Positions 1 through 64,000 of a stretch of DNA of 64,000 bases are shown here, piece after piece (the stretch's first letter is position 1; each line of letters starts with the position of its first letter). Made by a program: the position numbers and the translations under genes. The stretch comes from Octopus vulgaris (lineage: Eukaryota): NCBI GenBank assembly GCA_951406725.2, contig OX597842.1, forward strand, positions 6,200,001 through 6,264,000. The letters run 5' to 3'. The notes under the pieces are model-generated. The model saw only the letters and a list, made by a program, of their open reading frames with translations. It had not been told where the DNA came from and made no database searches.

Positions 1-142
1 TCATATTTACTCACATACAAATATTTGCACGTTTAGATCCAAGATAAGTCAATTTCAAATCTCGTCATGACAATCAACGTGTATAATACAAGAATAGCCA
101 CACAGTAAATGTTATTCTGGTCAGGAGTAAAAATAATTTAGG

Positions 143-290
143 GAGCTTGCTTCCTAGCTACATGGTTTCGGGTTCAGTCCCACTGTGTGGCACTTTGGGT
201 AGGGTGTCTTCCACTATAGCCCCGAGTCGACCGAAGCTTTGTGATTGAATTCGGTAGGCGGGAGCTACTGCCGTGTGTGTATGTGTGCGT
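143..290 (+). mobile_element. Diverged head of tRNA-derived CORE-type SINE (family A)
   Basis: gagcttgcttcc..ggttcagtcccactgtgtggcactttggg..ctatagccccgag matches the family A head seen intact at 48571 and 60222. Confidence 0.75.
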
Positions 291-518
291 ATAGCTGCTC
301 AGTGCCTCTCCGAAAGAGAGAGAGGGTATTAATTCATAATAGAATATGAGGATAAAATCATGTGAATGAATTTTATCAGGTAGTCAGCAAGCTATGAAAA
401 TTTACAGTCAATTTAGATATTAAATTAATAATAAAATATATATGCATACATACACACATACATACACACATACATACGTACATACATATATATGACGAAC
501 TAACTGTTACTTTCTTAG

Positions 519-722
519 ATGCAGCACGGACTTTGTCAGTGAACAGGTCGCGGATTTTAGCGACGAAAATATTTTGACAAATTAAACTTAAATGTTGGAG
601 TGAATCGAACGGCTTTTGTGTGTTTCTTAAATGGCTTATAAACACCTCCCACGCTGCAATTGTTTTTTCAGCACACGATCTCAGATCAAATTACTTGCTA
701 TGCGAGTACATCTCCGTAAAAA
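519..722. mobile_element. Right half of palindromic fold-back (MITE-like) element
   Basis: Near-identical to 46430-46631; starts exactly at the palindrome centre (gatgcagcacgg). Confidence 0.8.
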
Positions 723-1087
723 TATATATGTATATAATTATATTAAGAAGACAAGGGCAAGAATAGTCTATCCCCAGCATGCTTGAAGTGCCTTTACATT
801 CAAAAACCTACTAAAGTCTCCACATAAATATACACATAATTACCCACTTACGTAAGTGTTTTAGGAGGGGGTGCTTAATTTCTGAAGATTCACTGGCGTC
901 TACTTCAATTTATCTTTAACTTTCAAGAAAATGGATATTTCTTAATGAAAATCTCAACAAATATACCTTGGAATATTATTAGATTAGATTCACTTCTGTA
1001 AAAAGGTTTCTCAATGTCAACTTCTGCTATTGGCATAAAAACTGCGAAGTCTGTCCCTGCCTAATTTTAATGTTTTCATTTCAAGCC

Positions 1088-1447
1088 TCCGTGCCGGTGG
1101 CACGTAAAAGGCACCATCCATTCGTGGCCGTTGCCAGCCTCGCGTGGCACGTAAAAAGCACCATCCGATCGTGGCCGTTTGCCAGCCTCACCTGGTTCCC
1201 CCATGCCGGTGGCACGTAAAAAGCACCATCCGTCCGTGGCCGTTTGCCAGCTCCGTCTGGCACCTGTGCTAGTGGCACGTAAAAAGCACCCACTACACTC
1301 ACGGAGTGGTTGGCGTTAGGAAGGGCATCCAGCCGTAGAAACACTGCCAGATCAGACTGGACCTGATGCAGCCTTCTGGCTTCACAGACCCCAGTTGAAC
1401 CATCCAACCCATGCTAGCATGGAAAGCGGACGCTAAATGATGATGAT
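1088..1447 (+). mobile_element. SINE-like repeat with four internal gtggcacgtaaaa(a/g)gcacc units and (TGA)n tail
   Basis: Four repeated units 1097-1291; gttggcgttaggaagggcatccagccgtag motif of the kind found in RTE-associated elements; ends aaatgatgatgat; diverged reverse relative near 35425. Confidence 0.6.
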
Positions 1448-2364
1448 ACACGGTGATTGTCATGAGCGAATTTAAAACTGCCATATCTTTCATCTATACA
1501 TGCAGGTATTTGTATGTAGAAGAGTGAAAATGCTTGGTACAGTATGTACAATCAAAATTGACTTATCTTGGATCTATACATGCAAATATTTGTATGTAGA
1601 TGTGTGAACCTGCTTTGTATAGTATGTACAATTATTTAGTCTTATATTTTCCGGTGTATTGTGTATCATCCGCTAAATGATGATGATGATTTAATTCGCT
1701 ATTTCTAAACACCTACGATAAACTACTGAAACGATTATTTACTAAGTTCACAAATTTAAATATTCAGTACAAGGTAGTTTTCAATTTATGCTTCTATTTA
1801 TGCGATTTTTTCATTCCGTGTCCATCTCATTCACTGTTTGCAATATTTTCTCTCTCACACACACACACATCACATTAAAATTTTGCGATTCAACATGGGG
1901 CATTCAAAACATATGTGCATTATTTAACTGGAACTTGCACCCTTTGTTAATTTACATAAACATTTTTTTATTTTCTTTTTCATGCCATGTTCAGCTCTAT
2001 TTATTTTTAATGAGTCACCAATGCACAAGTGTTTTTGTATGTGCTTTTGTATACATTTATTTATGGTGTGTGTGAGTGTGAGTGAAGGGGTGTGTTGTTA
2101 TGTATATGTACATACATAAATACATGTGTGTGTGTGTGTGTTTGAGAGAGAGAGAGAGAGTGATGTCCAAATGGCACTCTCTCTCTTTCTCTCACACACA
2201 TACATATAAGAAAGATGTATGCATATGTATTTATGTATGTACAAATACATAACAACACACCCCTTCACCCACTTTCTCTCTCTCTCTCTCACACACATCC
2301 AATTCATCTGTTTGATACTCTGTGTGTGTGTGTGTGTGCGCGCGCGCGTGGCATTCCACAATCA

Positions 2365-3662
2365 TCAGATTTTACCTGGTGACACAGGTAAAACATTTGT
2401 AACATTGCTTCTCTCCAAAGTAAGGTAACACAAAAAAAAAATTACAACTGCTGTACCATTCATTGTCTGGCTTTGCTGTCACCGTTCTCCCAGGAGGACA
2501 AACAGTTCATTCTGCTTTTAAATAATCACTAAACCTAGTCACAAGTGACAGTCCAATTTGTAACATAAGCAAAGATTCAGGCTCAGCAGAAGTGTTGTGC
2601 CAATGCCACCTTATCATTTGGGATGAATGCACTGCGTCACATAGAGGTGCAATAGAAGCTCTTGGTAAGACCTTACAGGACATCAGAGGCAACAATAAAT
2701 CTATGGGAGGAGTTACATTAGTTTTATCAGGAGACTTCAGACAGACATTTTTAGTCATTCTGAGACGAACAAGATCTGATCAAATAAAAGCATGCATTAA
2801 GTAAGTCTTCACACCTTTGGAATAAAGTACAGAAATTCTCCTTCAATACTAAAGTGCAAAATAGTTTTCAACCTGGCTCCTCCAATTAGGAAATGGGTAA
2901 CTACCATTTGATGGGAATGGTGATATTAGTTTGGGTCATATTTTTATCATGGTGAATTCCCCAACTGAATTGAAGGACAGGGTATTGCCAGACTTAAGTA
3001 ATAATTATAATTCACATAAATGGTTTTGTGAAAGGACAATTCTTACTCCAAAAAATGAGACAGTAGCAAGAATTAACCATGAATTAATGAATAAGATTCC
3101 GACAGTCATTAAGAAGTGCAAATCAGTTGATTCAGTCCATGATGAAAATCAAGCCGTCCATTAGTCAACAGAGTTTTTTAATTTTCTTAAGCCACCCGAA
3201 TTCCTCCACATAAACTTTTTCTGAAGGTAGGAGTCCCAGTAATGCTTCTAAGAAATTTAAATTCTCCTAAATTATACGATGGGACAAGGTTGATTGTCAA
3301 GACATTATCACTTAATGTGACAGAAGCTACCATCATCACCAGATGTGTCTCTGGGGAAGAGGTTTTCGTTCCAAGAAATCCAATCAAACCAACAGACATG
3401 CATTTTGTGTTCAAATGAACGCAATTCCCAGTGCGACTTTGCTTTGCAATGTCTATTAATAAAGCTCATGGTCAGTCTTTGAAATCTACTGGCTTGCTTT
3501 CTTAGTTGGTTGCACCAGGGTTGGTAGTTTTGCAAGACTTATTCGTCTATGCTCCAAACCAGAAAACATTGAACGTTGTTTACCCAGAAGCTCTTACATA
3601 ACTTCCTTCAACGTGTGGTAGAATTTATCCCCTTTCATAAAAGTGGTAAATTTTGTATTTTC

Positions 3663-3711
<49 letters not shown>

Positions 3712-4129
3712 GCTATTATTATTATCATTTTGTATTATGAATTCAGAATTGATTTCCTAATTAAAGAATAAATTGTATCCCAATTGAAGAATAAATTTAA
3801 TTTAGAATAACAAATTTATATATAACATATTTTGCTTTTTACGGAGATGTACTTGCATAGCAACTGACCTGATCTGAGATTGTGTGCTGGAATGAAAACA
3901 ATTGCAACATGAAAGGTGTTTATAAGCCATTTAAGAAACACACAAAAAAACCTTTAGATTCACGAAAATATTTTGACAAATTAAATTTAAATTTTTAAGT
4001 GAATCTAACGGTTTTTGTGTATTTCTTAAATGGCTTATAAACACCTTCCATGCTGCAAATATTTTGCTTTTTTCTTCCAATATGTGAGGAGAAATTTAAT
4101 TCCCGGACAACGCCGGGTGCCTCTGCTAG
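2365..4129 (+). mobile_element. Helitron remnant: degenerate Pif1-family helicase plus 3' hairpin/CTAG end
   Basis: PGDTGKTF (Walker A), LIIWDEC (Walker B), GGVTLVLSGDFRQ, ILTPKNE, QFPVRLCFAMSINKAHGQSLK across stops/frameshifts (2365-3600); cccggacaacgccggg hairpin then ctag|t at 4126-4130. Confidence 0.9.
3837..4060. mobile_element. Internally deleted copy of the palindromic fold-back element inside the Helitron 3' region
   Basis: ttttacggagatgtac.. is the reverse complement of the 519-722 end; inverted arms ggtgtttataagccatttaagaaa / tttcttaaatggcttataaacacc. Confidence 0.75.
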
Positions 4130-4156
4130 TATGTGTGTGTGTGTGTATCTTTTATT

Positions 4157-4326
4157 TGTTTTAGTCATTACACTACAGCCATGCTGGGGCACCGCCTTGA
4201 AGAACTTTAGTCGGACGAATTGACACCCAGTGCTTATTCTGTCGGTTTCTCTTGCCGAACCTCTATGTTACGGGGACATAAACACACCAACACAAGTTGT
4301 CAAGCGGTACTGGGCTACAAAGACAA

Positions 4327-4365
<39 letters not shown>
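4157..4365 (-). mobile_element. SINE family A 3' half
   Basis: ccatgctggggcaccgcc..gccgaacc..gttgtcaagcg then (CA)n. Confidence 0.75.
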
Positions 4366-4370
<5 letters not shown>

Positions 4371-4729
4371 AGAGTTTGAATTTACCAGGATAGGTTAGAG
4401 GGCATTTTGAGCTCCGAATTGAAACACTTTTTTCTTTCCCCCATCACTGCTGTTGTCGTGCTTTTAATTCCGCAATTGAAAAACGCTGAAGAATTTGATA
4501 CTGTGTCAGTTATAAAACATACGGTAACAAACAAACACGCGCACGCGCACACACACACACGGCCATGTGTGTGTGTATACATAAATTTCTATCTATATAT
4601 ATAATATACATACACACGCATCCATGCACACATGCGTTTGTGTTTGTATTAAACTTACCGAATGGCATTTGTTAAATGAAGTATGTAAACATGGGCATTT
4701 ATGTACCAGCATGCAGGCTATGTGTACAT

Positions 4730-4733
4730 ATGC

Positions 4734-4766
<33 letters not shown>

Positions 4767-4837
4767 TATACATATATACATACATATATACACATATACA
4801 TATACATATATACATATATACATACATATATACACAC

Positions 4838-4883
<46 letters not shown>

Positions 4884-4909
4884 GTATATATATACACACA
4901 CACACACAC

Positions 4910-4954
<45 letters not shown>

Positions 4955-4984
4955 CACACACATATATATATATATACACACATG

Positions 4985-5045
<61 letters not shown>

Positions 5046-5100
5046 TACACACACACACACATATATATATATATGCCCAAGCAATATACATACATACATA
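4730..5100. repeat. Compound (TA)n/(CA)n microsatellite
   Basis: Directly visible. Confidence 0.95.
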
Positions 5101-5472
5101 CACCTTTATTATGCTATGGAAGACTGTAGAGAATAAAATATACGACTTAAAAGTTTGGTCGCTGTTTTGTTACATATTTAGAAGCTGGTTATTGATTTAC
5201 TTATTGAATTTATTTACAGATACTGTTGTACATAGGGTAAATGTGTTTGAAAGTCGTAGGTTTTTGGGGAGGGTGGGGTATGTTTGTTCCCAAACAACAC
5301 TTATTTTATTGCTGTTGACACTGTCGGATTAAATGGTACTGCCCGGGTGTCGAAACCATAATGATATCCAGGGGGAAGCTGATGATGGAAGTATGTTGGA
5401 CTGTTGATATTTGTTTATGTGGAATAGTGTTATAAATCATCATTTTGATATGAATAAATAAATAAATAAATA

Positions 5473-6134
<662 letters not shown>

Positions 6135-6352
6135 TTATTTCATAAATATTTGCCATGGAGGCATTACAAAGAGGGGTCGAACAAGAACAGACAAACATAA
6201 AAGGGTGAAGTAGCTGTAGCGATTAAATATTTACAATTTAAAGATATAATAATTTAATAAATATGTTTATAACTTTTGACTATCTCTGAAGGATAGGCAT
6301 CCGACCACCAGGGTAGACCCCTTGCTTTTTCTTTCCTGATTTTGGCTTCCAC

Positions 6353-7270
6353 TTACCTGGTGCCAAACACTCCCAGCTTCCTCGCCACAGGCTTCCATCT
6401 TCTCATGAATCTGTATCGTGACAGGTACCTTTTCTCCAGCCTGATCTTATTACTGAGGTGGTAACTAAAAAAGTTAACCAACCCGTGGCCGGATACAAAG
6501 GTACCCGACACTATGCCTCTCACATGCGTCTTCCATACTGTTTCTTTCAGTATGGCTACTACGCAGAAAAAGCAAACCTTCCTTTCCCTGTTAAGAGCAG
6601 GTGGCAGCACAATCTCGATGATAGATTCAGCTGATAGCTGTACTCTTCCTATTGATAACAACAGTTGCTCTGCGAAAACTATCAGTCTCGTTAATTCCGG
6701 ACACTCCACAAATGCATGCATGACGGTTTCCCTGTCCTGCCCGCACCTCAAACCTGTCGGCGAGACGGCACCTCCGTGCCTTGACAGTTTATCACGAACA
6801 GATAACGCCGCACGGAAGCACTGCCAAGCCAGAGATTTCTGGTAATTGTCCAGATACCCCGGCCCGAAAGTTCTCCGGAACATGTTGATTAACTGATTTT
6901 CATCGTAGACCAGGGTCTTCCCCAAGGCGTCTTCGGACTTAACCTCCACTAACCCACTATAGAAATCTGCGGTGGAACTCTTGTTGCCGGCATTGCCAGT
7001 CCCCCAGCCTAGGCCTCTGCTTGATCCAATTACCAATGTCTGCTAAGGACGTTAATTACGGAAGGTAGAACCGAACGTGCGGTGACCACACCTGCTCTCC
7101 ATCCAGGTAAAGCCAGAGGTGACTCGACCTTAACGCGAACTTTCGCATTCTCAGCCAAGGCATCCCAGCTTGGTCTCTGTAGCAACCATCACATGCATAC
7201 CATATGATCTGAGGTCGTCGAGGAAACAAGCTTGCTTCCACTTCGAGCTCAGACCACGCACATTCAAACA
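6353..7270 (-). pseudogene. C-terminal fragment of L1/Tx1 ORF2 (zf-RVT-like)
   Basis: GMPWLRMRKFALRSSHLWLYLDGEQVWSP.. and YQKSLAWQCFRAALSVRDKL..LRCGQDRETVMHAFVEC (degenerate C-terminal CCHC). Confidence 0.75.
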
Positions 7271-7375
7271 TCCAAGGTTAAGTGCAGTCATTTAAAACAA
7301 AAGAAAAGCAAGGGTTCTACTTACCCTTTGACTTTTCTTTTTTTGGTGATGCTGGGGCTGACCTCACCTGCTCCT

Positions 7376-8702
7376 TCAAAACTCCTTCAAATACCGCGGA
7401 AGGTCCGGGATGTTTACGATGGTCCTCGGATGCCTACCCTTCATTTCATTATACAGTTTTTCTGATATCCAGGCACATCTCTCTTCCGTGCCTTTGGGCT
7501 GCTGCAACAGCTCCACGGTGTGGGGCTTTTTTTTAAAAAATGTCCTTAATATATTCATCCCTGGTATCAAACTTTACCAGGGTTTTCGTCCTATCTTTGT
7601 TCTTTTTTATTTTCTCTTTTGGGACAGTGGAGCAGGATCTTTTTTTCTGTGGTGTGTTGTTTTTCTTCTTTTTTCTTTGTGGGGGATATGGATGGGGAAG
7701 GTGCATGTGTTCTCTTTTTTCTGGGTGTCTTGAACTCCCCCTCGGTCACCTCCATGCTGTCTTCCAGAGGAGTTGTTACTTCAGAGGGGGTGGGTGCATT
7801 TGTTTCTGTTGGGACCGGTGTGTGCATGGCCTGGGGTTTTTGGGTGTTTTTTTTGGGAGCAGGTGCCACAGATGGTGGGGTGGGAGTATTTGTTTCTGTG
7901 GGGGCTAATTTGTGTGTGGGTTTTTCTGTAGTTGAAGGGCCTGATGTCTGCGCATTTCTTTTCTTTTTGTTTCATATTTCACAGTCTACACGAATGTGGC
8001 CTTTTTTCCACATTCGAAACACGTGGGCTTTTTGCCCTCTACTTGAATCTTGAGGGCAATATCTTCCCCCAAGAGCACTCTTTCTGGCAGCATTTCGATG
8101 TCTTCTTGTGTTCCCTGAATAATCGCAGAGATGCTCTGCCCTTGCCAATTTTGTGGGGCAGTGCATGTGATTTGGAGGAAGGTGATTTTGTCCGTCCTGT
8201 TATACAACAGGGCGGCCATCACCTCCCTTGCCTCAGTTTCTGATGGTACTTCATTTATTCTGACGTGTGTTGTTCTCCTTCCCATGTATGTTGGGAGCAG
8301 CACCACCTCCTTCGTTTTCAGAGGAGTCACTGAGTGCTCTTGGGCTTTTTCGGTCGTCTCAAATCTGGCCTCTATTGTTCCATATGCCCGGCACCTCGCT
8401 ATGTATTTTATATCTTTCCATATAGGGACCAGACATTTTTCTATTTCGCACTTTTCGAAGTGTTTGAATTTTTTCAATGAAGGACAGTACGTTTTGTAAA
8501 CGACTGTCCTTCTCTTCAGATTTTCAACACTAGGGGAGGGTGAGATCTTTATATCCCCACCCTCCTCTTTCATTCTCTCAAAAAGCTCGGAGAGCTTCTC
8601 CGTTTGTATTACTACATATTTGCACGATACAGCGACTACTAGCGCGAACTTTTTTGCTGGCTCATGCAGCTGGTTTGTTTCTTGAATTATTTCGACCGAC
8701 AT
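7376..8702 (-). CDS. L1/Tx1-type ORF1 (gag-like zinc knuckle plus low-complexity tail), split by homopolymer frameshifts
   Basis: 238-aa ORF ends KPTCFECGK and continues GHIRVDC in another frame (CX2CX4HX4C); the frameshift lies in an A-run whose length differs between the two copies. Confidence 0.7.
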
Positions 8703-8730
8703 AATTCGTTCGAAATAAATTTAATCCCAG

Positions 8731-9033
8731 AAAATGGGAAACCTACAATTTTTTACTTTTTTTTTCAGCGAGGACAACAGTTCAAATCCCACCCCCGCTG
8801 GGGGGCCAGACGTAACAACAAAGCCTATAACGTTCGAAATTTTTTTTTTCCAGAATAATAACAATACAGAATCCCTCCAAAAACGGGAAACCTATAATAT
8901 TTTTTTTCTCACAACGAGGACACCAGTTCAAATCTCACCCTCGATAGGGGCGGATGCTACAATAGAGCCTACAACGGCTAAAATTTAATTTTTCAAGCAA
9001 TAATAAATTGCTTGTCCCCCAAAACGGGAAAGT
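8731..9033. repeat. About 145-bp tandem monomers (about 2.1 units) in the LINE 5' UTR
   Basis: aaaa(t/c)gggaaacct..cgaggaca.cagttcaaatc.caccc repeats at about 8731, 8879 and partially 9021. Confidence 0.75.
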
Positions 9034-9231
9034 TTAGGGATAATAGCTATAAAATTATTGAAAGTTGAGATAGTGAGAAAAGGAGTGGCAAAAAGTGTCT
9101 AATTCAGTAGCAGAAGTACGAGGGACGTTCAATAAGTCTCTGAACTACTTGCAGTTGTTTGATCTAACTGCAATTTTGCATGTGCAATTATTTATATCTC
9201 TATATATTAAGTGGCAAATTACAGCTCTGAA

Positions 9232-9331
9232 NNNNNNNNNNNNNNNNNNNNNNNNNNNNNNNNNNNNNNNNNNNNNNNNNNNNNNNNNNNNNNNNNNNNN
9301 NNNNNNNNNNNNNNNNNNNNNNNNNNNNNNN
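9232..9331. other. Assembly gap (100 N)
   Basis: Directly visible. Confidence 1.
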
Positions 9332-10371
9332 GGTTATTTTGTTATTTGTTAATATATAAAAATATTATATATCTTAATTTTTCATATATTATTATGTAAT
9401 TTTACACAAAAAAAATATAGAAATTGAAATCTGTTTATTTTAAATATAGTAAAAAAACTATATTTTTAGTTAAATAATATCCAGTGTAAATTTGTATATT
9501 TTATACTTTTTTAAATAGAAATAAATACATTGTATTTATATATGTAAATTATAAAATAAATGCTTATTTAAACAATATAATATCTTATTGTATAAAATAA
9601 AAATATATATTTTTTTAATTTAAAATATATATTTATTATATGTATTAAAATAAAAATATAGTATAATATATATATTATAATATATAATTTTATATTATTA
9701 ATTTATTTTTTTCATTTATATTAAGGTGGCGTTTTTTTTTGTTGTTTTTTTTTTTGTTTTTTTTTTTTTTTTTTGTTTATTGTGTTATTATTTTTTTTTA
9801 TTTTTATTGTTTGGATTTTATATATATATTTTTTTTTTTTTTTTTGTTGTTTATTTTTTTTTTATTGTGTTTTTTTTTTTTTTGTGTGTTTGTGTTTGTT
9901 TTTTTTTTGTGTGTGTTGTTTTTGTTAATATATATATATATGTATATATATATATGTTGTATATGTTGTTTTTTTGTTTGTTGTTTATTTTTTTTGTTTT
10001 GTTGTTTGTGTGTTTTGTTTTTTTTTTTTATTGTTTTTTTTTTTTGGGTTTTTTTTGTTTTTTTTGTGTTTTTTTTTTTGTTAAATATATATGAATATAT
10101 ATATATATATGTACACACACACACATATTTAAAACAACAAACACACAAATTTAAAACATACAAACAATAATTTTTTATATATATACATATATATATTTAT
10201 GTAATATATTATAAAAATTACAAGAATTAAACTAATTATAATATGTAAATAACAATAAAAAAAATTTTTTTATAATTCCTAAAAAAAATATAATATTTTT
10301 TTATATTAAAAAAAAAATATATATAAAAAAGAAAATTGTAAAAATGTAATTTATTCATTTTATATTATCGA
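9332..10371. other. GC-depleted low-complexity contig end, probably low-quality sequence
   Basis: Almost no C/G, long T runs, abrupt switch to high-identity duplicate at 10372. Confidence 0.6.
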
Positions 10372-10400
10372 GGAACCATGTAGTTCGTAAGCAAGCTACT

Positions 10401-13359
10401 TTATTTCATAAATATTTGCCATGGAGGCATTACAAAGAGGGGTCGAACAAGAACAGACAAACATAAAAGGGTGAAGTAGCTGTAGCGATTAAATATTTAC
10501 AATTTAAAGATATAATAATTTAATAAATATGTTTATAACTTTTGACTATCTCTGAAGGATAGGCATCCGACCACCAGGGTAGACCCCTTGCTTTTTCTTT
10601 CCTGTTTTTGGCTTCCACTTACCTGGTGCCAAACACTCCCAGCTTCCTCGCCACAGGCTTCCATCTTCTCATGAATCTGTATCGTGACAGGTACCTTTTC
10701 TCCAGCCTGATCTTATTACTGAGGTGGTAACTAAAAAGTTAACCAACCCGTGGCCGGATACAAAGGTACCCGACACTATGCCTCTCACATGCGTCTTCCA
10801 TACTGTTTCTTTCAGTATGGCTACTATGCAGAAAAGCAAACCTTCCTTTCCCTGTTAAGAGCAGGTGGCAGCACAATCTCGATGATAGATTCAGCTGATA
10901 GCTGTACTCTTCCTATTGATAACAACAGTTGCTCTGCGAAAACTATCAGTCTCGTTAATTCCGGACACTCCACAAATGCATGCATGACGGTTTCCCTGTC
11001 CTGCCCGCACCTCAAACCTGTCGGCGAGACGGCAGCTCCGTGCCTTGACAGTTTATCACGAACAGATAACGCCGCACGGAAGCACTGCCAAGCCAGAGAT
11101 TTCTGGTAATTGTCCAGATACCCCGGCCCGAAAGTTCTCCGGAACATGTTGATTAACTGATTTTCATCGTAGACCAGGGTCTTCCCCAAGGCGTCTTCGG
11201 ACTTAACCTCCACTAACCCACTATAGAAATCTGCGGTGGAACTCTTGTTGCCGGCATTGCCAGTCCCCCAGCCTAGGCCTCTGTTTGATCCAATTACCAA
11301 TGTCTGCTAAGGACGTTAATTACGGAAGGTAGAACCGAACGTGCGGTGACCACACCTGCTCTCCATCCAGGTAAAGCCAGAGGTGACTCGACCTTAACGC
11401 GAACTTTCGCATTCTCAGCCAAGGCATCCCAGCTTGGTCTCTGTAGCAACCATCACATGCATACCATATGATCTGAGGTCATCGAGGAAACAAGCTTGCT
11501 TCCACTTCGAGCTCAGACCACGCACATTCAAACATCCAAGGTTAAGTGCAGTCATTTAAAACAAAAGAAAAGCAAGGGTTCTTCTTACCCTTTGACTTTT
11601 TCTTTTTTGGTGATGCTGGGTCTGACCTCACCTGCTCCTTCAAAACTCCTTCAAATACCGCGGAAGGTCCGGGATGTTTACGATGGTCCTCGGATGCCTA
11701 CCCTTCATTTCATTATACAGTTTTTCTGATATCCAGGCACATCTCTCTTCGGGCTGCTGCAACAGCTCCACGGTGTGGCGCTTTTTTTTAAAAATATGTC
11801 CATAAAGTATCAAACTTTACCAGGGTTTTTGTTCTATCTTTGTTCTTTTTTATTTTCTCTTTTGGGACAGTGGAGCAGGATCTTTTTTTTCTGTGGTGTG
11901 TTGTTTTTCTTCTTTTTTCTTTGTGGGGGATATGGATGGGGAAGGTGCATGTGTTCTCTTTTTTCTGGGTGTCTTGAACTCCCCCTCGGTCACCTCCATG
12001 CTGTCTTCCAGAGGAGTTGTTACTTCAGAGGGGGTGGGTGCATTTGTTTCTGTTGGGACCGGTGTGTGCATGGCCTGGGGTTTTTGGGTGTTTTTTGGGG
12101 GAGCAGGTGCCACAGATGGTGGGGTGGGAGTATTTGTTTCTGTGGGGGCTAATTTGTGTGTGGGTTTTTCTGTAGTTGAAGGGCCTGATGTCTGCGCATT
12201 TCTTTTCTTTTTGTTTCCATATTTCACAGTCTACACGAATGTGGCCTTTTTCCACATTCGAAACACGTGGGCTTTTTGCCCTCTACTTGAATCTTGAGGG
12301 CAATATCTTCCCCCAAGAGCACTCTTTCTGGCAGCATTTCGATGTCTTCTTGTGTTCCATGAATAATCGCAGAGATGCTCTGCCCTTGCCAATTTTGTGG
12401 AGCAGTGCATGTGATTTGGAGGAAGGTGATTTTGTCCGTCCTGTTATACAACAGGGCGGCCATCACCTCCCTTGCCTCAGTTTCTGATGGTACTTCATTT
12501 ATTCTGACGTGTGTTGTTCTCCTTCCCATGTATGTTGGGAGCAGCACCACCTCCTTCGTTTTCAGAGGAGTCACTGAGTGCTCTTGGGCTTTTTCGGTCG
12601 TCTCAAATCTGGCCTCTATTGTTCCATATGCCCGGCACCTCGCTATGTATTTTATATCTTTCCATATAGGGACCAGACATTTTTCTATTTCGCACTTTTC
12701 GAAGTGCTTGAATTTTTTCGATGAAGGACAGTACGTTTTGTAAACGACTGTCCTTCTCTTCAGATTTTCAACACTAGGGGAGGGTGAGATCTTTATATCC
12801 CCACCCTCCTCTTTCATTCTCTCAAAAAGCTCGGAGAGCTTCTCCGTTTGTATTACTACATATTTGCACGATACAGCGACTACTAGCGCGAACTTTTTTG
12901 CTGGCTCATGCAGCTGGTTTGTTTCTTGAATTATTTCGACCGACATAATTCGTTCGAAATAAATTTAATCCCAGAAAATGGGAAACCTACAATTTTTTAC
13001 TTTTTTTCTCAGCGAGGACAACAGTTCAAATCCCACCCCCGCTGGGGGGCCAGACGTAACAACAAAGCCTATAACGTTCGAAATTTTTTTTTTCCAGAAT
13101 AATAACAATACAGAATCCCTCCAAAAACGGGAAACCTATAATATTTTTTTTCTCACAACGAGGACACCAGTTCAAATCTCACCCTCGCTAGGGGCGGATG
13201 CTACAATAGAGCCTACAACGGCTAAAATTTAATTTTTCAAGCAATAATAAATTGCTTGTCCCCCAAAACGGGAAAGTTTAGGGATAATAGCTATAAAATT
13301 ATGAAAGTTGAGATAGTGAGAAAAGGAGTGGCAAAAAGTGTCTAATTCAGTAGCAGAAG
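10401..13359 (-). mobile_element. L1/Tx1-like element, copy 2 (within duplicated block 10372-13474)
   Basis: Near-identical to 6135-9118, including both flanks. Confidence 0.8.
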
Positions 13360-13361
13360 TA

Positions 13362-14630
13362 CGAGGGACGTTCAATAAGTCTCTGAACCACTTGCAGTTG
13401 TTTGATCTAACTGCAATTTTGCATGTGCAATTATTTATATCTCTATATATTAAGTGGCAAATTACAGCTCTGAACTAATTGTGGTTTCTGATTTACAGGT
13501 GTTTGAACTGAGTCAAGTGTGAAATGGAGCCTGTTGAGTATCGAGCAGTGATCCGGTTTTTGTATTTGAAAGGATGCACACCACGGGAGACTTTTGATGA
13601 AATGAAAGTAACTTATGGTGATGATGCCCCATCATATGACCTTGTAAAACGCTGGCATCGTGAATTCAAACATGGTCGGAACTCTGTGGAAACAGCTCCC
13701 AGATCTGGTCGCCCCGCTTCTGCCATTGATGAGGCATTTGTCCGTCAAGTTGAGGCTGCCATTTTGGAAGATCGACGCATAACTATTCGCCAAATAGCCC
13801 ATGAGGTCAAGATTAGTACCGGGTCTGTGGAAACTATCATTCATGACCATTTGCATATGCAAAAGGTGTCTGCCAGATGGATTCCCAGGTTGCTCACACC
13901 TTTCCAGAAGCAAGAAAGCGTCGAGTACTCGAGGATGAATTTGGAGATGTGCCAAGAAGATGAGTCAAAATTTTTCAAAAGACTGATTACACAGGATGAA
14001 ACCTGGGTCCATCACTATGGTCCAGAGACCAAAGCCCAGTCAATGCAGTAGAAGCACCGTGACTCATCTCCTCCAAAGAAGGCAAGGATGCAGCCCTCCG
14101 CTGGCAAGGTCATGCTCACAGTCTTCTGGGACCAGGACGGAGTAGTGATGACAGATTTCCTGGCAAAGGGTACCACAATTACAGGAGCCTATTATGCTTC
14201 ACTTTTGAGGAAATTAAGAGAAGTTATCAAAATCAAGAGTAGGGGCAAGATCAGCAAAGGCATCCTCCTCCTGCAGGACAACGCTCCGGTCCACAACTCG
14301 CGTGTCGCCAGATCAGAAGCACAGGCAGGCAGCTATGAACTCCTCCCCCATACCCCCTACTCTCCTGACCTTGCACCCTCTGATTTTCACCTCTTCCCAG
14401 CCATGAAGTTGTTCTTGAAAAGAAAGCGTTTCCCAGATGATGCAGCCTTGATTTCTGAAGTCACGTCGTGGTTGGAGACAAAAACGGTCTCCAGAGCTGC
14501 ATCAAACGATGGGAGAAATGCGTAACTCTGGGTGGTTCCTATGTAGAAAAAGACTAATAACTGTACCAAGTTTCGTTGCTCTACTGCTATGGGAAGTGGG
14601 TCAGGAGTATTACTTATTGAACGCCCCTCG
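13362..14630 (+). mobile_element. Near full-length mariner (DD34D) transposon
   Basis: TIRs cgagggacgttcaataagt / acttattgaacgcccctcg, TA TSD at 13360-61 and 14631-32. Confidence 0.95.
13524..14545 (+). pseudogene. Mariner transposase with one in-frame stop and a 3' deletion
   Basis: HTH N-terminus, WIPRLL, ITQDETW, LLQDNAP, YSPDLAPSDF; TAG at 14049 in place of W. Confidence 0.92.
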
Positions 14631-14659
14631 TATGTAGAAAGGTATGAGAGAAGATAGAG

Positions 14660-14913
14660 AATTTAGGGTTAGGGTTAGTGACAGGATGTTTCTCAGTTTT
14701 AGACGCAGCAAATGATTTTAGCTCAAAAGAGGGCATAGGATTGGTTAAAATTCGAAAAATTAAACTACGTTAAACTTACAAATTACAATTTTCTCAAGAA
14801 AGCCAAGAGAAAAAAATGTTTTATTTTGACACATTCTACCAGTATACGAAGTTTTAAAGTGTTTAGTTAACTAGAAATTGTGTTGAAAACTGCCGTTCAA
14901 AAGGAAAAGATCC
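14660..14913. mobile_element. Partial TTAGGG-containing MITE (same family as 56061-56478)
   Basis: ttagggttaggg; ends aactgccgttcaaa.ggaaaagatcc. Confidence 0.7.
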
Positions 14914-14914
14914 A

Positions 14915-16760
14915 CACTCTGCAAGCATCGTATCCATCAACTTTTATGCCAAACAGAAGCCGGTTAAACTTGTACAAACCTTTATGTGTATTGATTGTTA
15001 GTAGATTAGAACATTCGTTTTCCACTTGTACTTGTAAGTAGGCATCAGACAGATCTAATTTTGAGAACAATTTAGCACTGTTTAGTTTCGAGATTTCTTC
15101 TGGGTTAAGTAATGGGTAGTTATACTGTTTTAAACAGTCGTTTAGTCCCGTCGAGAATTCTGCGCAAACACGTATTTTATCGTTCTTCTTTTTAACGTAT
15201 ACAGTTGAACTCGCCCAATCTGAGTAATCGAGCTTTTCAATCAGTCCCATTTTTTCCAGTCTGTCTAATTCCTTATTCACTTGTTCCAATTGCTGCAAAC
15301 CATATATTACGTTTGGGTTTGAAAACTGGTAAGTAACGCATTTTCTTTCACCTGAAACTTGGCTTTCGATTTATTGCACTGGCCCAACTCGTCCGGGGAA
15401 ACATCAGGGAACAACCTTTTCACTTCTTTTTTAAAATTCTATGACTTTGTATTTGAACTAGCGCACGACCCCATTACATTTTTATAAAAATTATTTTTGG
15501 TTAAATCTCATAAGTCGAATAGTTCCATCCAGTCAGTTCCCAAAAGGTTGTTTGTATTTTTTAATGCATAAGTTTTCGTTTTTATAGTCTTACTGTGAAA
15601 TATAACGTTACAAATAATTTTGCCTTTAAAAATTATTTTAATCCCCGAGACACCACGGGCAATTTTCGATGTTTTCTGCAGTGTAGATTTCCCAATTTTT
15701 TCCATGTTTTCAATAATTAATGTTATGTCACTGCCAGTATCTAACTATAAGTTTACATTTGTATTTTTAATTTTTACATACACAAATTTCCTTTGAGGCG
15801 TGTTTGCATTTTTTGTCGCCGATAGACTGTCTACCTGATTTTTTCTGTTGAACCGTATTCTAGGTTTTGCTTTACAGTGTAATTTTTTAATGACCTATCT
15901 TACCTAACTTGAAGCATTTTCGATTTTTATAAGGACAGTCGAATCTGTGGTGTAATTCTCCACATCCAAAGCATGGGTTAATTTTCTGCTTTTCATTTCT
16001 TACTTTCGGTCGTCCCGACTTTATATGGAAGCAGTTTCTTACTTCAATTAGTTCCGTATCGTGCCTTAGGTTTATTATTCTCTGGCATTCCTCAGATATT
16101 TCTTGTAGTGTGAGCTTCTAATTCTGCTCTAATTTAGTCAGATTTGGGTTACGAATTTCTGCGTCTTTCTTTGCCGTTAAACCTTGCACGAAAATTAACC
16201 TTTAAGCATGCCTGGTGTTAATTCATTAATTCTAAATTTCTTGCACTCCTTATTAACGATTCCAGTGTATGTAATAAAATCTTCGCCCTCTTTTTTTGTA
16301 ATATTCGTGCATTGCCAGCGTGTATCAAATAAAGAGCTTTTAATGCTGAAAATCTTTGAAAGGGTATCAAGTTTCGTTAAAACAGACTTCCCCTGGTCTC
16401 TTGTAGTATTTTTCGTGTTAAGCTGGACTTAACAAAAGTCGTTTTTTTTTATCTTGCCAGTCCGAAGACTCTTCTTTTAAAATCTTCTCGTACCTTCTGT
16501 AGTACACAGGAAAGGAAATACCCCCATCTGAGTTATATGTAAATTCACCGATGGACTTAGCGACCGTATCAGGGGTGAACGAAATCGATGTATTTTCTGT
16601 TTTGTTGAGCAGCAGCTGTTTTAGCTGTTTTGGCTGTTTTGGCTGTTGTTGCTGCTTCTGTAATTCAGTTACTGAAGCTAGTAATTCTTCCATGTTCCAA
16701 ACAACAATCTATCCTCGCCGCATTGTTATGTCTTCAAGAGTTTTGAATATCTCGTTGCCA
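14915..16760 (-). mobile_element. Ty3/Gypsy internal remnant (gag, zinc knuckle, protease, RT)
   Basis: gag 16418-16693; CFGCGELHHRFDC; LDTGSDITL near 15720-15750; RVCAEFSTGLN..FSKLDLSDAYLQ; PBS-like TGGCAACGAG at 16751-16760 (-). Confidence 0.88.
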
Positions 16761-16841
16761 ATAAAGTTATGATGACAGTGGGGGGGGGGGGGCGTGCACA
16801 AGGGTGTAGGAATAGTATTACTCCCAAAAATATTTGGACAT

Positions 16842-17010
16842 ACTTTTTACTCTTTTACTCGTTTTAGTCATTTGACTGCGGCCATGCTGGAGCACCGCCT
16901 TTAATCGAGCAACTCGACCCCGGGACTTATTCTTTTGTAAGCCCAGTACTTATTCTATCGGTCTCTTTTGCCGAACCGCTAAGTAACGGGGACATAAACA
17001 TACCAGCATA
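16842..17010 (-). mobile_element. SINE family A 3' fragment
   Basis: cagtcatttgactgcggccatgctggagcaccgcc-type tail, gccgaaccgctaag. Confidence 0.85.
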
Positions 17011-17019
17011 AACATACCA

Positions 17020-19480
17020 GCACACAATATCATGATCCCCAAACAATATCATTGCAGCGGCGCTTAAGAGCAATGATTTCTCCAGGACCACCGCCCAGAT
17101 AGAGCGAAAGAAACGTGAATTCCTCCGTTCATATGCTCTAATCAGGCAACACATGGACACACTGGACATCATCCTGGGAGGTGACTGCACCAGGGATGAC
17201 CAAAAGGATGGAGAAAGCATCCAGGACCCAACAAAAGACACAACTGAGAGACCTGCAACCAAGAGAAACAATGGCATATGTCCAGCTCCCAACACAACTG
17301 AAGACCAAAGAGGTGTGATGGCCGCAAAAAAAGGAAAGCACCCTAAAATCGACGGAAAACAAGAGGTAAAAGACAAGAAAACTAAAACAAACACTGTTCA
17401 GAAAAAAAAAACAGAAGAACCCCAGCAAGAGCTACAAGGGCAAAAGCAGGAGCATCTGCAAATTCTACCTGAAAGGAGACTGCTGGCATGACGACGATGG
17501 TGCAAACTGTCATTTTGCACATCAGAAGACCTGCCAAAACCGCAAGGACACAAGACAAATATCCCTTCCTTGGGGAGAACAAAATGAAAAAGAAAAATAT
17601 CAAAGAAGGCAAAATAGTACACTGACTACTCCTGAAAGACGATATGCGGATGTAGTGCGCGGTCCAAAAAAGACACTGCATAGCCCAACAAATGGCCAGC
17701 TTCACCCAGATGTGAGAAGGGCAGCAGTTGAACAGCAATCCTTTTTGTGCATGGCACAAAAAATTGTTCAGCAGTTTGTATGTAGCCAGGTCTGGCTACA
17801 AACACAAAGCTGGAACTACAACCACATAAGGCCACCACTAACAGATTCAGGATGGCCACCACAAACACCACAAACACAAAAATATTTCTACTGAATGTAG
17901 AAGGGCTGCTGTGCGGCAACTGTAAAAGGAAAATCTCATTCCTGAGAAACCTTGTGCATGCAATCAAGCTCTATGCATGGCACTCATAGAAACGCATCTT
18001 GGACCCGATATAGGGGATGCAGAAATAAACATACCACAATATGTTGTCATACGCTCAGATAGAAAAAGGAGGAGTCATGGTGGAGTTGCAGTGTACATCC
18101 GAGATGACCTCACGCCCCAGGTCCTGTTGTCATATTCAAACTCAGTGTGTGACACTCAAATTGTACACATAAGACAACTGAATATCGTCATATGCACTAC
18201 ATATCGCCCACCGGATGCCCCAAATCACACAGGCATGTTTGAAGACTGCCTAACAAAAATAGGAGAAGTCCTCACCAACCTTGAACAGCACAACAGTGTA
18301 TTCTTCATGGGTGACTTTAACCTCCCCAATGTGGAATGGCCTGGGGGGCAGATGCTCCCAGGGATGACACACCATCAGCGGGCACAGGTGGAGTCCCTGC
18401 ACCATCTCACAAATGCCTCTTTCATGGAGCAAATAGTGCTGCAACCAACTAATATCACAAACAATATGGATATTATCCATAATGTTAAAGTGATGCCGAC
18501 AATGATCTTTGATCACAACATAATAGAGCTGTCTATGTATGGACCAAAAGCCCCCGCGAACACGCAGCCTATACGAAGCATCCACAATCTCTCCAAATTA
18601 TTCTTTCATAAGGCAAATTGGAAGTTGATTGAGAAAGAGATCCTCAGACAGGATTGGCCTGAATGTCTCTCCACATCAGACATTGACATGAAACACAAAC
18701 GTTTCATGTCCATAATACAAGCTATATGTGACAAATATGTCCCAGTGTGCAGGGCCAGCACACGCAAAAACAAAAACAGGATCCCTAGAGAAAGGAAGAT
18801 TCTTATGAGACGACGGACAAGGATTGCGAACCGCCTGAGAAAGCACACCAAAAGTGGTGAAAAGCCTCGGCTCGAGAGAATGCTACAGGAAATTGAGAAA
18901 AGTCTGCATCAGTCTCATGAAAAGGAGAGAGCAGATAAAGAAGCTTGGGTAATAGAAAATATCAAGTCAAACCCTAAAGCTTTCTTTAAGTTTGCCAAAG
19001 AGACAGCCACAGTGCGCCAGAGAATAGGACCTCTCTTCCAAGGGGATGGCTCCCTCGCAGGAAATTCCACGAGGATGAGTGAAATGCTGAGCGAACAGTT
19101 CCGGGGTGTGTTCACTGCACCTCTGGGACACAGGCATGTGAACAACCCAGAGGAATTCTTTGCCACTTTACCTATGGCCAAGGAGACAGATATTGAGTGC
19201 ATCAACATTGAAGATGGTGGTGTCACACTGGCCATGGGGGGGGGATTGACGCAGACTCAGCTGCTGGACCTGATGGATTTCCGGCGGTCCTTCTCAAATC
19301 GTGCAAACGAGCCCTTGCGGGACCGCTGCGGCTTCTTTTTCGGAGCTCTCTTGCGGGTGGTGGGCTCCCGGTCAGGTTGAAGGAGGGGTGATATGCCCTG
19401 TCCATGGAAGAGGAGCCAGAGCGGATGCTAAAAATTGTGGGCCTATCTCTCTGACCTCACACATCGGCAGGGTCATGTTA
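17020..19480 (+). mobile_element. CR1-group LINE, 5' part: ORF1 remnant, APE endonuclease, start of RT; 3' truncated
   Basis: CCCH finger ICKFYLKGDCWHDDDGANCHFAH near 17452-17525; LNVEGL, ETHL, RSDR..HGGVAVY, YRPP, MGDFNLP, DHNII; AGPDGFP and degenerate NYRPISLTSH. Confidence 0.9.
17977..19240 (+). pseudogene. LINE ORF2 endonuclease and linker
   Basis: ORF 17977-19380 has APE motifs; the frame shifts at the G-run near 19240. Confidence 0.85.
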
Positions 19481-19489
19481 TGACTCGTT

Positions 19490-19608
19490 ATAAGGACACA
19501 GGAAATGTGTCATGGCCGACAGGAAGCGATGGTGCTTCCTAGGGCTAAATAGCAGTGGTGTGATTCCCTTCATGGGACTGTCACATTAAGTTGAGAGTAT
19601 ACAACTAC
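19490..19608. mobile_element. Diverged copy of the arm of the 46709-47141 inverted-repeat element
   Basis: tataaggacacagg.aaatgtgtca..tgcttcctagggct..ctgtcac..gtatacaac matches 47015-47133. Confidence 0.65.
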
Positions 19609-19651
<43 letters not shown>

Positions 19652-19684
19652 GTCTGTCTGTCAGTCTCTGTCTGTCTGTCTCTG

Positions 19685-19759
<75 letters not shown>

Positions 19760-19877
19760 TTAACATTTAAATAATGAGTGAGATAAATTGAATATTAGTT
19801 TAATTAATATCAATTTAGAACCAGTAGCCTAGCATATATAAAAAAATCTGAAAAATCAGAATTCGCCAAAAGAAACC

Positions 19878-20845
19878 AATAGAATAAGTACTGGGCTTAC
19901 AAAAGAATAAGTCCCGGGGTCGAGTTGCTCGATTAAAGGCGGTGCTCCAGCATGGCCGCAGTCAAATGACTGAAACAAGTAAAAGAGATAAAGAGATAAG
20001 CATTAAAAGACATCTCTTCACAAGAGTTCTAGCGCTGCTTCAAACAGTGGAAAATACGTCTGGGCGGATGCTTTGCTTCAAATGGAGAATATTTTGAAGG
20101 CGATAAAAGTGTAAACATGTAAAGTAAGTGAATAAAATAACATTGCAAAATTCCGGTTTCTTTTTGGTAATCTCTCGTATATAGACGTAAGTGTGACTAT
20201 ATGGTAAGAAGCTTGCTTCCCAAACACGTGGTTCCGGGTTCAGTCCCACTGCGTGGCACTTTGGGCAAGTTTTTTCTACAATAGCCTCAGACTGCCCAAA
20301 GCCTTGTGAGTGGTTTTGATAGATGGAAACTGAAAGAAGCCCATCATGTATTTATGTGTGCGTGCGTGCGCGCACGCATGCGTGTTTGTATGTGTCTTAG
20401 TGTTTGTGTTTGTCCCAATCACAGCTTGAAAACCGGTGTGGTTTGTTTACGTTCCTTAGCGGTTCAGCAAAAGTGTCCAGCAGGCTTTAAAAAATTCCTG
20501 GGGTCGATTTGTTTGACTAAAACGAATCTAGGCTGTGCTCCAGCATGGTCGCAGTTAAATTACTGAAACAAGTAAGGGAATAAAAGAAAAGAATAAGCAC
20601 AAGTGTGACTGTGCGGTAAGAAACTTGCTTCCCAACCACATGGTTCCGGGTTCAGATCCAATGCATGGCACCTTGGACAAGTGTCTTCTTCTTAAGCTTC
20701 GGGCCGACCAAAACCTTTTGAGTGGACGAACCAACAGATTAGGAACCAGGCTTTAAGAATTATAAGCACTGAGACGATTTGTTAATCTAAAATGCTTCAG
20801 GGCTGTGCCCCAGCTTGGGCGCAGGATAATGACTGAAACAAGTGA
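19878..20845 (+). mobile_element. Cluster of three SINE family A copies or fragments
   Basis: Tail 19878-19990; near full 20190-20590; diverged 20600-20845. Confidence 0.8.
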
Positions 20846-21065
20846 TAGATCAGTGTAGCCTGTATCTATGCAACAGTGAGTATATATATATATATATATA
20901 TATGTGTATGTGTGTTTGTGTGTGTATGTGTGTAAGTACTGTATATTTGATACAGTTCTTATTGTTGATATTGTTGTTTTTTGTACTTTTTTGTGTTGTT
21001 ATTGATGTCTTTGGCGTTGATGTTGCAAGTGCAAAACGCAAAAAAACATTTCCATACTACGTCAA

Positions 21066-21830
<765 letters not shown>

Positions 21831-22044
21831 TATCTCTATGTATGAGGATTGATATTTATGTAGAAACGGGAGCACAGAGTGCTGCTCTCAAGAGAGCAAC
21901 TCAATTTTCCAAGTGGCCTTTAAAAAGCTCCAGTAACTCATACCACCATTTGTGTGGTCTTTGATTTTTGCTCTCTTCCTCTTGTGACGACCAGATGCTT
22001 TATGTCATCTGGCCGAGAGTATTTATTTATTTATGTATATTTAT

Positions 22045-22470
22045 GCAAATCCATTCAGTTCAGTTCGTTTGGTAACACATAATGCAAAAAAATTACACGG
22101 CTAAGCATAAATTTCGGTATTCACTCTCACAGAATATTCACCAAGAATGACTTAATTTTTGCTAATCTTTACACGCATCCATTGTAATGTGGTAATCTTA
22201 TGCAAAAATAATAGTTAAATAAATGGAACTTACCGGGACAGAATGTTAAAACGAAAATGTTAAAGCAAATTTCTAGATTCACTCTTACGGAATACCAACG
22301 TGTTTGCCTATCGCTCCAATTTTTGCTAATTTTGACGCGTACCCATGTAATGAAGCAATCTACACGCAAGTAATGGTTAAGTAAACGTAGTTCATGTTGC
22401 CACAATGTTAGAAGGAAAATGTTTAAACATAAACTTCGGTATTCAATTCGTGATAATATTTGCATCTATC
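22045..22470. repeat. Diverged tandem repeat, about 160-bp unit, about 2.5 copies
   Basis: aaa.ttc...attca.tc at about 22109, 22267 and 22431; aatttttgctaat and aatgtta..a.gaaaatgtt each repeated. Confidence 0.7.
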
Positions 22471-22609
22471 CATGTAATGAATTTATGTATATAAATACGC
22501 AACTGGCAGGATGTGTAGAGGCAAACGGTTAAAATAAAAACAAAATAAAATGTATTCTATGTAAACTCTCCTACACATAGATGTACACACCGATGTATGT
22601 AAACACACA

Positions 22610-22788
<179 letters not shown>

Positions 22789-23416
22789 TGAAAGACTAAT
22801 ATAAACAGTTAAGCGCAATGCGATACCGTAAAGAAAACATCCAATCGTCACAACCCTGACTACGGGTGCCAAGACACCTACGTTGCTAGAAATAAGAGTT
22901 AAAACGCTCTTAATGTTTATATATACACTCTAACACATATTCATGCTGATACTACCCACTCCTGCACTGAAATACATATCCGCACACTTAGACATATATA
23001 CCTATACAAATACCACCAGACACACACACACACACACACACACGCAATACACACTGATAATACACACTAAATTATACACTGACGTACACTCGCATACACA
23101 CATGTGATGACATTCTTACTGGCTTATATATGTCCATAAAATCCAACCACGACCATCATCTCTGATTGCCGATCCTATGATGACTGAACCACCCCAAACC
23201 TTCATGTACTACTCCAGTGACAGCCAGAACATGTTAATGTCTGAATCGAGAAATCATCAAGTACTCTGAGTGCCGATCTTTTTTTCTCAGTTCTCCGAGG
23301 AGTGCTGAATGTGTTTCTCCCACATATCTTCAAACTCGCTCGAAGAATGAGAACTCCAAAATGAGTAGCAGATAACGATGTCTTCTTCATTTGAAAGGTT
23401 ACTCTCTATTCTCTCT

Positions 23417-23630
23417 TTTACTCTTTTACTTGTTTCAGTCATTTGACTGCGGCCATGCTGGAGCACCGCCTTTAATCGAGCAACTCGACCCCGGAACTTA
23501 TTCTTTGTAAGCCCAGTACTTATTCTATCGGTCTCTTTTGCCGAACCGCTAAGTAACAGGGACATAAACAAACCAGCATCGGTTGTCAAGCAATGCTAGG
23601 GGGACAAACACAGACACACAAACACACACA

Positions 23631-23684
<54 letters not shown>

Positions 23685-23841
23685 TACGTCGGGCTTCTTT
23701 CAGTTTCCATCTACCAAATCCACTCACAAGGCTTTGGTCAGCCCGAGGCTATAGTAGAAGACACTTGCCCAAGATGCCACGCAGTGGGACTGAACCCGGA
23801 ATCATGTGGTTGGTAAACAAGCTACTTACCACACAGCCACC
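23417..23841 (-). mobile_element. Full-length SINE family A
   Basis: Tail, internal (CA)(TA), head ..gctacttaccacacagccac. Confidence 0.92.
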
Positions 23842-24699
23842 TCTTCTTCAAGGAGGTTTTCAGATTCTCTTCGGCTCTTTCCTTATATTGCCCAACTATT
23901 GAGGACCTTACGGGGAAGATTTAAGCCAGATATAGTCACTGTATTTCATGGTTATCTCAGTTGATGCCTGCATGGTGTGGATTTAATACAGCCAGTGTTG
24001 GTTGGACCAGGGAATTTCTGTGTAATCCTATCACATCCAGAGGCTCAAGGATCTTCTGGAGCCACTGGATGCTAAAAGCTCTGGGATCTTAAGATATCCG
24101 ATGTACACGGCCTATATTTCATACTCACTCAGGAGAGCGGAAATACGGATTACCCTGTTGGTTGGCGGAGGCGTATAGAGACGGTGATGGGTATTTAGAA
24201 AAGACACACTTTTAACAACGGCCAATTTGGAACCGTTTATAATCTTCCCGTCTCCAGTGCAGTTCCCGGAAATTGTGCTGTCTTCTTGATGTCTAAACTG
24301 GATGGGAGTCGTTAGTTGTCGTTCTGAGAAAGTAGAAAGGGATATTTCATGGTTGGTTGACATGAATTTTCGGGGCATCATCTTGTCAGACCTATTCATT
24401 TATGGGCTGTAACAACTGCCGAGATGGGAGATTGTAGTGCTTTCGATGTCTGAGCTACGATATATGTGGGATACCTGATGACACACTGAAAAGATCTCTT
24501 ACATGTCTTCTAAAGCTATCTTGCAACGAAGATCCACTGAGCCTTGGCCATTACATAAGTCATTCTGCGGATCTGATGTAATGTTTTCATGTGTTGGTTC
24601 GACAATATAAACATAACTTTGGCCTGGATCTTCCTACATAAATACTGTACTTCTGTAGTAATAAATAGATTTGCGTTTTTTTGTTCTTTCAGCAGCTGA

Positions 24700-24890
24700 C
24701 TTCATTGAGATCCGCTCTCCAATTGATCTGCCAAGCATTTACACACTGTGGAGGAGAGTGCAGATCAGATGAGCAGGCTACTTTGCTCTAGTGCCTGACA
24801 CACGACTACCAAAAAGACTGCTTTTCGGTGAATAGGCAGAAAGTAAGTCCACACAAGTTGGGCAGAAAAAGCGCTCTGAAGATACACTTA
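24700..24890 (+). pseudogene. RTE-clade LINE C-terminal remnant
   Basis: LPSIYTL..QIR*AGYFALVPDTRLPKRLLFGE*..GQKKRSEDTL resembles RTE QLRWAGH..RLPK.LFYGEL..GQKKRFKD. Confidence 0.7.
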
Positions 24891-26143
24891 TAAAAATAGG
24901 ATCACGCTTGGTCGTACCGTATAAGACACAGTCGCACGCGATCCCATTCTTAATAATTTATTTACTGACTATATAATACATGCAACGGCAATACACATAA
25001 GTTTGGAATGACAAGATTTCTTTTTACGATATATACATTATATATTTTACATATTTTACAATCATGTGGATTCTAAGAGTTCGTAAGCGTTAGCATGTTT
25101 TTGTGTCTGTGTGTTCGTTAGGCGTAAAAAGGTACTGACCAGTGAAATGACGATGGGATTTGATTCACAGTTCATGTTGTTGGTATCGGCCTGGCAACAG
25201 GTAATAACAGATGGCTTAAGGTAGTTCTTAGAAGAAACTAGAACCCAAGAACAGATAATTGATTTACCGTTTATGAGGTACAGTGTAAGAGTTCCAATCA
25301 AGATATTGCGTATCGCAGTTGAGATTAATTGAATCACTCGTTGTGTTTATCTTTCTCTTGATATGAACATACTTCCAGATATGTTACTGTAGCCGTTTTT
25401 TCCGTGGCGAGAATTTCACCTAACCGCTATAGCTGAATCTGTAGTCGTCTTGTGTACAAATTAAATCTTCGATGTTTGGCGCTTGGTTTTCGCTGCGTCT
25501 TCATCATATGTTCTGCTTGGTTATTTTTCTCTAGTTATAGATATCCTGTAACCGTTCTTCATGGTGATATTTCACACTAACAGTATAAGAGGTATCTGTA
25601 ACATCTTGTATTAATGGTGGTCGCCTGCCTTTCGAACTGGAACTTGGTCGAGTATGCTCTGTGTGGTCAGAGACTTAGCTCTTAAAAGAACTAAAAGCCT
25701 AAGACGAGCTCTGTGTGGTCAGAGGTTCGCCCTGAGAAGGACTGGAAACCTAAGATGAATATTTGTTTGAGAAACCTTCTTTTATAAGCTTTACATGGCT
25801 CCCAATGAACTTCAGAAATGGAAAGCTGTGATTGGCTGCTTGGAACTATGGCGCGAAAATAAGCGGAGACAATTTGCGTCACATGTCAATCAGTGGCGGA
25901 CTTCGGAGGGACCCTCGTGTCACATGTCACCCAGTGGCGCGAAACACGTAGAGACCAACGTGTCAACCAATCGAATTAGTGTTTACAACAATGTTGAACT
26001 AGCCGAAGCTGTTTGTAATCTCGACCGAGGTTATTCTTAATACTCTTCTCAAACAGTGAAGATAGCAATGAGAGACGATATTGCTACACACTCAAAGCCT
26101 CGCTGAAACATGGGAAATGCAAGTGCAGAACCACAGTTTACAA

Positions 26144-26405
26144 TTTTACTTGTTTCAGTCATTTGACTGTGGCCATGCTGAAGCACCACCTTTAGTCGAC
26201 CAAATCGACCCCAGAACTTATTCTTTGTAAGCCTAGTACTTATTCTATCGGTCTCTTTTGCCGAACCGCTAAGTTACGCGGACGTAAACACACCAGCATC
26301 GGTTGTCAAGCGATGTTGGGGGGACAAACACATTCACACAAACATATGCACACATACATACATACATACTCACACACACACATACATACATACACACACA
26401 CACAC

Positions 26406-26463
<58 letters not shown>

Positions 26464-26628
26464 ACACATACGACGGGCCTCTTTCAGTTTCCGTCTACCA
26501 AATCCACTCACAAGTCTTTGGTTGGCCCGAGTCTGTAGTAGATGACACTTGTCCAAGGTACGACGCAGTGGGATTGAACCCGGACCCATGTGTTTCGTAA
26601 GCAAGCTACTTACCACACAGCCACTCCT
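26144..26628 (-). mobile_element. Full-length SINE family A
   Basis: Complete head-to-tail match with internal microsatellite. Confidence 0.92.
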
Positions 26629-27069
26629 ACGCCTGTTAAATAATGGTTTGAAAATTCTTATCTCTTACTATACTGATGTAGTAGTAGACATATTTGACAA
26701 TGGGAGGGGCAGGGCCAAAGTATCCAAAACGATTCGAGTAAAGCGAATTATTTGCGAGTCGTTTGTACTTCTATTTTTTTCTGCTACTTCACACCAGCAG
26801 AAACAGAAAGTGAAGAAATCGTGACTAGAAACTGAGTGATTAGACTCTGCGTAGGAGTGGACCGAGAACATCCAATAAGACTGGTAACGGCAATCTGAAT
26901 GGCAAAACACAAAAACAAAATAATTGACAGAATAAAAAAATTTAATTGCTTCAGAGAGGCCCCTCAGGGATTAGAGGCCCTTGAAGCTTAAGCTTCATTA
27001 GTTTTATAATAGATCCGCCACTGGCTACGTATATGTTTTGTAGTATTAAATGCATTTTCTTCTATTACA

Positions 27070-27455
27070 TACTCTTTTACTTGATTCAGTCATTTGATTG
27101 TGGCCATGCTGGAGCACCGCCTTTAGTCGAGCAAATCGACCCCAGGACATATTCTTTGTAAATTTATTCTATCGGTCTCTTTTGTCGAACCACTAATTTA
27201 CGGGAACTTAAACAAACCAGCATCGGTTGTCAAGATATGTTGGAAGACAAATACAGACACACAAACATTCACACTCACACACCCTTACATATATATATAT
27301 ATACATACATATATACGACGGGCTTCTTCCAGTTTCCGTCTACCAAAACCACTTACAAGGTTTTGGTCGGCCCGAGGCTATAGTAGAAGACACTTACCCA
27401 AGGTATCACGCAGTGGGACTGAACCCGGAACCATGTGGTTCTTAAGCAAGCTACT
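27070..27455 (-). mobile_element. SINE family A, head cut by family B SINE tail
   Basis: Ends gcaagctact then tatttctttactaccc. Confidence 0.88.
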
Positions 27456-27550
27456 TATTTCTTTACTACCCACAAAGGGATAAACACAGAGGACAAACAA
27501 GGACAGACAAACGGATTAAGTCGATTATATCGACCCCAGTGCGTAACTGG
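27456..27550 (-). mobile_element. SINE family B 3' fragment
   Basis: Reverse complement of the 53115-53211 tail. Confidence 0.85.
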
Positions 27551-27636
27551 GATATAAACAAAGCAACATCGGTTGATAAACACAATCATAAAGACATAAA
27601 TATAGATGCATTTATATATATGTATATATATGTATG

Positions 27637-28869
<1,233 letters not shown>

Positions 28870-28877
<8 letters not shown>

Positions 28878-29630
28878 CAGTTTGTCTGTCAGGTTGTACC
28901 CTCGCCCTGACCACGGCTTTCAGCCGATTCTGATGAAACTTAACATACACATAGCCCAATGTCATAATTCAAAACTAACGCAGCGAAAATTTTGAAAAGT
29001 TCCCCCAGTTCTGAAAACAATCGATAAATTCGACATGGGGTCGAGAATCTAAGCTTTTCATATACAACACATTTTCTGATGTAGTTTTCGCAACTTGCAA
29101 TCAATTTTCACCAAACTCATGGTGAAGCTTAATGTTATCCTAAGAAATTTAATTCTGACGTTAGTTTTCCATGCAATAACTTACCATCAGAAAAAATCGA
29201 TAAAATCATGCCATTTTGGGAAATCGCGTTCAAATTCAATATGACATATTTTCGACAATATCTTTAACAAATTGGCAGGAATTTTTTTAAAATTCACAGC
29301 GAGCATCATGTCAGCTCCAAGGAGCTATATGGCCCTTTTGATTCCAATAAGATACGTTATTACTGGAAAAAATCGGTTAATTACATTATATGTGGCACAC
29401 ATAGCAAACCAATTTTTCTGCGATATTTTTTGAAAGTTCACATAGATTTTCCCTACACCGATGTTGGACATCAAGTTTGCATTAAATGTCAAACTAACGA
29501 CCTTTTGTCAATGCATGTAGCACACATAGCAAATCGATTTCAATGAGTACAAAAAGGGGTAAAAAGGTAAACGGCATTGCTTATCGACAAAGTTTCTTAC
29601 ATACCCGGGCAACGCCGGGCTATGCTGCTA

Positions 29631-29631
<1 letters not shown>
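28870..29631 (+). mobile_element. Second non-autonomous Helitron family
   Basis: 5' tataaggcagtttgtc..; 3' cccgggcaacgccggg hairpin plus ctag; internal diverged about 170-bp repeats. Confidence 0.78.
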
Positions 29632-29681
<50 letters not shown>

Positions 29682-29712
29682 GAGCCCTAGTAGGCGGCGA
29701 CGAATCCCGAAT

Positions 29713-29781
<69 letters not shown>

Positions 29782-29782
29782 C

Positions 29783-29848
<66 letters not shown>

Positions 29849-29851
<3 letters not shown>

Positions 29852-30902
29852 AGAATGAATGTTTTTATATATAATGAACGTGAAATACAGGAAGGGACGA
29901 ACACGGAACACAGACAAATCATTCGAAGCCTTCAATCTTCAGTCAGACACCGAATCATCATAGCAAATTTCGGCTGTTCAATTCTGATATTTGCTCCAAC
30001 TCGGCCAGCCCCAAGAAAAAAAACTAAGCTGTAAGCATTAGATTTCTTGGTAGAAGACAGGAATGTGAACGCACAAGACGGATGTGAATACAAGAGACGA
30101 AAACGAAATTGAAAACAGTAATGAATAAACAAAATATATATAACGGTGGTTGTCATACGACTTTAGACCAAATGAGACAAAAACACAACAACAACATAGC
30201 TGGCGTAGAAATAATTACCGTTTCGGTAGCGGGGACACATGTTGGTCGAGATACGAAGGCCAACAGAATGGTTTAAGAAGCAGCAGGTCGCAGGAGAGAG
30301 AGAAAGAGAGACAGAGAGAGAGGGAATCAAAGAGGGTGGAAGGCAGGGGACAGAATCAGTGACCAAGAGAAAAGGAGAAAGAAGGGATTAAGGAGGATGG
30401 GAGGAAGAGGGGAGGAGGATGGGAGGAAGAGAGGGGAAGAATCGGAGGGCGCCAAAAAGTTTGGTGAAGAAGCAATGGCGGGTAGTAAAAGACAGTGTGT
30501 ATAGAAGTCGTGCAGGGTTTAAAATTGGACAAACAAACGGGGGGGGGGGGTGCACGTAACGCCGCAATAATATAAGAATGAATGTTTTTATATATAATGA
30601 ACGTGAAATACAGGAAGGGACGAACACGGAACACAGACAAATCATTCGAAGCCTTCAATCTTCAGTCAGACACCGAATCATCATAGCAAATTTCGGCTGT
30701 TCAATTCTGATATTTGCTCCAACTCGGCCAGCCCCAAGAAAAAAAACTAAGCTGTAAGCATTAGATTTCTTGGTAGAAGACAGGAATGTGAACGCACAAG
30801 ACGGATGTGAATACAAGAGACGAAAACGAAATTGAAAACAGTAATGAATAAACAAAATATATAGAACGGTGGTTGTCATACGACTTTAGACCAAATGAGA
30901 CA
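29849..30902. mobile_element. Non-coding element with about 330-bp direct repeats (29849-30179, 30572-30902) around a purine-rich spacer
   Basis: Nearly identical repeats, (TA)n flanks, same layout as the Penelope-like element at 43905-45165. Confidence 0.65.
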
Positions 30903-30929
30903 TATATATATATATATATATATACATAC

Positions 30930-31204
<275 letters not shown>

Positions 31205-31365
31205 CGTATTTTTGCCATTTCAATATGGCTAACTCCTAAGGGTGGATGCTACTGTAGTTTTTAGCCCCAGGAGGACACACTCCTCCAGCTGGCCATAGAC
31301 ACACTTTCTGTGTCCTGTCAGTATTTGCAAAGGAAAGTCATCCTTCCCGTCTTCAACTTATGATA

Positions 31366-31410
31366 CACACGGACTCGAGTTTCGAGGTATTGACCTCTCG
31401 TCAGCGTGTG
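31366..31410 (-). ncRNA. Canonical minimal type I hammerhead ribozyme
   Basis: (-) CACACG CUGACGA GAGGU caau ACCUC GAAA CUCGAG UC^ CGUGUG: stem I 6 bp, full core, palindromic stem III, GUC site. Confidence 0.85.
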
Positions 31411-31589
31411 ACAATCATAGTTGTCGGCGAGAATTAGATTTATTTCACAAATACTTATACTTTTTCCAGCGTCCACTGTCGCTGATATTGAAAAAGTGAA
31501 ATCAAACAATGATAAATATCAAAGTGAGTTATATACAGTAGCGGTAACACATCGTGACGTATATATATATATATACGTATGTATATGTA

Positions 31590-31958
<369 letters not shown>

Positions 31959-32005
31959 TTATGTATGTATGTATAAATGTTTGTATGCATGTATTTATGT
32001 ATTAG

Positions 32006-32037
<32 letters not shown>

Positions 32038-32129
32038 AGAAACGGGGATCGAGGTGTAAGAAGAAAGTTAGCTTCAAGCAATCCGTTGTAAAAAGAAAAA
32101 AAACTTTCAGGGACAATAGTGGTTTATTG

Positions 32130-32790
32130 AGACGGATTCAGAGTGTTTTGGTGTGAATTTGAAGACAGTGCAATATGAGGACATGTACTGAGAGTGATAA
32201 AAATCAAACATTTATTCAATATCATAATGTTTGGAGTGATCACTAGTGATGGCGACGTTATGCCTCCATTCATGTTCCCACACAACCTCTGACTCAACAC
32301 GGAAGCCTGCATCAAGTGCCTGGAGATAGTAGTGCTGTCCTGGGTCAAGAGTGTGGCAATAGGACTCTGAACCATGCCACAAAAGCAGGAGAACCCACTC
32401 ATGGCTGTCAGACAATTTCTGCGACCACGTAACCCCTAACATCTGGCCACCTAACTCTCCAGACTGCAACGCCCTTGATTATTATGTGTAGGGCACAGTT
32501 GAGTGAGAGACCAACAAATCTACTTGTAACACCAAAGATGAACTGAAGGCAAGGATTATAGCAGTCTTTACCTACTTATATGAAGAGACCGTTCAGAAGA
32601 GTTGCAGGAGATTCCGAAGTCATCAGGAGTCTGTGGTCGAAGCCAATGGCGATTTTATTGAACAAATTTACTCTTTAGTATTTCAAAATATTTTTCTGTA
32701 ATTTTGATAAATGCATCTGTTAAAATGAGATGTTAGTGTTATTTTCATTTTTGTGTAATTTTGACAATTTATTCATCGCATCCTATATAT
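32130..32790 (+). mobile_element. Tc1/mariner (maT/DD37D-like) transposase 3' remnant
   Basis: MFGVITSDGDVMPPF..WPPNSPDCNALDYYV*G..VVEANGDFIE. Confidence 0.8.
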
Positions 32791-33129
32791 GGGAGAAATA
32801 AAGATAAACACAAGTTTATATTATCGTGTTTACGTGCGTCTATATCATCGTGTTTACTATGGTTGCTTGGAGCCTTACTACAGATGTTTCAAATGCATTT
32901 AGATGCTCAACCACAAAGATCATCGGGGAACACTTTATTGTAATGGTTCTTAACCGAGATCCATTATGACTCTTGGGAGTTCAGAGAAAAGATTTTGTTA
33001 AAATTTATTTGCAATAAATGGATTATTAATTCTACAATACATAAAATACTTGAACAATATTTTTATACAGTTTTTATATAGGCATAGGAGTGGCTGTGTG
33101 GTAAGTAGCTTGCTTACGAACCACATGGA

Positions 33130-33630
33130 TTTAGTAAACGGAAACAGATTTGACAACACCTCCATTTAGAACACAATTTAAGCTATCTTTTCGTGGAAGA
33201 AAGTTTGTTCCTATAACCTGTGTTAATTCTGTAACCCTTTAAAATGGAAGATAAGAAAGTTCATTTTCGGCACTTGATGCTTTGAGAACCAGACAAAAAT
33301 TACTGCAGCTCGGTTGGGATGTGTTACCCCACCCTCAATATTCACCAGATATTGCTCCTTCGGATTTCCAATTATTCAGGTCTCTGCAGAATATTCTTAA
33401 TGGTAAATATTTCAATTTCTTGGATGACGTAAAAAGATACGTTGATGAATTCTTTGTCTTGAAACCACCTCAATTCTGGGAAGAGGGTATTTTTAAGTTA
33501 AAGGAAAGATGGAGACGCATTATGCAACAAAATGGTTCATATTTGGTTGATTAAAAATGTAATGGCAAGTATGTATTGACCTTTATCTTTCCTTTAAAAA
33601 TCGGCACAAACTTTGCGGACAATTCAATAC
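33130..33630 (+). mobile_element. Internally deleted mariner
   Basis: MEDKKVHFRHLML fused to LGWDVLPHPQYSPDIAPSDFQLFRSL; TIR-like aactttgcggacaattcaata. Confidence 0.85.
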
Positions 33631-33736
33631 ATGGTCGTAAATACACACCAACACCGGTTGTTAAGCAATGATTGGAGGCCAACACAAAAGCACACATACA
33701 TACATACATACATACATACATACATACATACATACA

Positions 33737-33767
<31 letters not shown>

Positions 33768-33969
33768 TTCAGTTTCCGTCTACCAACTCCACTCGCATTT
33801 GTGCAATATTGATGGAATATTTTCCACTAAATATATATAACAAGGTAAAGGATTTTATTTTTCATTTACTTCGAAATTTGCTATAAAATTGTGGCTTTTG
33901 GCCCTGTTGGCTGCTATTTCTAGCAATTAAAAATTACCTGTTAAAGGGTAATTTTCTATTTTGAAATAC

Positions 33970-34006
<37 letters not shown>

Positions 34007-34013
<7 letters not shown>

Positions 34014-34649
34014 GTTCATGCAGGCATAGCGTGGATTCGATCCTCGATCGCCAAATTACACTTAACAGTTCAACAGCACTTTTCTCACAATAGTTTTTCT
34101 GTGAGTTACAGCAGTTACATTTGCCAGATGCCTTCGCTAAGCAGAATAATGTCTTTGCCACTTGATCCTTCTAACTTCTTCTATGCCACCAAAAGCTAGA
34201 ATAGAGATAACAGACAGCCAACGAAATATGTTGTTCTTAACAATATGCCCATCTTTCTAACTAGTTTTGGATAGTTATAAATACTAGAATTTGGCAAGGC
34301 AAAATTATTTAGTGAACGGAAAACTAGAGTCATAGCCATAAGCTGGCAGCCACTAAAGACAAACGGCCAGAGGGAGAAAGAAGGTTACAAGCAGCCAACT
34401 ATGAGACACAACTTCCCTCCACTCTATAACTTTCACTAAATCACTTTCTTTTCTCTGTAACATTGCCATATCTCTCTACATACACTACTATGAGATCGTG
34501 TACACACCCTGGCCGAAATTAACTTTCTTTACCTTGCATGCTTTACGAACCGTATTATACTATTACGTATTGATTACATTGGTGACCCCCGAGTTAAAGA
34601 ATTGCAGCCTTTGCCTTCGCATGAACAGTTGTCACAGCCATCGATTACA
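34007..34649 (+). mobile_element. 5' LTR of an LTR retrotransposon followed by tRNA-Trp-type PBS
   Basis: Homologous to solo LTR 51388-52059; tataaa box; ends attaca; TGGTGACCCCG at 34651. Confidence 0.75.
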
Positions 34650-35122
34650 CTGGTGACCCCGTCTAAATACAATTGTTACTTTCTAATGCACCATGCCGCT
34701 GCATTTTGCTGATCCTGGAGCTAAAGAATGACAACCATCGTCACCACCAAGATGCGCCCTCGTTCGACCTGCTACAGAAAGCTCTATACTGTGATCCACA
34801 CTGCGATACACTTCACAACAAAGCAACACTGCCGACGCACAAAGATTTCGGTGATCATTGAAGCCAATAAATGCATCATTTCGACAGCTACATCACCAGA
34901 AACCAACAGGGAAAAAAATACGCGAGCCCGCACATGCAACCTTTTCGGCATTCACGCTTTTCGTATTGTCCCGTCGCACAGACCCTGCATTGTCTATGAA
35001 CTTTTGCATGAATATAAGACTCTCATATAGACTCTCAATAACTCTTTTTCTTTGCATGCATTTTTTTTTCACTTTCAGCTCTATTTTCAGCTAAGTTTGT
35101 AATTTCTGCTTATTTTATTCTG

Positions 35123-35420
35123 GGATCTTTTCGGTTTGAACGGCAGTTTTTAACATTTCTAGGTAACTAAAAAATGTTAAACTTCGTATACTGGTAGAAT
35201 GTGTTTATAAAACATCTTTTTCTCTTGGCTTTATTGAGAAAATTCTATAGTTTGTTAGATATTTGTTGTTTTTTTCTTCAATTTCCGCAATTTCAACCAA
35301 TCACTGACGTCTATTGAGGTAAAAAAAACACTCTGTCACGTATGAATATGTCCCCCGTTTAAGAAGCAGATTGGGTTTATTTACATTTGTGAAGAAAAAA
35401 AGATACCCTTCCTCCCACCA
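35123..35420. mobile_element. Partial MITE (ggatcttttcggtttgaacggca family)
   Basis: Reverse complement of 56185-56478. Confidence 0.8.
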
Positions 35421-35886
35421 TTCCTATGACGGACGACATTCCTGTCGCTAACCTTCACCAGTTTCCAAGTAACGCAATATTTCCCCACGGCCTGACATGT
35501 TTACACGGAAGATTGTAAAATAATCAATTTGTGTTACAGCTGTCATGCGAATTCAAAGAAACGGTGCATTAACACACGGACATAAAATGCTCAAACACAC
35601 ACACAACATACGTAGGACATTCTTCTTTCTGTTTCCGTTTACTAAATCCATCAAAATTGAAGCTTTAATGTCGATCATCTAACCAACTTTCCCTTTTATT
35701 CTTTTTCTCAACAAAGTTTGCCGTCTGCAATTTTGAATTGGATTTGTGCAGTCGGTCTTCTGACTCCTTAAAATAGTTTCATAAAGTAATTATTTCGATT
35801 GACGATTTAAGGATGTGAAGATATTTAAAATACTAAGACTATTTTATTCGGTGCTTTGTCTTTCAAATCGGCTTCTGTTGCTTTGT

Positions 35887-40759
<4,873 letters not shown>

Positions 40760-40760
<1 letters not shown>

Positions 40761-42105
40761 ACTTGATAAGTGATACCCAACATGGTTTTCGACCAGGTAG
40801 GAGCTGCCTGACCCAACTCTTACAACATTATGACTGGGTGTTGAGGCAGTTACTCAACAAATCAAATGTGGATGTAATATACCTTGTTTTTGCAAACGCT
40901 TTTGACAAGGTGGATCATGGTATGCTATGCCACAAACTGCGTGACCTCGGCATAGCTGGAAAACTTGGAGTATGGTTACATGACTTCCTGAAAGATAGGA
41001 GTCAGGCAGTGGTAGCTAATGGAGCCATCTCTATGAACACACAAATAGTGAGTGGTGTTCCACAGGGCACTGTCTTGGGACCACTGCTTTTTATAGTGGC
41101 CATCTTAGATATGCCCTCGAATGCCCGGATAGCCACTCTGGCAAGCTATGTAGATGATACGAAAGTCTCACAGAAAATACAGAACCCCAGCAATGTTGCA
41201 CGCACACCTGCAGCAGGAATTGGACTCAATTTACAGATGAGCCGAGGATAATTCTATGCAGTTTAATGCTGAAAAATTCCAGGCCCTACGCTACCAGCTT
41301 CCAAAACTGAATATTAAACCTACAGGGTACACCGGTCCACAGGGAATTTCAATCCCAGAGCCTAAGTCAGTGTGGGACCTGGGTATCGACATGAGTGATG
41401 ATACCTCTTTCCAAGTGCACATTACCAGGATGGCGGCAAAGTGCAGACGACTGGCTGGATGGATCCTAAGAACATTCAGAACCAGAGATAAAGAAACCAT
41501 GATGGTCCTCTGGCGGACATTCGTCTTCAGCCGCCTGGATTACTGCTCACTGCTATGGTCACCCACCAGTGTGAGATTAACATCGGACCTTGAAGCAATT
41601 CAGAGAAGATTCACAAAGAAATCGTCTCTTTGCAACAGCTCAGCTACTGGGAAAGGTTGAAACAGCTAAGACTCTACTCCCTGGAGAGAAAACGGGAGAG
41701 GTATGCAGTAATATATATCTAGAAGATCCTGGAAGGAATTGTGCCAAATTTTGGCACAATGAACGGGACGACACTGCATAGTGCCAAAGATCCCAGCAAT
41801 GCCATCACGCTTCAGGACCAGCTACTGCAACAGCCTAGGTTTGAAGGGCCCACAGCTTTTTAATATTCTCCCAAAGAGTCTGAGGAACTTGCACAAAGTA
41901 GATATAGGTGTTTTTAAATCAAAGCTGGACCTCTTCCCGTCGAGAGTCTCAGATGAGCCTACTTCACGGCAAGAGGTGCAAACGAGGGTAGCTATATCAA
42001 ACTCCATTCTTCATCAAGCGCCACATACTAGAGGAGGCTCCTAGTAATAACAGTGTAGCGCAAAACAGCGGTGCATCACAGCATGGCCGCAGTTCTGAGC
42101 TGAAA
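40760..42105 (+). mobile_element. CR1-group LINE 3' half (RT and 3' UTR), 5' truncated
   Basis: QHGFRPGRSC, AFDKVDH, SGVPQGTVLGP, YVDDTK, RLDYCS.LWSP; 3' end gcggtgcatcacagcatggccgcagttctgagctgaaac. Confidence 0.92.
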
Positions 42106-42115
42106 CCCCCCAAAA

Positions 42116-42211
<96 letters not shown>

Positions 42212-42252
42212 GTGTATATATATATATTATATATATATATATATATATACAC

Positions 42253-42312
<60 letters not shown>

Positions 42313-42514
42313 GTGTGTATATATATATGTATATATATATATACATATCTGTATATATATATATACATATGTATATATACACATATTTATATATACATAC
42401 ATATGTATATATATATATATATATGTATATATATGTATATATATATATGTACATATATATATACATATATATATATATACACATATATATATGTATATAT
42501 ATACATATATATTC

Positions 42515-42648
<134 letters not shown>

Positions 42649-42714
42649 GTTTATATATTTGTTGTGCAAGAATTTTTATGTGAAGTCGTGTGTTGAAACA
42701 TATATTGTTATATT

Positions 42715-43800
42715 TCGGAATGGCCCTATCCTACAGTGCACCGTAGCTGTTTCTTTGGCATACCTGTAGAAAGCTCTGGGGTTAGATTTTATGTTGTCTA
42801 TAGCCCAGGCTTCTTTGTCTGCTCTTTCTTTTTCATGGGAGAGTTGCAGACATTTTTCAATTTCCAGCAGTTTCATTTTCAGGCGGGACTCTTCACTGCT
42901 TTCAATTTGTTTGTTTAGGCGATTTGAAACTTTTGTACGCCGTCTCATTAGAATTTTCCTCTCTCCGGGGATTTTGTTGTGTACAGTGGCCTTTCTCTCT
43001 GGGACACATTTGTAGCATATGGCTTGCATTACAGACATGAATTGTTGAAGTTTCATGTCGATGTCTGGTGAGGAGAGACATTTAGGCCAGTTTTGTTTGA
43101 GGATCTCTTTTTCAATTTGTTTCCAGTTTGCCTTATGGAAGTTCAAGCTGGAAAGAATCTGAGAGTTTCTTGTAGGCTGCATGTCCATGCTTTCCTTTGG
43201 CCCGTACATGGTCAGCTCTACCATGTTGTGATCCGAGAGTAGTGTCGGTGTCACTTTCACATTATGGATGAGATCCATATTATTTGTGAAGCAGAGATCC
43301 AGTATGTTACCTACCCTGGTTGGTTGGAGTATTATTTGCTCCATGTACAGAGTGTTGATGAGGTTCAGGAGGGACCTCGCCTGTCCTCGTTCGCATCGTG
43401 TCATTCCTGGGAGAGAAAGGCCCTCGGGCCATCTGACATTGGGCAGATTGAAGTCTCCCATAAGAAGTACACTTATGTGTTGTTCTAATGTGACTAGAAC
43501 TTTTTCTAATTTTGTAAGGCAGTCTTCAAACTTGCCCACATGGCTTGGGGCATCTGGAGGGCGATATGTAGCACATATAACTGCACCGAGTTGCCTTATA
43601 TGTACAATTAGTGTGTCACACACCGAATGTGAGTATGACAAAAGGACCTGGGGTGTGAGGTCCTCGCGGATGTACATAGCAACTCCACCATGACTCCTTT
43701 CTTTTCTATCGGTCTGTAATACAACATACTGTGGTATGTGTATTTCCGCATATCCGGTTTCAGGTGTGTTTCCGTAAGTGCTATGCATAAGGCTTGATTG
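42715..43800 (-). mobile_element. CR1-group LINE endonuclease fragment
   Basis: HGGVAMY, YRPP, MGDFNLP, PTRVGNILDLCFTNN, SDHN; paralogue of 17977-19035. Confidence 0.9.
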
Positions 43801-43802
43801 CA

Positions 43803-43869
<67 letters not shown>

Positions 43870-43870
43870 C

Positions 43871-43904
<34 letters not shown>

Positions 43905-45165
43905 CGAAGGGTGTATAAACAACAAACAGATGTATTAGTTTAACGCTAGGGAAGTGAGAAAGTCTTCTACGTTTCGCGCCTACACTCTTCAACATAAAGG
44001 AACACAGAAATAAGTAGAAAGAGAAAATAGAAAAAAGGTTTTGTGGCTAGCGATCTATCATGGCGAATGCTGGATAGAAGTGTCACACAGGAGAGCTAGG
44101 AAGAAAGGCAGATAATAAAGTAGTGATCCCAAAAGAAAGGTGCGCGTGCGTGTGTATGTGAGAGCGTGTATATGCGTGTGGAAGGGGCTGGTGACATTGA
44201 CGTGTGTATGAGTGCATGTGTAGGTGTGTGGATGATGGTGTAGGTGCTGGGAAGTGGTCAGTGCTAGTGTGTGCGGGGTGGTGTGTGATGTGATGTGGTG
44301 GTGTTGTGTGGTGGTGTGTTTTGTGGTATGGTGTTGTGGTGTTGGGGTGTAGGGGAGGCGAAAGTGGGGGAAGCAAGGGTGGGGGTCTAAGGGAAAAGGG
44401 ATGGGGTGGGTGGAATGGAATGTATAGGGATGGTTGGAATGTGTAGGGTGGAGTAACGAGGGAGGGGTGACGATGAAGGGAGAGGGCGGGAGAAGGCGGG
44501 TAGGAATGAAGAGAGGAAGTAGGTGCCAAAGCAAGAGAGGAGAGATGGGTGGGAGGAAGTAGGTGTGAGAGGAAGAGAGGAGAGAGGAGGAGAGTTGAGC
44601 CCATGTGGCGCAAAGGATCGAAGAGAGAAGATTAATCCCTACTCACGGCGAAGACGGGAGTCCGGATGAGCTCTGTGCAAGGGCAATCTGAACACAGACA
44701 GATGTTGTAAAGAGTGACCGGTAGAGCGGATTAGCGCGAGACCGGGGTATCGTAGCCGACTCTGATATTTCGGAGTTGTTCCGCGAACCGGTCAGCCAAG
44801 CGGCGTCCCGTTTGACTGATGCATAGAGAAAGACAACGAGAGTAGGAGATGCAGTAGATGACGTTGCAAGAAGTGCAGGTGAAGGAGTCAATGATATGAT
44901 AGGGTCGATAATGGGTGCCTGTGAGGAGGCTAGTGTTAGGGATATATATATATATATATATATATAGGGAGAGTTTACGAAAAAGCAAAAGACGAAGACA
45001 GGTGGTGTACGAAACAAACAGATGTATAGGTATAACGCTCAGGAATAGAAAAAGTCTTTTACGTTTCGAGCCTACGCTCTTCTACAGAAAGGGACACAGG
45101 AAAAGCTAGGAGAGAAACAAGGAGACAAAAAAATGTGTGTAGTGGCTAACGATCTATCATGGCGA
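43905..45165 (-). mobile_element. Penelope-like element: pLTR, GIY-YIG remnant, spacer, pLTR
   Basis: Direct repeats 43905-44085 and 44966-45165, each with a hammerhead-like motif; FTCTSCNVIYCISYSRC..SQTGRRLADRFAEQLRNI and FAPHGLN at 44590-44935. Confidence 0.85.
45056..45091 (-). ncRNA. Hammerhead-like motif with variant core CUGUAGA
   Basis: CUUU CUGUAGA A GAGC guag GCUC GAAA CG UA AAAG; relatives at 43964-43999 and 61137-61172. Confidence 0.55.
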
Positions 45166-45175
45166 CCTATCATAC

Positions 45176-45261
<86 letters not shown>

Positions 45262-45875
45262 GTGAGTGAATATTCAAATGAATACTCGTAAAGATGTTAT
45301 TATTATTATTATCATCATCAGCAGCAGCAGCAGCGGCGTTGGCGGCAAATCTGAAGAATTGATGACAATAACGGCAATAACTTTAGTGGTGTGAGACTAT
45401 TCAAGACGTAACGGATTAGAATGAGGTGAAACAGAAACCTCCTTTGAACAATTCCAGGGAGGTTTCGCTGTTGCACAACCCAAACCACTCTCCCTTTTCT
45501 CTCTCACATCTATTAATGTGTTGCGTAGCTGATATCCTCACTGTTTGAGAGACACTGCCTGGCACGTTGGGCAACTGTCCTCTACTATAGGCTCGAGCCG
45601 ACCAAAGCCTTGTGAGTGGATTTAGTAGACGGAAACTAAAAGAAGCCCGTCGTATATATGTATATATATAACTATGATAATTATATATAACTATCAAAAA
45701 GTATTTGATAGTTATATATAATTATAATTAAAAAAATATATAAAAATAAATTAATAATTTTAAATTTAAATTTTATATTTTATATATTTTGTAAATTACA
45801 TTAATTATTTTTATTTTTATGTTTTAGCTTATGTTTTTCACTGTTTGATTTGCCTAATAGTGGTTTTATATCTAA

Positions 45876-46259
45876 CTAGCAGTATCGCCCGGCGTTGCTC
45901 AGGTTTGTAAGGGAAATAACTATAAAGCATTTTTAGAGAGTTATAGCCAAAAAATAGCAAAAAAATGGAAAAAAAATTATGGTAAATTTTTTTTGAGAGT
46001 TAAAAAAGGTCGAGTTGCGTCCCTTAGACAGTCTGTGGTTGGTGTTTCTGATTCTCGACCCATGTCGAATTTATCGATTTTTTTCAGAACTGGGGGAACT
46101 TTTCAAAATTTTCGCTGCGTTAGTTTTGAATTATGACATTGGGCTATGTGTGTGTCAAGTTTCATCAGAATCGGTTGAAAGCCGTGGTCAGGGTGAGGGT
46201 ACAACCAAACAGACACACAGAAACACACAGAGACAAACTGCCGTTTATACAGAGAGAGA
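45876..46259 (-). mobile_element. Non-autonomous Helitron with exact A|TC...CTAG|T ends
   Basis: 5' part matches 28870-29050, 3' part matches 50700-50780. Confidence 0.85.
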
Positions 46260-46280
46260 TTTAATTTATATATATATATA

Positions 46281-46631
46281 ACAATTGCAGCGTGGAAGGT
46301 GTTTATAAGCCATTTAAGAAACACACAAAAGCCGTTCGATTCACTTCAACATTTAAGTTTAATTTGTCAAAATATTTTCGTCGCTAAAATCCGCGACCTG
46401 TTCACCTGACAAAAATCCGTGCTGCATCGGATGCAGCACGGATTTTTGTCAGTGAACAGGTCGCGGAGTTTAGCGACGAAAATATTTTGACACCTTAAAC
46501 TTAAATGTTGAAGTGAATCGAACGGCTTTTGTGTGTTTCTTAAATGGCTTATAAACACCTTCCACGCTGCAATTGTTTTCGTTTCAGCACACGATCTCAG
46601 ATCAAATTACTTGCTATGCGAGTACATCTCC
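46281..46631. mobile_element. Palindromic fold-back element (about 150-bp arms, 1-nt loop at 46429)
   Basis: ..ccgtgctgcatc g gatgcagcacgg..; arms 46281-46428 and 46430-46577. Confidence 0.88.
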
Positions 46632-46708
46632 TATATATATATATATATATATATATAAGAAATACTAAATTTCTAAATCTCTCGTAGAGACATGTACGGT
46701 GGTGGGGC

Positions 46709-47141
46709 GATAGAATGGTTGTATACTGTCAATCTAACACGAACGTGACAGTAGGGGGTACACCACCGCTGTATAGCCCTAGGAAGCATCGACGCCTCCT
46801 GATGGCTTTGACACATTTTTCCCTGTGTCCTTATATACATTTACGAATTATACATTCACTGAATTATAGATATATACAATACGATGTCGAGACAAATATC
46901 GCTGGCTGACCGGTGTCTGCTACTCTAGGCCGATGAAGGACAATGATCCTGAAACACGTGTCCCTAGATGCAGCTCCGGCGGCCGGGGGTGTTTGTCTCC
47001 CCTTCGTAAATGTATATAAGGACACAGGGAAAATGTGTCAAAGCCATCAGGAGGCGTCGATGCTTCCTAGGGCTATACAGCGGTGGTGTACCCCCCTACT
47101 GTCACGTTCGTGTTAGATTGACAGTATACAACCATTCTATC
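46709..47141. mobile_element. Inverted-repeat element (about 139-bp arms) with central hammerhead, probably Penelope-derived
   Basis: Arms 46709-46847 and 47003-47141 nearly perfectly complementary. Confidence 0.8.
46924..46968 (+). ncRNA. Minimal hammerhead, U4C core
   Basis: UCUAGG CCGAUGA AGGA caauga UCCU GAAA CACGUG UC^ CCUAGA. Confidence 0.75.
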
Positions 47142-47266
47142 TATCTATATATATATATATATATATATATAGTTAATCCAAACAAGAAAACACAAAAAAA
47201 AACAGCAACGCGAGGACGTGGAACAAATAAAGTATTATTGGACGCTCAGGAAAGAAGGGAAGGAGG

Positions 47267-47301
47267 GTTTAACGTTTCGAGCGGAGCTCTTCGTCGGAAA
47301 C
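47267..47301 (-). ncRNA. Minimal hammerhead-like motif, U4C core, in a pLTR-like fragment (47172-47370)
   Basis: GUUU CCGACGA A GAGC ucc GCUC GAAACGUU AAAC. Confidence 0.6.
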
Positions 47302-47371
47302 AAAGGAGAAGGAAAGATCCCGAGAAGGGAAGACAGAGGGAAAAAAATTGCTGGTGGTGCTCATGAGGTCG

Positions 47372-47603
47372 CGTGTGTGTGTGTGTATGTTTGTGTGTCT
47401 TTGTTTGCCCCCCCCCCAACATCGCTTAATAACCGATGCTGGTGTGTTTACGTCCCAGTAACTTAGCGGTTCGGCAAAAGTGACCGATAGAATAAGTTCT
47501 AGGCTTACAAAGAATAAGTCGTGGGGTCGATTTCATTCGACTAAAGGCGGTGCTCCAGCATGGCCGCAACAAATGACTGAAAGAAGTAAAAGAGTAAAGA
47601 GTA
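47372..47603 (+). mobile_element. SINE family A 3' half
   Basis: aacatcgctt..gcggtgctccagcatggccgca..gtaaaagagta. Confidence 0.85.
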
Positions 47604-48570
47604 AGAATATATGCCATCGATGACCTTCGCAGGTTCTCCAATATTTTAATTTCTAAACAGAAACAATCGGGGGCAGGGAGTTGGGTTAGCATATAAATGT
47701 ATTTATGGCGAAAAAACTATTGAAAAACATCAATGCATGCGAGAGTGATTAAGAAACGAGGAGGGTTGTCTTTGGGTGTGCTAGAAACAACAGCTAAATA
47801 GCCCTTAAATCACTCACTTTTCCCTCTGAAAATATTAACATTTTTTTTCACCGAAAATACTCTTCGCATGGTTTTGAAGTGCAAAAAAAATTGGTCAAAA
47901 TAGGTCCAGAGTGGGATGATGAGGGAGGGGTGTAAAACAAAAAGAGTTTTCAAAATATTTTTCATACAAAGCTGCCCCCCACCATCCCCATCATTTCGAA
48001 GGCTGTGGTTTAAAGTAAAAGGGGATAATCCCCGGAAAAATTTTCCCACAAATTTCTTTATAATTGTAATCTAAGCCGTTTGGAAAAATTATTTCCCATA
48101 ATTCCCTATATCCCCTGAAGCCACAACATCTAAGCCGTATTTGTAGCGAATTTTGTGAAAAAATATCCATTTTTCTGAATGTTATGAGGCAACAAAAATC
48201 AGTGGGTGTATATATCTATAGTAATGCTCTTTCATTCATACGACTTGTTTTCATTTCATGTTTATTTCATTCATTATTTGCAATTTTCTCTCCCCCCCCC
48301 CCGCCTCTCTCTCTCTCTTTCAAACACACTGCAAAGCTTACAGATGGGCTGCTGAATTGAAATCTCTTTGTTGCTTTGAGGGGAAGGTAAAACTTGACAA
48401 ACCGCTTCTCCCTCTGCTGTTGTTCGTTTAAAAAAGGGAGATTATGACTGCTAAAATAATGAGAGCAATATCTACTAAGCAAGTGAGCACTATTATACAA
48501 AGGAATTAGACGTAAAATATCATAAAATTATTAGAAATAGGAGTTAACTGTGAAAATGTTATCAAGGCGT

Positions 48571-48962
48571 AGGAGTGGCTGTGTGGTAAGTAGCTTGCTT
48601 ACGAACCACATGGTTCCGGGTTCAGTCACACTACGTGGCACCTTGGACAAGTGTCTTCTACTATAGCCTAGGGCCGACCAAAGCCTTGTGAGTGGATTTG
48701 GTAGACGGAAACTGAAAGAAGCCCGTCGTATATATGTCTATATATATATGTGTGTGTGTGTGTGTCTGTGTTTGTCTCCTCAACATCGCTTGACAACCGA
48801 TTCTGGTGTGTTTACGCCCCCGTAACTTAGCGGTTCGGCAAAAGAGACCGCTAGAATAAGTACTAGGCTTACAAAGAATAAGTCTTGGGGTCGATTTGCT
48901 CGACTAAAGGCGGTGCTCCAGCATGGCCACAGTCAAATGACTGAAACACGTAAAAGAGTAAA
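48571..48962 (+). mobile_element. Full-length SINE family A (tRNA head, CORE-like gcaccttggacaagtg, internal microsatellite, LINE-like tail)
   Basis: ggagtggctgtgtggtaag..ggttcagtc..gtaaaagagta. Confidence 0.93.
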
Positions 48963-49489
48963 CGAGTGGCTAGCAGAAAACCGCCCAGAGGGCAGTCTTT
49001 CTGCAAGTATATATATCAATACACACACACACACACACACACACATACATACATACATATATCTCTTATTATAAAAGGCAGATTTTATCTGCCTCCCTTT
49101 GGGAGTTATAGAAATCTACAATATAGGATTTCTTCAATTACAATTTACCTAACATTTTTAAGAGTACAATGCATCGCGTCATGCCAGGTCCAGTTTTTAA
49201 AATTTAAACTCCAATTAAGCAAAATTTACAGAAAACTCACATTCTGCTGTGTGTGTCAAATGTTTTTCTTAATGTGGTTTACACCACACGCAAACGCACA
49301 CACACACAAAGGGAGCGAATTGTTTCACTGACGCTATCACCCATCTCCTCCTTTGTCTTTGCAAGTTGGCAGCTATTAAAGTGAAAACAGTGAATCCGAC
49401 AGCGATTAAGAACACGTATTAGCACCTGAATGGAGTGAAAATTTAAAAACTGTTTCTTTCGGTGATTTTTCTGAAGAAACTGCACCAAG

Positions 49490-50277
49490 CCACAGACTTT
49501 CCCAGAAGAGTAAAGCCTTAGACTATTTCTATTTACTTTTTCGAATGAGCCCATTTAAAATCATTACGGCAGAAACGAAACGTTACGCTAAACGTAAACA
49601 AAACGAAAGAAACGATAGTTTGTTATTTCCCACAACCTTAAATGAAATTAAGGCCTATTTTGCCATAAATATTATTATGGGTATCAGAAAGTTACCCAGA
49701 ATAACAAATTCTATCGTAAAATTTTGTTGTATACCCAATTGAATATTAGCTAATAACCCATTTTCTATAGCGATGTTTGAACAAAATTTTAATAATTTTA
49801 CAGAAAGTTACCCAGAATAACAAATTCTATCGTAAAATTTTGTTGTATACCTAATTGAATATTAGCTAATAACCCATTTTCTATAGCGATGTTTGAACAA
49901 AATTTTAATAATTTTACAGAAAGTTACCCACCCAGAATAACAAATTCTATCGTAAAATTTTGTTGTATACCCAATTGAATATTAGCTAATAACCCATTTT
50001 CTATAGCGATGTTTGAACAAAATTTTAATAATTTTATATATTGTTGAATTTACCTGTATCTACCTGCAATTAGAGTCACTTTGTGACAAAAATTACAGTA
50101 TAGAATTGGTTGAGGACATTTCATTAAATTATCTTCCAAAAATCACATTAATATATTGATAAATAAAAAAGTTATAGTTGTTTAATGAAACCAGACTAAA
50201 TTTATGATTACGTTAGAAATTAATTGAAACACATAAGGGGTGTATTTTGGTCAGAAATATAGTAACGAAAGGATTAA
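49490..50277 (+). mobile_element. piggyBac transposase fragment and right end
   Basis: IITAETKRYA..PTTLNEIKAYFAINIIMGIRKLP; terminal acgaaaggattaa resembles the piggyBac AAAGGG-TTAA end. Confidence 0.65.
49685..50036. repeat. 116-bp tandem repeat, three near-identical copies
   Basis: cagaaagttaccca.. at 49685, 49801, 49917. Confidence 0.93.
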
Positions 50278-50779
50278 GAAAAACCAAAAATATTTTATTC
50301 TTTATAAATGTTGTATTCAAAATAACATTTTCTTTTAAGAATGCGTATATAACAAAGTATGTGTATATAACTACGTGGCTTATATCTTTATATATAAGAG
50401 TGAAGTTGTGTGTCTGTCTCCTACGATTTAGATTCCTAACTACTCCCACATTTTGCGGTGCAGTGTAACCAAAACCGGGTATCTTATAGTCGTGATTCAT
50501 ATCGAGCCCTTCTGGGTATTAGCGCGCGTCTACGATGAGTCTACGATTTAAAAAAATTTACCATCATATTTTTCCATTTTAATGCATTTTTTTCGCTATT
50601 ATATAAGGAAAGTAACTCTCTAAAAATATCTACGATGTGTCAACGATTTAAAAAGAAATTTAACTTAATTTTTTTTCCATTTTTTATGCATTTTTTTCCT
50701 ATTTTTTGGCTATAACTCTCTAAAATGCTTATATAGTTATTTCCCTTACAAACCCGAGCAACGCCGGGCGATACTGCTA

Positions 50780-50817
<38 letters not shown>

Positions 50818-51114
50818 AGGGGAGTTTATTCGTAATTTTACATCCGGAAGGCCGATATATATACGTCACTAAAGTGACTAAGAGTATTAGTCAGCTCCAG
50901 TATTGCTAGAAATAAGAGTCAAAACAACTTTTAGCTATTAGAAAGCAGTTAACATATGAGTCAAGCTTCCTCAGCATCTGGCATGGCCAGATCACTAATG
51001 ATTTTGCACTTTTATTAATGCTCATCGGTGGCTCTCACATGGGCCTAGGGTTAACTTCCACTCGCCTTCTCAGTTTATGAGATTACCGTAGAAATCATAC
51101 GCTGATTTCATTAT

Positions 51115-52406
51115 GGTAACCGGTAAATTTCACCAAAGTATATTCCACCATGGTAGATTTCACCATAGGTGAAATTATTATAATAATGATAATAATAATA
51201 ATTATTATTATTATAATCATTAGCAGATCATTATTTAGAAGGGTTCCACAATGCTTTGTGCTCATCACTAACATCCACAAATCCAAATTTGTGGAAACTA
51301 TGCACTGCCCTTAGATCTGAGGAAGGATTAAGCCAGACAAAAATTGCACACGTTTGACGTGGAGACTCAACAACAAAAGAAAAGACCTGTAGTGGATCTT
51401 ACATGCATGAAGTGGATTCGATCCACCATAGCTAAAATTAAATTAACACTGCAACAGAACTTTTCCCACGGTGGAACAATGGTTTTTCCCTGACAGCAGT
51501 TTTACATTTTCCAGATGCCTTTAGCTAGGCTGAAATAATGTCTTCAGCACTTGACCCTTTCTAACCTCTTCTACTTCACCAAAAACTAGAATAGAGATAA
51601 CAAGACCACCAACTTAATCTATTGTTCTCAATGATATATCTATCCTTCTGGATAGTTATAAAAGCAAGAACACCCCCAAGCAAAAATCAGTCGGTGACGA
51701 CTCAATCAGTTAGTCAGTTCAGAGACAACAAAGTCTGGCTGGCCAGCTAGAACCTTAGTCAGAGGGAGAAATGAAGTTTACTGTCAGCAACTGTGAGACA
51801 ACGTCCCACACCCTACAACTCTCATTAGCTCTAATTCTGTTCTCTTACAACATCATTCTATCTTCCTCTGTAATTATTACTAAACAATGAAGAAGACACA
51901 AACACAAACTTTACTTCGCATGCTTTTGAATTTATCATAACCTACCCGTCGAGGCAAGGTATTGTAATGTAACGGTAAATATTTCCTTAAAACTTCATGC
52001 ATTGTTCAGCTTTCACATCTTACAACATGCAATTATAACAACAAACCTTTATCGTTACAGACCTATCAAGTTATTGATGCACGACTGAAGAAACTAATTC
52101 AGGAATATCAAAATGAAAACCCTTGGCAATTTGTAAGAAGTATTGCACACAATTTGTCTTAAGAATTTTTCTTTTAAATAAATGAAACATTCTTATCCTA
52201 ACTCTGCTTCACAATGTACTCGGTGTTATTTTTTTATCCTATTGTTATAATAAAATGTGTGCTAAAATTTAATCATTTCTTTCTTTATCCCAAATTATAT
52301 TATTTTTGAAATTTTGTGATGAGTCTTTTTCATAGATGGGAGTACATTAAACTGATCCCAATTCAATTCAGATAGATTATAAAGATTATTTTCTACCTCA
52401 CCTTCA

Positions 52407-52495
<89 letters not shown>

Positions 52496-52619
52496 TCTCT
52501 CTCTTCTTAAGACTTGAGAGACAGATTAAATCACATTGGTATTGACCCACGGTGTACAGAAACTGACCATGGTGATTATTAGCGGGTGGAATATACTGTG
52601 GGGGAATTTACCTAGAATC
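51115..52619 (+). mobile_element. Mutator-like (MULE) deletion derivative
   Basis: Imperfect TIRs ..ggtaaatt.c.cca.agtatattccacc; 9-bp TSD tttcattat / tttcataat; transposase C-terminus HYLEGFHNAL..NPNLWK..EE and IDARLKKL..VRSIAHNL* (51221-51387 plus 52064-52162). Confidence 0.85.
51388..52059 (+). mobile_element. Solo LTR inserted in the MULE transposase
   Basis: TGTA...TACA termini, 4-bp TSD gacc at 51384-87 and 52060-63; MULE frame rejoins when it is removed. Confidence 0.9.
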
Positions 52620-52642
52620 TTTCATAATATATATATATATCT

Positions 52643-52914
52643 CGTGACCGACCAAGCTATTAGATGTTGCTACACATTGCTGGTCACATTGCGCTTCGCA
52701 TTGTTTTAGCCTTCAAATGACGCCACCCCGCTGGCTAAGCGAGCAGACCAACAGAAGAGTGAGAGAAAATTGCGGCGAATGAGTACAGCAGGGATCGCCA
52801 CCACCCCCTTCCGGAGCCTCGTGGAGCTTTTAGGTGTTTTCGCTCAATAAACACTCACAACGCCCGGTCCTACGACCGCGAGTCCGCTGCCCTAACCACT
52901 AGGGCATTGCGCCT

Positions 52915-52917
<3 letters not shown>
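52643..52917 (-). mobile_element. SINE family C
   Basis: Reverse complement of 58633-58930. Confidence 0.88.
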
Positions 52918-52957
<40 letters not shown>

Positions 52958-52980
52958 CATATATATATATATATATATTT

Positions 52981-53211
52981 GGCGGCGGACTGGCAGAATC
53001 GTTAGCACGCCGGGCAAAATGCGTAGCCGTATTTCGTCTGCCGCTACGTTCGGAGTTCAAAATCCGCCAAGGTCGACTTTGCCTTTCATCCTTTCGGGGT
53101 CGATAAATTAAGTACCAGTTACGCACTGGAGTCGATATAATCGACTTAATCCGTTTGTCTGTCCTTGTTTGTCCCCTCTGTGTTTAGCCCCTTGTGGGTA
53201 GTAAAGAAATA
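52981..53211 (+). mobile_element. SINE family B (full)
   Basis: Matches 31691-31921; (TA)n flanks. Confidence 0.9.
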
Positions 53212-53424
53212 TATATATATAGGTTATGAGAGGTAATTGAGACCCAAAGGTATCAGGTAATGCTGAATAAGTGCTATAGATAGACCGTCGTTAAGTTCCA
53301 GGTTCGGTGATTATGCGAATAAGGGGTTCAACGTTGGTCATATGTCAGCGTGTGTATAGAAAAAAATTTTCGTAATGAGATAAAAAAACCAAGGCTGTGT
53401 AGATTTCAGAACATTTATAGATAG

Positions 53425-53472
53425 GTCTTACAGCTGTTTCCAGGATATTTATTATATCCCTTCATCGGAGAC
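53425..53472 (-). ncRNA. Minimal hammerhead-like motif, U4C core
   Basis: GUCU CCGAUGA AGGGAUAU aauaa AUAUCCUG GAAA CAGCUG UA^ AGAC. Confidence 0.65.
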
Positions 53473-53687
53473 GGTGTGAGAAGATAGTTAAGAAATAGTC
53501 ATTTTAGATAAGATACAAAATAGAGGGTGAGGTGGAGGAAATAAAAGAAAATAGATGTGAGATATGTAGGAACATTGCATTTGTAGATCAATTTTCTTAC
53601 GGCAGAATTGTATACATATAAGATTCCAATACCTTATGAGTAAAATCCAATAGTATTTAAAATAGTATTTAATATTTAATAGTATTT

Positions 53688-53743
<56 letters not shown>

Positions 53744-53789
53744 ATGTATGTATGTATGTATGTATGTATGTATGTATGTATGTATGTAT

Positions 53790-54005
53790 GTATGTGTTTA
53801 GGTTTCCGTGTTTGTAACCCCATCATCGTATGACAACTGGTGTTGGTTTGCTTACGTCCCTGTAAATTAGCGGTTCGGCAAAAGCTACACATATAATAAG
53901 TACTAGGCTTACAAAAGGTAAGTCCTGGGGTCGATTTTTTCGACGAAAACCTTCTAAGGCGGTGCTCCAGCACGGCCGCAGTAAAATGACCGAAACAACT
54001 AAAAG
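53790..54005 (+). mobile_element. SINE family A 3' half, diverged
   Basis: gcggttcggcaaaag..ggcggtgctccagcacggccgcag. Confidence 0.8.
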
Positions 54006-54169
54006 AACGAAAGAATATATGTATATATGCGTGTACATCTAAGCGCACACAATACAAAAAGTGACAGAAAAGATCTATGTTTTGTGACAAAATCGCAAAA
54101 CATTGGAAATATAATACTCGTTTGAATGTCTTTATACTTCATGCTTTTGTTGTAGTAGTAAGAAAAAGA

Positions 54170-54785
54170 AGGTCATGTCAACAGCAGCCACAACAAACAT
54201 CAGCATCAAGATCGATGATGAAGAGATTGAAGTGGTTGATGATTTCATCTTCCTTGGCTCCAAAATAAATCGAGATGGTGATTGTACTCCAGAAATAAGA
54301 CGGCGGATAGTAGTAGGCAGAGAGGCAATGGTCAGCATGAGCAGGGTCTGGAAGAGTAGAGACATCATTGTCTTCTCAATAGCAACATATGGATGCGAGA
54401 CCTGGACACTAAAGAAAGCTGACAAGAAGAGTATTAATGCATTGGAGAAGACTTTTACGGATTCCATGGACAGCAAGGCTCACCAATGGAGAAGTTCTTA
54501 AGCAGATAAGGCCGAAAATGTCACTAGAAGCCAGGATCACCAAGCATAGATTAGCATATTTCGGTCATATTATGCGGAGAAAATCCCTGGAGAAGGACAT
54601 CATGCTCGGAATGGTCAGTGGCAAGAGAGGAAGAGGCCGACCAAGAACCCGCTGGATTGACACCATCAGGAGTGATAACGGAATGGACATAGCCAATCTG
54701 AAAGAAGCGGCCCAGGATAGAACTGACTGGAGGACATTGATCCAACGAGTGACCGAGAGTCGACATCGACTGAGCGGTTAGAGAG
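54170..54785 (+). mobile_element. RTE-clade (BovB-like) LINE 3' fragment
   Basis: IEVVDDFIFLGSKI, YGCETWTL, WRRLLRIPWTAR, YFGHIMRR, GKRGRGRPRTRWID. Confidence 0.9.
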
Positions 54786-54979
54786 AGAGTAGGAGTGAAG
54801 GTAATGGTGGTCGTTGTTGTGGTGGTGATATTGGTATCAGTTCAATAATCGTAGTGGATGCGGTGGCGGCGGCGGTGGTTGTGACGTTGGTTTTGCTATG
54901 GTCCTTCCCCCTAATACTAGTTACAGCTGTTATTGTAGTTGATACTGCTGTTGTTACTGTTTTTGTTGTTGTTGTTGTT

Positions 54980-55339
54980 TGTTTGTTGAGCGAAACGGTC
55001 TTCGTCCCAATGGGAGAAGTCCGAAACGTGGTCCTTTGCTATTCGTAAGACCCGCAGAAGAGAAAGCAGGTCAACCCCCGACACCGAGAGCATCGACGAA
55101 TGGATGCATGCACATCCAGGCTCAGCGGTTGTGTAGGAAGTTGGGGACAAGAAACAGGAAGAGTGAGAAAAAGTTAGAGCGAAAGAGTACAACAGGGGTC
55201 GCCCCCACCCCCTGCCGGAGCCTCGTGGAGCTTTAGGTATTTTCGCTCAATAAACACACACAACGCCCAGTCTGGGAATCAAAACCGCGATCCTCCGACC
55301 GCGAGTCCGCTGCCCTAACCATTGGGCCATTGCGCCTCC
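54980..55339 (-). mobile_element. SINE family C variant with different tail and about 50-bp flanking direct repeat
   Basis: Head as 58633; (CAA)n tail; 54923-54975 repeated at 55340-55390. Confidence 0.82.
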
Positions 55340-55810
55340 ACTGCTGTTATTGTAATTGATATTGCTGCTGTTACTGTTTTTGTTGTTGTTAATGTAGTGG
55401 GGTTTATTTCTTTCTTTTTTTTTTGTATGCTTTTGTGTTTCTCTTTCTGTCAAGCAAGACCAGACATATTTCAACATTCTAAAAGATTTTATGCGAGTGA
55501 CAAGGCTGGATTGGCTCATTCTGTTTTGACTAACTCAATGAAATAATGAAGAAAATCAATATTACAGAACTAGTAGGCTCCGGCGTGACTATGGTTGCTT
55601 CCCAACCACATTCCTCCTGGCCATGCTGGGGCACCGCCTTGAAGAATTTTTTAGTCAAGCAAATTGAGGTCCAATAATTTTTTGTTTACCTCTGGGACTT
55701 AATCTTTGGCCAAACCGCCAACAGATGGCAGCACTCGGTTGCGTGCGCAGTGAGAACTAGCTGTAACTTTCATGACGCAATGTGCCGTGTGACATAACTG
55801 TGTTTACTTC

Positions 55811-56580
55811 GGGGTCTGGACAAAAGCGCCTCAGCCAAAAGCCCCCTTGGACAAAAGGCCCCTAGGACAAAAGCCCAATGGTTATACTTTTCGACTATTT
55901 TTTCGTTTCTGGAATTTTTAGTTGAACGTATTGACCCCCAGAACTTTTTTTACTTGTTGCAGTTATTAGACTGTGACAAGCCATGCTGGGGCACCACCTT
56001 GAAAAATTTTTAGATGGCTGTATGGAACCCAGAATTTTTTTATAGTTTGATCAAAACCACGGATCTTTTCGGTTTGAACGGCAAATTTTTCTAGCGGTGT
56101 CATATGAAATTGTCACCCATAATTATGACCCTAGTAACGATCTATTGCATTTCAATCTGTTTTAGGGTTAGTTAGGGTTAGGGGGGGAGGGTATCTTTTT
56201 TTCTTCACAAATGTAAATAAACCCAATCTGTTTCTTAAACGAGGGACATATTCATACGGCACAGAATGTTTTTTTTACCTCAATAGACGTCAGTGATTGG
56301 TTGAAATTGCAGAAATTGAAGAAAAAAACCAACAGATATCTTACAAACTATAGAATTTTCTCAATAAAGCCAAGAGAAAAAGATGTTTTATAAACACATT
56401 CTATCAGTATACGAAGTTTAAAATTTTTTAGTTACCTAGAAATTATGTTAAAAACTGCCGTTCAAACCGAAAAGATCCATCGAAAAATATAACTGTGGGG
56501 CTTTTGTCTACTTTCACACTTTAACTATGGGTCTTTTGACCTAAGGGGCTTTTGTCCCAGGGAACTTTTTTCCTACACTC
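55811..56580. mobile_element. MULE-like MITE
   Basis: Exact 9-bp TSD gtttacttc (55802-10, 56581-89); subterminal ggacaaaagccc repeats inverted at the right end. Confidence 0.82.
56061..56478. mobile_element. MITE with 23-bp perfect TIRs and internal TTAGGG repeats
   Basis: ggatcttttcggtttgaacggca / tgccgttcaaaccgaaaagatcc. Confidence 0.9.
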
Positions 56581-56589
56581 GTTTACTTC

Positions 56590-56782
56590 GCAAGTTGTGA
56601 AATTTGTGTTTTTGTCATCATATGTAAGTTGTAGTTTGCGATTTTTGTTATGGAGAGGAAGTTGGAACAAAGAGTTAACGTGAAATTTTGCATTAAACTT
56701 GGGAAGTCTGCTATAGGAACATTGAACATGCTTCGACAAATTTACAAGGCAATGGGTCGTATGCAATGTTCTGAGTGGTACG
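56590..56782 (+). pseudogene. Mariner transposase N-terminal HTH fragment
   Basis: MERKLEQRVNVKFCIKLGKSA..TLNMLRQ..EW. Confidence 0.8.
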
Positions 56783-56902
56783 GATTACGTACAGACTTAC
56801 AAGGAATAAGTCTCGGAGTCGATTTGTTCGACTAAATGCGGTACTCCAGCATAGCCGCAGCCAAATGACCGAAACAAGTAAAAGAATAAAAAAAAATATA
56901 TA

Positions 56903-57137
56903 TTATAAGCGGTCACCGTGCATTGACAAAGATAAATAGTCTAATATTTGGGCATATAAGACCTCCATGGAAAAAAAGGAGGGTTGCCCGTACGCGTGAC
57001 ACTCGAACCCACACCTCTATGTTTTCGTGGTAAGTGTGCAACCGTTACGGTAGCAACCCTACTTTTTTCCATAGAGGGGTTTATATGTCCCACTATTAGA
57101 CTATTTATCTTAGTTGATGAACGGTGTTCGCTTATAA
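56903..57137. mobile_element. Fold-back element with about 85-bp arms enclosing a tRNA-like core
   Basis: Arms 56903-56987 and 57053-57137; (-) core taacggttgcacac..ggtgtgggttcgagt. Confidence 0.7.
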
Positions 57138-57232
57138 GCTTGAAGCTTATAAAATTCTACTATTATTAGTAAAATCGACACCGCTTACCAATAAAATCAT
57201 AGCAGATAACATCGCGCACGCACATATACATA

Positions 57233-57612
57233 TTTTACTCTTTTACTTGTTTCAGTAATTTGACTGTGGTCATGCTGGAGCACCACCTTTAGTCGAGCAA
57301 ATCGACCCCAGGATTTATTCTTTGTAAGCCTAGTACTTATTCTAGCGGTCATTTTTGCCGAACCGCTAAGTTACGGAGGCGTAAACACACCAGCATCGGT
57401 TGTCAAGCGATGTTGGGGGGACACACAAACATATACACACACACACACATATATACATACATATATACGACGGGCTTCTTTCATTTTCCATCTACCAAAT
57501 CCACTCACAAGGCTTTGGTCGACCCGAGACTATAGTAGAAGACACTTGTCCAAGTGTCACGCAGTGGGACTGAACCTGGAACCATGTGGTTCGTAAACAA
57601 GCCTCTTACTAC
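57233..57612 (-). mobile_element. SINE family A
   Basis: Full match. Confidence 0.9.
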
Positions 57613-57871
57613 ACACATACACATGTGTTGGCTGAGTAGGTGATTTTTTCTGTTGATGCTTTACATTCTATATAGTGAGGGGGAGAGAAAGAGAGGGAGA
57701 GAGAAAGCAAAAGAGAGATAGTGAGAGCAAACATAAGAGATGCATGATGAAATTACATTCTAGGCTTGGTGGCACACACACTGAAAAACGGATGAGGAGA
57801 GGGTGTAAATGATAGGATTATTATGAGAGAAATTTATTTCATTCAATTCATTTTTGAAGTAATAGATATTT

Positions 57872-57992
57872 TCATGTTTATCTTCACCTATGGTCATGAA
57901 TGTTGGGCAATGACCGAAAGAGTACGATCGTGAATACAAGCTGCCGGAATGGAGTTCTACCGAAGGATCTTTGGAGTATCATTACGCGACAG
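57872..57992 (+). pseudogene. RTE LINE fragment
   Basis: FTYGHECWAMTERVRS*IQAAGMEFYRRIFGVSLRD. Confidence 0.7.
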
Positions 57993-57998
57993 CACGAG

Positions 57999-58445
57999 TA
58001 CGAAGTGGGATCAAAAAGTTCCGAATTAGTTATGTTTAATGAAAAAAAATAACTTATTTATCTAAGTTCTAACATCTTCTTCGAAATAATCACATTGGGC
58101 AGCATTAGAACGGTCCCGAATTCCTGCCGCTTTTTGAATCCGGCCTGGAAGTCGTTTTCTGTAAGCGAGTCGAGGACCTTCTGCGATTGGCTCTGGATCT
58201 CGACAACGGTATTAAAACGGCGACCTTTGAGCAGCCTTTTCATCTTGGGGAAGAGATGGAAGTCTGCACGTGAGAAACCCACGTGTGAGGAGAGCTCGGT
58301 GACAGGGTGCGTTGTCATTGTGGAGAATCTAATTCTTCGTGCTCCACAGATCCGGTCACTTTCGCCGAATGTCCTCCCTCAAACGCAAGACCACGCAATA
58401 CCGCGGATGTCGAAAAAGACGATTGAGATGCGGCTTTTGAAGCGC
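57999..58445 (-). mobile_element. Mariner 3' remnant with TIR
   Basis: IVFFDIRGI, ADFHLFPKMKRLLKGRRF; terminal tacgaagtgggatcaaaaagtt. Confidence 0.8.
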
Positions 58446-58448
58446 CCG

Positions 58449-59118
58449 TGCCAGGACTTATTCCTTGTAAGTCTAGTACTTATTCTGTCGGTCACTTTTG
58501 CCGAACCGCTAAGTTGCGGGGACGTAAACACACCAACATCAGTTGTCAAGCGAGGGGGGGGGACACACATACTTACATACATACATACATACATACATAC
58601 ATGTGTGTGTGTATGTGTGTGTGTGTGTGTGTGGAGGCGCAATGGCCCAGTGGTTAGGGCAACGGACTCGCGGTCAGAGGATCGCGGTTTCGATTCCCAG
58701 ACCGGGTGTTGTGAGTGTTTATTGAGCGAAAACACCTAAAAGCTCTACGAGGCTCCGGCAGGGGGGTGGCGATCCCTGCTGTACTCTTTCGCCACAACTT
58801 TCTCTCACTCTTTCTTCTGTTGGCCTGCTCGCTTAGCCAACGGGGTGGCGTCATTTGAAGACTAAAACAATGCGAAGCGCATTGTGACCAGCGATGTGTA
58901 GCAGCATCTGATAGCATGGCCGGTCACGGTAATCACGGTGATATATATATATACATACATATGACGGGCTTCTTTCAGTTTCCGTCTACCAAATTCACTC
59001 ACAGAGTTTTAGTCGGCCCGAGGCTATAGCAGATGACACTTGCCCAAGGTGCCTCACAGTAGGACTGAAACCGGAACTATGTGGTTGGGAAGCAAGCTTC
59101 TTACCACACAGCCACGCC
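58449..59118 (-). mobile_element. SINE family A split by a family C insertion in its internal microsatellite
   Basis: 3' half 58449-58570, head 58962-59118. Confidence 0.85.
58633..58942 (+). mobile_element. SINE family C (tRNA-derived head)
   Basis: ggaggcgcaatggcccagtggttaggg..ggtttcgattcc A/B boxes. Confidence 0.9.
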
Positions 59119-59203
59119 TATCGTCGGTAAATCATAAATCCGAAAAAGACACACACTCTAAGTTACAGAGCAGTATAGTATAAAGCTAGATAAGGCCGGT
59201 CTA

Positions 59204-59266
59204 TGGGAATACCCTGGGTTTCACGTCCATAGAGCTCTTGGCTTTACAGCGTATCATCAGACCCCA
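59204..59266 (-). ncRNA. Hammerhead motif with canonical core, downstream of a Penelope ORF end
   Basis: UGGGGU CUGAUGA uACG..CGU GAAA CC cag GG UA^ UUCCCA. Confidence 0.65.
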
Positions 59267-59341
59267 AAACCTGTTCGCACATGGCCTTTGTAGCAAGTGG
59301 CCTTTCGAGAAAATGGAAGAGTAAAAGACTTCGTTATGCTG

Positions 59342-59660
59342 TCAACAACGGCGGATTGTCTCCATTTGGCTGTTATTCGTAATCGACTCTTTTATGGTGT
59401 GGGTCCCAAGCAGGAATTTCCTGAAGTACAAACAGTGCCTGAAGATTTCCATTCTGGAGTTAAGGATGTTCATCAGGTCGAAGGAGGCTTTTAATATCCT
59501 TGCTCGTTCGGCTATGCACAGTTTACAAAGTTTGGTCCCGTTATGTAAGGGCCTAGATTTTCTAAGATTCTCCATGATATTACGTGTGGAATTTTTTCGT
59601 CCTTCAAGCCACCATACATGGCTGGCTAATGATGTAGCATATCTCTTTTTCCGGTATCCT
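59342..59660 (-). pseudogene. Penelope-like GIY-YIG C-terminal region
   Basis: TSLASHVWWL..NGTKLCKLCIAERARIL..LNSRMEIFRHC..KFLL matches the PLE CxLC..E..I..LN.R.E...C motif. Confidence 0.7.
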
Positions 59661-59924
59661 GAAAGAGGGTCGGTGGTTGGAGAGGCGTTGCTTAAACGTG
59701 TTACCGGAGCATCCAATGTATTTCCGTGTGCGGGTGTTGGCGATGTTTTATCTGCTGGTGTTGACGTTGCTATTGGTACTGGTGCAGTTGGTGTTGGTGG
59801 TGTTGCCACTGGCACAGGGGACATCAACGGCGATGGCGCTTTTGTTGATGTTGTGGTCATCGTCGCTGGTATTGTTGGAGCTGTTGTCGGCGCTAACATG
59901 GTGGGTGGTGCTGTCACTGACGAT

Positions 59925-60180
59925 GATTGTACCCCTACTTTGCACACAAAATTTATCCCTGAAGTCATTACGTGCCCTCGTCTTTCTGGCTGTGCCTTAA
60001 AACAAGGTTTGTATATCGTTATAAACCCCTGATCTATCCCTACTTTTCTTAGTAACCACCAGATTAGAGCGCGAGGAGCCCTGTCAAAATCTTTCTCCGG
60101 GCTGACGAATGCAAAATATAGCTGCCTCTTTTAGCTAAATACTTCTCCTACTGTTGTCACACTAGTAAGATGGTATTGAA
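59925..60180 (-). pseudogene. RTE reverse transcriptase fragment
   Basis: QLYFAFVSPEKDFDRAPRALIWWLLRKVG resembles FVDLEKAFDRVPR..IWW.LRK.G. Confidence 0.7.
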
Positions 60181-60221
60181 GATTTTCCTCTTTTTTTTTC
60201 ATCCCCAAAACAACTTTACCT

Positions 60222-60386
60222 GGAGTGGCTGTGTGGTAAGTACCTTGCTTACCAGCCACATGGTTCCGGGTTCATTCCCACTGCGTGGTACCTCGGGCAA
60301 GCATCTTCTATTATAGCCTAGGGCCGACCAAAGCCTTGTGAGTGGATTTGGTAGGCGGAAACTGAAAGAAGCCCGTCGTATATATG

Positions 60387-60418
<32 letters not shown>

Positions 60419-60668
60419 TGTATGTATGTATGTATGTATTATTATGTATGTGTGTGTGTTTGCGTGTCTGTGTTTGTACCCACCCCAACATCGCTTGACA
60501 ACCGATGCTGGTGTGTTTACGTCGCCGTAACTTAGCGGTTCGGCAAAAGAGACCAACAGAATAAGTATTAGGCTTCTAAAGAATAAGTCCTGGGGGTCGA
60601 TTTGCTCGACTAAAGGCGGTGCTCCAGCATGGCCGCAGCCAAAATGACTGAAACAAGTAAAAGAGTAA
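60222..60668 (+). mobile_element. Full-length SINE family A
   Basis: Full match with internal (TATG)n. Confidence 0.93.
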
Positions 60669-60982
60669 GTTCAATAAGATGCCCTGCACTGAATTGTCTA
60701 TGCGCTGGATTATCTAGCGCTGAATTGTCGCGTCACGAATCTTCGTCACCCCCACCCCTACCGGCATATGACATCTTGTTTCCTGCTATAATACTATGAA
60801 ACTGAAATAACGAATTCATTCTATGATCAAGCAAGTGTCATGGAATCATAAAGTTGCACATCCCGTTGGATTTTGAATGTTTTAAAATGTTATGGTTCGT
60901 GTGTCCACCTGAATAAAAATTCGTTGGAAACAGCTGTAGTAAATCGACATATTCTCCATCTGTTGTTATTTATTTATCATTC

Positions 60983-61040
<58 letters not shown>

Positions 61041-61047
61041 ATATATA

Positions 61048-61217
61048 TAGGGAGAGTTTACGAAAAAAAAAAGACGAAGACAGGTGGTGTACAAAACAAA
61101 CGGATGTATTAGTATAACGCACAGGAATAGAAAAGTCTTTTACGTTTCGAGCCTACGCTCCTCTACAGAAAGGGACACAGAAAAAAACTAGGAGAGAAAA
61201 AAATGTGTGTAGTGGCT
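61048..61217 (-). mobile_element. Solo Penelope-like pLTR
   Basis: Matches 44966-45147. Confidence 0.82.
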
Positions 61218-61262
61218 ATATATATATATATACTTTAAAAGCAGCAGAAATGTAACAAAAGG

Positions 61263-61298
61263 TGTTACTCGGAGTTTCACGTTCCCGTTCGTCGGACA
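61263..61298 (-). ncRNA. Minimal hammerhead-like motif, U4C core
   Basis: UGU CCGACGA ACG ggaa CGU GAAA CUCCGAG UA^ ACA. Confidence 0.6.
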
Positions 61299-61944
61299 GT
61301 TTTGAGTACTCCTTTTTTCCACCTTGTTTCACATTTGTGCTTACTCCGGTATATATATATATATATACACACACACATTTAAATGTATACACACATATAT
61401 TCTAAATGATTTATACGGAAGACAGTGTACAGGAAGCTTTATCTACAGGGACACTACAAGGGACATTCCCATTTAAATCTATGCACACACGTATGTATAT
61501 ACATACGTTCATACATACATACATACATACATACATACATACATACATACATACATACATAGCACGTATGCATGCACGCGCGCATACTTACTCACACACA
61601 CACATACAAGCATCAACAATTCTGCCAACAACGTCAACTGTAAGAAAGTCTTCACATTGTCGCCCGACCTGCTAGAAACTGCAGTTAAAGCTCAGCACAT
61701 CGCCACCACCGCCACCACCGCCACCAACAGCAGCAGTAGTGGCACCACCATCGACGCCATCCTACTAAATCAATTTCCGTATTACGTGACAGTCAGTGTC
61801 GACAGCAGAGGGCCAGCGACACCGCCACCACCGCCACCACCAGCAGCGCCCACTTTGTGTGGGCGACATAGAGAAAGGGCTAAAAGCAGCTCCCACCCAA
61901 ATCTGGAAGAGGTGGGGTGTAAATAGCGGACTTTAGTGGCTTCT

Positions 61945-61950
61945 GTGTAG

Positions 61951-61982
<32 letters not shown>

Positions 61983-62390
61983 AAGTGTGTGTGTAAGTGT
62001 GTGCGTGTGTATGTGTAAGTGTGTGTGTGTGTAAGTGTGTGTATATGTGTGTTTGTGTGTGTGTAAGTGTGTGTGTAAATGTGTGTGTATGTGTGCGTGT
62101 GCAAGTGTGTAAGTGTGTGTGTGCGCGCGTTTGTGTGTAAGTGTGTGCGTGCGTGTAAGTGTGTGTGTGTGTAAGTGTGTGTGTGTGTGTGTGCGCGTGT
62201 GCGTGTAAGTGTGGGTGTGTGTGTGCAAGTGTGTTGTGTGTGTGTGTGTGTGTGCAAGTGTGTTTGTGTGTGTGTGTGTGTGCAAGTGTGTGTGTGTGCG
62301 CGCGTGTGTGCGTGTGTGTGCAAGTGTGTGTGTGTCTATGTGTGCGTGTGTGTGTGCGTGTGTGTGTAAGTGTGTAAATGTGTGTGTGTT
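61945..62390. repeat. Imperfect (TG)n with AAG interruptions
   Basis: Directly visible. Confidence 0.95.
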
Positions 62391-62489
62391 TGACTTGACA
62401 CGTGACCACACCACCCTTCCGGAGTGTAAGCGACATAGAGATATGTTCGTAAACAGCGATGTGGATGCATGGATGGACATCAACATTAG

Positions 62490-64000
62490 TGGTGATGCTC
62501 GTGGTGATGGTGGTGGTGGTGATGGTGGTAGTGGCGATAGTGGTGGTGGTGATGATGGTGGTGGTGGTGGTGAATAGTAACGATGGTGATGGTCATGGCG
62601 GTGGTGGTGGTGGTGAAGATGGTAGTGATGGTGGCGGTAGTAGTAGTGGTGGTGGTAGTAGTGGTGATGGTGGTGACGATGATGGTGGTGGTGGAGATGG
62701 TGGTGGTGATGGTGGTGGTGATGGTGGTGGTGATGGTCGTCGTGGTGATGGTGGTCGTGGTGATGGTGGTGGTGGTGGTGGTGATGGTGGTTTTGGTGGT
62801 GGTGGTGATGGTGATGGTGGTGGTGGTGGTGGTGGTGATGGTGATGGTGGTGGTGGTAATGGTGGTGGTAATGATGGTGGTGGTGGTGGTGATGGTGGTG
62901 GTGGTAATGGTGGTGGTGATGGTGGTGGTGGTGATGGTGGTTTTGGTGGTGGTGGTGATGGTGGTGGTGGTGGTGGTGGTGGTGGTGGTGGTGGTGGTGG
63001 TGGTGGTGATGGTGGTGGTGGTGATGGTGGTGGTGATGGCGGTGGTGATGGTGTTGGTGGTGATGGTGATGGTGATGGTGGTGATGGTGGTGGTGGTGAT
63101 GGTGATGGTGGTGGTGATGGTGATGGTGGTGTGGTGATGGTGGTGGTGATGGTGGTGGTGATGGTGGTGGCGATGGTGGTGGTGATGGTGGTGGTGGTAA
63201 AGTGGTGGTGATGGTGGTGGTGGTGATGGTGGTGGTGATGGCGGTGGTGATGGTGATGGTGGTGATGGTGGTTTTGGTGGTGGTGGTGGTGATGGTGATG
63301 GTGGTGGTGATGGTGATGGTGGTGGTGATGGTGGTGGTGATGGTGGTGGTGATGGTGGTGGTGATGGTGGTGGTGATGGTGGTGGTGATGGTGGTGGTGG
63401 TGGTGATGGTGGTGGTGATGGTGGTGGTGATGGTGATGGTGGTGGTGATGGTTATGGTGGTAGTGATGGTGGTGGTGATGGTGGTGGTGATGGTGGTGGT
63501 GATGGTGGTGGTGGTAAAGTGGTGGTGATGGTGGTTTTGGTGGTGGTGGTGATGGTGATGGTGGTGGTGATGGTGATGGTGGTGGTGATGGTGGTGGTGA
63601 TGGTGGTGGTGATGGTGGTGATGGTGGTGGTGGTGATGGTGATGGTGGTGGTGATGGTGGTGGTGATGGTGGTGATGTTGATGGTGGTGATGGTGATGGT
63701 GGTGGTGATGGTGGTGATGGTGATGGTGGTGGTGATGGTTATGGTGGTGGTGATGGTGGTGGTGATGGTGGTGGTGATGGTGGTGGTGATGGTGGTGGTG
63801 ATGGTGGTGGTGGTAAAGTGGTGGTGATGGTAGTGGTGGTGATGGTGGTGGTGATGGTGGTGGTGGTGATGGTTGTGGTGATGGTGGTGGTGATGGTGGT
63901 GGTGGTGATGGTGTGGTGGTGATGGTGGTGGGATGGTGGTGGTGATGGTGGTGGTGGTGAATAGTAACGATGATGATGGTGATGGTGATGGTGGTGGTGA
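62490..64000. repeat. (GGT)/(GAT) trinucleotide array of at least 1.5 kb
   Basis: Directly visible; runs off the window end. Confidence 0.95.

What the first reader, a model, noticed from the sequence alone, without database searches (positions are those of the whole stretch)
19040..19480. Patch of sense-strand A-to-G hypermutation in a CR1-like LINE: possible genomic fossil of ADAR hyper-edited RNA
Seen: this A-rich ORF2 becomes abruptly A-poor and G-rich (25 A in 18901-18960 versus 4 A in 19321-19380). Conserved non-LTR RT motifs are altered by changes explicable as A>G: NYRPISL reads NCGPISL (tgt ggg at 19436-41), PIHK reads PVHG, HISK reads HIGR, and a G-run appears near 19236-45. Many surviving As follow G (gac, gat, gaa, gag). 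Established: ADAR hyper-editing gives clustered A>I(G) and disfavours a 5' G; coleoids edit very heavily. Inference: an edited transcript was reverse-transcribed and integrated, so RNA editing became a heritable mutagen that disabled this copy. The element also stops at the end of the patch (3' truncation, unusual for a LINE). The ancestral residues are inferred from general motif knowledge, not from an aligned consensus.
Basis: partly seen in the sequence, partly recalled or inferred. Interest (0 to 1): 0.8.

Follow-up and report, generated by a model that had tools for sequence, protein, structure and literature searches.

The report
RNA-edited LINE copies fixed in genome
A 430-base stretch of a jumping gene (a LINE) carries 52 one-way A-to-G changes in the pattern of the RNA-editing enzyme ADAR, likely written into inherited DNA when an edited RNA was copied back into the genome, and the same pattern marks the likely parent of the family's youngest burst of copies.

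Summary
Confirmed and extended. Against its own subfamily, window 19040-19477 has 52 of 145 As changed to G, 2 of 96 Ts to C, and 11 other changes in all. Neighbour bias is ADAR-like (5' T 15/19, A 20/48, C 11/43, G 6/33), and codon positions are hit evenly. Contigs from three runs guessed to be DNA (three studies, two species labels) carry 25-27 of the 52 Gs; the other 25 were not covered. It is not alone: 4 of 159 other sampled copies or fragments have A>G runs (shuffles 0.09; T>C 0), one an independent event in the same interval. The family's youngest clade shares an all-or-none block of 21 A>G among 105 As in ORF1, against 1 in 800 elsewhere on that branch, so an edited parent likely stayed active and spread. 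Best reading: ADAR edited LINE RNA, which was reverse-transcribed into the germ line. The double-stranded partner was not found, and no RNA was examined. That editing disabled or truncated this copy is not shown: A>G made no stops, and the 3' loss looks like a separate deletion. Ten literature searches found no report for germ-line non-LTR copies.

The parts
17036..19477 (+). LINE copy of the older subfamily, 3'-truncated (about 2.4 kb of a roughly 3.8 kb element)
17036..17894 (+). ORF1 remnant in two frames; lysine-rich linker followed by a Cys/His zinc-finger-like motif (motif seen by eye, no Pfam hit)
17212..17449 (+). ORF1 linker homologous to the A>G block of the family's youngest clade; the window copy has G at only 4 of 19 block sites
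17926..19477 (+). ORF2 remnant: endonuclease domain, linker, and the first ~90 bases of the RT domain (RVT_1 starts near 19386 by projection from an intact copy)
19042..19471 (+). A>G hypermutated patch, 52 of 145 As, sense strand, ADAR-like neighbours
   Evidence: 27 of 52 sites inside long contig pieces
19236..19244 (+). Run of 9 G formed partly from edited As; +1 and +2 G in runs X2 and X3; frameshifts ORF2
19478..19489 (.). 12-base filler at the junction, matching neither neighbour's family
19490..19609 (+). Cut arm of an unrelated repeat that often occurs as inverted pairs; no A>G excess (4 differences from the majority of 19 copies, 1 of them A>G)

Best explanation
The patch is a one-time burst of sense-strand A-to-G changes that likely arose when ADAR deaminated a double-stranded stretch of this LINE's RNA, which was then likely reverse-transcribed and inserted in a germ-line cell, so that each inosine became a heritable G. 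Shown: one-sided spectrum, neighbour bias, even spread over codon positions, presence in contigs of three runs, and recurrence in independent copies and on the branch to the youngest clade. Inferred: ADAR as the enzyme; editing before reverse transcription; a partner strand supplied in trans by antisense transcripts of this abundant family or by an inverted copy at the source locus; a later deletion removing the 3' part. Because a heavily edited ORF2 message would make a damaged protein, either editing came after translation or the RT was supplied by another copy (inferred, untested). When the edits fall in a tolerant region (the ORF1 linker), the new copy can likely stay active and found a subfamily.
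For: Spectrum: 52/145 A>G versus 2/96 T>C, p=3e-11. 5' neighbour T 15/19, A 20/48, C 11/43, G 6/33, p=5.5e-5, the order U>A>C>G given for human ADAR1/2 in PMC3113232 (passages). Edits by codon position 17/52, 16/47, 19/45, whereas inherited subfamily differences fall 17:10:44. Contigs of 305, 328 and 299 bases in X1, X2 (organism A, different studies) and X3 (organism B) match with 1-2 other letters at depth 36-58. Runs of 4 or more private A>G in 4 of 159 other copies or fragments, versus T>C 0, G>A 1, C>T 1; shuffles give 0.09 for A>G and 0 of 500 reach 4. Their pooled 5' neighbours are A 16, T 10, C 3, G 3, p=5e-4. L007 has 14 A>G among 118 As and almost no other private change in 3 kb, and differs from the window at 9 of 9 non-A/G diagnostic columns inside the interval, so it is an independent event. 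Youngest clade: 21 of 105 As in the ORF1 linker versus 1 of 800 in the rest of the element on the same branch, p=7e-20; 5' A/T 19/61 versus C/G 2/44, p=9e-4; 26 of 28 young copies carry all or all but one of the covered block sites and 2 carry none. All of these clusters are sense-strand, as expected if the element's own transcript is the substrate.
Against: No double-stranded partner found: no same-subfamily inverted copy in the window, in 30 kb before or 20 kb after it, or within about 10 kb of L007, and the unedited RNA of the interval does not fold unusually well (z -1.26). 25 of 52 edited sites and the 3' junction lie outside any listed long contig piece; 19341-19409 has no cover in any run. 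Run type is only guessed as DNA, and one run may be the assembly's source. L007 and the small clusters were not checked in reads. The window prefers 3' G (20/35 versus A 17/49), while PMC5625713 (passages) reports 3' A enrichment for invertebrate hyper-editing, octopus included. 6 of 20 block sites of the youngest clade are also G in most copies of the oldest group, and the masked tree does not separate the 2 block-free young copies from the rest (support 40). The sample is top BLAST hits, not random, and L007 was pulled by an edited query. In HeLa assays ADAR1 did not edit L1 RNA (PMC5224506 passages).
Confidence: 0.84

Rival explanations
1. ADAR edited an RNA, but only the patch was written back into a copy that was already in place, by RNA- or cDNA-templated repair or gene conversion, perhaps in the same event that made the 3' deletion.
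For: The patch has a sharp 5' edge (0/53 As edited in 18801-18950) and ends 6 bases before a deletion junction with a filler.
Against: The patch carries the same older-subfamily alleles as the rest of the copy. L007 is a near-new insertion whose private changes are nearly all the edits. Every cluster is sense-strand, whereas host transcripts could run either way. Sharp edges are also expected from a duplex of limited length.
Confidence: 0.07
2. Adenosines were deaminated in DNA after insertion, by ADAR on an RNA:DNA hybrid (R-loop with an antisense transcript) or by an unknown DNA adenine deaminase.
For: ADARs can deaminate dA in DNA/RNA hybrids with their usual sequence preferences (PMC5389660 abstract).
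Against: It predicts no tie to the element's sense strand, yet clusters of 4 or more are A>G in 5 copies and T>C in none. Background A>G and T>C rates are equal (2.49 and 2.48 per 1000). The adjoining repeat is not edited. Fixing 36% of As would need inosine repair in DNA to fail (established knowledge). Deamination of the cDNA during reverse transcription would read T>C, not A>G.
Confidence: 0.04
3. The patch, or the ORF1 block, came by recombination from a diverged G-rich subfamily, or built up by GC-biased conversion or relaxed selection.
For: Sister subfamilies exist (74% identity; 617 motif hits). 6 of 20 ORF1 block sites are G in the oldest group too.
Against: Other substitution types are not raised, and T>C is 2/96. 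There is no third-position bias. Motif scans find only the window and L007. The youngest clade lacks the oldest group's non-A/G alleles in the block, and the block is all-or-none.
Confidence: 0.03
4. Assembly artefact: edited RNA reads or a platform error pattern leaked into the assembly.
For: 25 of 52 sites lack contig cover and run types are guessed.
Against: The same Gs stand in short-read contigs of three studies and two species labels. The ORF1 block is in 26 copies on many contigs.
Confidence: 0.02

Closest known systems
APOBEC-edited LTR retroelements fixed in vertebrate genomes (PMC4866542, passages)
   Same: Deaminase-made, strand-biased cluster of one substitution type inherited in a retroelement copy; found by comparing copies of one subfamily.
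   Different: Those are G>A from deamination of cDNA. That screen covered LTR elements only, found other mismatch types very rare, and found invertebrates at noise level. Here the change is A>G, the element is non-LTR, and the likely substrate is RNA.
ADAR-hypermutated proviruses, e.g. bovine leukaemia virus (PMC8025556, passages)
   Same: A>G clusters ascribed to ADAR1, carried through reverse transcription into integrated DNA.
   Different: Somatic infection, retroviral LTR, 7 or more sites in about 70 bases. Here germ-line, shared by two species labels, 52 sites in 430 bases, and in one lineage apparently propagated.
ADAR hyper-editing of repeat RNA in metazoans, highest in octopus (PMC5625713 and PMC9068888, passages)
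   Same: Dense A>G clusters in repeats with 5' G depletion.
   Different: Described as RNA-versus-genome differences, not as genomic changes. The 3' preference reported for invertebrates is A; here it is G.
ADAR1 restriction of human L1 (PMC5224506, passages; review PMC4982230, passage)
   Same: ADAR acting on a LINE life cycle.
   Different: Editing-independent there, with no edits found in L1 RNA. The 2016 review lists a role of ADAR editing in subfamily evolution as not yet determined, which is what the ORF1 block addresses.

Membership tests
ADAR hyper-editing signature | Cluster of A>G on one strand, other changes at background | tested here: met
   52/145 A>G, 2/96 T>C, 11 other changes
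ADAR hyper-editing signature | 5' neighbour order U>A>C>G | tested here: met
   79%, 42%, 26%, 18%; order from PMC3113232
ADAR hyper-editing signature | 3' neighbour preference | tested here: inconclusive
   G 20/35 highest: fits human ADARs, not the 3' A enrichment reported for invertebrate hyper-editing
ADAR hyper-editing signature | Long double-stranded RNA substrate | tested here: inconclusive
   No local inverted partner and no strong internal fold; a partner in trans or at the source locus cannot be seen
ADAR hyper-editing signature | Inosine in the RNA; ADAR active in the germ line | not testable with these tools
   No RNA was examined; ADAR genes were not searched in this genome
APOBEC DNA-edited retroelement | G>A cluster on the sense strand | tested here: not met
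   G>A 4 of 87; G>A runs match shuffles
APE-type non-LTR retrotransposon (LINE) | ORF2 with N-terminal endonuclease and RT, preceded by ORF1 | tested here: met
   PF14529, PF03372 and PF00078 in intact copies; ORF1 readable
CR1 clade | Placement of the RT within CR1 against reference clades | not tested
No reference set on hand; Atlas hits give only EN+RT clusters, one auto-named jockey-family.

The most novel reading that the evidence does not exclude
Germ-line ADAR editing is a recurrent, heritable mutagen of LINEs: it leaves dead hypermutated copies and also re-coded the ORF1 of a master element, which then produced the family's youngest burst, so RNA editing directly drives retrotransposon subfamily evolution and writes itself into the genome.
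Probability: 0.65. Interest if true: 0.9.

Novelty: new variant of a known kind. Interest (0 to 1): 0.82.

Why it matters
It gives a direct route from RNA editing to inherited DNA change, and a fossil record of germ-line ADAR activity that can be dated and compared across species. It makes an open question testable (whether ADAR editing mutates retrotransposons and shapes their subfamilies; listed as undetermined in PMC4982230, and suggested as unexplored for cephalopods in PMC9068888). It suggests that both outcomes occur: heavy damage in ORF2, and tolerated re-coding in ORF1 with later spread. It also warns that A>G clusters at multi-copy repeats in RNA data can come from edited genomic copies.

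Tried and rejected
The RT fragment at 40758-42242 and the reverse fragment at 42722-43803 are a different subfamily (about 74%), not the missing 3' half; the reverse one ends at the equivalent of 19031, just before the patch, so it is not the partner. The inverted SINE-like pair at 16845-16975 and 19862-19992 flanks the copy but does not include the patch. A mild A>G excess upstream (11/355 versus T>C 2/211) is not significant (p=0.15). The mirror T>C motif scan was uninformative: 617 hits, the 100 listed all one string that looks like a sister subfamily's variant. One search missed the LINE and gave nothing. Run X10 (organism C) has no contig across the patch; this is absence of cover, not proof of absence. 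No RNA holder was listed, which says nothing about expression. An earlier lineage step shows 4-5 A>G within 35 bases of ORF1, suggestive only. 'G>A clusters' seen in three copies were first set aside and turned out to be the ancestral state of the ORF1 block. Three look-ups of earlier scan findings returned nothing. Two papers were not held.

Full report
Setting. The window is G000:C29:6200001-6264000 in a 2.8 Gb, 227-contig assembly. Size, repeat make-up and about 30 large contigs would fit an octopus (N=30 in PMC9068888, passages), but that is inference; no call named the host. The element at 17036-19477 (+) belongs to a LINE family with at least 1238-2057 candidate copies over this interval. 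Intact copies encode endonuclease plus RT. 'CR1' was not tested.

The observation. Against 29 paralogs, 19040-19477 has 51 A>G in 144 As versus 12 in 519 upstream. Against 29 hits pulled with the unedited upstream part (the window's own older subfamily) it has 52 of 145 with 11 other substitutions in 430 columns, and the 27 of those copies that reach into the interval have 0-3 A>G there. T>C is 2 of 96. Edited fractions by 5' neighbour are T 15/19, A 20/48, C 11/43, G 6/33 (p=5.5e-5); by 3' neighbour G 20/35, A 17/49, T 8/31, C 7/28 (p=0.02). The 5' order is that of human ADAR1 and ADAR2 (PMC3113232, passages). The 3' G preference differs from the 3' A enrichment reported for invertebrate hyper-editing (PMC5625713, passages). 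Codon positions are hit evenly (17/52, 16/47, 19/45), unlike inherited subfamily differences (17:10:44), so the changes were not filtered by selection; 31 codons are missense, 12 silent, none a stop.

Is it genomic? Of 24 listed runs, 3 hold 38-50% of the stretch's words; I laid those 3 and one run of organism C. Single contigs cover 19008-19312 (X1), 18986-19312 (X2) and 18986-19282 (X3, organism B) with 1, 1 and 2 other letters; they include 27, 27 and 25 of the 52 edited sites. The G-run is 1 and 2 bases longer in X2 and X3. So the edited allele is in three studies and likely predates the split of organisms A and B. Limits: run type is guessed, one run may be the assembly's source, 19341-19409 has no cover in any run, and only 32 of 3527 pieces were listed, none across the 3' junction.

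The 3' end. After 19477 come 12 filler bases and the cut arm of an unrelated repeat, which is not edited. A deletion that removed both the LINE's 3' part and part of that repeat is the simplest reading (inferred); the patch may once have been longer. The copy has other lesions, so editing cannot be named as what disabled it.

Other copies. I piled 160 copies or fragments (430 kb): top hits of six DNA searches, nine longer fetches and 20 of 40 further listed places. Left out were element positions below 460 and above 3780, and columns within 4 of a gap. Runs of 4 or more private same-type changes occur in 4 of 159 non-window copies for A>G, 0 for T>C, 1 for G>A and 1 for C>T; 500 shuffles give 0.09, 0.01, 0.91 and 0.93. 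One of the four (L007, G000:C9) was pulled by an edited query; the other three clusters lie outside the query stretches, and the last 20 fetched copies added none of 4 or more. L007 has 14 A>G among 118 As and an open ORF2. It shares 7 of its 12 private sites with the window (p=0.01) but belongs to the young subfamily and differs at 9 of 9 non-A/G diagnostic columns in the interval: two independent events that favour the same sites. Genome-wide motif scans needing at least 3 of 5 chosen As as G returned only the window and only the window and L007, so heavy editing at a given site is rare, roughly 1-2 per 1000-2000 copies.

An edited parent. Copies that reach the 5' end show a ladder of subfamilies. 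On the branch to the youngest clade, polarised with 2 sister and 5 older copies, 21 of 105 As in a 230-base ORF1 linker became G, against 1 of 800 As in the next 2.5 kb (p=7e-20); other changes number 4 and 5. 5' A/T sites are 19/61 and C/G sites 2/44. Of 48 copies scored, 26 carry all or all but one of the covered block sites; 2 young copies and the intermediate groups carry 0-2; the oldest group carries 4-7. The linker stays in frame, with 12 missense and 7 silent codons between two natural copies. 64 of 134 sampled copies carry this clade's three alleles outside the block, but queries came from a member of the clade, so this overstates its share. Caveats: 6 of 20 block sites are G in most copies of the oldest group, and a tree with A/G columns masked does not separate the 2 block-free young copies (support 40).

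Mechanism. Shown: strand-specific clusters with ADAR-like neighbours, heritable, recurrent. Inferred: ADAR deaminates a duplexed part of the LINE transcript, and reverse transcription reads inosine as G at insertion. Editing of the cDNA would give T>C, and editing at the locus would not keep to the sense strand. The partner strand was not found nearby or within the RNA; antisense transcripts from the many copies are the likely source.

Literature. Ten searches of the held library found no report of germ-line non-LTR copies with ADAR clusters. The library lacks most subscription papers, and two relevant papers were not held. Nearest cases: APOBEC G>A fossils in LTR elements (PMC4866542, passages; its supplements, not read, may bear on A>G counts), A>G clusters in somatic BLV proviruses (PMC8025556, passages), editing-independent restriction of L1 (PMC5224506, passages), and a review calling ADAR's role in subfamily evolution undetermined (PMC4982230, passage). 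Passages of PMC2873906, PMC5974252, PMC8586724 and PMC12941027 gave no such case; the last proposes edited-RNA-to-DNA mutation as a hypothesis.

Verdict. New variant of a known kind; interest 0.82.

Noticed in passing
L016/L082 = G000:C6:42338379-42338609 (homologous to window 17212-17449): Shared block of 21 A>G in the ORF1 linker of the family's youngest clade; likely an edited master that stayed active.
   Followed up: yes
L007 = G000:C9:39610217-39610793: Very young copy with 14 A>G in about 340 bases and an open ORF2; independent of the window; not checked in reads.
   Followed up: partly
G000:C11:55543350-55543394; C17:1276383-1276410; C4:176449680-176449689: Small sense-strand A>G clusters (9, 5 and 4 sites) in three further copies.
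   Followed up: partly
window 19236-19244: Editing helped to form a G run whose length differs among runs X1, X2 and X3 (9, 10, 11).
   Followed up: partly
window 6106-9231 and 10372-13474: 3.1 kb tandem duplication at 98.4% of a minus-strand element with a zf-RVT hit; the window's only N gap (9232-9331) lies between the copies, so it may be an assembly duplication.
   Followed up: no
window 13512-14525: Mariner-type transposase in two pieces split by a stop (PF17906, PF01359).
   Followed up: no
window 16845-16975 and 19862-19992: Inverted SINE-like pair, 95% complementary, flanking the LINE copy.
   Followed up: no
window 40758-42242 (+) and 42722-43803 (-): Two pieces of a sister LINE subfamily (about 74%) in opposite orientation.
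   Followed up: partly
window about 62450-64000: Long G-rich low-complexity repeat with GC skew near 1.
   Followed up: no
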